Positions 1 to 64,000 are shown, numbered from the stretch's first letter. The stretch: 64,000 nucleotides of DNA from an uncultured Trueperaceae bacterium (GCA_963815215.1 CAWFFU010000008.1:1-64000); one strand, 5' to 3'. The notes: generated by a model from the letters alone, not told the origin. A program made the numbers and translations.

Positions 1-2
1 AG

Positions 3-89
3 GAAGCGCAGACCGAGCTGCGACAGCAGGCGGGCCGCCAGTTCGACCCGGACCTCATCGCCATCTTTCTGGAGCAGGTGCTCGACTAG
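3..89 (+). CDS. C-terminal end of an HD-GYP domain protein (partial, runs off window start)
   Basis: Frame from base 3 reads EAQTELRQQAGRQFDPDLIAIFLEQVLD*; the GxQFDP motif is typical of HD-GYP C-termini. Confidence 0.7.
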   Translation, partial: EAQTELRQQAGRQFDPDLIAIFLEQVLD

Positions 90-105
90 CACGCCCCCCA
101 ACGAG

Positions 106-567
106 CTACGCGACCCGCCACGGCAAGACCCCGCCCTCGTGATGCGTCGGGCCGGGATGCACCGGAAGTCCGGCATCCAGATCTTCGGGATGCACGTGCA
201 CGATGTGCACGCGTCCCTCGGTGTGGGTCTCGGTGAGCACCACGGCGTAGCGCGGAGACGGTGGGTCCATGTGCCCCTGGGGGTCGAGGTCGATCGCCGC
301 GCGGGCCTCCGTCTGCCAACCCGTCTCCAGGTCCGGCGCGTCTTCGACGGTGGTGACGAGCAGTTGCTGCGCCGCGCGTTCCAGCGGCGCCCCGCGCTCG
401 GGGTGTGGCATGACCAACCGCCCACCGCGGCCGGGCAGACCGGCGTACAGGCCGAGCATGGACGCCTCCACACCTTCGGCCAGTACGTTGCCGGCACCGG
501 CGATCAACAGCAGAACGATGGCGACGACAAGCTCGACGATCTTGCTGGCAGATAGTCGTTGACGCAT
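106..567 (-). CDS. Hypothetical secreted/membrane-anchored protein, His-rich C-terminus
   Basis: 153-aa ORF with GAGGAGG RBS upstream and a hydrophobic N-terminal segment (IVELVVAIVLLLIAGAGNVLA). Confidence 0.55.
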   Translation of the reverse strand: MRQRLSASKIVELVVAIVLLLIAGAGNVLAEGVEASMLGLYAGLPGRGGRLVMPHPERGAPLERAAQQLLVTTVEDAPDLETGWQTEARAAIDLDPQGHMDPPSPRYAVVLTETHTEGRVHIVHVHPEDLDAGLPVHPGPTHHEGGVLPWRVA

Positions 568-752
568 GCGGCCTCCTCAGGCTTCCGAGCGGAGCGCACG
601 CCGCCCGGAAAGGATGTGCCGATCACGCTAGGCAACGCCGCCATGAGAACCCCTGGAGGAGCCTGAACGCCGCGTATCACCGCCCACTCACGACGTCACA
701 CATGCGCACGGGAGCGGCAATCAGTGGCTCACGACCCTCCCATGCGAACCCT

Positions 753-1054
753 TCATGGAACCATCGGCGCGCACGATGCCCCAGACCGAAAATCGCGCTG
801 CCGCTCCACTCCGGAGGCGAACACGTCGATGGCACCCTCTAGAAGCTGCTTCTTCCACGCTCGGATCTGATTGACGTGCACGCCGTACTGCCGGCTCAGC
901 TCGGCGACGGTGCGCTCCTCCTTCGCTGCTTCCAGAGCGACCTTGGCCTTGAACTGCGGAGAGTGATTCCGACGCTGCTTCTTCACGTTGCTCCCCATCC
1001 CGGAAGACTACCGCTTCCGACCTAAGCCGGCTGTCCGGAATCCGGGGTCCACTT
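753..1054 (-). mobile_element. IS3-family remnant: left-IR-like sequence plus truncated OrfA
   Basis: ORF 753-998 RRNHSPQFKAKVALEAAKEERTVAELSRQYGVHVNQIRAWKKQL is an IS3 OrfA HTH; IR-like AAGTGGACCCCGGATTCCGGACAG at 1054-1031 lacks the terminal TG; no OrfB. Confidence 0.8.
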
Positions 1055-1146
1055 GTCTCTCACGAGACCAACCAGACCGAAGGCTGGGCGCCAGACCGCC
1101 GGGTCGCGCTGAAGGGCCGACCCAACCGCCAGCAATCACGTAAGGC

Positions 1147-1224
1147 GCCAGACCTTGACCACCTACCGAAGAACCGTCGCCCTACCAGCGGTAGTGCCAG
1201 TTGCCTAGTTTTTCTGTCCTACAC
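1147..1224. repeat. att-like imperfect direct repeat, copy 1 (core 1182-1198)
   Basis: Aligns over ~75 bp with 3218-3292; core CTACCAGCGGTAGTGCC is identical to 8301-8317. Confidence 0.9.
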
Positions 1225-1301
1225 GCGGATTCAGCGACTATCCTTCCGCCGTTGCGCTCTCGTCGTCAAGGCAGCATCTTGTCGTCACCGCCCACGGATC
1301 G

Positions 1302-2222
1302 TTACACGCTGACCCCGAGAACACCGGCGAGCGAGCGCACAAGGCGCGCCCGGGCTTCGGCACTGAGCTCGTCGAGATTCTGTCGGCGCCAACGCACCGC
1401 GGGCAGGTCTGGCGCGACATCGATCGCCAGAAGATCCCACTCGGGCTCACCGAGCTCGAACGACACCAGGAACTCGCGGTGCTCTTCCGGCATCTTCCCC
1501 ACCACCTCGCCAATGAGCGCCTCACGTGCATCGAGCAACGAGTCCAGCGTGACCGGGGCCGCCGTCATCCCCAGGAACCCCTGCTCGAAGATATCTGCGA
1601 TGTCCTTCCTCTGCGGGGCGAGGACTTCGACCATGGGACGGTTGTGGCTGATCAGGTAGACCACGAACGCTTGCCGTAACCGCATGTCAACACCCTCGTG
1701 CGCCAAGAGGTCCCGTACGTCGAAGAGATCGCGCGGATGCTGACGGTCCAAGGCCGCTACGATCTTCCCCGCATACAAGTCCTCGAACGACGCCACACGC
1801 ATCTCTCCGAACCCGAACGCCTCCTCGACCACGGCCGTCACCGAGCGCACCTCCGGATCGAAGACGCAGCCCCTCGACACGGGCGTCACCTCGATCTTCA
1901 CCTGAGCGTCTGCTTGCCTCACAACCAGCTTGGTGATCGCCCCTTCACGGGTGGCAGAAGCCTGGACTCGCGTCCCGGCGAGGCCACGCAAGATCCGTTC
2001 GCGCACACGCACGAGGGCACCCTCGATACCGGCCAGAGATACCTCCCGCGATTCCACCGGCAGATACGTGAGGTCGATGTCGACCGACAGCCGTGGCATG
2101 TCACGGACGAACAGATTGATGGCCGTGCCACCCTTCATGGCAAAGCAGTCCTCCGCCGCTAGCGCCGGCAGCGTGCGGATCAGCAGCCGGACCTGGCGCC
2201 TGAAGCGCTCCGTGAAGGGCAT
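1302..2222 (-). CDS. abiEii: AbiEii-family nucleotidyltransferase toxin (type IV TA)
   Basis: KGGTAINLF...RLSVDIDL, KIVAALDRQHPRDLFD motifs; start overlaps the antitoxin stop codon. Confidence 0.92.
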   Translation of the reverse strand: MPFTERFRRQVRLLIRTLPALAAEDCFAMKGGTAINLFVRDMPRLSVDIDLTYLPVESREVSLAGIEGALVRVRERILRGLAGTRVQASATREGAITKLVVRQADAQVKIEVTPVSRGCVFDPEVRSVTAVVEEAFGFGEMRVASFEDLYAGKIVAALDRQHPRDLFDVRDLLAHEGVDMRLRQAFVVYLISHNRPMVEVLAPQRKDIADIFEQGFLGMTAAPVTLDSLLDAREALIGEVVGKMPEEHREFLVSFELGEPEWDLLAIDVAPDLPAVRWRRQNLDELSAEARARLVRSLAGVLGVSV

Positions 2223-3067
2223 CAGGGTTCCTGGCCTAGCTCGGTCGGAACGGTGATCTGGTATTTCGGGTCCAGACGACCGTTGGTCGCCAGAACACGC
2301 TTACCGCTGCCGAGGTCGACCGAGGACTTGTCGAGCCCCTTCAACCACGCATGCTTGTGCCGGTCCGCGAAGAAGAAGAACAAGCGCTTCGCCTTCACAC
2401 GCTCGCAGCGCTCCAGCAAACGTTGCATGCGCCTTGGACTCAAGTCCGAGAGGCCTTCCATCACCACATCGACATGGTCAAAGGTCTCCCCCTTCGGCAA
2501 CGCGTCCATCAGCTCGAGGACAGCTCGTTCGGGAGACGAGAGGACAAGCGGCCACTCCCACTGTCCCCAGGCAACGGCACGGAGGCCTGCATGCTGCAGA
2601 CCTGCATCCTCCCCCGCCGGCCCCACACGGTCACCCAATGTCGGAAGCCTCAGGCGCTCCAGGTCGGCCCCGAACAGTGGCCTGCTGTTGTGGTAGCGGA
2701 AGTCCACCCCCAGGTCCAGTCTCGACAACCACGAAGGCGGACGAGCAAGACCGTAGAGGTGCACGGTAGATACCGACCGCGAAACGAAGTGGCCGTAGCC
2801 CTGGAACTCGAGAGACGTGCGTCCACCGACGAAAAGGCGCTTGCGCAACAACGCCTGCAGCGAGATGACAACCTGTTCCCACGAGAGCTCACCCCGTGGC
2901 CGCATGTAGACCGCGCGGGCGGGCCGCTTCAACCAGCCCCCCTTCAGGTACTGCGTGCGCAGCGCCGTCGAGTACCCATGCTCCGTCAGCCACGACGCAT
3001 CGACAACCAGGCCCTCAGGCAAATCCCGTTCGAGACGGTTTAACTTACCGCCTCTTTGCGCAGTCAT
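2222..3067 (-). CDS. abiEi: AbiEi-family antitoxin / transcriptional regulator (type IV TA)
   Basis: KLNRLERDLPEGLVVDASWL, GGRTSLEFQGYGHF, SSPERAVLE, VDLGSGKR motifs; start set at MTAQ (3067) because TACAAT lies 7 nt upstream. Confidence 0.9.
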   Translation of the reverse strand: MTAQRGGKLNRLERDLPEGLVVDASWLTEHGYSTALRTQYLKGGWLKRPARAVYMRPRGELSWEQVVISLQALLRKRLFVGGRTSLEFQGYGHFVSRSVSTVHLYGLARPPSWLSRLDLGVDFRYHNSRPLFGADLERLRLPTLGDRVGPAGEDAGLQHAGLRAVAWGQWEWPLVLSSPERAVLELMDALPKGETFDHVDVVMEGLSDLSPRRMQRLLERCERVKAKRLFFFFADRHKHAWLKGLDKSSVDLGSGKRVLATNGRLDPKYQITVPTELGQEP

Positions 3068-3074
3068 GCTTTGC

Positions 3075-3150
3075 ATTGTAGCAAACTCTCAAACCGGCTT
3101 GAGTTTGACACTCACCACATTTGCTAAGCCATGCTTTGCTAACCAAGCCA
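3075..3150 (-). promoter_or_regulatory. abiE promoter region: -10 TACAAT, inverted repeat and TTTGCTAA direct repeats
   Basis: TACAAT (3080-3075); CAAACTC...GAGTTTG IR at 3082-3107; TTTGCTAA at 3120 and 3135. Confidence 0.55.
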
Positions 3151-3217
3151 TCTCCGAACCAAGCCGGGGCTTCCCTACGGATTCTAGGCGAGGCGATCCG
3201 CGACGGGCACCGCCCAT

Positions 3218-3292
3218 GCCAGATGACCACCTGCAGAAGAATCATCGCCCTACCAGCGGTAGTGCCGATGGGCTAGTTTTTACGTCCCGCAC
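3218..3292. repeat. att-like imperfect direct repeat, copy 2 (core 3250-3266)
   Basis: GCCAGA-TGACCACCT..GAAGAA..TCGCCCTACCAGCGGTAGTGCC..CTAGTTTTT shared with 1147-1224; 18-bp identity with 8301-8318. Confidence 0.9.
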
Positions 3293-3674
3293 GGCGTTCC
3301 TGCGAACATTCCTTCGCCATCGGCATAGGGCCGTCAATCCCCAGGGCAAACGCGCACTGGCTTCCGGAAACAGGCTACCGAACTCTCCAGCACCGCCGCA
3401 TCAACACCGCCACCCTCACCGCCGATCATCTCTAGACTCGCGAACGGCCCTCGGCCCAAAAGACCGTCCTGCGGTAGCCCACCCGCGCATATCAGACGGA
3501 CACGCGTCAATAGAACCGACCAGCACGTCACCACGAACACCCTGATCATGAAGCGCTGCGACCCACCGGAGGTCACAGCCCTTCGACGCCCCCGACACGT
3601 ACGGTACTGTTCCGCCCGCTCGCTTCCTTGCTCGAGCGTTCCGTCCGCGCCCGTCATTTGACGGCGTTCCTCCG

Positions 3675-4040
3675 TCACAGCAAGCCCTGACGGAGCGCCT
3701 TGACCGCGGCCTGCGTACGGTCGGACGCAGCGAGCTTCTCCAAGATGTCCTGCACGTGCTTCTTCACCGTTCCCACACTGACGTCCAACCTCTCGGCGAT
3801 GTCCTTGTTGCTCAGGCCGTCGGCGACGGCGCGCAGCACCTCGAGCTCGCGCTGCGTCAGCGGCACGCTGCTCTCGCTCGGCTGCGCCATGCGGCTCAAC
3901 ACCACCTCCGCCACCTCCGGATCGAGATACGTAGCCCCCATCGCGGCGGCGCGGATCCCCAGCAGTAGCGACGCCGGATCCGACGCCTTCAGGCAGAACG
4001 CGTCGGCCCCCGACGCCATCGCCGCCAGCACCTCGTCGCT
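3675..4040 (-). pseudogene. NarL/LuxR-family response regulator, N-terminally truncated
   Basis: End of REC domain (GADAFCLK) plus LuxR HTH (PLTQRELEVLRAVADGLSNKDIAERLDVSVGTVKKHV); phospho-acceptor half missing. Confidence 0.8.
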
Positions 4041-4042
4041 CG

Positions 4043-4336
4043 ATGGCGCTCGCCTTTGCGCTCCGCGGGCATGCGCAGTTCTTCGCCATCGTGGGCTTTG
4101 TCAGCCTGCCGCTCCTCTTCGCCAGCAACGCCCTCGCACCTCTCGACGCCATGCCCGGCTGGCTCCAGCTCATCGCCCAAGCCAACCCCATGACTTACAC
4201 CATCACCGCTAGTCGCAGCCTCATCCTCGACGGACTGCAACCCAGTCTGCTCTTGACGACTCTCGCGGTGATCGCTGCATTTGATGCCCTGGCGGTGGCA
4301 GCGTGCCTCTGGGCGTTGCGGCGAACGACCGCCTGA
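4043..4336 (+). pseudogene. ABC-2 type permease, C-terminal fragment
   Basis: LPLLFASNALAPLDAMPGWLQLIAQANPMTY..SRSL is the C-terminal ABC-2 permease signature; only 97 aa. Confidence 0.8.
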
Positions 4337-4748
4337 GCGGAGGTGAGCGCACGCGCCGGCGGGGACGTGCCCCCGCAACGCAGCCAAAGCCGCCCTGCCG
4401 CCCTTGATTCAGGTGGACCCCTGAGGATCAAGAGCCCGACTCCTTTGACCCGGAGGCGACGTCCAGGGACACGGGTACATTCGGGCGAACGCAAGCATTC
4501 CCGTCAGGAGCATCAGCTTCTCGATCACAGAGCCACACCTGAGGGGCGACGCCCACTAGGAGCGCTCGACCACAACATGCCCAGCCAGACCCGGGCCAAG
4601 GACCCCGAAGCCCAAAGCGCCAACATCTCCGCCGCCTGGCTGAACCGACCCCCGAAGTCTCGCCAGTCCCAGGTGGTCTCATCGTCCGCGCCCGCCGGTT
4701 GTACGCCTTGCGTCAGGCTGGGCATGCGGCGCTCGGCCTTCGAGGCCG

Positions 4749-5741
4749 CTACGGTGCCTGCCGGCACCCCGGGGAGTCCGGGAATTCCTTATCCCGCGAG
4801 GCCTCGACCTTCACGCCGCGCGCTAGCAGCTCCTCCACGGCTGGCCATCCCATGCCGGGTAGGGCGCCGAGACAGTTCCGTTCCAGATTGATCTCGTACC
4901 CGCTCGTGAACGCCGGGTTGTCCGCCAACGGCGTCACATCCGCGATGAAGTTCCCGCTCAAGTTGAGCACCTTCGGTGGCTGCGCCCAGGACCGGAACAC
5001 GCTCACATCCGCGATTCGGTTCCCGCTCAGGTTGAGCACCCTTGGCGGCTGCGCCCAGTCCCGAAACGCACCCAGATCCTGGATGCTCGCCAGGCTAAGC
5101 CACAGGGAATCGAGCCCCAGGAGGCGTGTGAACGGCTCCAGGTTGCGGTACTGCAGCACGCCAGACCCGTACTCGCGTAGCCCCGTCAACCCCTCGAGCG
5201 GGGTGGCGTCCACCAACGTCGGATACAGCTCGTCGACATAGAGGAACTGCAGTTCCTTGAGATTGGAGAGCGGCGTGAGGTCGGTGATCTTGCCGCCCGT
5301 GAAGATCCACAGGTAGCGGAGCTTGGTGAGCTTCGCGAGCGGCGTGAGGTCGGAGAAGTCGTGATACGGGGTAGTGTTGCGGGGTGTGGGATAGGTGGAG
5401 AACTTCAGCCAGGTGAGGTTGGCGGCGTACTGCAGCCCCTCCAGCGAGCCCACGGTGTGGGGAGGGGATTGCAGCTCGAGGTGTGTCAGGCGCAGCATGT
5501 CCTCGCACGACAAGGTTGTCACCTCGCCATGGTCCATGGGTAGGCGTAGCGTGTCTTCGATGCCGTGCCGCAGGCCCGCATCGGGGATGGTGACATGCTC
5601 GCCTGGCTTGCAGGGTGGAGCGCCCTGGGCGAGTGCGGGCAACGCCAGCGCCAGCACCATGACCGCGACCACCGCCAGCGCGGGAACGCGTCTCTTAGGG
5701 CCTCGCCTAGCCCCAGCCCCCATGAATGAACGGGAATGCAT
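4749..5741 (-). CDS. Secreted leucine-rich repeat (internalin-like) protein
   Basis: Signal peptide (..LALALPALAQ), IPDAGLR cap, SLEGLQYAANLTWL, DLTPLAKLTKLRYL, LNLSGNRIADV LRRs; GGGGGA RBS before ATG 5741. Confidence 0.8.
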   Translation of the reverse strand: MHSRSFMGAGARRGPKRRVPALAVVAVMVLALALPALAQGAPPCKPGEHVTIPDAGLRHGIEDTLRLPMDHGEVTTLSCEDMLRLTHLELQSPPHTVGSLEGLQYAANLTWLKFSTYPTPRNTTPYHDFSDLTPLAKLTKLRYLWIFTGGKITDLTPLSNLKELQFLYVDELYPTLVDATPLEGLTGLREYGSGVLQYRNLEPFTRLLGLDSLWLSLASIQDLGAFRDWAQPPRVLNLSGNRIADVSVFRSWAQPPKVLNLSGNFIADVTPLADNPAFTSGYEINLERNCLGALPGMGWPAVEELLARGVKVEASRDKEFPDSPGCRQAP

Positions 5742-5846
5742 GTCAGGTCCCCCATCCGTTGGCCGCTCCGAGTCCACGATACGCCTCGGTCCGGGCTGAA
5801 CCGCCCCGGCTTTCCCGGAGAGTCGATTCCTTGAGAGGATGGCTTC

Positions 5847-6167
5847 ATGGGTTTCCAGGGCAGGTATCCGGCGGAGGTCAGGGAGCGGGCCGTGCGACTG
5901 GTGTTCGAGCAGCAGGGAGGCTACGACTCGCAATGGGAGGCGATCGTGAGCGTGGCCGAGAAGATCGGGTGCAGCTCGGACACGTTGCGGAAGTGGGTGC
6001 GGGCCGCTGAGCGTCAGCACGACCCTCAGGCGCAGGCTGTCGACGCTGAGCGCTCGCGCGTCAAGGCGTTGGAGCGGGAGAAGCGGGAGCTTCGGCAGGC
6101 GAACGAGATCTTACGGAAGGCGGCGGCGTTTTTCGCCCAGGCGGAGCTCGACCGCCAACCGAAGTGA
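5847..6167 (+). CDS. IS3-family transposase OrfA
   Basis: RYPAEVRERAVRLV...SVAEKIGCSSDTLRKWVR...ELRQANEILRKAAAFFAQAELDR. Confidence 0.92.
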   Translation: MGFQGRYPAEVRERAVRLVFEQQGGYDSQWEAIVSVAEKIGCSSDTLRKWVRAAERQHDPQAQAVDAERSRVKALEREKRELRQANEILRKAAAFFAQAELDRQPK

Positions 6168-6581
6168 TGGTCGCGTTCATCGACGATCACAGGAGCGCAT
6201 TCGGGGTCGAGTCGATCTGCCAGCAACTGCCTATCGCCCCGAGCACCTACTACGAGCGCAAGGCCAGGGAACGCGACCCGGAAAGGCTGCCGGAGCGCCA
6301 CCGGCCGGGACGCGCGCCTGCGTGAGGACGTCAGACGCGCGTTTCAGGCGAGCCGGGATCGTTACGGCGCGCGCAAGGTGTGGCGGCAGCTCCAGCGCGA
6401 CGGCCTCGAGGTGGCGCGCTGCACGGTGGAGCGCCTCATGCGCCTGGAGGGCCTGCAGGGCGTGAGCCGCGGCGGGGTCAAGCGCACCACCGTTCCCGAT
6501 CGGGAGGCTCAGGTGCCGGCGGACCTGGTGAACCGCGCCTTCCGAGCCAGCCGACCGAACCAGCTCTGGGTCACGGACCTG
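6167..6581 (+). pseudogene. IS3-family transposase OrfB, frameshifted near 6300 and interrupted at 6582
   Basis: MVAFIDDHRSAFGVESIC..IAPSTYY in one frame, then YGARKVWRQLQRDG..VARCTVERLMR..RPNQLWVTDL in another; homology stops after the first catalytic Asp. Confidence 0.85.
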
Positions 6582-7935
6582 GAGCGCCATGAGGCGCTGC
6601 AAGACCGTGCGGTGATGAGAGGGCACCGCCGTCAGTTCGTCGCAGCGGACTGAGTGAAGCTGGAGGCAGCCTGGCCGGTTGGGATGGACCGGTTGGGTGG
6701 AAGCAGCCTCGACAACGACGGGACGTCCTGGTACTGCGAGACGGGGCGGGCCCGGCAAGCGAGATGGGAAGGTGTACGTGAGGAACCAGCGTCTGGAAGC
6801 CTCTGAATACGACCCACCAGCTCTAACCTGGCGGATTTGGGCTGGGTTGCGGCGCGCACCCACACTGTGGGGAACTCCTTGGCCGGTTCATGTCGCTGGC
6901 GGGGAGGCCGCTCGGAAGCACTGCGGCGTACGAACGGCGATGCTGCGGGGGCATAGCTGGGCACCTAACCCGTCGAACGGTTTTGTGGTGAACATGGGAA
7001 CCATCCCGGTAGTCCCTCATTCGCGAGGGGAGGTCCATCGCCGACCGGCGCTACCGGAATGGGGCGGAGGACCCGTAGTAGTCGGGGGCCGGGAAAGCCG
7101 GCCACATGGCGAAGGGGTCCAGCAATCTCGTGGCGACAATGCAAACCGAGGAGGTCGCTGGTGAATACCGGCGCGTCGTGGCCGAGCCTCTCCGAGGCGG
7201 AGGCGCGAGTACTTGGACTGCAGACGAAGCTGCACCGTTGGGCGACCGTGGAATCTGGTCGCTCGTTCGATGACTTGTTCAACCTCGTGTGTGACCCTGC
7301 TTTTCTGCGCGTGGCGTGGGAGCGGGTCAGGGGCAACAAGGGAGCACGCACGGCAGGAGTGGACGGGCAAACCGCTCGCTCCATTGACGATGTTGGGGCG
7401 TTCCTGAACGGGTTGCGAGATGATCTCAAGGCCCGCAGGTTCGCTCCCGCCCGAGTGCGGGAGCGGATGATTCCCAAGCGAGACGGTAGGATGCGCCGTC
7501 TGGGAATCCCTACCGTAGCCGACCGGGTGGTGCAGGCTTCTTTGAAGCTGGTGCTCGAACCAGTCTTCGAGGCGGACTTCAAGCCGTGCAGTTACGGTTT
7601 CCGCCCGAAGCGCCGCGCTCAGGACGCCATCGCCGAGATTCACTTCTTCGCCTCCCGCCGTTACGAGTGGGTGCTGGAAGGGGACATCGAGGCGTGCTTC
7701 GACCAGATCGACCACACCGCCCTCATGGGTAGGGTGCGAGATCGGGTCGGGGACAAGCGCGTGCTGAGCCTGGTGAAGGCGTTCCTGCGCGCCGGAATCC
7801 TCAGCGAGGACGGCGTCAATAGGGACACGATTACCGGCACGCCCCAGGGCGGCATCCTCTCACCGCTGCTGGCCAATATCGCCCTGAACGTGCTCGATGA
7901 GCACTTCACCGTGAAGTGGGAAGCCAGCGGCCCGC
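6582..7935 (+). mobile_element. Group II intron, 5' part only (ribozyme domains plus truncated RT)
   Basis: ~580-nt non-coding segment starting where OrfB breaks, followed by intron-type RT; CCCGTAGTAGTCGGGGGCCGGGAAAGCCGGCCACATGGCGAAGGG resembles DIII; no DV/DVI seen. Confidence 0.82.
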
Positions 7936-7958
7936 TCGATGAGGTGAAGAAGTTGTAA
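7161..7958 (+). pseudogene. ltrA: Group II intron reverse transcriptase/maturase, truncated before YADD
   Basis: GAGGAGG RBS plus GTG; AWERVRGNKGARTAGVDG, RLGIPTVADRVVQ, SYGFRP, EGDIEACFD, GTPQGGILSPLLANIAL present; ends ..WEASGPLDEVKKL* without YADD or X domain. Confidence 0.9.
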
Positions 7959-8300
7959 TGCCAGACGATCACGATAGATGCTCCAAAGGGGCCCTCTAGG
8001 GGGGTTTGCGAGCAGTGTGTGTCGCGACCACAGCAATCGCCCAACGCGCACAGACAAGAAGTACACAGAGATGTACACAACTTGCACGCGAAATCAGCTC
8101 GCGCCACCAACCCGAACCGGAACGTCATGCGGGATCGCTCATCATCTTCCACCGGGCTGCAATGGGGCCCAAGCGGAAGGCTGTTAAAACGCCCGAAATT
8201 TCGACCCCGCGATGTTAAAATCCGCGGGGTCCAAACTCGGCCAGAAACGACATCTAGGACAGGGCACACCCTGATCTACCGGACGGGGAGAACACGTCCG

Positions 8301-8318
8301 CTACCAGCGGTAGTGCCG
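8301..8318. repeat. att-like core copy 3, equal to the 3' end and stop codon of amn
   Basis: CTACCAGCGGTAGTGCCG encodes RHYRW* on the minus strand. Confidence 0.9.
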
Positions 8319-9176
8319 GATGTGCTCCCCGCGCTCTGCGATCTGGCTCATGGCCTCGATGCCGACCTCGATGTGCCGGTCGGTGAACTCGCGGAACACC
8401 GCCCGAGCGGAGTCGCGGGTCTTGATGCCGCCGCGCTTCATCGGCAGGTCGGACACCAGTAGCAGCGCCCCTATTGGGACCTTGCTGGCGAAGCCCACGG
8501 AGAACAGCGTTGCCGTCTCCATGTCGATGGCCAGTGCTCTCTCGTCGTAGAGCTGCTGCTTGAAGCGCTCGTCGAACTCCCAGAAGCGGTAGTCGGTGCT
8601 GTGCACCACGCCGGTGCGGTAGTCCAGCCCGCGTTCGACGATGATCTGCGAGATGAACTTCTGCACCTTGAACGTCGGCAGGGCGGGCACCTGCGACGGC
8701 ATGAGGTGGCGCGACGCACCTTCGTCGCGGATGGCTGCGGTGGGCAGGATGAAGTCGCCGACCTCGAGCGAGCGGTGCAACCCTCCTGCCATCCCCAGGA
8801 ACAGCGTGGCCTTGGGCTCGGCCGTCGCCAGCACCTCGATGATGAGCGCGGCCACCGGCGAGCCTACCGAGAAGTTGACCAGCGACACGCCCTTGCGGGG
8901 GCTGTGCTTGACCGTCATGGCCGAGCCGCGAGTGGTCTCGGCGTCGTCGCACAGCACCGAGAAGCGCTCCATGTAGTACTCGAAGTTGGTGAGCAGGATC
9001 TGCTTCTGGAACTGCTCCGGCGCCGTCCCGGTGTAGCGCTCGAGCACCTCGCGACCGATGCGCCACTTCTCCGGGTTGTTGTAGATCAGGTTGGGATTGG
9101 CGGTGCGCGGCGAGGCGTCCTCATCCAGGGTCTCCCCTGCCGGGCGCGCGACCGTCATGTCGTCAGGCTGCTCCAT
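8301..9176 (-). CDS. amn: AMP nucleosidase (short PNP/UDP-fold type)
   Basis: LERYTG, ILLTNF, NFSVGSPVAAL, AAIRDEGAS, RFWEFD, AIDMETAT, LLLVSDLP. Confidence 0.88.
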   Translation of the reverse strand: MEQPDDMTVARPAGETLDEDASPRTANPNLIYNNPEKWRIGREVLERYTGTAPEQFQKQILLTNFEYYMERFSVLCDDAETTRGSAMTVKHSPRKGVSLVNFSVGSPVAALIIEVLATAEPKATLFLGMAGGLHRSLEVGDFILPTAAIRDEGASRHLMPSQVPALPTFKVQKFISQIIVERGLDYRTGVVHSTDYRFWEFDERFKQQLYDERALAIDMETATLFSVGFASKVPIGALLLVSDLPMKRGGIKTRDSARAVFREFTDRHIEVGIEAMSQIAERGEHIRHYRW

Positions 9177-9201
9177 AGGTCATGCTAGCGGTTGCGTTCG
9201 G

Positions 9202-10827
9202 TCAGGGCGTCAGGAAGGTCACCAGCGCCGCGTCCAGGCCTTCCGGAGCCGACGGCCCCCCGGTCGGAGCCTTGAGTCCGTCGGCCAGCGCCCGGGCCTC
9301 GTCGAGGTAGCGCGCGAAGTCCTCACTCGGCGCCGCCCTCGATCGCGCGATCGGTCGCCAGCTCGCGCTGTCGAAGCCGCACTCCGGCTCGGTGTCGGCC
9401 TCGTGCGTCCACGCTCCGGTGCTCCAGTCGAATCGGTAGAGCGGGACGAAGCGCCCGCCGTACTCGGCCACGAACGCCAGCGCGTCGAGAAGGAACGCGA
9501 AGGTCGTGTCGTCGATGGCGTAGTGGAAGCTGATGCGGCTCCAGCCCGGCCGCACCGCCTCGAAACCCGCTTCGATGGCGTCGTGGTAGGCGCGCGAGCG
9601 TTCGGCGTCGATGCCCAGCAGATCGTGGCCGTAGGGTCCGGCGCAGGAGCAGCCGGCCCGTCCCTGGATCCCGAAGAGGTCGTTGAGCAGGCGCGTCACG
9701 AAGCGCGGGTGGAGGATCCACGGGCCGCTGCGCACTTCGAACGACACCACCGCCAGCCTCGGGGCGTCGAGGTTGCCGAGCAGATGCACGTTGGGATGGT
9801 CCCGGAAGCGCTCGATCGCCGCGGCGATGAGCTGGCGTTCACGCTTCTCGATGCGCTTCACGCCGACGCGCTGCTTGACCTCGAAAGCCAGGGCCGCCCG
9901 CAGCTTCTGCAGGATGGCGGGCGTGCCCGCGTCCTCGCGGGCCTCGATGTCGTTGAGGAACCAGTGGCCCTGCGGGCTGACGTAGCTGACCGTGCCGCCG
10001 CCGGCGGTCGTCGGCACCGGCTGGTCGTAGAGCATCTGGTCGAACAGCAGCACGCCCGGCGAGCCCGGGCCCCCCAGGAACTTGTGCGGGCTGAGGAACA
10101 GGGCGTCGATGCCATCAAGCTCACCCGGGCGCACGTCGATGTCGACGTAGGGCGCGCTGGCGGCGTAGTCGAAGAAGGCGGCGGCCCCGTGCTCGTGCAA
10201 CAGCGTCGCCACCGCCCGCACGTCGGTGATGATGCCGGTGACGTTGCTGGCCGCGGAGAACGATCCGATCTTGGGACGGCCGTCGAATCTCGGGTCGTCG
10301 AGACCGCGCTTCAGCGCGCCCAGATCGATGCCGCCACGCTCGTCCAGGGGGATGGCGACGACCTCGGCCAGCGACTCGCGCCACGACAGCTCGTTGGAGT
10401 GATGCTCATACGGACCCACGAACACCACCGGCCGCTCCTCGGGCTCGAGCGCCGCCAGCACGCGTTCGCGCAGATTCGACGGCACCGCCAGCCCCAGGAT
10501 CTCCTGCATGCGCTTGACCGCGCCGGTGGTACCGCTGCCGGCGAACACCAGGCGGTAGCGCTCGTCGGCGCCGAGTTGTCGCTTGATGTAGGCGCTCGCC
10601 TCGTGCACCAGGTGGGTGGTGTACGCTCCGGTGGCGCTGTCCTCGGTATGGGTGTTGGCGTAGAGAGGCAGCACGCTGGCGCGCAGCCGCTCCTCCACCG
10701 ACGCCAGTGGGCGACCCGAAGCGATGTGGTCGGCGTAGGTGATCCGCCGCTCGCCGAAGGGCGTGCGCACGCACGCGTCGGCCCCTAGGATGTCGCCACG
10801 AAGTTCGCTCAAGACCGAACGCGACAC
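9202..10827 (-). CDS. Class V PLP aminotransferase / cysteine desulfurase-like
   Basis: TPFGERRITYADHIASGR, PYEHHSNE, SAASNVTG, FDYAA, SPHKFLGGPG, RAGCSCAGPYGH; GGAGG RBS before GTG 10827. Confidence 0.85.
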   Translation of the reverse strand: MSRSVLSELRGDILGADACVRTPFGERRITYADHIASGRPLASVEERLRASVLPLYANTHTEDSATGAYTTHLVHEASAYIKRQLGADERYRLVFAGSGTTGAVKRMQEILGLAVPSNLRERVLAALEPEERPVVFVGPYEHHSNELSWRESLAEVVAIPLDERGGIDLGALKRGLDDPRFDGRPKIGSFSAASNVTGIITDVRAVATLLHEHGAAAFFDYAASAPYVDIDVRPGELDGIDALFLSPHKFLGGPGSPGVLLFDQMLYDQPVPTTAGGGTVSYVSPQGHWFLNDIEAREDAGTPAILQKLRAALAFEVKQRVGVKRIEKRERQLIAAAIERFRDHPNVHLLGNLDAPRLAVVSFEVRSGPWILHPRFVTRLLNDLFGIQGRAGCSCAGPYGHDLLGIDAERSRAYHDAIEAGFEAVRPGWSRISFHYAIDDTTFAFLLDALAFVAEYGGRFVPLYRFDWSTGAWTHEADTEPECGFDSASWRPIARSRAAPSEDFARYLDEARALADGLKAPTGGPSAPEGLDAALVTFLTP

Positions 10828-10927
10828 GGTCGGTGCCTCCTTCCGTCCAGTCGGCGCCGCGAGCGCGGCCCGAGCCGGTGCAACCCCGGCACCCGTCCGC
10901 GCGCCACGGTGCGCATCGCGGCGCTGC

Positions 10928-11368
10928 TCACGCCGCGGCCGTGGAGGTGAGGTACGGGTCCAGTCGCTGCCGCAGAGGCCCTTTCGGCAGCGCACCCACC
11001 ACCTGGTCCACGAGCGCGCCGTCCTTGAACAGCAGCAGCGTGGGGATGCTCTGCACACGGTAGCGGCCCGCCGTAACGGGGTTCTCGTCCACGTTGAGCT
11101 TGACGACCTTGAGTCGCCCCGCCAGCTCGCGCGACAGCTCTTCGAGCACCGGCGCCACCATCCTGCAGGGCCCGCACCAGGGCGCCCACATATCGACCAG
11201 CACCGTCACCGGAGCCTGGATCTCGTGCTCGAAGGTGTCGTCGGCGCCGGTGACCAGCCACGGCAACGACGCTCCGCAGCGCCCGCACGACGGCAGCGTG
11301 CCCGCCGGTGGCGTCTTCAATCGGTTCTTCGCCCCGCACGCGGGGCATGCGACGATGGCGTCGTTCAT
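10928..11368 (-). CDS. trxC: Thioredoxin 2 (zinc-finger thioredoxin)
   Basis: N-terminal CPAC..CGRC plus WAPWCGPC active site. Confidence 0.9.
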
Positions 11369-11536
11369 GCCCTCAGTCTAGTGGGCGCGGGCGGTCCTTC
11401 GGGCGGAGTACCTGCGATCGGCGTCTAGGTCCGGAAGTCCGGCGCCGGACCGACCCCTCGCCGTGCCGTCCGCGACGTGCAAGGCTGGGCACGTCATGAT
11501 CAACCCTCCGTCCGTCCATCGCCGGGGCGCCCGCTG

Positions 11537-12292
11537 ATGGCGCGCCCACCACTGAAGATCTCGGTCGATCTGCTCCCCCGCACCGACCTCGCTCCCGATG
11601 AGTTGGCCGGCGACGTGGCCGTCGTCGTCGACGTGCTGCGCATGACGACCACCGCCACCGTGCTGGCCGAGCTGGGGCTGGCGAGCCTCGAGGTCATCGC
11701 CGACGTGGAGCGGGCGCGCGACCGCGCCCGCTCCACCGGGGCGCTGCTGCTCGGCGAGCGTAACGCGCGTCCTCTGCCCGGCTTCGACGGCGGGAACTCC
11801 CCGCTCGAGTTCACGGGCGTCGCGGTGCTCGGGCGCAACGCGGTGCTCTGCACCACCAACGGCTCCACCGCGGTGGCAGCGTGCGCCGGCGCCTCCCACG
11901 TGCTCCTGGGGAGCCTGCGCAACGCCGGCGCCGTGGCCGCGCGGGCGCTGGAGCTGGCGCAAGGGAGCGTCCGGATCGTCTGTGCCGGCACGGCCGGAGC
12001 CGTCTCGCTGGACGATGTGGTGGCTGCCGGGCACATCGTGGCCGCCCTGGTCGAGCGCGCACCCGACGGCGACCTCAGCGACACGGCGCTGCTCGCCCGC
12101 GCGACCGCCGGCAGCGACGACGCCGCCGTGCTGTTGGCCGCTTCCGGCCACGGCCGCACGCTGACGCGCGCCGGCTTCGCCGGCGACCTCGCCGAGGCGG
12201 CGCGCATCGACGTCAGCGATCGTGTGCCGGAGCGCGTCGCGGGCTCCGCCGATCGCTTCGAAGTGCGCCCCGCGGGCGCGGCCGTAGAGTAG
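11537..12292 (+). CDS. comB: 2-phosphosulfolactate phosphatase family protein
   Basis: VVVDVLRMTTT, GERN..GFDGGNSP, TTNGS, LGSLRNAGA, SLDDVVAAG. Confidence 0.85.
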   Translation: MARPPLKISVDLLPRTDLAPDELAGDVAVVVDVLRMTTTATVLAELGLASLEVIADVERARDRARSTGALLLGERNARPLPGFDGGNSPLEFTGVAVLGRNAVLCTTNGSTAVAACAGASHVLLGSLRNAGAVAARALELAQGSVRIVCAGTAGAVSLDDVVAAGHIVAALVERAPDGDLSDTALLARATAGSDDAAVLLAASGHGRTLTRAGFAGDLAEAARIDVSDRVPERVAGSADRFEVRPAGAAVE

Positions 12293-12334
12293 GTCGACCG
12301 CGCCGGGCACGGCCCGGCGCCGAAGGGGGCTGAC

Positions 12335-13018
12335 GTGTACGGACACGAGGAGGTCTCGCGCTGGCCGCGGCGCGCCATGGTGGCCGCGCACGCGCTGATC
12401 ACCCTCCTGGCGGGCTGGTTCCTGGTGGGCTCCGGTACCCCGGCGCTCGGCCGCCTGCTGGGCGTCGCCTGGGTCCCCGGCGACCCGGGCCGGCGCGCGC
12501 TGCTGCTCGCGTTCGCCGTCGTGCTGTTCCTGCGCATGAGCGGCACCGCCCTCGTCCTGCTGCGGCGCCGCTTCCGCTGGAACGAGATGGGCGCGGTCGT
12601 CGGCGGGGTTGCGCTGTATCAGCTCGGCTTCGCGCTGCTCGGCGTCGGGTCCCGCCAGCCGCTGAGCGCCTGGGACGCCGTCGCCGCCCTGCTCTTCCTC
12701 GGCGGCGGAGCCCTGAACACGCTCTCGGAGTGGGCACGGTTGCGCTTCAAGGCCCGCCCGGAGAATCGCGGCAGACTCTACACCCACGGCCCGTTCGCGC
12801 TGGTGCGCCACCCCAACTACCTGGGCGACTGCCTGTGGGGCGTCGGCTGGGCGCTGGCCACGCGCTCACCCTGGTCGATCCTCATCGTCGCCGTCGAGAT
12901 CGCCGGCTTCGTGTTCGTCAACATCCCGCAGCTCTCGGCCTACCTCGAGCAACGCTACGGAGACGCCTACCGCGACTGGGCGGCGAAGACGGCCCGGTTG
13001 GTGCCGTGGCTGTACTGA
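12335..13018 (+). CDS. DUF1295 / steroid 5-alpha-reductase-like membrane protein
   Basis: Multiple TM segments; FKARPENRGRLYTHGPFALVRHPNYLGD motif. Confidence 0.75.
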   Translation: MYGHEEVSRWPRRAMVAAHALITLLAGWFLVGSGTPALGRLLGVAWVPGDPGRRALLLAFAVVLFLRMSGTALVLLRRRFRWNEMGAVVGGVALYQLGFALLGVGSRQPLSAWDAVAALLFLGGGALNTLSEWARLRFKARPENRGRLYTHGPFALVRHPNYLGDCLWGVGWALATRSPWSILIVAVEIAGFVFVNIPQLSAYLEQRYGDAYRDWAAKTARLVPWLY

Positions 13019-13058
13019 GCCGCCGCGCTCGCACGACGTGCGCCAACCCCATGTGCGC

Positions 13059-14462
13059 TCACACCACCAGCGCCCCGTGCGCCGGCTCGAGCGTCGCGCT
13101 GAAGTGCCGCAGCACCGCCGGCGCCTGCGCCAGCCGTACCCCACGGATGCGGTCCTTGCGCTCGTTGACGTAGGCCAGCACCTCGATCAGATAGTCGACG
13201 TGGCTCTGGGTGTAGGTGCGCCGTGGGAACGCCAGCCGCACCAGCTCCATCGGTGCGGGCTTCTCGCTGCCGTCGGGCTGGCGGCCGAACATCACCGAGC
13301 CGATCTCGACCGAGCGCACGCCGCCCTCCAGGTAGAGCACCAGCGACAGCGCCCAGGCCGGGAACTCGCTCTGCGGCACGTGCGGCAGCATGGCGCGGGC
13401 GTCGATGTAGATGGCGTGCCCGCCCGGCGGCTGCACGATCGGCACCCCCATGGCCGTCAGCCTCTCGCCCAGGTACGCGATGCTGCGCAGCCGGTAGCGC
13501 AGGTAGGGCTCCTGCAGCGCCTCGTGGAAGCCGATCGCCAGCGCCTCCAGGTCGTAGCCGGCGAGGCCGCCGTAGGTCGGGAAGCCCTCGCTGAGGATGA
13601 GCAGGTTGCGCGCGGACTCGGCCAGGGTGTCGTCGTTCAGGGCCAGGAAGCCGCCGATGTTGGCCATGCCGTCCTTCTTGGCGCTCATGGTGGCGCCGTC
13701 GGCATGGCTGAACATCTCCTGCGCGATCGCCAGGGGCGTCTTGTCCTGGTAGCCCTCCTCGCGCAGCTTGATGAAGTACGCGTTCTCCGCGAAGCGGCAG
13801 CAGTCGAGGAACAGCGGCACGCCGTGCTCGTGGCAGACGCGGCTGGCCTCGCGCAGGTTGGCCATGCTCACCGGCTGGCCGCCGCCCGAGTTGTTGGTGA
13901 CCGTCACCATCACCAGCGGCACCTTCCCGGGGTTGTCGGCCAGCACCTGCTGTAGTCGTTCGGTGTCGAGATTGCCCTTGAAGGGGTGCAGGTTCTCGGG
14001 CTCGAGCCCCTCCGGGATGGGCAGGTCGAGCGCGGTGGCGCCGGCGTTCTCCACGTTGGCGCGGGTGGTGTCGAAGTGGGTGTTGTTCGGCACGATATCG
14101 CCCGGTTTCAGCGCGACGCCGGCAAGGATGCGCTCGGCCGCACGCCCCTGGTGGGTCGGCAGGATGTGGGCGAAGCCGGTGATCTCCCGCACCGCCGCCT
14201 CGAAGCGGTAGAACGAGCGCCCGCCGGCGTAGCTCTCGTCGCCGCGCATCATGCCCGCCCACTGCTCGCTCGACATGGCGCCGGTGCCGGAGTCGGTGAG
14301 CAGGTCGATGAGGACGTCGTCGGCGCGGAGCTTGAAGAGGTTGTAACCGGCGGCCGCCAAGGCCGTCTCACGCTCGTCGCGCGTGGTGAAGCGGATGGGC
14401 TCGACCGCCTTGATACGGAAGGGCTCGATGATGGTGGTGAAGTGCGGGTCGCGTGTGGGCAT
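13059..14462 (-). CDS. tnaA: Tryptophanase (tryptophan indole-lyase)
   Basis: IDLLTDSGT, HFDTTRAN, MSAKKDG; EIGS and LRHF residues fit tryptophanase rather than tyrosine phenol-lyase (ERG, LRFF); AGGAGG RBS. Confidence 0.85.
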   Translation of the reverse strand: MPTRDPHFTTIIEPFRIKAVEPIRFTTRDERETALAAAGYNLFKLRADDVLIDLLTDSGTGAMSSEQWAGMMRGDESYAGGRSFYRFEAAVREITGFAHILPTHQGRAAERILAGVALKPGDIVPNNTHFDTTRANVENAGATALDLPIPEGLEPENLHPFKGNLDTERLQQVLADNPGKVPLVMVTVTNNSGGGQPVSMANLREASRVCHEHGVPLFLDCCRFAENAYFIKLREEGYQDKTPLAIAQEMFSHADGATMSAKKDGMANIGGFLALNDDTLAESARNLLILSEGFPTYGGLAGYDLEALAIGFHEALQEPYLRYRLRSIAYLGERLTAMGVPIVQPPGGHAIYIDARAMLPHVPQSEFPAWALSLVLYLEGGVRSVEIGSVMFGRQPDGSEKPAPMELVRLAFPRRTYTQSHVDYLIEVLAYVNERKDRIRGVRLAQAPAVLRHFSATLEPAHGALVV

Positions 14463-14527
14463 GCCGCCTCCTGTGTCGACGAGTGTACCGCGGGGTACGG
14501 GGCGGCGCGGACGTGGTACATGGGGGC

Positions 14528-15013
14528 ATGAGCACCCGTCCGCCCCCCGCGTCCGTCCGCCCGGCCACGCCGGCCGACGCGTCCGAGCTGGCCGCGCTGT
14601 TGCGGGCGCTCGACACCTTCCCGCGGCTGGCACGCGAGCCCGGGCCGGCCACGCGCGAGCGCGTCGCCCGCCACCTGAGCGCCTGCCTGCAGGACGACAG
14701 CCACAGCCTGTACGTGGCGCCGGCGGGGAACGCGCGCCTGCTCGGCTACGTCGCCGTCCACTGGCTGCCGTACCTGTTCCTGGCGGGACCGGAAGGGTTC
14801 GTGTCGGAGCTGTTCGTACGCTCCGAGGCGCGCGGCCGGCGCCTCGGCAGCGCCCTGCTCGGCGTCGTCGAGGACGAGGCGCGCTCGCGCGGCTGCGCGC
14901 GCCTGCAGCTCGTCAACTTCCGCGACCGCGAGTCCTATCGCCGCGGCTTCTACGCCAAGGCGGGCTGGGAGGAGCGGCCCGACGGCGCCAGCTTCGTGAA
15001 GGCCATCGCGTGA
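14528..15013 (+). CDS. GNAT-family N-acetyltransferase
   Basis: ELFVRSEARGRRLGSALL (motif A), FYAKAGW. Confidence 0.85.
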   Translation: MSTRPPPASVRPATPADASELAALLRALDTFPRLAREPGPATRERVARHLSACLQDDSHSLYVAPAGNARLLGYVAVHWLPYLFLAGPEGFVSELFVRSEARGRRLGSALLGVVEDEARSRGCARLQLVNFRDRESYRRGFYAKAGWEERPDGASFVKAIA

Positions 15014-15131
15014 GCGGCGTGGGTCCCGCCGCGCGCACGAGCCCACGACCCGGCTCCGACAGCGGCTGGGACACCGTCCGGTCGGCCGCGCCCCGTGTGC
15101 AAGACTACGGTCGAGTGTAGGGAGGCTCCTC

Positions 15132-16541
15132 GTGCGCACAGTGAAGGTCGCCATCCTCGGTGCGGGCACCGCCGGTCTCACCGCCCTCGGGGTGGTCCGC
15201 AAGCACACCGACGACTTCGTCATCGTCAACCACGGGCCCTACGGGACCACCTGCGCCCGCGTCGGCTGCATGCCCTCGAAGGCGCTCATCCAGATCGCCA
15301 ACGACTTCCATCGCCGCCGCACGTTCGGCGCCGTCGGCATCCGCGGGGGCGACGACCTCAGCCTCGACGTGTCCGCCGCGCTGGCGTGGGTCCGCGACTA
15401 CCGCGACGCACGGGTCGGCCCCAATCTCAAGCCGACCGAACGCGTCGGCGATCGCAACGTCCCGGGACGGGCTAGCTTCCTGGCGCCCGACGAGCTGCAG
15501 GTCGTGCGGGCCGACGGCGCCGTGGAGCGCATCCGGGCCGAGGCGGTGGTCGTAGCGACGGGGTCGACACCGGTCGTGCCGGAGCCGTGGCGCGGCTTCG
15601 GCGAGCGCATCCTCACCACCGACAGCCTCTTCGAGCAACGCGAGCTGCCGCGCCGGCTGGCGGTCGCGGGGCTGGGCGCGATCGGCCTGGAGCTCGGCCA
15701 GGCGCTGGCGCGCCTGGGTCTCGATGTCACCGGCTTCGAGCTGCGCGACACCGTCGCCGGCCTCACCGATCCCGAGCTACAGGCCGCGGCCGTGCAGCAC
15801 TTCGCCTCCGAGTTCGCCGTGCATCTCGGGCAGCCGGTGGAGATCGAGGCCGCCGGTGACGCGCTGCGCGTCACCGGCGGCGACCGCGAGGCCACGGTCG
15901 ACGCCGTCCTCGCCGCACTCGGGCGCGCTCCCAACGTGGCCGGCCTAGGGCTCGAGCAGCTCGGCCTGGAGCTCGACCGACACGGCCTGCCCCCCTTCGA
16001 CCCGCACACCATGCAGGTCGCCGACCTACCGATCTACATCGCCGGCGACGTCGACGCCGATCGCGTCGTCATGCACGAGGCCTCGGACGAGGGCTTCATC
16101 GCGGCCTGGAACGCCCTGCACGGGCCGACCCGGTTCCGGCGCAGGACACCGCTGGCGATCGCCTTCACCGATCCGGAGATCGCCATGGTCGGCCTGCCGT
16201 ACACTTCCCTCCCCGAGGGAACGGTGAGCGCGTCCCACGACTTCTCCCGACAGAGCCGGGCCATCGCCATGCGCAACGCCGCGGGCATGCTGAAGGTGTA
16301 CGCCGCGCCGGACAGCGGGCGCCTGCTGGGCGCCGAGCTGATGACGCCCCACGGCGAGCATCTCGCCCACCTGCTGGCCCTAGCCATCGAGCGTGAGCTG
16401 TCCGTCGCTGAAGTCCTGATGATGCCGGTCTACCACCCGGTGCTGGAGGAGGGCCTGCGCTCGGCGCTGCGGAGCCTGGCCCGGAAGGCCTACGGCGAGG
16501 CGCCCCTCGAGTTCCGCCAACTGGACGGCGACGCGGACTGA
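15132..16541 (+). CDS. Dihydrolipoyl dehydrogenase-like pyridine nucleotide-disulfide oxidoreductase
   Basis: GAGTAG, GTTCARVGCMPSK, GLGAIGLE, YHPVLEE. Confidence 0.85.
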   Translation: MRTVKVAILGAGTAGLTALGVVRKHTDDFVIVNHGPYGTTCARVGCMPSKALIQIANDFHRRRTFGAVGIRGGDDLSLDVSAALAWVRDYRDARVGPNLKPTERVGDRNVPGRASFLAPDELQVVRADGAVERIRAEAVVVATGSTPVVPEPWRGFGERILTTDSLFEQRELPRRLAVAGLGAIGLELGQALARLGLDVTGFELRDTVAGLTDPELQAAAVQHFASEFAVHLGQPVEIEAAGDALRVTGGDREATVDAVLAALGRAPNVAGLGLEQLGLELDRHGLPPFDPHTMQVADLPIYIAGDVDADRVVMHEASDEGFIAAWNALHGPTRFRRRTPLAIAFTDPEIAMVGLPYTSLPEGTVSASHDFSRQSRAIAMRNAAGMLKVYAAPDSGRLLGAELMTPHGEHLAHLLALAIERELSVAEVLMMPVYHPVLEEGLRSALRSLARKAYGEAPLEFRQLDGDAD

Positions 16542-16594
16542 CGACCACGCGAACTGAAGGCTCAGTCGCCGGGCCGGCCCAACCCGTGGCGACC

Positions 16595-17749
16595 CTAGCC
16601 CAGGAACGCTGCGATGCGCCTCAGCGCCTCACGAACGTTGTCGAGGCTGGTGGCGTAGCTGAAGCGCACGTGACCCGGCGCCAGGAAGTCGGTCCCCGGC
16701 ACGGTGGCAACCCGCGCCTCCTCCAGCAACCTGAGCGCAGCCTTGCCCTCGTCGGCGTCGATGGGCGTGAGGTCGGCCATGGCATAGAAGGCGCCCTGCG
16801 GCTTGGGCGTGGCCAGCCCCAGTCGGTTGAGGCCCTCGACCAGCACATCGCGCCGCTCGCGGTAGGCCGCACGTGTCATCTCCTGGAAGGCGCGCGTCTT
16901 CTCCACCTCGTTGAGCGCGGCGGTGGCGGCGTACTGCGCCAACGCGTTGGCGCCGCTGGTGACCTGGCTCTGCAGGCGGTTCATGGCCTTGACGAGCTCG
17001 CGGGGCCCCGCACCGAAACCGATACGCCAGCCCGTGAGGGCGTAGCCCTTGCTGGCGCCGTGGATCACCAGCGTCCGCTCCGGCGCGAAGCGTCCCGCCG
17101 GCGTGAAGGCCCCGTCGTAGATGATGTGCTCGTAGAGCTCGTCGCTGAACACCCACAGATCGTGCTCGGCGGCCAGCTCGACGATGTCACGCACGAGCTG
17201 GCTGGGGTACACAGCGCCGGTGGGGTTCGACGGCGAGTTGATCAGCAACACCTTGGTGCGCTCGGTGATGGCCTCGGCGATGGCGTCCAGCGACGGCAGG
17301 AAGCCGTCCTCGGGGCGGGTGGGTACCGGCACCGGGACTCCGCCGGCCAGGGTGATCTGCGGCGGGTAGCTCACCCAGGTGGGCGCCATCAGGACGACCT
17401 CGTCGCCGGGTTCGAGCACCGCCTGGAAGGCGTTGTACAGCACCTGCTTACCGCCCGTGGAGACGATGATCTGGTCGGGTTCGAACGCCAGTCCGTTCTC
17501 CCGCGAGAACTTCTCGCGAACCGCCTGCCGCAGCTCCAGCGTGCCCTCGGACGGCGTGTACTTGGTCAGGCCCAGCCGGATGGCCTCCCGCGCCGCCTCC
17601 ATGACGTGCTCGGGCGGCTGGAAGTCGGGCTCGCCGGCGGTCATCGCGATGACGTCGATGCCCTGCCGGCGCAGGTCCGCCGCCCGCGTGTTGAAGGCGA
17701 TGGTCGAGGACGCCTTGAGCTGCCTGATCCGCTGTGAGAGTCCGGGCAT
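16595..17749 (-). CDS. Aspartate aminotransferase family (class I/II PLP)
   Basis: AGEPDF, NSPSNPTG, SDELY, SKGYALTGWRIG. Confidence 0.9.
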   Translation of the reverse strand: MPGLSQRIRQLKASSTIAFNTRAADLRRQGIDVIAMTAGEPDFQPPEHVMEAAREAIRLGLTKYTPSEGTLELRQAVREKFSRENGLAFEPDQIIVSTGGKQVLYNAFQAVLEPGDEVVLMAPTWVSYPPQITLAGGVPVPVPTRPEDGFLPSLDAIAEAITERTKVLLINSPSNPTGAVYPSQLVRDIVELAAEHDLWVFSDELYEHIIYDGAFTPAGRFAPERTLVIHGASKGYALTGWRIGFGAGPRELVKAMNRLQSQVTSGANALAQYAATAALNEVEKTRAFQEMTRAAYRERRDVLVEGLNRLGLATPKPQGAFYAMADLTPIDADEGKAALRLLEEARVATVPGTDFLAPGHVRFSYATSLDNVREALRRIAAFLG

Positions 17750-17823
17750 GTCTTACCTCGCTCGGCGCCACCTGACCCGGCAGCGGTCGGGCGCCCCTGC
17801 CCGCTGCCCTTCCGCGAGCCCGT

Positions 17824-18246
17824 TCAGGGCAGCAGCTCGCTCCGCTCGAAGAAGATGCCGATCTCGCGCTCCGCCGTCGCGGGCGCGTCGGAACCATGTA
17901 CCACGTTCTCGTCGATGACGAGCGCGTAGTCGCCGCGGAGGGTACCCGGCGCGGCGTCCTTGGGGTTGGTGGCGCCCATCATCTTGCGCCACTCCAGGAT
18001 GGCGTTCTCCCCTTCGATCACCATGGCCACCACCGGGCCGCCGGTGATGAACGACACCAGTCCCTCGTAGAAGGGCTTGCCCGCGTGCTCACCGTAGTGA
18101 CGCTCGGCCAGCTCGCGGGAGATGTGCAGCAGCTTCATGCCGACGATGCGGAAACCCCTCGTCTCGAGGCGCTTCACGACGTCGCCGACCAGCCCACGGC
18201 GGACGCCGTCGGGCTTGACCATCGCAAAGGTACGTTCGATCGACAT
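17824..18246 (-). CDS. ndk: Nucleoside diphosphate kinase
   Basis: [27 protein letters not shown]. Confidence 0.97.
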
Positions 18247-18300
18247 GACGGCGTAATCCTATCACGGCCCCTGCAGCGCGCGCCGCGCAGTCGATCTCGA

Positions 18301-18786
18301 CTACGGCGCCAGGATGCTGCCGAGCTGCGCCAGGTGGTTGAGATCGTGGCCCGCCAGGAAGCGCACCATCACGTCGACGCTCTCGAAGCCGCGCTCGGGA
18401 TGGTAGCCCTCGGCGAGCCAGTCGTCCAGCGTGAGCGTCGACAGCAGCGACAGGTTCCAGGCCCGCAGGCCGCGGAAGGCCTCCACTGCCAGAGCCGGGT
18501 CCAGCCGAGCATAGCGCTGCGCCCACAGGTCCTGGTCGAACGCCTGCAGCTCCACCCCGGGCTCGGCCAGCGTCTGGCGGAGGCGGAAACCCACCCCCAG
18601 TTCGACGTCGGCCAGATGAGCGTAGAGATGACGGGCGTCCCACTTGCCGGGGCCGTAGCTGCTCTCGAGGTCGCCCGGCGCCATCGCCTCCAGTAGCGCA
18701 GCCAGGCGCTCCGGGGTGAGCTGCAGCACCTCGATGGGATCGTGCTCACCGAGCGTGTCGAGGATCCGTTGCTGGTAGACGTTCAT
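18301..18786 (-). CDS. DinB-family protein
   Basis: GKW..HLADVE, FDQDLWA, HPERG, AGHDLNH; TAGAGT 7 nt before ATG 18786. Confidence 0.85.
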   Translation of the reverse strand: MNVYQQRILDTLGEHDPIEVLQLTPERLAALLEAMAPGDLESSYGPGKWDARHLYAHLADVELGVGFRLRQTLAEPGVELQAFDQDLWAQRYARLDPALAVEAFRGLRAWNLSLLSTLTLDDWLAEGYHPERGFESVDVMVRFLAGHDLNHLAQLGSILAP

Positions 18787-18816
18787 GCCGCCCACTCTAG
18801 CGTCCCGCGACAGGGC

Positions 18817-19944
18817 TCAGGCTGCGTCGACGGGAGCGTCGGTGAAGAGCTCGCCGCGTTCGAAGATCACCAGGAAGGCGTCGACCACGCGCGGGTCGAA
18901 CTGCTTGCCGTTCTGATCGCGGATCTCCTCCACCGCCTTATCGAGGGGAACCGCCTTGCGGTGGATGCGGTCGTGGGTGAGCGCATCGAAGGTGTCGGCC
19001 ACCGCCAGCAGGCGGGACTCGACGGGGATCGCTTCGCCGGCCAGGCCCTGGGGATAGCCGGTGCCGTCCCAGCGCTCGTGGTGGGTCAGCGCGATGGTCT
19101 CGGCGAGCTTCATCAGCGGCGAACGGCCCCCCGAGAGCAGCTCGGCGCCGGCCCGCGCATGGCCCTTCACGACCTCGTACTCCGCCGGGGTGAGGCGCCC
19201 CGGCTTCAGCAGGATGCCGTCGGGGATGGCGATCTTGCCGACGTCGTGGAGCCGCGCGGCGCGCAACACCAGGTCGATGCGATCGGCGTCGAGCCCCAGC
19301 TCCTGGGCCAACAGCGCGCTGGTGCGGGCCACCCGCCAGGTGTGCTCGCCGGTGTCGTCGTCGCGGTACTCGGCGGCCTTGGCCAGCCGGATGAGCATCT
19401 CCACGTGGGCGTTCTCGAGCTCCCGTGTGCGCTGGCGCACCATCGCCTCGAGGCGCTCGTTGTTGTGCTGGAGTTGCTGATGGAAGTAGCGGGCCTCCAG
19501 CAGGTTGCGGATGCGCAGCCGTACCTCGACCGGGTTGATGGGCTTCACCAGGAAGTCCTTGGCGCCACTGGAGAGCGCCGTCTCCTTGAGCTCCGGGCGT
19601 TCGTCGCCGGTGAGCATCAGGATCGGGAAGTAGTCGGGCAGGTAGGGTCGGAGATCCTCGATGACCTCCAGGCCGTCCTTGCCCGGCATGTGGTGATCGA
19701 GCACCAGCAGATCCGGGCTCTCGTCCAGGAAACGTTCGAGCGCCTTGCGGGGATCGTCCAGGGTGGACACGTGGGTGTACCCGGCACGTTGGAGGATCCC
19801 CTTGAGGATCACCAGGATGGTCTCTTCGTCGTCGACCAGTAGGATCTTCAGGCTCGTCAGGTCCACGCTGGGGGCATCATAGGCCGCGAGGGACCGGCGC
19901 GCCATCGGGTTTTTCCCATCGCTCGGGTCGGTTCGCAGGTCCAT
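18817..19944 (-). CDS. Response regulator with HD-GYP c-di-GMP phosphodiesterase domain (RpfG-like); start uncertain
   Basis: REC (ILLVDDE, LDHHMP, KP) plus HDVGK and HHERWDGTGYP. Confidence 0.9.
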   Translation of the reverse strand: MDLRTDPSDGKNPMARRSLAAYDAPSVDLTSLKILLVDDEETILVILKGILQRAGYTHVSTLDDPRKALERFLDESPDLLVLDHHMPGKDGLEVIEDLRPYLPDYFPILMLTGDERPELKETALSSGAKDFLVKPINPVEVRLRIRNLLEARYFHQQLQHNNERLEAMVRQRTRELENAHVEMLIRLAKAAEYRDDDTGEHTWRVARTSALLAQELGLDADRIDLVLRAARLHDVGKIAIPDGILLKPGRLTPAEYEVVKGHARAGAELLSGGRSPLMKLAETIALTHHERWDGTGYPQGLAGEAIPVESRLLAVADTFDALTHDRIHRKAVPLDKAVEEIRDQNGKQFDPRVVDAFLVIFERGELFTDAPVDAA

Positions 19945-20153
19945 CGTCACGCCTTCCGCTGAGCAAGCGCGCGGCGCCCAGGGCTGAGGGTCGGTGGCAG
20001 CACTCGCACGACCCACCCTAGCGGAGGGAGGCTGACGGCCCTCTTACGCGGCCCCGGCCCCCGGGCCGCTGCGGTCGCCGCCCACCCAGCACAACGGCGC
20101 CGCGCCGCCCCGAAGGGCCGGCGCGGCGCCGACAACCGATGCGGGAGCGGGTC

Positions 20154-21620
20154 CTACATGTGCGCCAGCAGATGCTGACCCGTGCCGAGCAGGCCGTACC
20201 ACCAGCCGGGGAACAGCCCGAACAGCACCGTGCCGACCGCGGCGATCCCGATGGCGAAGGCGGCCGCCGAGCTGCGGAAGCCGGCCAGCTCGTACTCGGG
20301 CTCGCGGAAGTACATGTAGGTGATGACGCGGAAGTAGTACACGAGCGCCACCACGCTGGTGAGGATGCCGATGACGGCGAGGGCCACGTAGCCCGCCGAG
20401 ATCGCGGCCTGGAACACCAGGATCTTCCCGGCGAAGCCCGCCAGCGGCGGGATGCCGCCGAGGCTCAACATGAACAGCGTCATGGCGAATGCCAGGGCCG
20501 GTCGGCGCTTGCCGAGGCCCGCGAACCGCTCGAGATCGTCCCCGCGATCGTTGGCGTCGCTGACCTGCATGAGCACCGCGAACGCGCCGACGTTCATCAA
20601 CGTGTAGGCGGCCAGGTACCAGGCGACCGCCCGCACGCCCTCAGGACCGGCCAACACCGCCAGCCCGAGGTAACCGGCGTGCGCCACGGCCGAGTAGGCC
20701 AGCATGCGCTTGACGCCGGTCTGCAGCAGGGCCGCCAGGTTGCCGATCACCAACGTCAGGCCGACCAGCACCGCCAACGTGGTGAGGAGCCAGGGCTCCA
20801 TGCTGGGGTAGATGGTGGCGGCGATGCGGATCAGCGCAGCGAAGGCCGCGGTCTTGACGACCACGCTCATGAAGGTGGTCACGGAGGTCGGCGCACCGGT
20901 GTAGACGTCGGGCGCCCACTGGTGGAACGGCGCGATGGCGGCCTTGAAGCCGAGCCCCGCCAGCACCAGCGCGCCGCCGAGCGTTGCCAATAGCGGCGCC
21001 GCGAAACCCGTCGAGCTCAGCGCCGCCACGATATCGGCGTAGACGAAGCTGCCGGTAGCGCCGTAGGTGAGCGCCGCGCCGTAGATCAAGATCGCCGAGC
21101 CGAAGGCGCCGAGCAGGAAGTACTTCATGCCGGCTTCCTCGGACTGCCGCGCGCCCTGCCGCCAGGCCGACAGCACGTACACCGGCAGCGACATGATCTC
21201 CAGGCCCAGCAGCAAGGTGATGAGGTCGCCGGCGCCCGCCATGATCATGGCGCCGGTGGCGGAGAACAGGATGAGCGGGTAGTACTCGGGCTGCTCGAGG
21301 TCGCTGCGCTTCAGGTAGTCGTAGCTGACCAGCACCGCCAGCAGCGTGCCGAGCAGGATGACGAAGTTGAGCGCCAGGCCCGGGGTATCGGCCAGGAAGC
21401 GCAGCCCGAAGCTCGAGCCGGCGCCGCTGGTGGCGTGCATCACCCACAGGTTGGCGTTGAACGCGCCGGCGACCACAGCACCGGCCATGGCGAGCCAGGC
21501 ACTCGACCGGCTGTCACGCTGGAACAGCGCGAAGAGGGTGGTGATGGCCGCGGTGATGAGTAGCGTCAGCTCCGGGGCGAAGTTCGCCCAGTGGATGTCG
21601 ATGGCAGGTGGGAAGCTCAC
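20154..21620 (-). CDS. nuoN: NADH-quinone oxidoreductase subunit N
   Basis: EAGMKYFLLG, FKAAIAPFHQWAPDVYTGAP; last gene of the operon. Confidence 0.95.
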   Translation of the reverse strand: MSFPPAIDIHWANFAPELTLLITAAITTLFALFQRDSRSSAWLAMAGAVVAGAFNANLWVMHATSGAGSSFGLRFLADTPGLALNFVILLGTLLAVLVSYDYLKRSDLEQPEYYPLILFSATGAMIMAGAGDLITLLLGLEIMSLPVYVLSAWRQGARQSEEAGMKYFLLGAFGSAILIYGAALTYGATGSFVYADIVAALSSTGFAAPLLATLGGALVLAGLGFKAAIAPFHQWAPDVYTGAPTSVTTFMSVVVKTAAFAALIRIAATIYPSMEPWLLTTLAVLVGLTLVIGNLAALLQTGVKRMLAYSAVAHAGYLGLAVLAGPEGVRAVAWYLAAYTLMNVGAFAVLMQVSDANDRGDDLERFAGLGKRRPALAFAMTLFMLSLGGIPPLAGFAGKILVFQAAISAGYVALAVIGILTSVVALVYYFRVITYMYFREPEYELAGFRSSAAAFAIGIAAVGTVLFGLFPGWWYGLLGTGQHLLAHM

Positions 21621-23125
21621 CGGCTACCTCCAAGCGCGTCGGCGAGCGCGCCCGGCCCGATCTGGACCGCCGCCGCGACCGGCGGAGGCGCCGGTGCCTC
21701 CGCCGTCGCCGTCGGCGCGGCGATCAGCTTCGACTGCTCCTGGATGCGCTGCAGCTGCGGCGCGGGCGACAGCCCGAGCCATAGGATGCCGGCGATCAGG
21801 GGGATGAGGGCGAAGGTCTCCAGCGCACCGATCTCGCGGGTGGGCTCGCGCTCCTCACCCTGGTACAGACGCTGGAAGAGGTTCACCCCGTACACGCCGG
21901 CAGCGATGACCGACAGCGTGGCGAGGGCGGCGAGCCAGGGATGTTGCTGGTAGGTCCCCAACAGGCTGAGGAACTCGCCCGGGAAGTTGGCGAGGCCGGG
22001 AACGCCGATGGCCGTGAAGAGCACGAACAGGCTGAGGGCCGACAGCGCCGGGGCGCTCTTCGCCAACCCGCCGAACTTGTCCAGATCGAAGCTGTGGCGA
22101 CGCTCGTAGAGCATGCCGGAGATCAGGAACAGCCCGCCGGTCGACAGCATCTGGGCGGCCAGCAGGAAGATGGCGCCGTTGAGGCCCGCCACGTGCAAGC
22201 CGAAGATGCCGACCCCGACGATGCCCATGTGCGACAGCGAAGCGTAGGCAAGCAGTCGCTTGAAGTCGGTCTGGGCGGTGGCGGCGAGGGCGCCGTAGAG
22301 CGCCGTCACCACCGCCAGCGCCAGCAGCACCGGACCGACCCGCTCGACGCCGATCGGCAGCAGCGGCATGGCCCAGGCGAAGAACCCGAAGGCACCCACC
22401 TTGTACAGCGTGCCGGCGACGTCGGCCGCGCCGGAAGGGTGGTTCTGCTCGTTGAAATCGATCAGCCACGAGTGCAGTGGCCACATCGGCAGCTTCACCG
22501 CCATCCCGATGGCGAGGCCCACGAACAGCCACACCTGGGTGGCGCCGGCCAGGTGCGGCGTGGCCGCCATCAGGTCAGCGAAGCGGTAGCTCGCCGCGCC
22601 GGACAGCGGCTTGATCGCCAGGATGCTGATGAGCATCAGGAAGCTGCCGCCGATGGCGTAGACCAGGTACTTCAGCACGGCCGCTCGGCGCTTGTCGCGC
22701 CCGAACATGCCGAGCAGCAGCAGGCTGGGGATGAGCGTGACCTCCCACGCCACGTAGAACAGGATCAGGTCGCCGGCCAGGAAGACGCCGGCGAGACCCG
22801 CCTGCATCACCAGCAGCAGCGCCACGAAGACGCCCGGGGCGCGCTCGACGCGGCGCGCGGCGACCAGCACCGTGGGAATCATGGTGAGGGCCGCTACCAG
22901 AGTGAGCACCACCCCGGCGCCGCCGGGTTGCAGCGTGAAGGTCGCGCCGAAGCCGGGGATCCAGGGGACGCTGACGCCGGAGCTACCGGGCAGGAACAGC
23001 GCCAGCGCGAACGTCGCCAGCGTGCTGACGAGACCGAAGAGCACCGCCAGGGAGCGGCGCGTGCCGGTCAGGCCGGTCACCACCGCGAACGCCAGCGGGA
23101 TCAGGATGACGAAGAGGGCGATCAC
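21617..23125 (-). CDS. nuoM: NADH-quinone oxidoreductase subunit M
   Basis: FYVAWE, KLPMWPLHSWL, KRLLAYASLSHMG, NFPGEF. Confidence 0.95.
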   Translation of the reverse strand: MIALFVILIPLAFAVVTGLTGTRRSLAVLFGLVSTLATFALALFLPGSSGVSVPWIPGFGATFTLQPGGAGVVLTLVAALTMIPTVLVAARRVERAPGVFVALLLVMQAGLAGVFLAGDLILFYVAWEVTLIPSLLLLGMFGRDKRRAAVLKYLVYAIGGSFLMLISILAIKPLSGAASYRFADLMAATPHLAGATQVWLFVGLAIGMAVKLPMWPLHSWLIDFNEQNHPSGAADVAGTLYKVGAFGFFAWAMPLLPIGVERVGPVLLALAVVTALYGALAATAQTDFKRLLAYASLSHMGIVGVGIFGLHVAGLNGAIFLLAAQMLSTGGLFLISGMLYERRHSFDLDKFGGLAKSAPALSALSLFVLFTAIGVPGLANFPGEFLSLLGTYQQHPWLAALATLSVIAAGVYGVNLFQRLYQGEEREPTREIGALETFALIPLIAGILWLGLSPAPQLQRIQEQSKLIAAPTATAEAPAPPPVAAAVQIGPGALADALGGSR

Positions 23126-25044
23126 TTCAGCACCCCCGTCAGCGCGGCCACGACCACCAGAGTCACCACGCCGAGGAACATGGCGAAGGCGTAGGCACGG
23201 GTGAAGCCGCTCTGCAGGGCGGTGGCGAGCCGTCCGAGCAGCCCCACCGCGGCACCGGTGCCGGTGAGCCCGCGATCGACCACCTCACGGTCCAGCGTCG
23301 CGATGCCGCCGGCGACGCCTTCGCCGGAGGCCACGAAGAGGATGCGGTAGAGCGCGTCGAAGCCCAGCGCGCCGCGCGATGCGCCGGCCAGGTTGGAATC
23401 CTTCATGGAGGCCACCGGAGCGCCCTTGCGCAGGTGGTAGACCCACCAGCCGACGCCCAGGCCGAGCGCCACCATCAGGATCGACAGGCCGACGAGCAGC
23501 CAATCGGTGCTGACGGATACGTTGTTGAAGTCGACCTTGGCGGTGGCGGGCTCGAGCCAGCGCTGGATGAGGTTCGGGAAGGCGAACTCGGGCAGCCCCA
23601 GGTAACCGACGACGATGCTTCCCACGGCCAGGATGCCGAGCGGCCAGGTCATCACCGGCGGCGACTCGTGGACGTGCTCGGCGGCATGCTTGTCCACGCG
23701 CGAAGCACCGGCGAAGATGCCGTAGTACCAGCGGAACATGTAGGCCGCCGTCATGGCGGCCGTGATCAGCAGCAGGATGTAGACGACGTCGCCGCCGTTG
23801 CCCGCCAGCAGGCCGCTGGTGAGCGTGCCGGAGAGGATGGCGTCCTTACTGAAGAAGCCCGCCAGGAACGGCACGCCGGAGATGGCCAGGGTGCCGATGA
23901 GGGCGGTCACGCCGGTGATCTTCATCTTCCGCCCCAGGCCGCCCATCTTGCGGATGTCCTGCTCGCCGTTCATGGCGTGGATGACGCTGCCGGCGGTGAG
24001 GAACAGCAGCGCCTTGAAGAAGGCGTGCGTGAGCACGTGGAAGATGCCGACCCAATAGGCTCCCGCCCCGACCGCCGCGATCATGTAGCCGACCTGCGAG
24101 ATGGTCGAGTAGGCCAGGATCTTCTTGATGTCGGTCTGCGCGAACGCCGCGAAGGCGGCGACGAAAGCGGTGAGCGCGCCGACCCAGGCGACGGTACTGG
24201 CCGCGGCGGGCGCCATGGCGTAGACCGCTCCGATACGGGCGATCAGATAGACGCCGGCGGTGACCATGGTGGCCGCGTGGATCAGTGCCGAGACCGGCGT
24301 AGGGCCGGCCATGGCGTCGGGAAGCCACACCTGCAGCGGCAGCTGGGCGGACTTCCCGGCCGCGCCGAGCAGGTAGAGCAACCCGATCAGGGTCAGCGTG
24401 GCCGAGCCGTAGAGCATGGCAGGCGCCGCGGCATTGACTGCGCCGATGTTCAGCGTCCCGAAGACCTTGAAGGTCAGGAACATCGCGAGCAGAAAGCCGA
24501 CGTCACCGACACGGTTGACGATGAACGCCTTGCGCCCGGCGTCGGGGTTGGCGCGATCGCGGTACCAGAAGCCGATGAGCAGGTAGGAGCACACGCCCAC
24601 CCCTTCCCAGCCGATGAACATCAGCGGGAACGAGTCGGCCATGACCAGCACCAGCATGGCGGCGACGAACAGGTTGAGCTCGGCGAAGTAGCGACTGTTG
24701 CCGTCATCGCCGTGCATGTAGCCGATGGAGTAGATGTGGATGAGCAGCCCCACGCCGGTGATGATGAGCATCATCGTGACGCTGAGGCGATCGATCATGA
24801 AGCCGGCATCGAGGTGCAGCGTGCCTGCCGTGAGGTAGCGCCACAGCGTGACCTGCACGCCGTGCTCGCTGCCCTGCAGCCCGATGAAAGCCAGCACCGC
24901 CAGCACGAAACCACCGGCCACCGCCAGGCTGGCGATGATGCCGGGAACCGGCTCCTTGAGCGAGCGGCCGAAGAAGGCGTTGATCAGCGAGCCCACCAGG
25001 GCGAGCAGCGGCGCCAGGGCGGCCCACTGGACGACGTCGTTCAT
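23122..25044 (-). CDS. nuoL: NADH-quinone oxidoreductase subunit L
   Basis: WEGVGVCSYLLIGFW, GKSAQLPLQVWLPDAMAGPTPVSALIHAATMV. Confidence 0.96.
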   Translation of the reverse strand: MNDVVQWAALAPLLALVGSLINAFFGRSLKEPVPGIIASLAVAGGFVLAVLAFIGLQGSEHGVQVTLWRYLTAGTLHLDAGFMIDRLSVTMMLIITGVGLLIHIYSIGYMHGDDGNSRYFAELNLFVAAMLVLVMADSFPLMFIGWEGVGVCSYLLIGFWYRDRANPDAGRKAFIVNRVGDVGFLLAMFLTFKVFGTLNIGAVNAAAPAMLYGSATLTLIGLLYLLGAAGKSAQLPLQVWLPDAMAGPTPVSALIHAATMVTAGVYLIARIGAVYAMAPAAASTVAWVGALTAFVAAFAAFAQTDIKKILAYSTISQVGYMIAAVGAGAYWVGIFHVLTHAFFKALLFLTAGSVIHAMNGEQDIRKMGGLGRKMKITGVTALIGTLAISGVPFLAGFFSKDAILSGTLTSGLLAGNGGDVVYILLLITAAMTAAYMFRWYYGIFAGASRVDKHAAEHVHESPPVMTWPLGILAVGSIVVGYLGLPEFAFPNLIQRWLEPATAKVDFNNVSVSTDWLLVGLSILMVALGLGVGWWVYHLRKGAPVASMKDSNLAGASRGALGFDALYRILFVASGEGVAGGIATLDREVVDRGLTGTGAAVGLLGRLATALQSGFTRAYAFAMFLGVVTLVVVAALTGVLK

Positions 25045-25361
25045 AGCCTCACCTCGGACAGCTCGTCGACGTCCGTGCTCATCCGGTTGCGGAAGATCGT
25101 CACCAGGATCCCCAGGCCGACCGCCACCTCGGCGGCGGCGATAGCGAGGATGATGAACACCGCCGCCTGGCCGGAGAGCGCGGGCTCGACGCCGCTAGCA
25201 CTCCACTGTCGCGCGAACGCGACGATCGCGAGGTTGGCGGCGTTGAGCATCAGCTCCACGGACAGGAACACCATGATGGCACTCCGCCGCGTCAGCACGC
25301 CGACCGAGCCGATGGTCATCAGCAGCGCGCTGACGGCGATGTAGTAGGGGGTCGGGACCAT
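25041..25361 (-). CDS. nuoK: NADH-quinone oxidoreductase subunit K
   Basis: SVELMLNAANL, AAAEVAVGL. Confidence 0.95.
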   Translation of the reverse strand: MVPTPYYIAVSALLMTIGSVGVLTRRSAIMVFLSVELMLNAANLAIVAFARQWSASGVEPALSGQAAVFIILAIAAAEVAVGLGILVTIFRNRMSTDVDELSEVRL

Positions 25362-25385
25362 CACGCACCCCTCCCTCGTGCGGAC

Positions 25386-25940
<555 letters not shown>

Positions 25941-25973
25941 GTTCGGGGACTCCCCTGTCGGAAGGTCGCCATC

Positions 25974-26501
25974 TCAGTAGTCCACGCCTTCCAGCTCCAC
26001 CCGTGGGCCGGCCTCGAACCCGAGACGGACCTCCTTGCCCTGCTTCTCCGCCTCGCGGCGCTGCCACTTGCCGCCTTTGGTGCCGGCCAGCATGTCCTGC
26101 TTGCCGTAGACGAAGTCCTGGTAGCGGTAGTCGGCGAGCTCGAACTCGTGGCCCAGCACCACCGCGCCGGTGGGACAGGCCTCTTCGCAGAAACCGCAGA
26201 AGATACAGCGCAGCATGTTGATCTCGTAGATCTTCGCGTAGCGCTCGCCGGCGGAGGTGGGGTCGTTGGGGTCGTTCTCGGCGGCCTCGACGTAGATGGC
26301 ATAGGCGGGACAGGCGGCGGCGCAGAGGCTACAGCCGATGCACTTCTCCAAGCCGGTGTCGGGATGCCGCAGCAGATGGTGGCGGCCCCGGAAGCGCGGC
26401 TGTACGTGCGCGCGCTGCTCCGGGTACCGGACCGTCACGGGGCGCTTGAACAGATGCCCGAGCGTGACGCCCATCCCCTTGGCCATGTCCAGAACACTCA
26501 T
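25974..26501 (-). CDS. nuoI: NADH-quinone oxidoreductase subunit I
   Basis: [12 protein letters not shown] and [12 protein letters not shown]. Confidence 0.96.
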
Positions 26502-26586
26502 TTAGGACGCACCTCCCATGGTGCCGGGGTCTTCATGCCCGTTCCCGGGCGCGTGGTCGTGCGCGTGGGAACGCACTTGCGTCTCG

Positions 26587-27603
26587 TCACAGCACAAAGG
26601 CGATCACCGCCCCCGTCAGCAATGCACCGAAGAGCCCGATCTCGAACAGGTACAGCCAGCCGAAGCGCATCAGTTGGTCGTAGCGCAGGCGCATGAAGGT
26701 GGCCTTGAGCCAGATGAACAGGAAGATGAAGAGCGCCATCTTCACGACCAGCCACACGATGGGCCAGCTGGCCATGCCCGGGATGATGGCATTGAAGAAG
26801 CCGGGCGCACGCCAGCCACCCAGGAAGAGCGTGCTGATGAAGGCGGCCGAGGTGAACATGTTGACGTACTCGGCCATCTGGTAGAGCGCCCACTTGATCG
26901 AGGTGTACTCGGTCTGGTAGCCCGCCACCAGTTCCTGCTCGGCCTCGGGCAGGTCGAAGGGCACGCGGTTGATCTCGGCCGTGCCGGCGATCAGGAAAGC
27001 GACGAAGGCGATGATCAGGCCCGGCCACAACCACGGGCTGATCGACCACACGTTGAGCTGCACCAGCTTCTGAAGGTTGAGCGTGCCGCCGATCATGATG
27101 ACCGAGAGCACCGCCAGGCCCATGCCCAACTCGTAGCTGATGATCTGCGCGCTGGAGCGAAGGCTGCCCAGCAGCGAGTACTTGCTGTTGGACGCCCACC
27201 CGCCGAGGAAGATGCCGTAGACGCCTACGCTGGTCATGGCCAGGACGTAGAGCACCCCGATGTCGAGGTTCATGACCCAGGGGTTGGCGCCGAACAGGCT
27301 CTTGGCGGGCCCGGCCGGGATGGCGCCGAAGGCGACCAGCGCGAAGGTGATGCTGATGGCCGGCGCCAGCACGTAGACGACCTTGTCGGCGGCCGACACG
27401 ATGATGTCTTCCTTGAAGATCGCCTTGATGGCGTCGGCGATGGGCTGCAGCAGCCCGAACGGACCGACCCGGTTGGGGCCGATGCGATGCTGGAAGGCGC
27501 CCAGCAGGCGCCGCTCGATCAGCGTCATGTAAGCGAAGCCGCCCAGCAGCACCAGGACCAGGACGAAGGCCTTGACGAGGGTCACCCAGAGGGGGTCGCT
27601 CAT
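26587..27603 (-). CDS. nuoH: NADH-quinone oxidoreductase subunit H
   Basis: [36 protein letters not shown]. Confidence 0.96.
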
Positions 27604-30062
27604 CCGGCCACCTCCAGCTCGCGTTCGTCACGCACCAGCGTGCTCAGGTCGGCGCTGGCCAGCCCGATCGGCTGCTCCGGCAGCGTCGGCAGCAGCATCA
27701 GCCCGGGCGGCACCGTGTCGTCGACGCGCACCGTGGCTCGCCGCAGCACGCCGCCGACCCGCAGCCGGACCGCGTCGCCGTCGGCAACCTTGTTCAGCGC
27801 GGCGTCCCCGGGACCCATGCGGAGGTGCGGGCCGCCGCTGAGGGCGTTCAGATGGGGGTTGCGGTGCAGGTACTCGATGCGCAGCATGCTCGGGGTGACG
27901 AGCACGTTGCCCTCCACCGCCTCGCTGCTGCGGATGGTCACCTTGGCCGTCGCCCGCCCCTTGGGCCGGAACAGCTGCCCCGTGGGTCCGAGCTCGGCGG
28001 GATCGATCTCGAAGCGCTTGCGGAGCACCCGGCGCGCACTGCGGACGCTGCGGCCCTCGAGCCGCTGCCCGAGCGCCTCGCCCAGTGCGCCGACCAGGCC
28101 GACGAAGTCCTCGCTCTCGCCGCCTTCGATCGACGCGGCGTGCACGCCCAGGAAGCGACCCTCGAGGTTGACGGTGGTGCCGTCCTTCTCGAAGACGCTC
28201 TTGGCGGGCAGCACCACGTCGGCGAGCTGAGCCGTCTCGGTGAGGAAGAGGTCGTGGACGACCAGGAAGTCCTTCTGTTCGAGCTGCGCTCGGACGTCCG
28301 GGTCCTGTGCCGGATCGAGGTTCGAGAGGATCAACGCACGTGCGCCCTCGAGCATGTCGGGGTACGCGTAGCGTGCGTGACTGGGACCGACGCCCGCGAG
28401 CTCGAGCCCGTAGCTGTTGGCCATCGGACCGAGGATCATGACCTTGGCTCCGACCGCCTTGGCGAAACCGGCCGCGGCCGCGGCGGCCTCACGGCTGGCC
28501 AGTACGAAGCCGCCGTAGACCAGCACGGCGTTATCGGCCGCCCGCAGGCGCTGTACCAGTGCCGCGGCGTCTTCCACGCTCATGCTCAGGCCGGCACGCT
28601 GCGCTTCGTCGAGGCGCAGCCCGCCCTCGGCGTCGTCGGCCTCCGCCACGGCCTGCAGCGCCCGGAACAGGGCGCTCTCGCCGCCGGCAGGGTATTGGAT
28701 GGCACGTCCGGCGTGCTTCATCAGGTCGACGCGGTAGGGCGCCGCGACGGTGAGCTTCTCGCGCCGCAGGACGGGGTGCTCCTTGAGTCGCAGGTCGGCG
28801 ATGGGCACGCCGTGCTGCATCATCTCAGGCGGAGTCACGCCCTTGAGCGCATCCTTGATGCGCAGGTCCGCGATGGGGACCTCCTCGGTCACATCGCCGA
28901 CCACCAGGATGGCGTCCGCGGTGGCAAGGTCGGTCAGGGTGGCGGGGCTCTGCTGCGGGATGACCGACGCCGCGGGGCGCGGAGCATGATCGAGCTGCCC
29001 GGTGCCGAGAGCTTCGGCGAGGGCCCTGGCCGCGATCCCCTCTTCCAGCGTGGCGTCGGCGCGCAGCGCGATGCCGATGTCCTTGCCGCTCAGGCCGGAG
29101 AGCCGGTCGCGGATGAAGGCGGCCGCTTCCTCCCAGGTGACCGGCGCCAACGCGCCGTCACGCCGGATCAGGGGCGAGCGCACACGGTCCTCGGCGTTGA
29201 CGTACTCGTGGCCGAAGCGGGTGCCGTCGTCGATCCAGGTCTTGTTGACGTCGGGGTGGAGCGCGGCCTTGATGCGCTCGATCCGACCGGTGCGGCCGTC
29301 GACCATGATGGCGCTGCCCGACGCGTCGTCCATGCCGGTGGAACGGGTGTGCTGGTACTCCCAGTTGCGGCCGCGGAAGCGGCTCGTGGAGTCGAGCAGC
29401 GCACCGACCGGGCAGATATCGGTGATGTTGCCGGTGAAGTTGCTGGGCAGCCCGTCGTCGAGCGTGCCGATGTAGGTATGCCCGCCGCGCTCGATGAAGT
29501 CGAGCACCGAGTCGCCGGGGACCTCTTCGAAGTAGCGCACGCAGCGCTTGCAGTGGATGCAGCGCTCGCGGTCCAGCGTGATCAATTCGGACAGCGGATG
29601 GTGCTTCTCCTGGTGGCGCTTGTCGAAGTCGAAGCGGCTCAGGCCGGTGCCGTACTCGTAGGCGCGGTCCTGCAACTCACAGGCGCCGCCCTTGTCACAC
29701 ACCGGGCAGTCGAGCGGGTGGTTGATGAGGGTGAACTCCACCATCCCGCCCTGGATGTTCTTGACTTCCTCGGAGAGGGTGTCGACGACCATCCCCTCCA
29801 TGACCTGCGTGGTGCAGGTGGCCATCATGTTGGGGAAGAAGAAGATCTTGGGCGCGCCGGACGCCTCGTCGAGGATCCAGTTGCCCTCGCGATCCTTGCG
29901 CGGCGCGCCGACACGGGCCAGGCACATGCGGCAGGCCCCGATGGGCGACATGTACTCCTGGCTGCAGAAGTAGGGCACGTCGTAGCCCGCGGCGAAGATG
30001 GCATCGATGACGCTGGTCCCTTGCGGGAAGTCCATCGATACGTCGTTGATGGTTACCTTCAT
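27600..30062 (-). CDS. nuoG: NADH-quinone oxidoreductase subunit G
   Basis: [39 protein letters not shown]; start MKVTIND overlaps the nuoF stop. Confidence 0.95.
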
Positions 30063-31411
30063 GCTTCCCACCAGTCGTTCTTGGTGTACATGGGCCTGCC
30101 GTTGTCGACGATGAACTCGTACTCGTCCCGGAACCATTTGAAGCTCGCCTGGACCGGCATGGCGCAGGCGTCGGCCAGCGGGCAGAACGCGGTGCCGCGG
30201 CTGTTGCGCACCATCTCCTCCATCAGGTCGAGGTCCTCACGCGTGCCGAGGCCCGCCAGCAGCTTCTGGTACATCTTCGGAAGCCAGGTGGCGATGCCCT
30301 CCCGGCACGGCGTGCACTTGCCGCACGACTCGTGCGCGTAGAAGCGCACCACGTTGTACATGGCGTCGACGATGTCCTTCTCTTTGGGGATGACGATGAC
30401 CCCGCCGGTGCCGAGCATGGAGCCGGCCTTGGCGAGCGAACCGTAATCCATGGCCATGTCCAGGTATTCGTCGGTCCAGGGCAGGGGCGGCGTGGAGGAG
30501 CCGCCCGGGAAGAAGCCCTTCGCTTCGCCACCCTTGGGGCCTCCCGCCAGGTCGTAGATGAGCTCGCGGAAGCTGGCCCCCATCGGCAGCTCGTATACGC
30601 CGGGGCGCTCCACCGGGCCGCTGATCTGGTAGAGCTTGGTGCCCTTGCTGTCCTCGGTCCCCATCGACGAGAACCAGTGCGCGCCGCGCGTGATGATGTG
30701 CACCACGCTGGTCATGGTGGTCACGTTGTTGATGGTCGTGGGCAACCCGTAAACGCCCGCCTGCGCCGGGAAGGGGGGCTTGAGTCGCGGATTGCCGCGC
30801 AGCCCCTCCAACGAATTCATCAGCGCCGTTTCCTCACCGCAGATGTAGGCGCCGGCGCCGCGGTGGACCGTGATGTCGACCTCGACGTCGGTGCCGAGCA
30901 CGTTCTTGCCGAGGATGCCGGCCTCCCGCGCCTCGCGGACGGCGCCGACCAGGCGCTCATAGCCCTTCACGTACTCGCCGCGGATGTAGATCATCGCCTT
31001 GGTCGCCTGGATGGCGTAGCAGCCGATGATCATGCCCTCGATGAGCTGATGCGGGTCGTCCTCCATGATGTAGCGGTCCTTGAACGAGCCCGGCTCCGAC
31101 TCGTCGGCGTTGACCACCAGCAGGCGCTGGCGGCCGTCGACCGGGGGCATGAACGACCACTTCACACCTGTCGGGAAGCCTGCACCGCCGCGGCCGCGCA
31201 GCTTCGAGGCCTTGACCTCGTCGATGACTTCGCTCGGCGACATCTGTGTGAGCGCCTTGGTGGCGGCCTCGTAGCCTCCGTGCGAGCGGTAGTAGTCGAG
31301 CTTCCAGGCTCCATCCACGCCCACGTGGCGGTACATGACCACCTCGTAGCGGGGATCGCGCCGGCTGGTGATGGGGCGCGCGGACTCCGGGGCGTCGGCG
31401 ACGTCGCTCAT
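30059..31411 (-). CDS. nuoF: NADH-quinone oxidoreductase subunit F
   Basis: [43 protein letters not shown]. Confidence 0.96.
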
Positions 31412-32022
31412 CAGCCCTCCCCCTCTCCCGTGAGCGCGCGGCCGGTGGCCGCGCTCATGAGGAAGTCGGCCTTCTCGGCGCCCTCGTTGTCGCCGCCGCG
31501 CGCGCGCCAGGCTTCGGGCATGTCGCCCTGCTTCAGCGCGTCGATGAGCTGGTCGCAACGCGTGCGGCTGACGCGCTCGTAGTAGACGTCGTTGACCTGC
31601 AGCACCGGGCCGGTGCCGCAGGAACCGAGGCACTCGACCTTCTGGATGCTGAAGCGGCCCTCGGCGTCGGTCTCGCCGTTGACGATGCCGAGCTTCTCGA
31701 CCAGGTAGTCGTAGAGCTGGTCGCTGCCGGCGAGCGAGCAGGAGAGCGTGGAGCAGACCTGCAGGTGGTACTTGCCCACCGGCTCGCCGTGGTACTCGGA
31801 GTAGAAGCTCATCACGCCCTTGACTTCGGTGGGGTGCATCCCCAGGATCTCGGCGATCTCGGCGATGCGCGCCTCGCTGACGTAACGTTCGGCGTTCTGG
31901 ACTTCCCACAGCAAAGGCATCACGGCGCTACGCTTGCCGTACTCGGGGTAGCGCCCCAGGATCTCGTCGAGCACCTCTTGCTTGTCGGCGAAGTAGGCGG
32001 GGATGGTGTCGAGCTCAACCAT
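31411..32022 (-). CDS. nuoE: NADH-quinone oxidoreductase subunit E
   Basis: CSTLSC and ECLGSC 2Fe-2S ligands. Confidence 0.95.
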
Positions 32023-32088
32023 GTTCGTTCCTCACGGCGCCACCGGCGTCCAGCCACGGCGCGACGGGCCGCGCCGTCGTCACCCGCC

Positions 32089-33318
32089 TCATTTGTCCAC
32101 GTCTCCCAGGACCGGGTCGAGGCTGGCGATGTTCATGACCATGTCGGCGAACAGGCCACCTACACAGGCCGGTTCCAGCGACTGCAGGTTGATCAGGCTC
32201 GGCACCCGGATCTTGACGCGGTAGGGCATCGAGCCGCCGTCGCTGATGATGTAGTAGCCGAGCTCGCCGCGGGCGCTCTCGGTGGCCACGTAGACCTCGC
32301 CGCGCGGCGGGTGGAAGCCCTCGGTGACCAGTTTGAAGTGGAAGATCACGGCCTCCATCGAGTTCTCGAGCTCGCTCCGGGGAGGCATGCTGATGCGGCG
32401 GTCGGGGTCCTTGATCGGTCCCGGCTCCGCGCGGTCGAGCGCCTGACGGACGATCTTCAGGCTCTCGCGCATCTCGTCGATGCGGATCCGTAAGCGGCTC
32501 AAGAGGTCCCCCTCGGAGTAGGTGGGGACGTTGAACTCGTAGTCCTCGTAGCCGCTGTAAGGGACGGTCTTGCGCAGGTCGATAGGCACGCCGCTGGCAC
32601 GCAGGCTGGGCCCGGTGAGGCCGTGCTCGAGCGCGGTCTCGCGCGTCAGGATGCCGACGCCCCTGGTGCGTTGGAGGAAGATGTCGTTCTTCGCGAACAG
32701 CCGTTCGTACTGCTCGATCATCTTCGGGAAGCTGTCCAGGAAGGCGCGCGCGGCCGGCACGAACTCATCGGGAACGTCGCGGTAGAGCCCGCCGACCCGG
32801 AAGTAGCCGTAGTTCATGCGCACACCGCAGACCATCTCGAACAGGTCGAGGATCTGCTCGCGCTCACGCATGGTGTAGAAGAACGGCGTCAGGGCGCCCA
32901 TGTCGAGCAGCCCGGTGCCGACGAAGAGCAGGTGGCTGGCGATGCGGTTGAGCTCCACCAGCGCCACCCGGAGCCGCTGGGCGCGCTCGGGCACGTTGGC
33001 ATCGAGCAACTTCTCCACCGACAGCACGTACGCGAGGTCATGGGTGAAGCCCGTGACGTAGTCCATGCGGTTGGTGTAGGTGACGCCCTGCTGGTAAGTG
33101 CGGTTCTCCATCGTCTTCTCGAAGCCGGTATGGAGGTAACCGATCTGCGGCTTGAGGGCGACGATCTGCTCGCCGTCGAGGTCCACTACCAGCCGCAGCA
33201 CGCCGTGCGTGCTGGGGTGCTGCGGGCCGACGTTGATCCGCATGTACTTGGTCTCGAACTCGCCGTGCCGCTCCTCGCGCATGACGGCGGCGGCGTGGCC
33301 GAGGTCCTTGCCGCTCAC
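32089..33318 (-). CDS. nuoD: NADH-quinone oxidoreductase subunit D
   Basis: [33 protein letters not shown]. Confidence 0.96.
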
Positions 33319-33953
33319 GGCTTGCCACTCTCCTTACCGTGCATTCCCGCGCCCTGGCCGTACTCCTGCTCGCTGGTGGTGCCCTTGCGGGCGCCGCCCT
33401 TCCACTGCGTCAGGCCGGCGTCGGCGCCGATCAGACCGGCTCGGAACGCCGCGGGGTCGAGGAAGCGCCCCTCGTTGAACAGGGTGGGCGTCTCGCCCAG
33501 CGGGAAGTCCTTGCGGTGAGGGTGGCCTTCGAAGTCCTCGGGGAGCAGAAGGCGACGCAGGTCGGGGTGACCCTCGAAGACCACGCCGAACATGTCGTAG
33601 ACTTCGCGCTCCATGAACATGGCGGCCTTGAACAGGTGGGTCACGGTCGGCATGCTCTCGCCGTCGTCGATGTCGACGCGCAAGAACACGCGCTCGGTAC
33701 CTTCGAGATTGCGCAGGTTGTACGCCACCGTGAACCGTTTGCCCTGGTGGCCGGGGTAGGTGAGGTAGTCGATGCCGAAGACATCGGCGATCAGGGGGAA
33801 GCCGCCGTTCTTGGCGTGCTCCACCGCCTCGACGATCGACGCTTTCGGCAGCGTGATGCTCACCATGCCCTTGTCCTCACGGAGCACCGCGCCAAGGGGC
33901 TCGAGCTTCGCCACCAGCGCCTGGGTGGCCGGACCCGTCACCGGCTCGCTCAC
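33315..33953 (-). CDS. nuoC: NADH-quinone oxidoreductase subunit C
   Basis: [34 protein letters not shown] overlap with nuoB. Confidence 0.94.
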
Positions 33954-34492
33954 CGCGACCACCCCTCTACCATCGGCAGCTCCTCGCCGTGTTCGTCGAA
34001 GGCCTCGCCCCGCACCTTCTTCTGGAGCTGCTGCACCGCGAAGATCAGCGCCTCAGGGCGCGGCGGGCACCCGGGCACGAAGATGTCGACCGGTACCACC
34101 GAGTCGACGTTCTGAACGATGGCGTAGTTGTTGAACATGCCGCCCGAGGAGGCGCACGCCCCCATCGAGATCACCCACTTGGGATCGGGCATCTGCTCGT
34201 ACACGCGCCGCATGATCGGCGCCATCTTCTTCGACAAGCGGCCGGCTACGATCATCACGTCGGCCTGACGCGGGCTGGCCCGGAAGACCTCCGACCCGAA
34301 GCGGGCCATGTCGTTGCGGGAGTTGGTCGACTGCATCATCTCGATGGCGCAGCACGCCAGCCCGAAGGTAGCGGGCCACAGGCTGTTGCTGCGACCCCAC
34401 GCCACCAGCTTCTCGAGCGACGAGAAGAGGATGCCCTCGTTCTCGAGCTCCTGGATGTCCTTCTCGAACAAGTCTCTAAGGCCCATGCTCAC
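33950..34492 (-). CDS. nuoB: NADH-quinone oxidoreductase subunit B
   Basis: [22 protein letters not shown]. Confidence 0.96.
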
Positions 34493-34836
34493 TTCCAGGA
34501 CAGGACACCCTTGCGGAGGATGTAGAGGTATCCGACCGCCAGGATGATCACGAACAAGATGGCCTGCACGTATAAGAACGCGGGAGCCTCCCGGAACTTG
34601 ACCGCCAGTGGGTAGAAGAAGGCAGTCTCCAGGTCGAAGATGATGAAGAGCATGGCGACCATGTAGAAGTGCACCGGGAAGCGCTCACGCGCGCTGCCCG
34701 ATGCCGGCACGCCGGACTCGTAGGCGGCGAGCTTGGTCGCCGTCCCCTTCTTGGGGCCGAGCAACGCACTCGCACCGATCGCGGCGACGGCGATGAAGCC
34801 GGCCGCGATGAACATCATGAGAACGTCTAGGTACAA
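34489..34836 (-). CDS. nuoA: NADH-quinone oxidoreductase subunit A
   Basis: [28 protein letters not shown] before TTG. Confidence 0.94.
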
Positions 34837-34900
34837 GGTTCTCCTTCACTCCCTTCAACGATCAGGAAAGACCCTCTCCGACGTGCGGAACCGGGCTTCC

Positions 34901-34943
34901 ATGTGCCCAGTTTCACAACCTTTCAACGTCGGCAAGTCTACCA
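34901..34943 (-). promoter_or_regulatory. Putative nuo promoter (extended -10) with downstream Rex/CRP-like operator
   Basis: TGgTAGACT at 34943-34935; TTGTGAAactgGGCACAT at 34918-34901. Confidence 0.55.
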
Positions 34944-35328
34944 AAGGACGGAAGCCCCCAACAAGGGAAGTCCGGCCGACCACGCGCCCCCGTGGGAGGG
35001 GGGTCGGCGGGCGCGACGGCGCGCCCGATCGAGGGCGGTATCTCCTCACGCCCCCCATTGTGCTCCTTTGCCGCACGCCATCTGCAACTCAAACCACGGC
35101 ATCCGCCTTCGGTGCGTCGGCTTCGCGCGACCGGCGTGCGGGGCGACCCCCTTGCCCTGGGGAGGTACTCGGGACGGTCACCTGCGGATCCCCGGGCAGC
35201 GCTTCGCTATCGGTACCGAACGACCCCGGTCGACGTCTCCGGACGGGTGCGGAGCGCCCGCCCCGGGCCGGTTCAGCCGAGGCCCACGAAGCCCCTTGGG
35301 AACGCCAACTTTCGCGTTCCGGCGGGCC

Positions 35329-35357
35329 TTGACATCCCCTGGGGGCGTCCATATACT
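35329..35357 (+). promoter_or_regulatory. Sigma70-type promoter of the tRNA pair
   Basis: TTGACA-17 bp-TATACT, 12 nt upstream of tRNA-Lys. Confidence 0.9.
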
Positions 35358-35369
35358 ACTGAGGCTGTT

Positions 35370-35445
35370 GGGTCGTTAGCTCAGTTGGTAGAGCAGCTGA
35401 CTTTTAATCAGCGGGTCATAGGTTCGAGTCCTATACGACCCACCA
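35370..35445 (+). tRNA. tRNA-Lys(TTT)
   Basis: 76-nt cloverleaf, GCTGA-CTTTTAA-TCAGC anticodon arm, GTTCGA T-loop, encoded CCA. Confidence 0.97.
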
Positions 35446-35456
35446 CAGATTGGTCT

Positions 35457-35532
35457 GGCCCCTTCGACTAGCGGTTTAGGTCACCACCCTTTCAAGGTGG
35501 CGGCACGGGTTCGAATCCCGTAGGGGTCACCA
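35457..35532 (+). tRNA. tRNA-Glu(TTC)
   Basis: 76-nt cloverleaf, CCACC-CTTTCAA-GGTGG anticodon arm, encoded CCA. Confidence 0.97.
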
Positions 35533-35537
35533 GAAAC

Positions 35538-35563
35538 GGAGGCGCGATGAGCGCCTCCTTTCT
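35538..35563 (+). terminator. Intrinsic terminator after the tRNAs
   Basis: GGAGGCGC-GATGA-GCGCCTCC followed by TTTCT. Confidence 0.8.
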
Positions 35564-35645
35564 ACATTCTGGGGCAGCGGGTCCGTCGCCATCCCACCGG
35601 CGATCGCGCGGGGCCACTGCACAGGGGGCCGAATCGACCGCGCAG

Positions 35646-36329
35646 CTACGCGTCGTCTCGCTCGTCGTGGGGCACCGGCCCACGACGGTACTCCAGCACG
35701 TACGCCGGCACCGCGGCCCCGTCGGGTACCAGGGCATCGGGCTCAGGATCGCCGGCCTCCAGACGCAGCGGGAGAACGCCCGCCCAGACGCCACTGCGAA
35801 CGTCACGCCGGTCGTCCCCGGGCGGCCCCGAGCGGACCTTCGCCGTGGCACGATCGAGCGATAGCGCAAGCACCGTCGTTGCGTCCAGCTCGCGCGCGTC
35901 GGGAGGCCGCACGTCGGCCCAGCGCCCCGGCGTCACGTGCTCGGTGAACGCCTCGAGCGCATGCAGCTTCTCTTCGGCGTCGTCGACGCGCCGGGCCGTG
36001 CCGAACACGACCACGGATCGGTAGTTCGCCGAGTGGTGGAACGCCGACCGCGCCAGGACCAGACCGTCGAGCAGCGTCACCGTCAGGCACAGCTCGCCGC
36101 CGTCGGCGAGCGCGCCCAGCATGCGGCTGGCCGGCGAACCATGGATGTAGAGGCGGTCGCCGTCGCGCGCATATAGGGTCGGGATCACGACGGGCCGCCC
36201 ATCGTAGGTGAACCCGACGTGGCCCACCAGCCCCTCATCGAGGATGGCGTCGATGGACGAGCGATCGTAGATCCCGCGCTCGGGATGGCGCTGCACCCGC
36301 TCCTGGGTGACCCTGGTCTCGTTGGGCAT
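35646..36329 (-). CDS. Pyridoxamine 5'-phosphate oxidase family flavin-binding protein
   Basis: LYIHGSPASRML, DGLVLARSAFHHSANYRSVV. Confidence 0.88.
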   Translation of the reverse strand: MPNETRVTQERVQRHPERGIYDRSSIDAILDEGLVGHVGFTYDGRPVVIPTLYARDGDRLYIHGSPASRMLGALADGGELCLTVTLLDGLVLARSAFHHSANYRSVVVFGTARRVDDAEEKLHALEAFTEHVTPGRWADVRPPDARELDATTVLALSLDRATAKVRSGPPGDDRRDVRSGVWAGVLPLRLEAGDPEPDALVPDGAAVPAYVLEYRRGPVPHDERDDA

Positions 36330-36479
36330 GCACCACCATACAGAGTCCGTGGCCGGCCCCAGGGCCGGCTTCGCGGACCCGCCGGCGTCGAGCCCCGGGC
36401 TCGGGGGCGCCGGAAGGCGGCGACCGGGTCCCGGAGCGTAAGGCTTCCGTCAGCCGCGCCCGCGTACCGTGCTTGCGAT

Positions 36480-36734
36480 ATGAGCAACGCGATCCCCGTC
36501 ACCATCGGCATGAAGCTGACGAACGCGTTGGGGGATGTGGAGGACCTGGCCACCGCCAAGGGCCTCTTGCAGGTGTTCGCGATAGAACTCTTCTCGCTCC
36601 GGAAGACCGTCGAGGAAGCCACCGAACACGGCGACCCGGCGATGGCCGACAAGGCCCTGCGGGACGCGAGCGTCCTCTGGGGACTGCTGCGCGGCACGCC
36701 GGGGCGCTACCCAGGGGTGGGCATGCCGGCCTGA
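36480..36734 (+). CDS. Small hypothetical protein (84 aa)
   Basis: Protein-like composition (MSNAIPVTIGMKLTNALGDVEDLATAKGLL..), GC3-rich codons, fills an intergenic gap. Confidence 0.6.
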   Translation: MSNAIPVTIGMKLTNALGDVEDLATAKGLLQVFAIELFSLRKTVEEATEHGDPAMADKALRDASVLWGLLRGTPGRYPGVGMPA

Positions 36735-36905
36735 CAACGGCGCCGCACGCTCACCCGCCCCCGGTCGCGCGGGTCGTCGCCGTGTCGGCCGTCGACGACG
36801 GGCCCGTCGAGAATCGATTAGCGTGTAGGAGACACACGCCGTACGGCGCAGCGGTCGCCGGCCGCTGGACAGCCGCTGCGGCGCAACGCGTACGGAGGAG
36901 GGACC

Positions 36906-37631
36906 ATGTCCAGACTGGCCATCGCGCTCGCGGCCGCGCTCATGGGGAGCGGCGCCGTCGGAGCCCAGGACGCGCTGCGCTTCCAGACGTCGCTGGGCGA
37001 GCTCGTCATCACTCCGCTCGGGCACGGCTCGCTCCGACTGGACGTAGCCGGCACAGTCATCCACGTCGATCCCTATGGGCAGGTCGCCGACTACGCCTCG
37101 CAGCCCAAGGCCGACTGGATCTGGATCACCCACGATCATGCCGACCACTACGACGAGGCGGCGATCGCCGCGGTGCGCAAGCCGGACACGCGATTCCTGC
37201 TCGACCCGGCCAGCGCCGGACGGCTGGGCGAGGAGGCGACCGTGCTTCGCAACGGGGACACCACCGAGATCGGTGCCATCACGGTGAGGGCGGTGCCCGC
37301 CTACAACATCCGCCAGAAGCGCACCAACGGCGAGCCCTATCACCCCAAGGGCGCCGGCAACGGCTACCTGGCCCGGTTCGGCGATTTCGTGGTGCACGTC
37401 GGCGCCGATACCGAGTGCGTGCCGGAGATGCACGAACTCGGGCCGGTCGACGTCTCCTTCCTGCCCATCAACCTGCCTTACACCATGACGCCGCAGGACG
37501 CCGCCGAGTGCTTCCGCATCATCCACCCCAAGGTGGCCGTTCCCTACCATCAGGGGGATTACGACCCGCAGATCGTGGCCGACGCGCTGCGCGGCACCGA
37601 TATCGACGTGCGGGTGCTGCCGCTCCATTGA
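36906..37631 (+). CDS. Secreted MBL-fold metallo-hydrolase
   Basis: Signal peptide, ITHDHADH, HPKG..GY, GADT, PYH; GGAGG RBS. Confidence 0.85.
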   Translation: MSRLAIALAAALMGSGAVGAQDALRFQTSLGELVITPLGHGSLRLDVAGTVIHVDPYGQVADYASQPKADWIWITHDHADHYDEAAIAAVRKPDTRFLLDPASAGRLGEEATVLRNGDTTEIGAITVRAVPAYNIRQKRTNGEPYHPKGAGNGYLARFGDFVVHVGADTECVPEMHELGPVDVSFLPINLPYTMTPQDAAECFRIIHPKVAVPYHQGDYDPQIVADALRGTDIDVRVLPLH

Positions 37632-39199
37632 CCGAGGAGGGGCCCGCGGGCAACACCGCTCACGCCCCGGGATCGACGTCCGAGCTCGAGCCGGCCACCC
37701 GCCGCTGGGTGCTGGCGGCGGCGACGCTGGGCTCGGGCATGGTCTTCCTCGACAACTCGACCGTCAACGTGGCGCTCCCTGCTCTGCAGCGCTCGCTGGG
37801 TGCGTCGGTCGTCGACGTGCAATGGGTCATCAACTCCTACACGCTGTTCCTCGCCTCGCTGCTGCTCATCGGCGGCGCCCTCGGCGACCTGCTGGGCCGA
37901 CGCAGGGTGTTCGCGGTCGGAGTCGCCGTGTTCACGCTCGCGTCGATCGCCTGCGGCTTCGCCGTCAACGCCGAGATGCTCATCGTCAGTCGCGCCGCGC
38001 AAGGGGTAGGCGGCGCTCTGCTCACGCCGGGCAGCCTGGCCCTCATCAACGGCGCCTACCCGCGCGATCAGCGCGGCCCGGCGATCGGGCTGTGGTCGGG
38101 CTTCTCCGCCGTCGCCTCGGCCGCCGGCCCGGTGCTGGGCGGTTACCTCATCGATACGGTGTCGTGGCGCGGGGTGTTCTTCCTCAACGCGCCACTGGCC
38201 CTGGCGGTGCTGGCCGTGGCATGGTGGCGCATCCCGGCCACCCCAGGCGAGGCGGGGCCGCGGCGGCTCGACGTGGCGGGCGCCCTCGCCGCGATGCTCG
38301 GCCTCGGCGGTGTGGTGTACGCGCTGATCGAGTCCTCCAATCGCAGCTTCGCGGCGCCGTCGGTGCTGGCGGCGCTCTTCGGCGGGCTAGCTGTGCTGGG
38401 GCTGTTCCTGGTGCGGGAGCGGCGCGCGCGGCGCCCCATGGTGCCGCTAGAACTGTTCCGGTCGCGTGCTTTCGCCGGCGCGAACGTGCTCACGCTCTTC
38501 CTCTACGCGGCGCTGTCCGGCCTGCTGTTCTTCCTGCCGATGAACCTGATCGAGGTGCAGGGCTACTCCGCCACGGCCGCCGGTGCGTCGCTGCTCCCCT
38601 TCGTGCTGTCGATGTTCCTGCTTTCGCGCTGGTCGGGAGGTCTGGTGGCGAGGGTGGGGGCGCGCCTACCGCTGGTAGCGGGTCCGCTGGTGGTGGCCGT
38701 CAGTTTCCTGCTCTATGCCCGTACGGGCGCGACCGGCTCCTATTGGAGCGCGGTCTTCCCCGCCGTGCTGACACAGGGCCTGGGCATGGCGCTGTGCGTG
38801 GCGCCGCTCACCACCACCGTGATGGCCTCGGTCAGCGACGCTCGCTCCGCCACCGCTTCGGGCATCAACAACGCGGTGTCGCGGGTGGCGGGCCTGCTGG
38901 CGATCGGCGCGTTCGGCGCGCTCATGGTCGGACTGTTCAGCGCGCGCCTGGAGACCCGGCTGCCGGTGCTCGACCTGCCCCCCGCGGTGGTGCGCGCGGT
39001 GCGCGCCCGCCACACCGACCTGGCCGCCCTCACCCTGCCGGAGGCCCTGACCTCGCAGCAAGCGCAGCGGCTGCGCACAGCGGTTGACGACGCCTTCGTG
39101 TACGGCTTCCGGATCGTGATGCTGGCCTTCGCGGGGCTGGCCGTAGCAGCCTCAGGCGTCGCGTACGGCACGCTCCGCGAGGACGGCCCCGGAGGCTAG
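37628..39199 (+). CDS. MFS transporter, DHA2 (EmrB/QacA) family
   Basis: FLDNSTVNVALP, GDLLGRRR, GPVLGGYL; TTG overlaps the upstream TGA. Confidence 0.88.
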   Translation: MTEEGPAGNTAHAPGSTSELEPATRRWVLAAATLGSGMVFLDNSTVNVALPALQRSLGASVVDVQWVINSYTLFLASLLLIGGALGDLLGRRRVFAVGVAVFTLASIACGFAVNAEMLIVSRAAQGVGGALLTPGSLALINGAYPRDQRGPAIGLWSGFSAVASAAGPVLGGYLIDTVSWRGVFFLNAPLALAVLAVAWWRIPATPGEAGPRRLDVAGALAAMLGLGGVVYALIESSNRSFAAPSVLAALFGGLAVLGLFLVRERRARRPMVPLELFRSRAFAGANVLTLFLYAALSGLLFFLPMNLIEVQGYSATAAGASLLPFVLSMFLLSRWSGGLVARVGARLPLVAGPLVVAVSFLLYARTGATGSYWSAVFPAVLTQGLGMALCVAPLTTTVMASVSDARSATASGINNAVSRVAGLLAIGAFGALMVGLFSARLETRLPVLDLPPAVVRAVRARHTDLAALTLPEALTSQQAQRLRTAVDDAFVYGFRIVMLAFAGLAVAASGVAYGTLREDGPGG

Positions 39200-40314
39200 C
39201 CGGCGCCACCGATCACCTCTCCGATCAACTCCGCCTCGCGGGCGATGCGCGAAAGCGTACCGCCGGCCGTAACGACGAAGCCGCAGAAGTGGAGCCCCGG
39301 CGCTTCCGGCAAGGCGAGCGGAAGGCGCTCGTCCAGATCGCCGAAGCCCTCGAGCAGGTCCGGGTAGCCGACCCGGTACCCGGTCGCCAGAACCACCACG
39401 TCGACAGGCAGCTCCACGCCGTCCACGAAGACCGCCCGCTCACCGTCGAAGCGCTTCAGGGCGGGGCGCACCGCGATCCGGCCGGCGCGTATGTGCCCGA
39501 CGGTGCCGGCATCGATCAGCGGGATGCGCGCGCGTTCGCGCACCTGGCGGGTGGGGCTGAACGGGGCGAACTGCAGCCCGTAGCGCGTCATGTCGCCGTA
39601 ACGCAGGCGCCGGACCGTCCGCCCGATGACGTCGGCGAGGGGCGCGGGCAGCCGCTCGAGGCGCGTCGCCACTTCCTCGACGGGGCATCCCAGCATGCGT
39701 CGGGGCACCACGTTCACGGGGCTGCGCACCGATAGCGCCACGCGAACGCCGTGCTCGACGAGATCGACCGCGATCTCGCCACCGGAATTGCCGAAGCCGA
39801 CCACGAGCGCACGCCGCTCGTGGAAGGGTGCGCCGTTGCGGTACTCGGAGCTGTGCAGGACGGTCCCCGGGAAACGCTCGAGCCCCGGCCACGTGGGCCG
39901 GTAGGGACGCTCGTTGAGCCCCGTGGCGATCACCAGGTGCTCTCCGAGGATCGTGCCGCGATCGGTCTCCACATGCCAGGCGCCGTCCTCGCGCCAGGCG
40001 CGCTGTGCGGGCTCGCCCCACCGCGGCCGGAGGTCGAACGCCGCGGCGTAGTCCTCGAGGTAAGCGACCACTTCGTCGCGGGAGGGGTAGTCGGGCGCTT
40101 CGTCGGGCCAGGGCCGGCCGGGCAACCTGGAGTTGCGCTTGTGGGTGTGGAGGTGCAGGCGGTCGTAGTGCCGTCGCCACGACGCTGCCGGGCGCGAGTC
40201 GCGCTCGAGTAGCTCGAAGGCCACGCCGCGGGCACGCAGGCACGCGGCGACCGCCAGCCCCGCCGGTCCCGCGCCCACGATTACGGCTCCGTAGCGGTCC
40301 CCTCGTCGTTCCAT
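39196..40314 (-). CDS. Flavin-containing monooxygenase, YUCCA-like
   Basis: GAGPAG, YDRLHLH, FPGTVLHSSEY, GFGNSG, ATGY. Confidence 0.85.
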   Translation of the reverse strand: MERRGDRYGAVIVGAGPAGLAVAACLRARGVAFELLERDSRPAASWRRHYDRLHLHTHKRNSRLPGRPWPDEAPDYPSRDEVVAYLEDYAAAFDLRPRWGEPAQRAWREDGAWHVETDRGTILGEHLVIATGLNERPYRPTWPGLERFPGTVLHSSEYRNGAPFHERRALVVGFGNSGGEIAVDLVEHGVRVALSVRSPVNVVPRRMLGCPVEEVATRLERLPAPLADVIGRTVRRLRYGDMTRYGLQFAPFSPTRQVRERARIPLIDAGTVGHIRAGRIAVRPALKRFDGERAVFVDGVELPVDVVVLATGYRVGYPDLLEGFGDLDERLPLALPEAPGLHFCGFVVTAGGTLSRIAREAELIGEVIGGAG

Positions 40315-40477
40315 GACCGTGCTCCTCAGGTGTTGTTGGGGGCATTCTAGGGCATGCGCCGGCGGGCCGCTCCTCCCCATCGCAGGCATGCGATCCTCGG
40401 TGCCGCGGTCCTCGGCGCCGCGCCCCTCGCCCGTGGCATAATGCCCACGGTCGGGCGGCTAGCGTCCGGGCTCCTTC

Positions 40478-40552
40478 GGGCGATTAGCTCAGCGGAAGAG
40501 CGGCCGCCTTACAAGCGGTAGGTCGGCGGTTCGAACCCGTCATCGCCCACCA
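40478..40552 (+). tRNA. tRNA-Val(TAC)
   Basis: 75-nt cloverleaf, anticodon loop CTTACAA, GTTCGAA T-loop, encoded CCA. Confidence 0.96.
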
Positions 40553-40646
40553 CACACCTGGGACCGCGCCAACCCCCGGCGACGACCCATGATCCCCGTG
40601 CTCGGAAACGGCGCCGAGTCGTGATGGTGAGTCGTTTGCGTAGCGC

Positions 40647-40675
40647 GCGCTCCGCCTGTGCGGGTGGCGGAGCGC
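40647..40675. terminator. GC-rich hairpin between convergent tRNA-Val and lipoprotein gene
   Basis: GCGCTCCGCC-9nt-GGCGGAGCGC; no clear U tract. Confidence 0.45.
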
Positions 40676-40683
40676 ACTTCCAG

Positions 40684-40720
40684 CTAGAAGGCCCCGCTCT
40701 CTAGAAGACCCCGCTCTCTA
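40684..40720. repeat. 17-bp tandem duplication of the lipoprotein gene 3' end
   Basis: CTAGAAGGCCCCGCTCT / CTAGAAGACCCCGCTCT / CTA. Confidence 0.8.
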
Positions 40721-41975
40721 TGCGGAGCGAGATCAGGTAGGTGGCGCCGTTCGACAACGCCGTGATGCTGCTCGCACGCCCCGTCGCGAGGCCCACGAGC
40801 TGGTCGAGCGAGAACGCCGTGCTCACGTGCAGGGCGGCCACCGTGGCGTACCCGCTCTGGCCCGTTGCGAAGTCCCAGGCGCTGTTCCAGCCCGACGTGG
40901 AAGTGAGGTCGGGGAAGCTGTAGGTGGTCGCGCCGGATCCGAGCCAGGCGGGCGTCACCATGACGACCCAGGTGGGGCTGGTCAGTGCGTTCGGGCTGAA
41001 ATCCCCGTACAGCGCACCCACGCCGCCGCCGCCGAGGAAGGGCACCGATCCCCAGGAGGCCGTGGCCGTACCGCTCGAGACACTGAACGCTGCGCTCGAG
41101 TCGAGCGCGGCAGGAAGCTGGAGGCTCCCGCTCGCAGGCGACTGCGAGGTCAAGCCCACCTCCTGTCTGAGGGTGACGTTCCCGCTGGATACGGCCGCTC
41201 CGCCGTCGAGATAGTACAGATCGCCGGACTCGGCCAGCGCGGCCGGAAGCTGGGGAAACGACAGGCTCGCGGCACTGGAGTCGTAGGCCAGCAAGACGTA
41301 GCCCGACCCGTCAGGCACGAGCGCGGCGGCGGCGCTCGGAGATTCCCCGACCGGCACGCCCGCGACGCTGAACGCGGTCATGCTGAATGGCTGGCCTGTC
41401 GTCAGGTCGATGTCGTGCGTGCCATTGCCTACGATCGATAGGCCCCGCTGCACGACCATGGTGTCGGGCGCCGAGCTGGACGTGAGCCCGTAGGCGACGA
41501 GCGTCTGAACGCCGCCGTTCACCTGCGGGTACGAGTAGCTCGGGCTGGCGGAGGTGACCGTGGAGAAGGAGTTGCCGATCGACACGAAGGCCGATCCACT
41601 GGCGGGTACGCCGGTCACGTTACCAGTGACGCTGTACGTCGACGTTGCCTGATCGAAGAGGCACGAGGCGACGACCGTGGTGGCGTCGCCTGTGGTCTCC
41701 TGCGTGACGCCGACCAGCGCCTGCCCGGAGCTCAGTGCGCACTCCCATGCCACTCCGTAGCGACCGTCCGCGTCGTTCACGACGAAACTCGAACCGGTCA
41801 CCGCCGTCCAGGGGCCACTGCCGTCCTGCACGGCGAGCCACGGAACGGAACCCACCTTCGTGACGGTCACGGTCGTTCCCGAGGTACCTCCGCCCGAAGG
41901 TCCCGCACTGCACCCTGCCAGCAAAGCGATCCCGGCGACTCCTGAAAGCCATCCGATCCAACGTTGGCGTCCCAT
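40701..41975 (-). CDS. Ser/Thr/Gly-rich lipoprotein of unknown function
   Basis: Lipobox LLAGC after MGRQRWIGW..; WLAVQDGSGPW and YGVAWEC; beta-rich composition. Confidence 0.75.
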   Translation of the reverse strand: MGRQRWIGWLSGVAGIALLAGCSAGPSGGGTSGTTVTVTKVGSVPWLAVQDGSGPWTAVTGSSFVVNDADGRYGVAWECALSSGQALVGVTQETTGDATTVVASCLFDQATSTYSVTGNVTGVPASGSAFVSIGNSFSTVTSASPSYSYPQVNGGVQTLVAYGLTSSSAPDTMVVQRGLSIVGNGTHDIDLTTGQPFSMTAFSVAGVPVGESPSAAAALVPDGSGYVLLAYDSSAASLSFPQLPAALAESGDLYYLDGGAAVSSGNVTLRQEVGLTSQSPASGSLQLPAALDSSAAFSVSSGTATASWGSVPFLGGGGVGALYGDFSPNALTSPTWVVMVTPAWLGSGATTYSFPDLTSTSGWNSAWDFATGQSGYATVAALHVSTAFSLDQLVGLATGRASSITALSNGATYLISLRIESGVF

Positions 41976-42147
41976 GGCCAACCCCTTTCCGTGCCCCGGC
42001 TCGAGGCAGATGTCCGCAGCCGTGGTTCGACCCGTCACCCGCGGCGACGCCACGGCGCGAGGCGCCTCGTCGCACGGTCGACGTCGAACCACCGTCGAGC
42101 ATCCCTCGCCGCCGTCTAGCGAGCGTCTAGCCGGCCCCTCGGGAGGC

Positions 42148-42999
42148 TCAACCCCCGGGGGACAGCGCGTCACGCAGCGCATCACCCAGCAAGTTCACGC
42201 TGAGGATGGTCAGCAGCAGGGCGACCCCGGGGAGGGTCGGGATCCACCACGCCACAGCGATGAAGACCTGTCCCTCGCTGAGGATGCCGCCCCAGCTCGG
42301 GGTCGGCGGCTGGATCCCCAGCCCCAGGAAGGACAACCCGGCCTCGGCGAGGATGAGCGTGCCGAGCTGAAGGGTGCCGTCGACCAGCAGCAGGGGTGCC
42401 ACGTTGGGTAGTACGTGGCGCAGCAGTACGCGACGGGTGGACGCTCCCAGGGAGACCGCCGCCTGCACGTAGTCCTCCTCGCGCAGCTCGAGCACGCGCC
42501 CTCGGACGAGCTTGGCGAAGCTGACCCATCCCGTCAGCCCCAGCGTGAGGATCAACACCGGTAGGCTCGGGCCCACCGCAGCCACGATGGCGATCGCGAG
42601 CAGCACGAACGGCAGCGCCATCAGCGTCTCCGTGATACCGGTGATCACGGAATCGACGACACCCCCGAAGTATCCGGCCAGCAGCCCGAAGGCCACGCCG
42701 ATGACCAGGGCGATGACGAGCGACGCCAGCCCGATGGTCAAGGATACGCGGGCGCCCATGAGCAGGCGACTGAGGAGGTCGCGACCCAGCTGGTCGGTAC
42801 CGAGCAGATGGACGACCCCGCTGGGGCTCCGGAAGCCGGGCGGCTTCAGGGTCGCGAACAGGTCCTGCTTGGTGGGCCCGATGGGGTCGAATGGGGCGTA
42901 GATCGCCGCCGCCGCGACCAGGATCAGCACGAGGACCGACGCCAACACCCGGGGCCGCCGGAGCGCCCGCCATAAGCGGCGCCGGAGCGACCCGCTCAA
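42148..42999 (-). CDS. Peptide/nickel ABC permease, DppC/OppC-like
   Basis: LGTDQLGRDLLSRL, YVQAAVSLGAS, EAGLSFLGLG. Confidence 0.9.
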   Translation of the reverse strand: MSGSLRRRLWRALRRPRVLASVLVLILVAAAAIYAPFDPIGPTKQDLFATLKPPGFRSPSGVVHLLGTDQLGRDLLSRLLMGARVSLTIGLASLVIALVIGVAFGLLAGYFGGVVDSVITGITETLMALPFVLLAIAIVAAVGPSLPVLILTLGLTGWVSFAKLVRGRVLELREEDYVQAAVSLGASTRRVLLRHVLPNVAPLLLVDGTLQLGTLILAEAGLSFLGLGIQPPTPSWGGILSEGQVFIAVAWWIPTLPGVALLLTILSVNLLGDALRDALSPGG

Positions 43000-43913
43000 C
43001 GGATTCGCACCCTCGGGTTGAGCAAGGTGTAGGACACGTCGACCAGCGTGTTGGCCAGGATGAGCAGGATCGCCACTACGAACACACCCGCCTCCACGAC
43101 GGGGTAGTCGCGGGCGTACACCGCCTGCACCAACAGCCGGCCCAGGCCCGGCCAAGCGAACACCGTCTCGGTGATGACCGAGCCACCGAGAACGAACCGG
43201 AGCTGGAGTCCGATGACCGTGACGATCGGGATCGCCGCGTTGCGCAAGGCGTGCCGCCAGACCACGAGCCGCTGTGCGACCCCCTTGGCGCGCGCGCTGC
43301 GCACGTAGGCCTTGCCGAGCACCTCGAGCACGCTCGTGCGTGTGACCCGCACGATGCCGCCGAGGAGGAAGAGCGCCAGCGTCAACGACGGCAGCACGTA
43401 GTGTTGCCAGCCGCCGATCCCGGCCGCAGGCAGCCACCGCAAGCGCACGGCGAAGAGCAGGATCCCCATGATGGCAAGCCAGAACACCGGGGTCGACTGG
43501 CCGGTCACGGCGATGGCCGTGACCAGCGAATCCCACACGCTGTCGCGCCGGGTGGCCGCGGTCACGCCGAGGGGAAGCCCGATCAGGACCGCCAGCGCCA
43601 CCGCCAGTCCCGCCAGCGCCAGGGTGGCCGGAAGTCTCTCCAGCACCAGGCTGAGCGCGGGCTGACCGAGCTGGATCGAGGTCCCGAAGTCGAAGCGGGC
43701 CACAGATCCCAGGAACCGTACGTACCTCACGGGCAGCGGCGCGTCCAGCCCCATGGCGTGGCGGTACGCGATGACCTCGCTCTGCGGGGCATCCGGGGGG
43801 AGGAGGAGCCGGATCGGATCGCCCGACAGATTGATCAATACGAACACCAGGAGCGTCAGGCCGAGAAGCGTGACGAAGCTGAGAACGAGGCGGCGTCCGA
43901 GGTAGGTCAACAT
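42996..43913 (-). CDS. Peptide/nickel ABC permease, DppB/OppB-like
   Basis: DFGTS, RLPATL, YVRSARAKG, ETVFAWPGLG, RDYPVV. Confidence 0.9.
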   Translation of the reverse strand: MLTYLGRRLVLSFVTLLGLTLLVFVLINLSGDPIRLLLPPDAPQSEVIAYRHAMGLDAPLPVRYVRFLGSVARFDFGTSIQLGQPALSLVLERLPATLALAGLAVALAVLIGLPLGVTAATRRDSVWDSLVTAIAVTGQSTPVFWLAIMGILLFAVRLRWLPAAGIGGWQHYVLPSLTLALFLLGGIVRVTRTSVLEVLGKAYVRSARAKGVAQRLVVWRHALRNAAIPIVTVIGLQLRFVLGGSVITETVFAWPGLGRLLVQAVYARDYPVVEAGVFVVAILLILANTLVDVSYTLLNPRVRIR

Positions 43914-44027
43914 CGAAGGGTCCGGGCCGTCCGGCGGAAGACGGGAGGCGGTAGTCAGTATAAGGTTACAGGTACGCGGGGTAAGATCCCGACGGGCCCG
44001 AGTCGCCCGCGCTTCTGGAGGGAACCC

Positions 44028-45527
44028 ATGACCAGCCTGTTTCGACGCCTTGCCCTGCTGGCCGCCATCGTCGTCGGCGGCTTCGCCCTCGCCCAACAAC
44101 CCGTGGTGGTGATGCAGAGCGCCGACGCCAAGACGCTCGATCCCACCATGAATCGTGAGACGTCGACGTTCAACGTGCTCCTCAACATCTTCGACGGGCT
44201 ACTGTTCAAGAACCCCGACGGCACCTACGCTCCCGGACTGGCCACGTCCTGGAAGGCGTTGACCCCGACCACCTGGCGGTTAGAGCTGCGCCACGGTGTC
44301 ACCTTCCAGAACGGCGAGCCGTTCGACGCCAACGCGGTGAAGTTCACCATCGACCGCATCCTTGACCCCAACGTCAAGTCACCGATCGCTCGCGGCTTCA
44401 GCTTCATCGCGTCGGTCGACGTGGTCGATCCTTATACCGTCGTGATCCACACCAAGACGCCGCAGCCCCTGGCCGAAGAGTACTTCGCCGAGCTCCTGAT
44501 CGTGCCGCCGACGTACTTCCAGAAGGTCGGTGCTCAAGCCTTCGCCACGGCCCCGATCGGGACGGGACCCTACGAACTGGTGAGCTGGAAACGCGACGAC
44601 GCTCTGACGCTGAAGGCCAATCCCACCTACTGGCGCGGCCCGGCCGCCATCAAGAACGTCGTGTTCAAGCCGGTGCCGGAAGCTCTGACGCGCTTCTCGA
44701 GCCTGTCGGCCGGCCAGGCCGACCTCGTCACCCAGGTCCCGCCCAGTCTCGTGTCGAGCATCCGCTCCGCACCCGGCGTGCACCTCGAGACGGTCGACGG
44801 CGCGCGTGTGATCTACATCGGAATCAACGAGACCAAGGGCAACCCGGCGCTCAAGGACGCGCGGGTGCGCCGCGCGCTGAACCTTGCCGTGAACCGCAAG
44901 GGGATCGTCGAGGGCATCTTCGGGGGCCTGGCCACACCGACCACGGCGATGCTGACGTCGATCGACTTCGGGTACAACCCCGACCTGAAGCCCTACCCCT
45001 ATGACCCTGCCAGAGCCAAGCAGCTGCTGGCGGACGCGGGCTACGCTACCGGGCTGAAGCTGACGCTGGGCACCCCCAACGGACGCTACGTCAACGACGT
45101 CCAGGTCGCTCAGGCCGTGGCCTCCCAGCTCGAGGCCGTCGGCATCACCGTGGACCTCCAGGTGCGCGAGTACGGCGCCTACGTGGGCGCCCTGTTCAGC
45201 GGCAAGGCGCCCGACCTCTACCTGATCGGCTGGGGCAACGCGCCCTTCGACGCCGACTACATCTACTACAACGTGCTCCGCAGCAAGCAGTTGCTCTCCT
45301 ACTTCAGCGATCCGGTCCTGGACGCAAGCCTCGACACGGCCCACGACACCGTGGATCGGGCGGTCCGCAAGGCGGCCTACCTGAAGGCCACCCAGCGCAT
45401 CTACGACCAGGCCCCCGTGATCGACCTCTACAAGCAGCAGGACGCGTATGGCGTCAGCGATCGTTTGCAGTGGAAGGCCCGCGCCGACGAGTTCATCTGG
45501 ATGTACAGCGCGTCGCTGAAGCCGTGA
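44028..45527 (+). CDS. ABC transporter substrate-binding protein, family 5 (peptide)
   Basis: Signal peptide, LRHGVTFQNGEPF, PIGTGPY, RVRRAL; GGAGG RBS. Confidence 0.9.
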   Translation: MTSLFRRLALLAAIVVGGFALAQQPVVVMQSADAKTLDPTMNRETSTFNVLLNIFDGLLFKNPDGTYAPGLATSWKALTPTTWRLELRHGVTFQNGEPFDANAVKFTIDRILDPNVKSPIARGFSFIASVDVVDPYTVVIHTKTPQPLAEEYFAELLIVPPTYFQKVGAQAFATAPIGTGPYELVSWKRDDALTLKANPTYWRGPAAIKNVVFKPVPEALTRFSSLSAGQADLVTQVPPSLVSSIRSAPGVHLETVDGARVIYIGINETKGNPALKDARVRRALNLAVNRKGIVEGIFGGLATPTTAMLTSIDFGYNPDLKPYPYDPARAKQLLADAGYATGLKLTLGTPNGRYVNDVQVAQAVASQLEAVGITVDLQVREYGAYVGALFSGKAPDLYLIGWGNAPFDADYIYYNVLRSKQLLSYFSDPVLDASLDTAHDTVDRAVRKAAYLKATQRIYDQAPVIDLYKQQDAYGVSDRLQWKARADEFIWMYSASLKP

Positions 45528-45606
45528 CGTCGCACGCCGCGAGCGGGGGGTGGGCGCCGGCCCGCCCCCCGACCCTCACCCTCCCCGGAGGTGGCGCGTG
45601 AGGTCG

Positions 45607-46941
45607 ATGCCCGAAGACCTACAGGGCTTCGCACGTGAGACCCTTGCCCGCCTGGTGGCCATCCCCTCCATCGCCGCCCAGGGCAAGGGCATCCGGGAGG
45701 CCGCCGAGCTCGTCCGCGAGCTGCTGGACGAGCAAGGGTTCGCGACGGAGCTGCACCCCACCGAGGGCTCGCCGGTGGTGTTCGGGCAGCGCGCCGCCGC
45801 TGCCGGCCCGACCGTGCTGTTCTACAACCACTACGATGTCCAGCCGCCCGAACCGCTGGACGCGTGGGACAGCGACCCGTTCGTCCTGAGCGAACGCGAC
45901 GGCGCGCTGTACGGCCGCGGCGCCGCCGACGACAAGGGCGAGCTGGTGTCGCGGTTGTGCGCGCTGCGGTGGTTCGAGCTCGAGCACGGCGACCTTCCGT
46001 TCACAGCGAAGTTCGTGGTCGAGGGCGAGGAGGAGATCGGCTCGTTGCACCTGGCGGACTACGTCGAGCGCGAGCGGAGCCGGTTGAGCGCCGACGGCTG
46101 CGTGTGGGAGTTCGGCGGCGTCGATGCAGACGAACGACCCTCCACGTACCTGGGCCTGAAGGGGATCCTCACGCTGGAGCTAACGGTCCGCACGGCCGAT
46201 CGCGACCTCCACTCGAGCTTCGGGGCGGTCGTCGAGAACGCCGCACAGCGGATCACAGCGGCCCTCGCCAGCCTCTTCGATGCCAACGGACGCGTGGCCG
46301 TGGACGGCTTCTACGACGCCGTCGTCGATCCCGGCGACGAGCTGCGGGGCCTCGTCGACCGGCTTCCCGACGAGGAGGCGCGGCTGGGAGCGCTGTTCGG
46401 TATCGAGCGCTTCGCGGGCGGCGTGACCGGCACGGACTTCCGCCGGCAGCTCTACCTCGCGCCGGCGCTCAACATCAACGGTGTCCACAGCGGTTACGGC
46501 GGCGCCGGCGCCAAGACGATCGTGCCATGCGAGGCCGTGGCGAAGCTCGACGCGCGTCTGGTACCCGACCAGGACCCGCTCGAGGTGCTCCGCCAGATCG
46601 AGCGTCACCTCGCCGCGCGCGGCTTCGCAGATGTCGAGGTCCGGGTGCTGGAGCACCTCGAGCGACCGGCGCGCGGGGTCCGTGACCATCCCTTCGTCGA
46701 TGCCGCTGTGCAGGCGCTGCGCGAGGTGTATGGCCGGGAGCCGGCGGTACAACCGAACACCCCGAGCTCCGGCCCCATGCACCCCTTCATCGAGCACCTC
46801 GGCATCCCGGTCGTCGGGATGGGATGCGGCTACCCCGGTAGCCGCATCCACGCGCCGAACGAACACCTGCGCTGGGTCGACTTCCAGCGCGGCACCGAGG
46901 CGACCTTGCGGATGCTCGAGCTCTTCGTGCTGGGCCGCTGA
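45607..46941 (+). CDS. M20-family metallopeptidase/dipeptidase
   Basis: YNHYDVQPP, YGRGAADDKG, EGEEEIGS, HAPNE. Confidence 0.88.
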   Translation: MPEDLQGFARETLARLVAIPSIAAQGKGIREAAELVRELLDEQGFATELHPTEGSPVVFGQRAAAAGPTVLFYNHYDVQPPEPLDAWDSDPFVLSERDGALYGRGAADDKGELVSRLCALRWFELEHGDLPFTAKFVVEGEEEIGSLHLADYVERERSRLSADGCVWEFGGVDADERPSTYLGLKGILTLELTVRTADRDLHSSFGAVVENAAQRITAALASLFDANGRVAVDGFYDAVVDPGDELRGLVDRLPDEEARLGALFGIERFAGGVTGTDFRRQLYLAPALNINGVHSGYGGAGAKTIVPCEAVAKLDARLVPDQDPLEVLRQIERHLAARGFADVEVRVLEHLERPARGVRDHPFVDAAVQALREVYGREPAVQPNTPSSGPMHPFIEHLGIPVVGMGCGYPGSRIHAPNEHLRWVDFQRGTEATLRMLELFVLGR

Positions 46942-46969
46942 CCACGCACGGAAGCCGTCGACTCTCCCA

Positions 46970-48082
46970 TCATGGGCCCTGCGTAGCACCCCCCGGCACA
47001 AGACCCTCGGTGACGAGGACCAGCACTCGGCTCTCGGGGCCGAGCTCGAGCTCGGCGGCCTTCGCGCGGTCGGCGAGCGCCGCCACGGCACCGGCCAGGC
47101 CCGCCGTTCCCGAGGGCGTGCTGCGCGGTCCGCCCATCTCGGCGAGCAAGCGGGGCGCCGCCAGCAGCGCTTCCTCACCGACGCTCAGTGCACCTACGCG
47201 GTGGCCGAGGAGGATCTCCAGCGCTGCGGCGCCGGCCCGGCCGCAGGCCAGCATCTCCGCCACGGTCACCAGGTCGCCGGGGAGCTGCACGGGCCGTCCG
47301 GCCTCGAGTGCGGCACCGACGCAACGCGCCGCGTCAGGTTCGACCACGACGATCGCGGCAGGCGGCGCCAGCCACGGTCCGAGCTCCGTGACCATGGCAG
47401 CGGCCAGCCCCCCGACGCCCGCCTGAACGAACAGATGGGTGGGCCTGCGGTGGCCCGAGGCGTCGCTCTGGCGCCGGATCTCGGCCGCCATCACCGCGTA
47501 GCCCGCGATCACGTCACGGACCACGGGATCGGCCGGGTCGTCGCTGGTGTCGGCGACCAGGATGCCGTCCCCGCGCTGTGCCGCGTCGGCCGCGGCGGCA
47601 ACCGCGTCGTCGTAGGTCCCCGTTACCCGGACGATCTCGGCCCCCAGCGCGGCGATGCGCGTCGCGCGGTCCGCCGGCACGCCGTCGTGGAGGAAGACAC
47701 GCGCGTTCGTGCCCGCCTGCCTTGCGGCCGCGGCGACGGCCAGGCCGTGGTTGCCGTCGCTGGCGCAGATCAGCACAGGCAGACCGGAACGAGGGCGCGC
47801 CACGATCGCGTCGACCTCCTCGCCCACCGCGCGGGCCAGGGCGCGCAAGCCGGCGTAGGTGCCGCCGAGCGACTTGAAGCTGCCGAGCATCCGGCGCCCC
47901 TCGTCCTTGGCCAGCACCTGCGCGACACCGAGTGCTGCCGCCAGCCGCGGCAGGTCGTGCAGCGGGGTCGGCACACGGTCCGGACCGTCGACGCCGCCGA
48001 TTCGCACGCCGCCGTTTCCCACGCCGTCATTCCCCACGCCGTCATTCCCCACGCCGTTCTTCCCCACGCCGTCGTTCGCCAC
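46970..48082 (-). CDS. Diaminopropionate ammonia-lyase-like PLP enzyme (start uncertain)
   Basis: PTPL, KDEGRRMLGSFKSLG, ASDGNHG, YDDAV, FVQAGVGG, LACG, VTEG. Confidence 0.8.
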   Translation of the reverse strand: MANDGVGKNGVGNDGVGNDGVGNGGVRIGGVDGPDRVPTPLHDLPRLAAALGVAQVLAKDEGRRMLGSFKSLGGTYAGLRALARAVGEEVDAIVARPRSGLPVLICASDGNHGLAVAAAARQAGTNARVFLHDGVPADRATRIAALGAEIVRVTGTYDDAVAAAADAAQRGDGILVADTSDDPADPVVRDVIAGYAVMAAEIRRQSDASGHRRPTHLFVQAGVGGLAAAMVTELGPWLAPPAAIVVVEPDAARCVGAALEAGRPVQLPGDLVTVAEMLACGRAGAAALEILLGHRVGALSVGEEALLAAPRLLAEMGGPRSTPSGTAGLAGAVAALADRAKAAELELGPESRVLVLVTEGLVPGGATQGP

Positions 48083-48085
48083 GCC
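48005..48085. repeat. 15-bp tandem repeat, about 5.4 copies
   Basis: CACGCCGTCATTCCC-type units at 48005, 48020, 48035, 48050, 48065, 48080. Confidence 0.92.
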
Positions 48086-48102
48086 GGCCTTCCGCGCCCC
48101 GC

Positions 48103-49326
48103 TCAGATGCCGAGCACGTCGCCGACCGTCCGGACCGGCATCCCGATGGCATGGATGTGGTCGACGATGGCGCGGAAGTCGCTCACCGAGTAGTCGGTTG
48201 CCGCCGTGTCGCTCGGCACCACGTGGTGGAACGTCAGGATGCACCACTGCTTGCCGGCCCTGGCGCGGTCGATGCGGGCGATGAGGTCGCCGGGGGGGCG
48301 GGCGTCGATCATGCTCCACGCCCGCAGCTTGAGCGGGTTCGGGGGCGTGACGACCTCGGTGCTGGACTGGATGATGGTGCGGGCGGCGCGCCAGTAGCGG
48401 CGCACCGTCTGCAGCACGGAATCGTCGTAGGCGCCTCCCGGGTAGGCGCAGTGGTTGACGCCGCGGAAGCCCTCACTGCGCAGCCACCGTTGCAGCTGCT
48501 CGATGTCCTCCGTCAGGGCCTCGGGGCTGACCCCGGTCCAGCGCGCGTTGTGCACGGCCAGGCGGTCGCTGTGGCCTGCCACCTCCCAGCCCGAGAAGTC
48601 CTCCAGCCTGTGCAGCTGCTCGAGCGTGAACCTCCGCGGGCTGCCGATGAGGTCACGGATCACGTAGGCGGTCGCCGGGTAGCCGTAGGCATCGAGGATC
48701 GGTCGTGCGTGGTCGTACGGGTCGCTCCAGCCGTCGTCGAACGACAGGCTGACGACCCCGTGAGGCCAGGCGTCGGGCTCCGCGTAGGAGGCCACGCCGT
48801 TGATGTGAAGGGTGGTGTCGCCCCCCTTGGGAGCGTCGACACGGATGCGCAGGGCCTCGATGGCGTTGCGCCGGGGGGAGCCCACGGCGGTGGCGTCGCC
48901 GAAGCCCAGGTCCATCACCACCCAGCCCTCGCCCGCCTTCAGGTACTGACCCGCGGGCGACGCACTCGTCTCGATCGGCCACTTGAGATAGTCGGTGAAA
49001 CCGGCGTCGCCGGCGTAGAGCGTGATGTCCCCGAGCCCGCTGAGATCACCCTCGACACGGAGCCACAGCCGCACGATCCGCGCGCTGAGATCGAGCTTCA
49101 GACCGGTGCGTTCGATCCAGGCCGGGAGCCCCCCGCTCGGCTGCGTGAACCATGCGCTCTGCGAACCGAGCACGTAGTCGGAGGCGTCGTCGAGGTTGCT
49201 CTCCGAGGCGTTCGTCACGGTCCAGCCGTGACCGCGCTGGAAGCGCGTGACCACCTCGAGATCGTGCGCGCGGGGCGCGTGCGGAACGCTGGAGGTGCGT
49301 TCCGTGACGCTGGCGAACTGCCGCAT
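48103..49326 (-). CDS. Polysaccharide deacetylase (CE4/NodB) domain protein with N-terminal beta-rich domain
   Basis: SLSFDDG, GWEVAGHS, AYPGG, ILTFHHV; start overlaps the upstream stop. Confidence 0.8.
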   Translation of the reverse strand: MRQFASVTERTSSVPHAPRAHDLEVVTRFQRGHGWTVTNASESNLDDASDYVLGSQSAWFTQPSGGLPAWIERTGLKLDLSARIVRLWLRVEGDLSGLGDITLYAGDAGFTDYLKWPIETSASPAGQYLKAGEGWVVMDLGFGDATAVGSPRRNAIEALRIRVDAPKGGDTTLHINGVASYAEPDAWPHGVVSLSFDDGWSDPYDHARPILDAYGYPATAYVIRDLIGSPRRFTLEQLHRLEDFSGWEVAGHSDRLAVHNARWTGVSPEALTEDIEQLQRWLRSEGFRGVNHCAYPGGAYDDSVLQTVRRYWRAARTIIQSSTEVVTPPNPLKLRAWSMIDARPPGDLIARIDRARAGKQWCILTFHHVVPSDTAATDYSVSDFRAIVDHIHAIGMPVRTVGDVLGI

Positions 49327-49817
49327 CACTCGCTCCAGGTCTGCACGACCGCGCTGGCGCCGTTGGCGATGACGCTCAGGCTGTCGACGTCGTAGCGCTC
49401 GGCGAAGCCCGCGCCGATGAGCTCGCCGGTCGTCGCGGTGGCGTCGGAGCCGTCGGTCCGGACGCGGACCTGGCCCCGTTCGACCTGGAGCCAGATCCCC
49501 GCCCTGGAAGGTGCACGCTGGATCGTCTTCGGCGCCCGTGGCTCGAGCGCGTGCTGAGCGTAGCCCGCCGCCGCGCCGCGGCCGGCGAGCCGAACGTTGC
49601 CGGGATCGTCCGGGCTGAACGCGGGCATGGGCCGTCCGTCCGGCCCGTACAGCACCACCGGCTGATGCCCGCCGTCCCCGGCCGGCGTTCCACCGGCGGA
49701 ACCCACCGCCGCTCCCGCTGCCTGGGCGGTCCCCGCTCCGAGCACCGCACCCAGCACACCGACGCCGAGCGCCTTCACCAGCTTGCGTCGGCCCGCTCCC
49801 CAATCGCTGTCATCCAT
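49326..49817 (-). CDS. Small protein with twin-arginine (Tat) signal peptide
   Basis: GRRKLVK..AQAA signal; TAGGAT 7 nt before ATG 49817. Confidence 0.75.
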   Translation of the reverse strand: MDDSDWGAGRRKLVKALGVGVLGAVLGAGTAQAAGAAVGSAGGTPAGDGGHQPVVLYGPDGRPMPAFSPDDPGNVRLAGRGAAAGYAQHALEPRAPKTIQRAPSRAGIWLQVERGQVRVRTDGSDATATTGELIGAGFAERYDVDSLSVIANGASAVVQTWSE

Positions 49818-49910
49818 GCGGGCCATCCTAGCGTGCCGTCGCCGCGCCGCCCCGTACTTCCCACGTCCGGCTCCGCCGCCGCCGAGCGGCGTCGCTCGGG
49901 AGTGCGGCGC

Positions 49911-51107
49911 TCAGCCGGCAGTCACCGCCTCGATCGCCGTCAGGAACGCCTCGACGCCCACCTCGAGCGCGCCTTCGTTGATGGCGAAGCGCGGGTGATG
50001 GTGCGGGTAGGCGACCTCGACGTCATCGGGCTTGGCGCCCACGAAGAAGAAGGTGCCCGGCTTGGCCGCCAGGTAGGCCGAGAAGTCCTCACCGCCCATG
50101 ATGCGGGGCGGCGTGAACACGCGTTCGGCCCCGAACGCTCCCTCGAAGGCACCACGCAGCGTCTCGGTAACCGCCGGGTCGTTGACCAGGGCGCGATAAC
50201 CCTTCTGGTACGCGAAGGTGTAGTCGGCGCCGTGCGCCTCGGTGAGGCCCTTGACAACGCGCTCCATCAATGCGGGCATGCGCTCGCGCAGCTCGGCGTC
50301 GAAGCTGCGCACCGTGCCTCCGAGCTCGGCGCGCTCGGGGATGACGTTGTCGGCGCTTCCGGCGTGGAAGCGGGTCACCGACACGACCAGCGGCTCGATG
50401 GGGTCGACGACGCGCGACACCAGGTGCTGAAGGTTGCTCACGATCTGCGCCCCGATAGCGACCGGGTCGACGGCGGTGTCGGGCATGGCTGCGTGCCCAC
50501 CCCGACCGATGACCGTGATGTCGAACGTGTCGGGCGCTGCCATGCCGGGCCCCGACCGGAGCAGCAACGCGCCGCTCTGGAATGGCGCCATCAGGTGCAG
50601 CCCCAGCACCGTGTCCACATCGTCGATCACGCCCTCGTCGACGAGCTGCTGCGCGCCGCCCGGGAACAGCTCCTCGGCATGCTGGAACAGGAAGCGCAGC
50701 TCGCCCGCGACCTGTTCGCGGCGCCGGCTGAGGATGCGCGCGACCCCGAGCAGGATGGCGGTGTGACCGTCGTGCCCGCAGGCATGCATCACGCCGGGAC
50801 GCTGTGAGGCGAAGGGAACCCCGCTCGCCTCCTCGATCGGGAGCGCGTCCATGTCCGCGCGCACCGCCACGCGCGGCCCAGGACGGCCGCCGCGCAACGT
50901 CGCGACCACGCTGGTGGGCGTGGGACGCGAGATCTCGAAGCCGCCGAAACCTGCGAGCGTGCGTTCCACGAAGTCCGCGGTCTCGTGCTCCTGGAACGAG
51001 AGCTCGGGGTGGCTGTGCAAGTGACGGCGCCACGCCACCACCTCGCCGGCGACCTCCGCGGCGAGGGCGTGCCAGTCGGTGGCTGCGTCGAGAGCGGGTT
51101 TCGTCAT
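49911..51107 (-). CDS. M20 amidohydrolase (aminoacylase-1-like)
   Basis: HSHPELSFQE, RADMDALP, MHACGHDGH, FQHAEE, GEDF, HHHPRF. Confidence 0.9.
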   Translation of the reverse strand: MTKPALDAATDWHALAAEVAGEVVAWRRHLHSHPELSFQEHETADFVERTLAGFGGFEISRPTPTSVVATLRGGRPGPRVAVRADMDALPIEEASGVPFASQRPGVMHACGHDGHTAILLGVARILSRRREQVAGELRFLFQHAEELFPGGAQQLVDEGVIDDVDTVLGLHLMAPFQSGALLLRSGPGMAAPDTFDITVIGRGGHAAMPDTAVDPVAIGAQIVSNLQHLVSRVVDPIEPLVVSVTRFHAGSADNVIPERAELGGTVRSFDAELRERMPALMERVVKGLTEAHGADYTFAYQKGYRALVNDPAVTETLRGAFEGAFGAERVFTPPRIMGGEDFSAYLAAKPGTFFFVGAKPDDVEVAYPHHHPRFAINEGALEVGVEAFLTAIEAVTAG

Positions 51108-51237
51108 GACGTCCTCCAGAGGGATCGGGCGGCCACAGCGATCGCTGCCCGCCCAGAGCTTGGACCAAGCTACCACCCGGCCGCAAGCGCAGCGCCCGCC
51201 CCTCGCTCCGCCACACGTTCCTCCGCCGGCCCCCGCG

Positions 51238-52026
51238 CTACAGGCAGCGCACCATGCCGCCGTCGACCAGGATCGAGCTTCCGGTCATGTACGACGCCGC
51301 GTCGCTGACCAGGAACGCGGCCACCCGGCCGAACTCGGCGGTGTCGCCGAGTCGGCCCAGCGGGATGGCGGCCACCGACGCCGCCCGCACCGCCTCCAGC
51401 GACATCCCCTCACGCCGAGCGCGAGCCTCGTCGAGCTGCACGATGCGCGGCGTGAGCACCCGCCCGGGCGACAGCGTGTTCACGCGGATGCCGTCGGCAG
51501 CGAGCTCGATCGACAGGGTCTTCACGAGCGCCTGAACCGCCGGGCGCAGCACGTTGCTGAGCGTCAGGTTGGCGATCGGCGCCTTCACGGATGAGCTTGC
51601 CAGCGCCAACACCGCCCCGCCCTGTGAACGCTTGAGATGCGGCAGCGCCGCGCGCACGCTGCGCACCACGCTCATCAGCGTGAGATCCACGGCAGCGGCC
51701 CACGACGCATCGTCCAACGTCTCGAAGGTGCCGGGAGGCGGCCCACCGGCGTTGGTCACCAGGATGTCCAACCCGCCCAGCGCGCTCCCCGCCTCCCCGA
51801 CCACCCGCTCGACCTGAGCGCCGTCGCTGACGTCCGCCTGCAGGCCCAGCACGGTGGCGCCGGTCGCGTCGGCGACCTCTCGCGCGATCTCCTCGGCGCG
51901 CGCGGCGTCGCGGCCGCACAGGGCCACCTTCGCGCCCTCGGCGGCGAGTACCCGCGCCGTCCCCAGCCCGAGCCCCGAGGTCCCTGCCAGCACCAGCGCC
52001 TTGCGTCCATGCAATCCCAGATCCAT
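51238..52026 (-). CDS. SDR-family oxidoreductase
   Basis: AGTSGLG, TNAGGPPPG, LSNVLR (atypical, no YxxxK), VDGG. Confidence 0.88.
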   Translation of the reverse strand: MDLGLHGRKALVLAGTSGLGLGTARVLAAEGAKVALCGRDAARAEEIAREVADATGATVLGLQADVSDGAQVERVVGEAGSALGGLDILVTNAGGPPPGTFETLDDASWAAAVDLTLMSVVRSVRAALPHLKRSQGGAVLALASSSVKAPIANLTLSNVLRPAVQALVKTLSIELAADGIRVNTLSPGRVLTPRIVQLDEARARREGMSLEAVRAASVAAIPLGRLGDTAEFGRVAAFLVSDAASYMTGSSILVDGGMVRCL

Positions 52027-52036
52027 GTCGTGCCTC

Positions 52037-52075
52037 CGTCTCGTGTGCGTTGCGTCTCGTGTGCGTTGCGTCTCG
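52037..52075. repeat. 16-bp intergenic tandem repeat (2.4 copies)
   Basis: CGTCTCGTGTGCGTTG x2 plus CGTCTCG. Confidence 0.88.
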
Positions 52076-52085
52076 GTCGGTCGTG

Positions 52086-53336
52086 CTACAGCTCGGCGTC
52101 GAGCCGTTCGAGGGCGTCGAGCAGGACCGCTGCACCGGCGGCGACGTCGCCGGCGGCGGCCTGTTCGTCGGGATGGTGGCTCAGGCCGTCGACACAGGGG
52201 ATGAAGATCATCCCTACCGGGCACACCTGCGCCACTTGCATGGCGTCGTGCCCCGCGCCGCTCGACAGCCGCCGGTGGCCGAGCCCGCGAGCGTCGCAGG
52301 CGGCCTCCAGTGCCGCCACCAGGCGGGAGTCGCTGCGTACGGCGGGTGCCGCGTCGACGACGGCGGCCTCGAGCTCGAGCCCCAACGCCTCGGCGCGTTC
52401 CCGGGCACGGCGGCGCGTTTCGTCGAGGAAGCCCGCCACCTCGGTCTCGTCGAGCGAGCGCGCCTCCAGCACCAGTCTGACCTCACCGGGGACGACGTTC
52501 GCTCCGTTCGGGAACACCTCCAGCCGACCGACGGTCGCGACCAGCCCGCTCGCCGCCCCCGTCGCCCGCGCGCGTTCCCACACGTCTTGCACCAACGCCG
52601 CGGCGCCGACCAGCGCATCGCGCCGCAGCGCCATCGGGGTGGTGCCGGCGTGGCCCGCCTTGCCCCGCAACGTAACGTCCATCCGCTGGATCGCCACGAT
52701 CCCCTCCACCACGCCGATCGGAAGACCCTCGCGCTCCAGCACGGGTCCCTGTTCGATGTGCAACTCCAGGAAGGCCGCCAGCCGCCCGGCGTCGGGCAGC
52801 GGCGCGTCCAGCGCCGCCGGGTCGCCGCCCATGCGGGCCAGCGCCGCCGCCAGCGACTCGCCGTCCGGCCCGACGCCGGCGAGCAGGGCCGGCGTCAGGG
52901 TGCCGGCCAACGCACCGCTGCCGACGCAGGCGGCGCCGTAGTCGCTGGGCTCCTCGGAGAGGAAGTCGTACACGAACAGCGGATGCTCGAGTTCGACCCC
53001 GCTCTCGTGCAGCACTTGTGCCGCCTCCAGCGCCGCCACCACGCCGGCGACGCCGTCGAAGCGGCCGCCGCCGACCACCGTGTCGATGTGCGAGCCAGCC
53101 GCCAGGGCGCGGGCGCCCGACCGGCGCCCCGCCCGCCGGCCCACCAGGTTGCCTCCGGCGTCCAGCGCAGGCTCGAGCCCGGCGCTTCGGAACTCTTCGG
53201 CGAGCCACGCCCGGGCCTGCCGGTAGAGGTCGGTGAAGGCGCGGCGAGTGTAGGGCCGCTCGGCTTCCGTGAACGTTGCCAACCGGTCGATGCGGCGCCG
53301 GATGCGGGCCTCGTCGACCACCGGACGAGCGCTCAC
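52086..53336 (-). CDS. Zn-dependent hydrolase, allantoate amidohydrolase / N-carbamoylase family
   Basis: GSHIDTV..GRFDG, SEE, FLELHIEQG, GHAGTTPM, SGAGHDA, SHHPDE. Confidence 0.9.
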   Translation of the reverse strand: MSARPVVDEARIRRRIDRLATFTEAERPYTRRAFTDLYRQARAWLAEEFRSAGLEPALDAGGNLVGRRAGRRSGARALAAGSHIDTVVGGGRFDGVAGVVAALEAAQVLHESGVELEHPLFVYDFLSEEPSDYGAACVGSGALAGTLTPALLAGVGPDGESLAAALARMGGDPAALDAPLPDAGRLAAFLELHIEQGPVLEREGLPIGVVEGIVAIQRMDVTLRGKAGHAGTTPMALRRDALVGAAALVQDVWERARATGAASGLVATVGRLEVFPNGANVVPGEVRLVLEARSLDETEVAGFLDETRRRARERAEALGLELEAAVVDAAPAVRSDSRLVAALEAACDARGLGHRRLSSGAGHDAMQVAQVCPVGMIFIPCVDGLSHHPDEQAAAGDVAAGAAVLLDALERLDAEL

Positions 53337-54238
53337 GCCGGCTCGTGCGCGCCGGGTTCGAGCCGTAGTCCGACGCGCGTGACGATGCTCTCGAGCTCGT
53401 CGCGGCTGACGTCGTCCAGCGCCATGCCGGGCGGGCGGATGAACTCCGAGGTGAACACCCCGCGCCTGCGGTAGATGTGCTTGCGGAACGCCAGCCCGAT
53501 CTTGGGCTGGAACTCGTAGCGGATGAGCGGCATGTAGTGATCGAAGGTGCGGGCCGCGCCCGGCACGTCCCCAGCACGGAACTGCCGGTAGATCCTCACC
53601 AGCACCTCGGGGAACGCGAAGCCGGTCATGATGCCCACCGCGCCGCGCTGCAACTCCTCCAGGAAGTACTCGCCGCCGAGCCCGCCGAACACCCCGATGC
53701 GCCCCTCGGTCAGCTCCCGGATGCGGCTCAGCTTGGTCAGCACCGGCGGGTCCTCCAGCTTGATGTACGGCGCGAACCCGTCGTTCGCCAGGCGCGCCAC
53801 CAGCTCCGGTGACAGGCTGATGCCGAACGACGCCGGGTAGTCGTGCAAGATGACCGGCACCTCGATCGCTTGCGCGACGGCGCGGTAGTGCTGGTACAGC
53901 GCGGCGTCGGATTGCGGCGCGATGGGCGCCACGAACACCGCGCTGGCGCCCAGCTCCTGCGCGGCGCGCGCCTGCTCCACCGCGCCCGCCGTGCCCAGCG
54001 CGCGCACCCCCACCCACACCGGGATCTTGCCCGCGGCGCGCGCCACCACCGTCTGGACGACGGTGCGGCGCTCGGCTTCCGCCAGCTTGTGCGCCTCACC
54101 CAGGAACCCCAGGATCGCCACGCCGTCCACCCCGGCCTCGAGCTGGAAGTCGATGAGCCGCTCCAGGCTCGCCACATCCAGCGCACCGCCATCCGTGAAC
54201 GGCGTCGGCAAGATCGGATTCACACCATGCAGGTCCAT
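53333..54238 (-). CDS. Dihydrodipicolinate synthase (DapA/NAL) family protein
   Basis: PTPF, LGFLGE, HDYP, YIKLED; AGGAGG RBS. Confidence 0.85.
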   Translation of the reverse strand: MDLHGVNPILPTPFTDGGALDVASLERLIDFQLEAGVDGVAILGFLGEAHKLAEAERRTVVQTVVARAAGKIPVWVGVRALGTAGAVEQARAAQELGASAVFVAPIAPQSDAALYQHYRAVAQAIEVPVILHDYPASFGISLSPELVARLANDGFAPYIKLEDPPVLTKLSRIRELTEGRIGVFGGLGGEYFLEELQRGAVGIMTGFAFPEVLVRIYRQFRAGDVPGAARTFDHYMPLIRYEFQPKIGLAFRKHIYRRRGVFTSEFIRPPGMALDDVSRDELESIVTRVGLRLEPGAHEPA

Positions 54239-54488
54239 CGTCGCCTCCTTGGCGGTGGGGCCACAGTCGTGCCACAGCTGCGCAGCGGTGCCGCCGCTGG
54301 GCCGTCGCGCTGCGATCGCAGCGCGACCGAAGCGCAGCGGCAACGCTCGGGCGGTCCCGGGAGCCGCTCGAACCAGCGGCTCCCACAGGATGAACCACGC
54401 GCGCGGCCGCCGCAGCGCCGCGCGGGAGTTGTACCGTGCCGGACCGAGCGTCACCCGACAGCGGCCGCCGCCGGCCTAGGCCCCACGC

Positions 54489-55790
54489 TCAGGTCACGGA
54501 CGAGCGGGCGTCGTCGTAGGCATGGTGGCGGCCCTCCTCGACGATCCCCACCAACCGGTCGACGGAGTCCCAGACGTCGACGAACCGGGTATACAGCGGC
54601 GCCAGGCCGAAGCGGATGGTGTCGGGCTCACGGAAATCGGGCACCACGTCGGCATCGATGAGGGCGCGGTTGATGCGGTAGCCGTCGGGGTGGCGCAGGC
54701 TCACGTGCGAGCCGCGCCGCGCCGGATCGCGCGGTGTTCCCAGCGTGAACCCCAGCGGCACCAGGCGAGTATCGACCAGCTCCACCAGGAGGCGGGTCAG
54801 CGCCTCGGACTTGGCGCGTACGGCGCCCACCCCGGCCTGCTCCAGCGGCTCCAGACCGGACTCGATCGCCAGCAGCGACAGCACCGGCGGCGTTCCGACC
54901 AGGAAGCGGTCGATGCCGTCGGCGGGCTCGTACGCGAGATCGAACCCGAACGGCGTCTTGCGCCCGAACCAACCCTCGACCGGCGAGCGCAGCCGCTCCT
55001 GGAGTCCCCGACCGACGTAGAGGAAGGCGGGAGCTCCCGGTCCGCCGTTGAGGTACTTGTAGGTGCACCCCACCGCCAGCTCGACGCCCCAGGCGTCGAG
55101 CTCGATGGGCACCACGCCCGCCGAGTGGCTGAGGTCCCACAGCGTCCATGCGCCGACCGCGCGCGCCCGCGCCACCACGGCCTCGACATCGTGCAGATAG
55201 CCGCTCTTGAAGGCGACGTGCGACAGCACCACCAGAGCCGTGCCCTCGTCGATAGCGGCCGTCAACGCCTCCAGATCCGGCTCCACGCCGTCGGCGCCGG
55301 CCGGCACGACCTCGAGGGCGGCCCCGTGGTGCGCGCCGCGCACCACGCTCTGCAGGGTGTAGAGGTCCGACGGGAAGTTCATCGCGTCCGACACCAGCTT
55401 GGGGCGCTGCGGCCGGGCGCCCAACGCGGCACCCGCCAGCTTGAAGAGGTTGACCGTGGTGCTGTCGCTCACCACCACCTGGCCGGCGGCGGCGCCGATC
55501 AGCGGAGCCAGGCGCTCCCCGATGCGGCGGGGCGCCTCGATCCAGCCGCGCCCCCAGCTCTCGACGAGATGGCGGCCCCAGTCCTGCTCCACCGCCGCCG
55601 CCAGGCGCTCCCGGGTGCGCCGGGGGAGGCGGCCCAGGGAGTTGCCGTCGAGGTAGATCCGCGGCGCGTCGTCGATCACGAACGCCTGACGGTAGGACGC
55701 GAGGGGGTCCTCGCGGTCGAGCTGCTCGGCGCGGCCCCGCGGTGGAGGTTCGCCTACAGGGGCCTCGGCGTGTCGTGGATCGGCGTCCAT
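54489..55790 (-). CDS. kynU: Kynureninase
   Basis: IYLDGNSLG, DSTTVNLFK, NFPSDLY, WDLSHSAG, GCTYKYLNGGPG, RGSHVS, DFREP. Confidence 0.92.
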   Translation of the reverse strand: MDADPRHAEAPVGEPPPRGRAEQLDREDPLASYRQAFVIDDAPRIYLDGNSLGRLPRRTRERLAAAVEQDWGRHLVESWGRGWIEAPRRIGERLAPLIGAAAGQVVVSDSTTVNLFKLAGAALGARPQRPKLVSDAMNFPSDLYTLQSVVRGAHHGAALEVVPAGADGVEPDLEALTAAIDEGTALVVLSHVAFKSGYLHDVEAVVARARAVGAWTLWDLSHSAGVVPIELDAWGVELAVGCTYKYLNGGPGAPAFLYVGRGLQERLRSPVEGWFGRKTPFGFDLAYEPADGIDRFLVGTPPVLSLLAIESGLEPLEQAGVGAVRAKSEALTRLLVELVDTRLVPLGFTLGTPRDPARRGSHVSLRHPDGYRINRALIDADVVPDFREPDTIRFGLAPLYTRFVDVWDSVDRLVGIVEEGRHHAYDDARSSVT

Positions 55791-55935
55791 GCCCGCCATC
55801 GTACGTGCGCCCGAGGCCCGCCGGCCCGAGACCACACGTCCGCCCGCGCAAGCCGTGCATCCCACCTGCACATCTCGCCAACATGGCGGCCTTAGCATCG
55901 GGGTGGAAGTCGCCCACTTCGGGCCGGTGCCGATC

Positions 55936-56622
55936 ATGACCAAGACGGTCCTCATCGTCGACGACAAGCTGAGCCTCACGCGACTGCTCCAGGAGTACCT
56001 GGGCAAGCAGGGTTACCGTACGGTCGTCGCAGACAACGGCCGCAACGCTCTGTTCACGGCACGCCACGCCAAACCCGATCTCATCCTCCTGGACGTGATG
56101 ATGCCGGAGATGGACGGGCTCGAGTTCATCCGCACCTACCGCCGCGAGTCCGACACCCCGATCATCCTCCTCACGGCGCGGGTCGAAGAGGCCGACAAGG
56201 TGGCCGGGCTGGAGCTCGGCGCCGACGACTACGTCACCAAGCCGTTCGGCATGGCCGAGCTCAACGCCCGCGTGCGCGCCGTGTTGCGGCGCTACGAGCA
56301 GCGGGAACGGACCGAGGAGCGCCTTCTGGTCGGCGCGGTCGAGCTCGACCGCGTCCGGCACACGGTTCGCGTGGACGGGAACTCGGTCGACCTGACCCCC
56401 TCGGAGTTCGACCTGCTCGCCACCATGATGGCGGCGCCGGGCAGGGTCTTCAGCCGCACCGACCTGATCGAGCACCTGCCCGGCGAGAGCCCGGAGCGGG
56501 TGGAGCGCACCATCGACGCCCACGTCCGCAACCTGCGTAAGAAGCTGGAGCGCGACCCCCGGAAGCCGCGCTACGTGGAGACCGTCTTCGGCGTCGGCTA
56601 CCGTTTCAGGCCCGAGGCCTAG
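55936..56622 (+). CDS. OmpR-family response regulator
   Basis: LDVMMP, GADDYVTKPF, IDAHVRNLRKKL, TVFGVGY. Confidence 0.93.
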   Translation: MTKTVLIVDDKLSLTRLLQEYLGKQGYRTVVADNGRNALFTARHAKPDLILLDVMMPEMDGLEFIRTYRRESDTPIILLTARVEEADKVAGLELGADDYVTKPFGMAELNARVRAVLRRYEQRERTEERLLVGAVELDRVRHTVRVDGNSVDLTPSEFDLLATMMAAPGRVFSRTDLIEHLPGESPERVERTIDAHVRNLRKKLERDPRKPRYVETVFGVGYRFRPEA

Positions 56623-56625
56623 AGC

Positions 56626-58197
56626 GTGCGGTCGATCCGCACCAAGCTGACGCTCATCATCATCGCCACCAGCGTGCTGGCGGTGGCGTTGGTGGGCGTC
56701 AGCGCGCGCTGGATCACCCACACCCAGTTCAACAACTTCCGTCTGGAGCAGACGCGCAGCGCCTTCATCGACGCCGCGACCGCTTACTACCAGGACCACG
56801 GCAACTGGGTGGGCGCCGAGACGGCCCTGCAGCGCGAGGTCGACCGCATCCTAGGAGTGCCCGGCGGCGACCGCTCGCGCCCCGACGCAGCACCGAAGGA
56901 CGCGGCGCCCGCCGGGTCGACCTCGACCGGGAGCCCCGCCGCCCCGGCAGCTCCGCCGGCTCGGCCGGGCACCCCGAGCGGCGCCGACTCTGAAGGCCTG
57001 CGGCCGTTGACGCCGGCCAACGGCGCGGCCGGATTTGGGCCCGCCGATGGCGCCATTGAGAGATTCGAACGCCACAACCCCTTCGCCCTGGCCAACCCGA
57101 AAGGAGTGGTCGTCATCGGCAGCCTGCGCTGGCACCTGGGCGCGACCCTTCCCGGCCGCGTGCTCCTCCGCGGCACGCCGGTGATGCTCGACGGGCAACG
57201 GATCGGTACGGTGACCTACAGCGCACCGCCTGAGCTGCGCACGTTGGAGCGCATCTACCTGCGTCGTACCGGTCAGGCGATCTTCTACGCCGCCATCGCC
57301 GCGGCGGCGCTGGCCCTGCTGATCGGCGTGCTCGCCACCCGGCTGCTGACGCGCCCGATCCGCGACCTCACCAGCGCCATCGGCAAGATGCGCGGCGGCG
57401 CGCTGGAGCAGTCGGTGCCGATCCGCTCGCAGGACGAGTTCGGCGAGATGGCGCAGGCCTTCAACGACATGAGCGCCGACGTGGCGCGCGGTCAGCGCCT
57501 GCGCGAACAGATGACGGCGGACATCGCGCACGACCTGCGGACGCCGCTATCGGTGCTGACGGGCTACCTGGAAGGCATCCGCGAGGGTGTCCTCGACGCC
57601 ACCCCCGCCACCATCGACACCATGTACGCCGAGGCAGTGCAGCTCCAGCACCTGGTCGAGGACCTGCGCACGTTGTCGATGGCGGACGCCGGGCGGCTGC
57701 GGTTGCAGTGCGAGACGATGGGCGCCGCCGAGCTGCTGCAGGGGACTCGTCAGGCGTTCCTGCCGCTGGCCGAGCAAGCGGGCGTCGCCCTCGAGATCGA
57801 GCTCGGCGACCCCCCTCCGGACCTGGATGTCGATCCCAGCCGCATGCGGCAGGTCCTTGCCAATCTGGTCAGCAACGCCCTGCAGCACACCTCCACCGGC
57901 GGTCACGTGAAGCTGAGCGCGCACCGGCAGGGCGGCCACGCCGTCCTGAGCGTGGCGGACGACGGCGCCGGTATCCCCGCCGATGCCTTGCCCCACATCT
58001 TCGAGCGCTTCTACCGGGTGGACGCCTCGCGCTCCGAGGGCGGCTCGGGCTCCGGCCTAGGACTGCCCATCGCGCGCTCGCTGGTGGAGGCGCACGGAGG
58101 CACCATCACCGCCGAGAGCGAGGCGGGCCGCGGCAGCACCATCACCGTGCGGCTGCCCGTCACCCCCTCCACGCCACCGTCGACCGCGCCCTTCTAG
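56626..58197 (+). CDS. HAMP sensor histidine kinase (BaeS-like)
   Basis: Two TMs, HAMP, AHDLRTPL, NLVSNAL, DDGAGI, GSGLGL. Confidence 0.93.
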   Translation: MRSIRTKLTLIIIATSVLAVALVGVSARWITHTQFNNFRLEQTRSAFIDAATAYYQDHGNWVGAETALQREVDRILGVPGGDRSRPDAAPKDAAPAGSTSTGSPAAPAAPPARPGTPSGADSEGLRPLTPANGAAGFGPADGAIERFERHNPFALANPKGVVVIGSLRWHLGATLPGRVLLRGTPVMLDGQRIGTVTYSAPPELRTLERIYLRRTGQAIFYAAIAAAALALLIGVLATRLLTRPIRDLTSAIGKMRGGALEQSVPIRSQDEFGEMAQAFNDMSADVARGQRLREQMTADIAHDLRTPLSVLTGYLEGIREGVLDATPATIDTMYAEAVQLQHLVEDLRTLSMADAGRLRLQCETMGAAELLQGTRQAFLPLAEQAGVALEIELGDPPPDLDVDPSRMRQVLANLVSNALQHTSTGGHVKLSAHRQGGHAVLSVADDGAGIPADALPHIFERFYRVDASRSEGGSGSGLGLPIARSLVEAHGGTITAESEAGRGSTITVRLPVTPSTPPSTAPF

Positions 58198-58247
58198 GCT
58201 CCCCCTTGGCAGGCGCGCCGCGAGCGGCCCGGCCACGGCGCCGTCGC

Positions 58248-59030
58248 TCAGCGGATGACGCGGCGCTGCATGCGCCACACCGCGAACACGCCCAGGGCCG
58301 TGCCCACCACCAACAGGTAGCCGACGTCGTACCCGAGCCCCTGCCAGTGGCCGTTGATGATGCCGCGCAGCAGCCGCACCGCCCGGTACAGCGGCGTCGC
58401 CTGAGCCACCCACACCAGCGAGGCGGGGAAGCGCTCCTGCACCGGGAAGAAGATCCCGGAGAACAGGAACGACGGCGTGATGAACAGCGTGAAGAAGTAG
58501 GAGAACACGTCGATGATGTGGATGACCGAGGTGAAGGCCAGGCCGATGGCGCTGAAGCAGTAACCGACCAGCGCGATGGCGGGCACGGCCAGCAGCAGCC
58601 GCCAGGTCAGCGGCGTGTCGAAGAACAGGGTGATCAACAGGAAGATGCCGCCGTAGATGACGGATCGGGTGACCGCCCACCACCACTCCCCTACCGCCAC
58701 GTCCTCCATGTTGACGCGGGTGGTCACCATGGCGTCGTAGAGCTTGCCGAAGTGCAACTTGACGAACACGTTGTAGGTGGTCTCGAAGGCGGCGCCGTTC
58801 ATGGCCGAAGCCGCCACCAGCCCGGGAGCGATGTAGCTCAGGTAGTCCTGGCCGAACTGCCCGCCGCTGCTGACGTAGTAGCCCAGGCCGACGCCGAGGC
58901 CGAGCAGGTAGAACAGCGGCTCGAAGAAGTTCGGCAGCAACCCGTAGTACCAGCGGTCGCGGTACACCCACAGGTTGCGCTGCCACACCCGGCCCGCGCT
59001 CCTGAGATCGATCACTCGGCTTCGTCCCAT
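58248..59030 (-). CDS. ABC-2 permease (NodJ-like)
   Basis: EPLFYLLGLG, YIAPG, FSGIFFP. Confidence 0.88.
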   Translation of the reverse strand: MGRSRVIDLRSAGRVWQRNLWVYRDRWYYGLLPNFFEPLFYLLGLGVGLGYYVSSGGQFGQDYLSYIAPGLVAASAMNGAAFETTYNVFVKLHFGKLYDAMVTTRVNMEDVAVGEWWWAVTRSVIYGGIFLLITLFFDTPLTWRLLLAVPAIALVGYCFSAIGLAFTSVIHIIDVFSYFFTLFITPSFLFSGIFFPVQERFPASLVWVAQATPLYRAVRLLRGIINGHWQGLGYDVGYLLVVGTALGVFAVWRMQRRVIR

Positions 59031-59034
59031 GCCC

Positions 59035-59967
59035 TCACTCCCTGAGCGCCCGTCCGGTGAGCTTGAGGAAGACGTCCTCCAGGTTGGCCGGCCGCACGAA
59101 GGCGCGCTCGAGCCGCCACCCCTGCCCGCGAAGGCTCGCCAACGCCGCGTCGGCGTCGTCGACGAAGACGCTCACCCGGTCGCCGCTACGTACCGCGTCG
59201 AGCCCCAGTTTGCCGGCGGCGTCCTCGAGCCGGTGTCCCTCCCCGGCCTCGGCGCGCGCCTCGATGACCAGCGGCGGCAGGTGGTCGCGGATCAACGCCT
59301 GCGGGGCGCCCGAGGCGATGATGCTGCCGTGATCCATGATCACCAGCCGGTCACACAGCCGCTCGGCCTCATCCATGTAGTGGGTGCTCATCATGAGCGT
59401 CTTGCCCTGCGTGCGTAGCTCCTCGAGCTTGTTCCATAGGTTGAGGCGCACCTGCGGGTCGAGACCGGTGGTGGGCTCGTCGAGCACCACGATCTCCGGG
59501 TCGTTCATCAGCCCGCGCGCCAGCGTCAAGCGCCGCTTCATGCCCCCCGACAGCTCGTCGACCATGACGTTGCGCTTCTCGACCAGGTCGGCGAAGACGA
59601 GCAGCTCTTCGGCACGCTGCCGGGCGCGGGCGCCGGCGATGCCGTTGAACCGCGCGTAGATCAACAGGTTGTCCATCACACGGAGCTCGGTGTCGAGGTT
59701 GTCCATCTGCGGCACCACGCCGAGACGCTGCTTGATGGCGCGGGCGCGCTCGCCCGCCGGCATGCCCAGCACCCGCAACGTGCCCGACGTGCTGGGTGTG
59801 ACCTGATAGATCATCCGCATCAGCGTGGACTTGCCGGCGCCGTTGGGCCCGAGCATGCCGAAGAACTCGCCGCGGCGGACCTCGAAGCTCACGCCCTCAA
59901 CGGCATGTACGTCTCCGTATCGTTTGACCAGCGAGGCGACCTCGACGACGGCTTCGGTTGACGACAT
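59035..59967 (-). CDS. ABC ATP-binding protein (NodI-like)
   Basis: GPNGAGKST, VPQMDNLD, LSGGMKRR, LDEPTTG; GGAGGAG RBS. Confidence 0.9.
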   Translation of the reverse strand: MSSTEAVVEVASLVKRYGDVHAVEGVSFEVRRGEFFGMLGPNGAGKSTLMRMIYQVTPSTSGTLRVLGMPAGERARAIKQRLGVVPQMDNLDTELRVMDNLLIYARFNGIAGARARQRAEELLVFADLVEKRNVMVDELSGGMKRRLTLARGLMNDPEIVVLDEPTTGLDPQVRLNLWNKLEELRTQGKTLMMSTHYMDEAERLCDRLVIMDHGSIIASGAPQALIRDHLPPLVIEARAEAGEGHRLEDAAGKLGLDAVRSGDRVSVFVDDADAALASLRGQGWRLERAFVRPANLEDVFLKLTGRALRE

Positions 59968-60186
59968 GCTCCTCCACGGGCGGTTGCGAGCGGTCCGCGC
60001 CATTCTAACGAGGTGGCGCCGCCGGCCGGCGCGGAACGGCTACCTTACCAGCGCGGTCGGGGTCCGTGCGGTGGCTGCGCTTGACAGCCCACCGACCCTC
60101 CCCCATGCTTGAAGTCCCTCGACACGCCGGAAACGCTTGCCTCGACGACCTGGGTCCCGGACCTCGTGCATCTCAGGAAGGGGAGG

Positions 60187-63100
60187 GTGACGCAGCTGCG
60201 GCTCCGCATCGAACTTCTCGGACATGTCCGCATCCTGGACGGCGGCACGCCCGTGGCGGCGCTCGCGTCGGCACGTCGCTGCAGCCTGCTGGCCTACCTG
60301 ATTCTGCACCGCCACGTGGCCGTGCGACGCGAACGTCTGGCCTCCCTGTTCTGGCCTGACTCGGAGGAAGGGCAGGCGCGCACCAACCTGCGGCGCGAAC
60401 TCCACCACCTCCGCGCCGACCTGCCATGCGCCGACGAAGTGTTGCGGGTCGATGCCGACACGCTGCAATGGGTGTCCGGGGACACGGTGGAGGTCGATGT
60501 CGAGGCGCTCGAGACAGCCCTGGAGGCCGCCGCCGCCGCACGCAGCGGCGGCGACCCGCGCGCAGAGAGTGGCGCCCTCGAGAGGGCGGCCGTCCTCTAC
60601 CGCGGCGACCTGCTGCCCGCCAGCTACGACGACTGGTTGGAAGGCGAACGGCAACGCCTTCGTTGCGCCGTCCTGGCCGGTCTCGAGCGACTGGTGGGGC
60701 TGGCCGAGTCATCGGGCGACACGGCGGCGGCGCTGGCGCATGCCGAGCGCTTGCTGGGCATCGATCCCGCCGCCGAGTCCGCCTACCGCGCCCTGATGCG
60801 CTTGCACCAGCGCGACGGCAACCGCGCCGCCGCCATCCACGCCTTCCACCGCTGCGCCGGCGCCCTGCAGCGCGAGCTCGAGGTGACACCGAGCGATGCG
60901 ACCCGCGCCGCCTACGAGGCACTGCTCGCTACCGAAGGCGGAACCGACCGCCGTGCGCCGCGCGAGGCGCGCGACGGCGCGCCTCTGGTCGGCCGCGATC
61001 GGGCGCTCGCCACGCTGGCGGAGGCCTGGGTCGACGCGCGCGCAGGCGCTTCTGGGGTGGTGGTGGTCTACGGCGAGGCGGGCATCGGCAAGACGCGCCT
61101 GGTTGAGGAGTTCGTGCGCCACAGCCATCCGCAGCAGGCGACCGTCGCCCGCAGCCGCGCCTACGCCGCCGAGGGCACCGTCAGCTACGGGCTCGCCGTG
61201 GACTGGCTTCGCACCCCCGCCGTCAGCGAGCGGGTGCGCGAGCTGCCCGCACCATGGCGCGCCGAGATCGCCCGCCTGGCCCCGGAGCTCGACCCGGAGG
61301 GGGCGCAGGAGCCCGACGCTCCCGACACCGTGCCCGCATCCTGGCAACGACGACGCCTGCTGGAGGCGATCGCCCGCGCGCTGCTGGCCGCGCCGGGCCC
61401 CCGGTTGCTGATCGCCGACGATCTGCAGTGGGCGGATGCCGACTCCCTGGACGTGCTCCGTCTGCTGACGCGCCTCGATGGCACGGCCCAGCTGCTCATC
61501 CTGGCCACGGCCCGCAGCGAGGAGTTGCCCGGTCGGCCGGCGCTGGAGCGCCTGCTACTGGAGTGGCGGGCGAGCGGCCGCCTGCGTGACGTGGAGCTGG
61601 GACGCCTCAGCCCGTCCGAGACCGAACGGCTGGCCCGAGACGTCGCCGGCGGACGGCTGTCGGCCGCTGACCTGGCCCGGATCGTGCGCGTCAGCGAGGG
61701 CGTGCCCTTGTTCGTGGTCGAGGCGTTGCTCGCCGGGGACGGCGACGCGGACGCACTCCCGCCCGGGGAGGCCACCGACACCCTCACCGCACTTCCTCCC
61801 CGCGTGCGCGCCGTCCTCAGCGCGCGCCTGCAGCAGCTCTCCCCGGCGGCAGCTTCGCTCGCTGAGCTGGCAGCCACCATCGGCCGCGCCTTCCGTTTCG
61901 AGGTGCTGCGCCAGGCGTCCGATCGGACCGAGGAGGAACTGGTCCGGGCGCTGGACGAGCTGTGGCGCCGCCGCATCGTGCGCGAGCAGGCGGCCGGTGC
62001 CTACGACTTCAGTCACGACGCTCTGCGCGACGCCGCCCGTCAGGGTGCCGACCCGGCCCGCCGGCGGCTGCTCCACCGGCGCGTGGCACGCGCCCTCGAG
62101 CACCTTCAAGCCGAGGGGGCGGGTCCCATGAGCGGCCGGCTGGCCCACCATTTCGAGCAGGGGGGCGAGCCGGGGCGCGCCGTCCATGCCTACCGGCAGG
62201 CGGCCCGTGAGGCGGGGGCGGTGTACGCTCACGGCGAGGCGGTGCGCCTTCTCGACCACGCGTTGGAGCTGGTGGCTGCGTTCCCGCCGTCCGAGGAGCG
62301 CGACCGGCGCGAGCTCGAGCTCCACCTGGCGAAGAGCATCCCCATCCGCTCACTGGGCGGCTACACCGCGCCGACCCTAGACCATGCCATGCGCCGCGCG
62401 CGTGAGCTAAGCGAGCGTCTCGGCGACCTGGGTGGGCTCAACCAGGCTCTGCGCAACCAGCAGAACACCCGCTTCGTGAGCGGCCGGCTGGCCGAGGCAC
62501 TGGAGCTGTCCGAGCGCCTGCAGGCGCTGGCCCGCGACGTGCCCGACAGGCAGGCGGAGGGCGACCACGCCATGGCGGGCTCGCTGTTGACGGCGGGCGA
62601 CGTGGAGGGCGCCCTGCGGCACTTCGAACGCGCCGAGCAGGGTTACGATCCCGCCACCGGCCGCCAGCAGCTCTCGGTGTTCGGAGCCGACCTGGGGGTG
62701 TTCACCGCCGGCTGGCGCGCGCATGCACTGTGGCTGGCGGGCTTCACCCCGGCCGCACTGGCCGCGTCCGAGCGCGGCGTGGCGCACGCCGACGAGCTCG
62801 GCCACGCCTATAGCCAGGCGCTCGCGCACGCCTACGGGGCTGCGCTCGACCACATGCGCCGCGACCGACGCGGCTGCCTGGCCCACGCCCGCACCACGGT
62901 CGAGATCTGCGAGACCTGCGGCTTCGCCTACTACGTGCACTGGGGGCGGCTGCTGGCCGCCTGGGCCGACGCTTCCCTCGCGCCGGGCGAGCGCGTGACG
63001 ATCATCGAGGGAGCCATCGCGGGGCTCGAGCAGGAGGGAGCGGCAGTGCGACGTCCCTTCTACCTCACCGTGCTGGCGCAGGCGCTGTCCCGCGCCGGCG

Positions 63101-63522
63101 ACTGCGAGCGCGCCCGTGAGGCACTGGCCGAGGCCGAGCGGCGGGCCGACGCCACCGACGAGAGCTGGTGGGCGGCCGAGATCGCCCGGCTGCAGTCGCG
63201 GCTGGCGCCTACCGAAGCCGCGCGCGACGCGTGCCTGCACACCGCTCTGGTGCGCGCCGAGCGCATGAGCGCCTGGCCGCTGGCGGCCCGAAGCGCATTG
63301 ACGTGGGCGCAAGACCTGCGCGGGCGGGGGCAGACGGTCGACGCGGCACGCGTGCTCGAGCGGGTGCTCGAGCGTGCCCCGGCGCACGCCGCCGGCCGCG
63401 ACCTGGCGCGCGCGGCGCGGTTCCTGCACCACCTGCGGGCCCGAGAGCGAACGCCGCGAACGGTGCGCGAACGCTCCGCCTCCTACCCTTCAGAAGACCC
63501 AGAAGGCAAGGAGGACGGATGA
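60187..63522 (+). CDS. Large SARP/BTAD-AAA ATPase-TPR transcriptional regulator
   Basis: N-terminal wHTH (LLAYL..FWPD..ARTNLR), BTAD (YRGDLL, ESAYRALM), Walker A GEAGIGKT, DDLQWAD, FSHDALR. Confidence 0.88.
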   Translation: MTQLRLRIELLGHVRILDGGTPVAALASARRCSLLAYLILHRHVAVRRERLASLFWPDSEEGQARTNLRRELHHLRADLPCADEVLRVDADTLQWVSGDTVEVDVEALETALEAAAAARSGGDPRAESGALERAAVLYRGDLLPASYDDWLEGERQRLRCAVLAGLERLVGLAESSGDTAAALAHAERLLGIDPAAESAYRALMRLHQRDGNRAAAIHAFHRCAGALQRELEVTPSDATRAAYEALLATEGGTDRRAPREARDGAPLVGRDRALATLAEAWVDARAGASGVVVVYGEAGIGKTRLVEEFVRHSHPQQATVARSRAYAAEGTVSYGLAVDWLRTPAVSERVRELPAPWRAEIARLAPELDPEGAQEPDAPDTVPASWQRRRLLEAIARALLAAPGPRLLIADDLQWADADSLDVLRLLTRLDGTAQLLILATARSEELPGRPALERLLLEWRASGRLRDVELGRLSPSETERLARDVAGGRLSAADLARIVRVSEGVPLFVVEALLAGDGDADALPPGEATDTLTALPPRVRAVLSARLQQLSPAAASLAELAATIGRAFRFEVLRQASDRTEEELVRALDELWRRRIVREQAAGAYDFSHDALRDAARQGADPARRRLLHRRVARALEHLQAEGAGPMSGRLAHHFEQGGEPGRAVHAYRQAAREAGAVYAHGEAVRLLDHALELVAAFPPSEERDRRELELHLAKSIPIRSLGGYTAPTLDHAMRRARELSERLGDLGGLNQALRNQQNTRFVSGRLAEALELSERLQALARDVPDRQAEGDHAMAGSLLTAGDVEGALRHFERAEQGYDPATGRQQLSVFGADLGVFTAGWRAHALWLAGFTPAALAASERGVAHADELGHAYSQALAHAYGAALDHMRRDRRGCLAHARTTVEICETCGFAYYVHWGRLLAAWADASLAPGERVTIIEGAIAGLEQEGAAVRRPFYLTVLAQALSRAGDCERAREALAEAERRADATDESWWAAEIARLQSRLAPTEAARDACLHTALVRAERMSAWPLAARSALTWAQDLRGRGQTVDAARVLERVLERAPAHAAGRDLARAARFLHHLRARERTPRTVRERSASYPSEDPEGKEDG
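63447..63473 (+). promoter_or_regulatory. Three GCGAACG heptamer direct repeats (candidate SARP operator)
   Basis: GCGAACG at 63447, 63456, 63467, 45 bp upstream of the next start codon. Confidence 0.55.
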
Positions 63523-64000
63523 CCATGCAGCAGCGTTCACCCGAAACGCAGGCCGGTGCCACCCCGGCCGCGCCACCCCTTCCGAGCGCGTTCGTGGAGG
63601 CACTCCGCGGCGCGGTACGCGGTGCCGTGCTGGCCCCCAGCGACGATGGTTACGAGGAGGCTCGGCAGGTCTACAACGCCATGATCCAGCGCCGTCCCGG
63701 CGTCATCGTGCGCGTCGCGGACACCGCGGACGTGATCACCTGCGTCAACACCGCGCGCGATGGCAAGGTCCCGCTTGCCGTCCGCGGTGGCGGCCACAAC
63801 GCCGCCGGCCTAGGCGTCGCCGACGGCGCACTGGTGGTCGACCTGTCGCACCTGCACGGCATCCGCGTGGATCCCGAAGCCGGCACCGTGCGGGTGGAAG
63901 GCGGCTGCGTCTGGGGCGACGTCGACCACGCCACCCACCCCTTCGGGCTCGCGGTGCCTTGCGGCTTCATCGCCAGCACGGGGGTCGGCGGCCTCACCCT
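63519..64000 (+). CDS. FAD-binding (PCMH/BBE-like) oxidoreductase, partial
   Basis: YEEARQVYNAMIQRRP, AVRGGGHN, VVDLS, STGVGGLT; not in the ORF track because it runs off the window. Confidence 0.88.
   Translation, partial: MTMQQRSPETQAGATPAAPPLPSAFVEALRGAVRGAVLAPSDDGYEEARQVYNAMIQRRPGVIVRVADTADVITCVNTARDGKVPLAVRGGGHNAAGLGVADGALVVDLSHLHGIRVDPEAGTVRVEGGCVWGDVDHATHPFGLAVPCGFIASTGVGGLT

Follow-up and report, generated by a model that had tools for sequence, protein, structure and literature searches.

Genes and cassettes at the amn locus

The window, the whole 64,000-nt stretch of DNA that was analyzed, is the start of contig C8 (C8:1–64000) of an uncultured Trueperaceae genome. Near its left end, the 3′ end of a short-form amn gene (AMP nucleosidase) is followed by a series of cassettes separated by copies of a 17-mer core, CTACCAGCGGTAGTGCC (Table 1). 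A search of the window places exact copies of this core on the + strand at 1182–1198, 3250–3266, and 8301–8317, as the initial annotation had reported. No additional match with two or fewer mismatches is present in the window, and 100 shuffles of the sequence yielded 0 matches, such that the chance expectation is 0. The third copy coincides with the end of the amn reading frame, wherein the stop codon TAG is the reverse complement of nucleotides 8301–8303.

Table 1. Features of the window from its start to the amn gene.
Feature	Coordinates	Strand	Details
Right-hand part of cassette 4	1–1181		Cassette begins at C3:1209895 and spans the contig gap
HD-GYP gene, C-terminal end	1–90	+	
153-aa ORF	106–567	-	No Pfam family
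IS3 orfA remnant	753–998	-	Pfam HTH_Tnp_1
Site 1	1125–1273	+	Left arm 1156–1181, core 1182–1198, right arm 1199–~1273; nhmmer E 9e-36
Cassette 5, AbiE type IV toxin–antitoxin pair	1199–3249	-	2068-bp module; both genes read in amn direction
AbiEii	1302–2222	-	Pfam AbiEii 2.2e-41, 142.8 bits (cut-off 22.5)
AbiEi	2222–3076	-	AbiEi_3 1.9e-38, 131.9 bits; AbiEi_3_N 6.1e-25, 87.5 bits (cut-off 26)
Site 2	3207–3352	+	Left arm 3224–3249, core 3250–3266, right arm 3267–~3352; nhmmer E 1.5e-38
Cassette 6, decayed	3267–8300		
LuxR-type regulator fragment (cassette 6)	3675–4031	-	Pfam
ABC-2 permease fragment (cassette 6)	4043–4336	+	Pfam
LRR protein (cassette 6)	4749–6020	-	Pfam
IS3 orfA (cassette 6)	5847–6167	+	Pfam
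IS3 frameshift pseudoknot	6125–6241		Rfam ALIL, 97 bits
IS3 orfB fragment (cassette 6)			Cut at ~6577 by 5′ group II intron fragment
Group II intron reverse transcriptase ORF, truncated	7059–7958		Pfam
Cassette 6 end, degenerate left arm	8270–8300		Preceded by 310 nt of non-coding DNA
Core copy 3, proposed chromosomal attachment site	8301–8317	+	Last five codons (RHYRW) and stop of amn
amn, short-form AMP nucleosidase, 291 aa	8301–9176	-	NCBIfam NF005500 318.2 bits (cut-off 264); Pfam PNP_UDP_1

The spacings between cores measure 2068 and 5051 bp, the module lengths originally given. The flanks shared by copies 1 and 2, also pointed out at the outset, extend over 114 nt (1156–1269 versus 3224–3337) with 73% ungapped identity. 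Copy 3 likewise conforms to its first description, with the body of amn on one side and, on the other, a flank (8270–8300) that resembles the left arm of copies 1 and 2 only loosely and that was not picked up in the site profile search.

Pfam agrees with the AbiE pair, LRR gene, insertion sequence, and intron contents proposed earlier, the last two matching IS3 and a reverse transcriptase. In cassette 5, adjacent AbiEi and AbiEii genes both score above their Pfam cut-offs, the combination that identifies an AbiE type IV pair. This cassette is also found in G007 (93.9% identity over 1972 nt), and metagenome locus L166 carries an AbiEi_3/AbiEii pair. The portion of cassette 4 at positions 1–1181 matches G003 locus L035 with 98.2% identity over 923 nt, and in that genome the PAS/HD gene is likewise cut by contig ends. 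For cassette 6, intact forms of the two-component/ABC cassette reside in G005 (L041:341–3765) and G004 (L039:2928–6350), and metagenome contigs from three runs diverge from the window behind position 6577. In the genome under study, degeneration of the amn-proximal left arm, together with the many gene fragments, the insertion sequence, and the intron of cassette 6, suggests that this array may now be inactive.

The array continues beyond the window. Elsewhere in the 3.3-Mb genome, exact cores are confined to two copies near the end of contig C3, and this contig end very probably abuts the start of the window. Indeed, the third module that had been suspected at the left is real, since the last 12 kb of C3 hold four more sites. 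The five exact and two degenerate cores of the genome thus constitute one co-oriented array, divided between the end of C3 and the start of C8, with seven sites and six cassettes spanning at least 20 kb. Core mismatches rise with distance from amn (0, 0, 0, 0, 0, 2, and 4), which we read as a gradient of age, and a similar trend is seen in G033, G003, and G004. An orphan left-arm/core remnant is located outside the array at C11:419102.

Anatomy of the sites and of the amn end

Each site comprises ~130 nt, wherein a 26-nt left arm, a short spacer, and the core are followed by a right arm of at least 75 nt. An alignment of 47 distinct sites, drawn from 10 genomes and the metagenome loci, shows this layout throughout, with conservation of at least 90% at most left-arm and core positions (the nhmmer profile used for detection was built from 27 sites). 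The arms bear a 15-bp inverted repeat, CsGAAGAATswTCGC. Pairing between the arms lacks covariation (75.1% of cells are paired versus 74.9% in shuffles), its covariation score was equaled or reached by 98 of 500 shuffles, and the consensus fold contains only a 5-bp helix (−3.7 kcal/mol). We read the repeat as two putative protein-binding (arm-type) sites, not as a folded hairpin.

In G000, G003, and G004, the same right arm and cargo are joined to three different left arms, which confines the junction to the stretch from the left-arm end to ~8 nt beyond the core. An in-frame stop triplet is retained in 47 of 51 distinct cassette-borne sites (TAG 22, TGA 22, and TAA 3). Two haplotypes, distinguished also by their spacers, dominate this pattern, which either shared descent or selection could produce.

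The amn product ends in RHYRW or RHYKW at 76 of the 80 loci fetched, the other four being cut at a contig end. Empty sites, wherein the core is present at the amn end without a left arm, occur in G012, G015, and G029. Relatives that lack an array carry the same core followed by unrelated downstream DNA, such that their amn ends have only the core in common. The initial annotation knew of no attachment site at amn, but phage attachment there is already in print: PMC5247547 names AMP nucleosidase genes as one of the two integration sites known for phages of the Burkholderia cepacia complex.

Cassette exchange and searches for a recombinase

A BLAST search with nucleotides 3218–3345 revealed sites in 10 of 128 Trueperaceae species genomes. 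Arrays of this kind are present in these 10 and at 24 metagenome loci. The 34 complete site-to-site cassettes recovered range from 513 to 13,583 bp, and their cargo consists mostly of self-expressed addiction and defense genes (AbiE, HigBA, MazEF, VapBC, and RES-Xre), arsenic and copper resistance genes, and secreted repeat proteins. Whole cassettes recur from site to site in other genomes, at different array positions and with different neighbors. For example, cassettes G006_c2 and G033_c3 align core to core (2144 nt of 2130/2152). The AbiE (AbiEi_1) cassette is first from amn in G019 and second in both G033 and G006. The MazEF cassette is first in G033 and is fused with HigBA in G003, and the HigBA cassette is the most distal in G033 and fourth from amn in the genome under study. 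Such fusion and site erosion are common, as also illustrated by ars and VapBC in G000.

Recurring cassettes are 86–98% identical, whereas the flanking core genes are 75–86% identical. The corresponding values are 96.3% versus 83.1% for the AbiE cassette of G019 and G033, 96.4% versus 80.5% for the MazEF cassette of G003 and G033, and 98.2% versus 85.6% for window positions 1–1181 between G000 and G003. As judged from these sequence comparisons, cassettes are exchanged between Trueperaceae genera.

These results support the central proposal of the initial annotation, that the 3′ end of amn is an integration hotspot collecting non-autonomous cassettes. The three observations that the annotation had named as able to overturn it were each looked for, and none of them overturned it. 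The repeat is not dispersed, given that the cores of the genome all fall in the one co-oriented array, apart from the orphan remnant. Cargo boundaries in relatives coincide with the cores, and an assembly artifact is contradicted by the same architecture in nine other species genomes and 24 metagenome loci. Sites 1 and 3 of the window are each bridged by independent contigs. The material covered, assembled contigs and not reads, revealed neither a circular nor an empty-site molecule from this strain. A joint from 3251 to 8303 appears in two of four runs with a shorter side of only 28 nt, and would also be produced by a relative in the same sample whose amn adjoins a canonical left arm.

No recombinase is linked to the arrays. 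The earlier statement that the window contains none holds for two families, as six-frame searches of the whole genome with PF00589 and PF00239 gave no match on contig C8. The window does encode an IS3 transposase and a truncated group II intron reverse transcriptase. Among 319 ORFs from the array loci (15+126+57+78+43), Pfam identified no recombinase, relaxase, or transfer family, where the GC3-based ORF picker (60–70 aa minimum) could miss short or atypical genes. Six-frame searches with PF00589 gave no match in or beside any array, the nearest matches on array contigs being ~27 kb (G033) and ~360 kb (G019) away, and PF00239 gave none in any of the 10 array genomes. The array-bearing genomes searched contain one to seven tyrosine recombinase matches each and no serine recombinase. 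For the integron integrase model TIGR02249, the best score in the genome under study is 42.5 bits and that of an Xer-like protein is 55.7 bits, both against a cut-off of 265.

No match to the site occurs in viral contigs, phage records, or plasmid records. An autonomous element using the same attachment site was absent from these records, the 10 genomes, and the 24 metagenome loci, an absence that is no proof. Classical mobile elements appear to be scarce in these bacteria of soil and sediment, and plasmids or phages encoding the enzyme may be missing from the genomes, which are metagenome assembled.

Origin of the array and relation to known systems

The cassettes might be decayed autonomous elements (phages, ICEs, or IMEs integrating at amn) that lost their integrase after tandem integration, like the cis-mobilizable elements (CIMEs) formed by accretion. 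Any movement would then depend on integration of an intact relative beside them. In passages of PMC6323972, CIMEs are described as having lost integration and transfer genes, keeping intact attL and attR, and forming tandem accretions with ICEs. The use of amn by Burkholderia phages, as reported in part of PMC5247547, and the frequent fusions and site erosion would fit such an origin, as would the array contig of G005, which ends just past its last site with an excisionase-family ORF (TIGR01764, 34 bits) and an ORF start cut by the contig end. However, this excisionase ORF is found in one of 128 family genomes, no integrase-bearing member was found in the 10 genomes or 24 metagenome loci, and the viral, phage, and plasmid records do not match the site. 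Moreover, many cassettes are single operons of 0.5–1 kb that are precisely site-bounded and intact in several genomes. Small, precise, recurring cassettes are unlike the outcome of random deletion of large elements, and we consider decay from autonomous elements unlikely. It is in our judgment also improbable that the repeats serve as portable homology and not as recombination sites, wherein one or a few ancient integrations were followed by RecA-dependent gain, loss, and shuffling of cassettes (for example, after natural transformation) between ~130-nt junctions whose arms may have a different role, for instance in insulating transcription. The junctions are long and conserved enough for homologous exchange, deletions fusing neighboring cassettes do occur, the inverted repeat lacks covariation, and the recombinase searches found no dedicated enzyme. 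Such shuffling leaves unexplained why unrelated cargo carries the same arms in the same orientation and why the amn end is repeated at every junction. Nor does it account for the upkeep of the arms, where most left-arm positions show at least 90% conservation between genera with core-gene identities of 75–86%. The empty amn ends in array-less relatives, which share the core alone, also speak against it.

Movement of the cassettes by the conserved Xer-like tyrosine recombinase of the host, as for IMEX at dif or dif-module arrays, seems to us very improbable. This lineage is the only one of tyrosine recombinases found in seven of the 10 array genomes (G000, G003, G004, G005, G006, G007, and G019; 73–92% identity) and supplies the sole tyrosine recombinase detected in G004 (81% complete); G002 and G008 have matches that look like members, and no clear orthologue was placed for G033. 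The Xer-like gene nevertheless adjoins a palindrome of its own, ACCTGATAA-6 nt-TTATCAGGT, which is kept in seven of eight genomes checked for the lineage, lies at C3:330582–330609 at a GC-skew switch (C3, ~330–340 kb), and bears no likeness to the amn core or arms. The amn locus is embedded in uniformly negative skew and therefore is not at dif. Matches that are clade-A-like by identity (40–53% to the clade B query) are also listed for many array-less genomes. A true integron remnant, namely an attC cluster without its integrase, would account for a co-oriented array of small, toxin–antitoxin-rich cassettes with ~130-nt junction sites containing an inverted repeat. This origin is extremely improbable given the far-below-cut-off TIGR02249 scores, an exchange point within the core at mid-site and not at the site edge, and sites that are conserved in sequence with neither compensatory changes nor a fold beyond the 5-bp helix.

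We regard it as fairly probable that the region is the amn-proximal third of a non-autonomous cassette array that arose through successive rounds of site-specific recombination at the 3′ end of amn. As in classical integrative elements, direct repeats containing the 3′ end of the target gene bound the inserted DNA; unlike such elements, the array loci searched encode no site-specific recombinase. The core at the end of the amn reading frame would serve as the chromosomal site, and a circular cassette would carry an attP-like site composed of right arm, core, and left arm. Crossover within the core would insert the cassette next to amn, regenerate the amn end from cassette DNA, and push older cassettes outward. 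Internal junctions would therefore be hybrids in which the core links one cassette's left arm to the right arm of the following cassette. The recombinase would be encoded outside the array; its class and its action in trans are inferences, because none could be assigned and no circle was seen. The site anatomy, the confinement to this locus, the modularity, the exchange between genomes, and the lack of a linked recombinase are observed, whereas the circular form, the crossover within the core, and the insertion at the amn end are deduced.

To our knowledge, integrons are the only well-understood system that piles many recombinase-free cassettes at one chromosomal site. Our best reading is that the array is integron-like in logic, yet not an integron. 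More tentatively, a platform for gene capture, analogous to integrons but of separate evolutionary origin, may exist in some Trueperaceae (Deinococcota), a proposal that we hold possible more than probable. It would combine a fixed chromosomal site within the last amn codons, circular integrase-less cassettes with a dedicated, sequence-defined ~130-bp site, an unlinked recombinase possibly of unrecognized kind, and defense, addiction, and metal-resistance cargo circulating between genera. If so, integron logic would have a second instance, with another kind of site and in another phylum, showing that such accessory-gene organization evolved more than once. Such a system would also provide a compact new site-and-recombinase pair to look for, and would account for the movement of defense, toxin–antitoxin, and metal-resistance genes among these bacteria.

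Among known systems, the CIMEs of streptococcal ICE families, as portrayed in passages of PMC6323972, accrete in tandem at the 3′ end of a protein gene as integrase-free, att-flanked elements whose direct repeats regenerate that end. The units described here are likewise flanked by att repeats and devoid of integration or transfer genes in the 319 ORFs and six-frame searches. They differ in that no autonomous partner was found, in that an array holds up to six or more units, many of them single operons of 0.5–2 kb, and in that whole units are shared between genera. Prochlorococcus tycheposon-type islands also arise by successive same-site integrations, with older elements pushed outward, partial target-gene copies through the island, and degenerated remnants, according to portions of a preprint (bioRxiv 10.1101/2020.12.28.424599); theirs are tRNA targets with integrases, whereas the array uses a protein gene and has no integrase-bearing unit. 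The Burkholderia cepacia complex phages share the kind of target gene, AMP nucleosidase (PMC5247547), but are integrase-encoding prophages of another phylum with a long-form enzyme. IMEX and dif modules similarly are non-autonomous, rely on a host recombinase, and form arrays bounded by short sites. The array was not placed with them, as its core does not resemble the dif-like palindrome next to the Xer-like gene and the array lies off the skew switch.

The attC sites of integrons are imperfect hairpins defined by structure, with little sequence conservation and with exchange at the outer R box, and the integron integrase is a tyrosine recombinase with an IntI-specific insertion. Compared with integrons and CALINs (attC clusters lacking an integrase), as defined in sections of PMC4889954, the array is alike in being confined to one locus and co-oriented, and in having small promoter-independent or self-expressed cassettes, many of them toxin–antitoxin pairs, with no recombinase of their own and a conserved ~100-nt site between them. 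In both, new cassettes apparently enter where the array adjoins a fixed chromosomal site, and older ones farther out decay. Membership was rejected for want of an integron integrase and of attC sites. There is no IntI here, the sites are conserved in sequence rather than structure, the exchange point is central in the site and within a coding 3′ end, and the role of the fixed site falls to a housekeeping gene's end rather than to an attI next to an integrase gene.

An array of cassettes behind amn

The 17-mer CTACCAGCGGTAGTGCC is present in the window in three exact copies, at positions 1182, 3250, and 8301 as recorded in the initial annotation, all on the + strand. No further copy exists in the window at two or fewer mismatches, and 100 shuffles produced 0 matches. 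The spacings between copies, 2068 and 5051 bp, agree with the module lengths proposed at that stage. Copy 3 terminates a minus-strand ORF (8301–9176) that matches AMP nucleosidase (NCBIfam NF005500, 318 bits; cutoff 264), and thus the 17-mer specifies the C-terminal residues RHYRW plus the stop codon of amn. Among 80 fetched amn loci, four of which fall outside the count because a contig end cuts the gene end, the C terminus is RHYRW or RHYKW in all 76 readable cases, Bdellovibrionota included. This wide conservation places the 17-mer at amn itself under coding constraint. Alignment also upholds the earlier observation that copies 1 and 2 have both flanks in common, wherein copy 3 exhibits a loose likeness on its noncoding side only.

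The genome (3.3 Mb, 14 contigs, 70% G+C) holds the window as the first 64 kb of contig C8. Outside the window, exact 17-mers occur only at C3:1209059 and C3:1209878, in the same orientation and no more than 2.7 kb from the end of contig C3, and profile searches added degenerate sites at C3:1208529 and C3:1199945. The C3 end is the start of an IS3 orfA, and C8 opens with the final 90 nt of an HD-GYP gene. In a related Trueperaceae species genome, G003, a homologous PAS/HD gene is likewise split between two contig ends, both with sites. GC skew is negative and continuous over the C3 end and the C8 start. From these matching contig ends, the split gene of G003, and the continuous skew, we infer that C3 and C8 are adjacent and carry one array of seven sites and six cassettes, spanning at least 20 kb with a sequence gap inside cassette 4. 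The further module suspected to the left of the first site in the window is accounted for by the cassettes that continue on C3. Elsewhere in the genome, contig C11 contains an orphan left arm with a degenerate core (nhmmer E 1e-06), which is far from amn and has neither a right arm nor an adjoining amn-like gene.

Coordinates and content of cassettes and associated features (positions without a contig or locus name are those of the window; L numbers are fetched genome or metagenome loci)
Feature	Location	Size	Content
Cassette 1 (most distal)		8.5 kb	arsenic-resistance operon fused to VapBC
Cassette 2	C3	0.5 kb	ORF without assigned function
Cassette 3		0.8 kb	HigBA
Cassette 4			NHL-repeat protein, IS3, gap, PAS/HD-GYP gene, 153-aa ORF
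Cassette 5		2.07 kb	AbiEi/AbiEii
Cassette 6 (next to amn)		5.05 kb	decayed; LuxR regulator and ABC-2 permease fragments, LRR protein, IS3, truncated group II intron inside IS3
Regulator and permease fragments	3675–4336		LuxR-type regulator, oppositely oriented ABC-2 permease
Intact counterpart, G005	L041:341–3765		two-component and ABC transporter cassette
Intact counterpart, G004	L039:2928–6350		two-component and ABC transporter cassette
LRR gene duplication	4934–5071	69 bp	internal tandem duplication, 83% identity
IS3 copy	5847–7958		IS3 with inserted group II intron fragment
Frameshift pseudoknot	6125–6241		ALIL type, in IS3
Orphan left arm and core	C11:419102–419166
Family without Pfam match	L034:7242–7724	160–212 aa	single-gene cassette
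Same family	L036:2868–3485
Same family	L142:2785–3402
Same family	L150:1184–1666
Same family	L168:1648–2286
Clade A recombinase gene with abutting palindrome	C3:330582–331670	353 aa	SAM_1 and Phage_integrase
Excisionase-family ORF	L141:16195–16596	123 aa	contig end of G005:C4, with the start of an overlapping ORF

A first guess that cassette 2 contains an acetyltransferase fragment was dropped, as it has no Pfam support. The regulator and permease fragments in cassette 6 are the remains of a two-component and ABC transporter cassette that is intact in two other genomes. In the IS3 copy of the same cassette, a 5′ fragment of a group II intron interrupts orfB at about position 6577; the reverse transcriptase ORF of this intron ends at 7958 and covers RVT_1 positions 1 to 144 of 205.

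Public sequencing data allowed the assembly to be compared with independent contigs. Eighteen public runs from eight studies cover part of the stretch as assembled contigs, in which circles are not visible and depth differences between amn and the cassettes are not readable as copy number; four runs were aligned to the window. Independent contigs bridge site 1 (1134–2305) and site 3 (8229–8523) with zero or one difference. These contigs support the assembly and speak against an artefact. A joint of 3251 to 8303, found in one contig each of runs X1 and X7, skips exactly the 5051-bp cassette and has a shorter side of 28 nt, and a second joint in X1 (1226 to 3224) also has a 28-nt side. Both joints may come from relatives. 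A side of 28 nt is approximately as long as the left arm. The 3251 to 8303 joint would also arise in a related strain that has another cassette beside amn, and it is therefore not counted as excision. After position 6577, contigs of three runs continue differently from the window. The base at 6305 is missing in all four runs examined, and thus the IS copy of the window seems to have one base too many. In run X2, one contig passes directly from 4949 to 5019 in the LRR gene, leaving out exactly 69 bp; this points to a polymorphic number of repeats in the LRR protein.

Anatomy of the site and probable position of the exchange

An alignment of 47 distinct full sites, taken from ten genomes and metagenome loci, defines a left arm, TTGACCACCyrCCGAAGAATCATCGC, that is at least 90% conserved at most positions. 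It is followed by a spacer of 1 to 2 nt (5 to 9 nt longer in some sites) and the core. The region 3′ of the core consists of about 8 variable nucleotides, CTAGTTTTTACGT, about 14 variable nucleotides, and GCGAnnATTCTTnCG, plus GCCGTCAAC in many sites. Left-arm CCGAAGAATCATCGC and right-arm GCGAACATTCTTCCG make up an imperfect inverted repeat of 15 bp, outside which GTTGAC/GTCAAC make up another. At the sequence level the dyad is genuine, with 75% of cells paired, versus 31 to 46% when the partner columns are slid. A folded hairpin resembling attC was nevertheless rejected, because the consensus fold of the sites has only a 5-bp helix and the arm pairing lacks covariation (shuffled columns pair at 74.9%, and the observed covariation score was reached by 98 of 500 shuffles). 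An Rfam search of positions 1 to 9300 with E up to 1 returned nothing at the sites, its sole match being the IS3 frameshift pseudoknot. We read the arm repeats as two putative binding sites for a protein, oriented inversely to each other in the manner of lambda-type attP arms.

Comparison of related cassettes indicates where the exchange would occur. In this genome, G003, and G004, one right arm with its NHL/PAS-HD cargo is joined to three clearly different left arms, with HigBA, VapBC, and an FG-GAP protein as the respective neighbors, and the near-identity of the three copies starts about 8 nt past the core. The AbiE (AbiEi_1) cassettes of G033 and metagenome locus L168 are alike from the right half of the core onward, but their left arms, spacers, and stop triplets are not the same. 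Moreover, alignments of whole cassettes run from one core to the next (in G006_c2 versus G033_c3, for example, over 2144 nt of 2130/2152). Together, the exchanged left arms and the core-to-core alignments place the junction within or immediately beside the core, as judged from these comparisons. Three Trueperaceae genomes that lack an array (G012, G015, and G029) have the same core at the end of amn and unrelated DNA in place of the left arm. This finding suggests that the chromosomal site is the core alone, and that the left arm on the amn side belongs to the cassette.

An in-frame stop triplet is kept in 47 of 51 distinct cassette-borne sites (TAG 22, TGA 22, TAA 3). This retention fits a crossover upstream of the stop codon, wherein the cassette supplies the stop, and the same pattern could also be given by shared descent, since the two predominant triplets go together with two types of spacer.

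Distribution and exchange of cassettes among genomes

When site 2 served as a BLAST query against 128 species genomes of the family, 12 had matches, of which ten are clear and two marginal; the unpublished genome G130 enters such family-wide counts only as one genome searched. The clear matches are in eight of the ten genomes of the window's genus, this one counted, and in one genome of each of two other genera. Sites are present at four of the 80 best amn loci of the species-genome collection, and a metagenome scan with left arm plus core recovered 24 loci, which were examined over 2 kb on each side of the sites.

The cores had been taken to delimit modules, and comparison of the cargo downstream of amn across genomes agrees, in that cassette boundaries coincide with cores while positions differ. 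The AbiE (AbiEi_1) cassette is first from amn in G019 and second in G033 and G006. MazEF is first in G033 and is fused to HigBA in G003, and HigBA is most distal in G033 and fourth from amn in this genome. The cassettes are also more alike than the adjacent core genes. Identities of cassette versus core gene are 96.3% versus 83.1% for AbiE in G019 and G033, 86.3% versus 75.5% for AbiE in G006 and G033, 96.4% (MazEF) and 93.4% (HigBA) versus 80.5% in G003 and G033, and 98.2% versus 85.6% for window positions 1 to 1181 in this genome and G003. These differences argue for exchange of cassettes between species and genera. Core mismatches in this genome number 0, 0, 0, 0, 0, 2, and 4 from amn outward, with similar trends in G033, G003, and G004, and such decay with distance is what insertion at the amn end predicts.

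Complete cassettes (n = 34) range from 513 to 13583 bp. The cargo of the arrays includes toxin–antitoxin systems (AbiE of two types, HigBA, MazEF, VapBC, and RES-Xre), arsenic and copper resistance, multicopper and BBE oxidases, two-component and ABC systems, GGDEF/EAL proteins, secreted NHL, SBBP, FG-GAP, and LRR repeat proteins, and a beta-lactamase-family protein. The family without a Pfam match recurs in three genomes and two metagenome loci.

Candidate recombinases and relation to known systems

Among 319 ORFs from all array loci, Pfam searches detected neither tyrosine nor serine recombinases, and no transposase except the IS3 of the window. These ORFs had been chosen by a GC3-based picker, and hence six-frame searches of whole genomes were added. 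Serine recombinases (PF00239) gave 0 matches in the ten genomes. Tyrosine recombinases (PF00589) gave one to seven matches in each genome with an array, and none of these lies within or next to an array; the nearest is in G033, about 27 kb from amn on the flank opposite the cassettes, and G019 has another at a distance of about 360 kb from its array, on the same contig. The lack of a recombinase in the window, noted in the initial annotation, thus stands for both families, and in relatives none adjoins an array. An integron integrase is absent from this genome, in which the best match to one scores 42.5 bits versus a cutoff of 265.

Clustering of the tyrosine recombinases revealed a conserved Xer-like lineage, clade A, in seven array-bearing genomes (G000, which is this genome, G003, G004, G005, G006, G007, and G019; 73–92% identity). 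In this genome and at L138, L140, L174, L177, L179, and L184, its gene lies immediately next to a conserved 28-bp palindrome, ACCTGATAA-6 nt-TTATCAGGT, which also adjoins a member in G002. The protein of this genome is divergent, far below the NCBIfam cutoffs for XerC, XerD, XerS, and XerA, and its palindrome is located at the GC-skew sign change (C3, ~330–340 kb). The pair resembles an Xer/dif module that has a single recombinase, with dif adjoining the recombinase gene. It was rejected as the mover of cassettes, given that the array does not coincide with the skew switch and the amn core bears no relation to the dif-like palindrome. Its paralogue, clade B (~46% identical to clade A), is patchy, occurs in most genera, and is common in those without arrays; its absence from four carriers (G000, G003, G004, and G019, 81–97% complete) and its presence in many array-less genera indicate that it is not linked to the arrays. 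The phage-type integrases of this genome and G003, each beside a tRNA gene, have no orthologue of at least 40% identity in other array genomes and were rejected as well. G005 carries an excisionase-family ORF just distal to the last site of its array, followed by an overlapping ORF (start MSRGRAKIRLV..., first 11 codons) that is cut by the contig end. The excisionase-family ORF is present in one of 128 family genomes, which argues against a general factor. A hidden recombinase among recurrent ORFs was likewise rejected: 68 Pfam-less ORFs were clustered and no family extends across arrays, the largest having five members of 160 to 212 aa. The site has 0 matches in viral contigs, phage records, and plasmid records. 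Since the genomes are metagenome-assembled, the enzyme may sit on an unbinned replicon, and this genome may have lost it.

The array itself is genuine, and within the reach of sequence comparison its interpretation stands. We somewhat favor a trans-acting, site-specific mechanism, which would probably account for the cassettes. The initial annotation knew of no description of amn as an att site; PMC5247547 gives amn as an attachment site of Burkholderia phages. Among the matches listed from the open-access literature searched, there is no report of such an array in Deinococcota.

The array resembles integrons in its fixed site, recombinase-free cassettes, and conserved intercassette sites, but the defining features of integrons for which the Trueperaceae array was tested are absent from it. 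The closest categories, as portrayed in excerpts of the respective articles, are tandem accretions of cis-mobilizable elements (CIMEs) at the 3′ end of a gene (PMC6323972) and tandem islands of the tycheposon type (bioRxiv 10.1101/2020.12.28.424599). In those excerpts, unlike in the Trueperaceae array, both have integrase-bearing relatives at the same site and neither is made of many single-operon units. The Trueperaceae locus is read here as a site-specific cassette array without a linked recombinase and with a new sequence-defined site.
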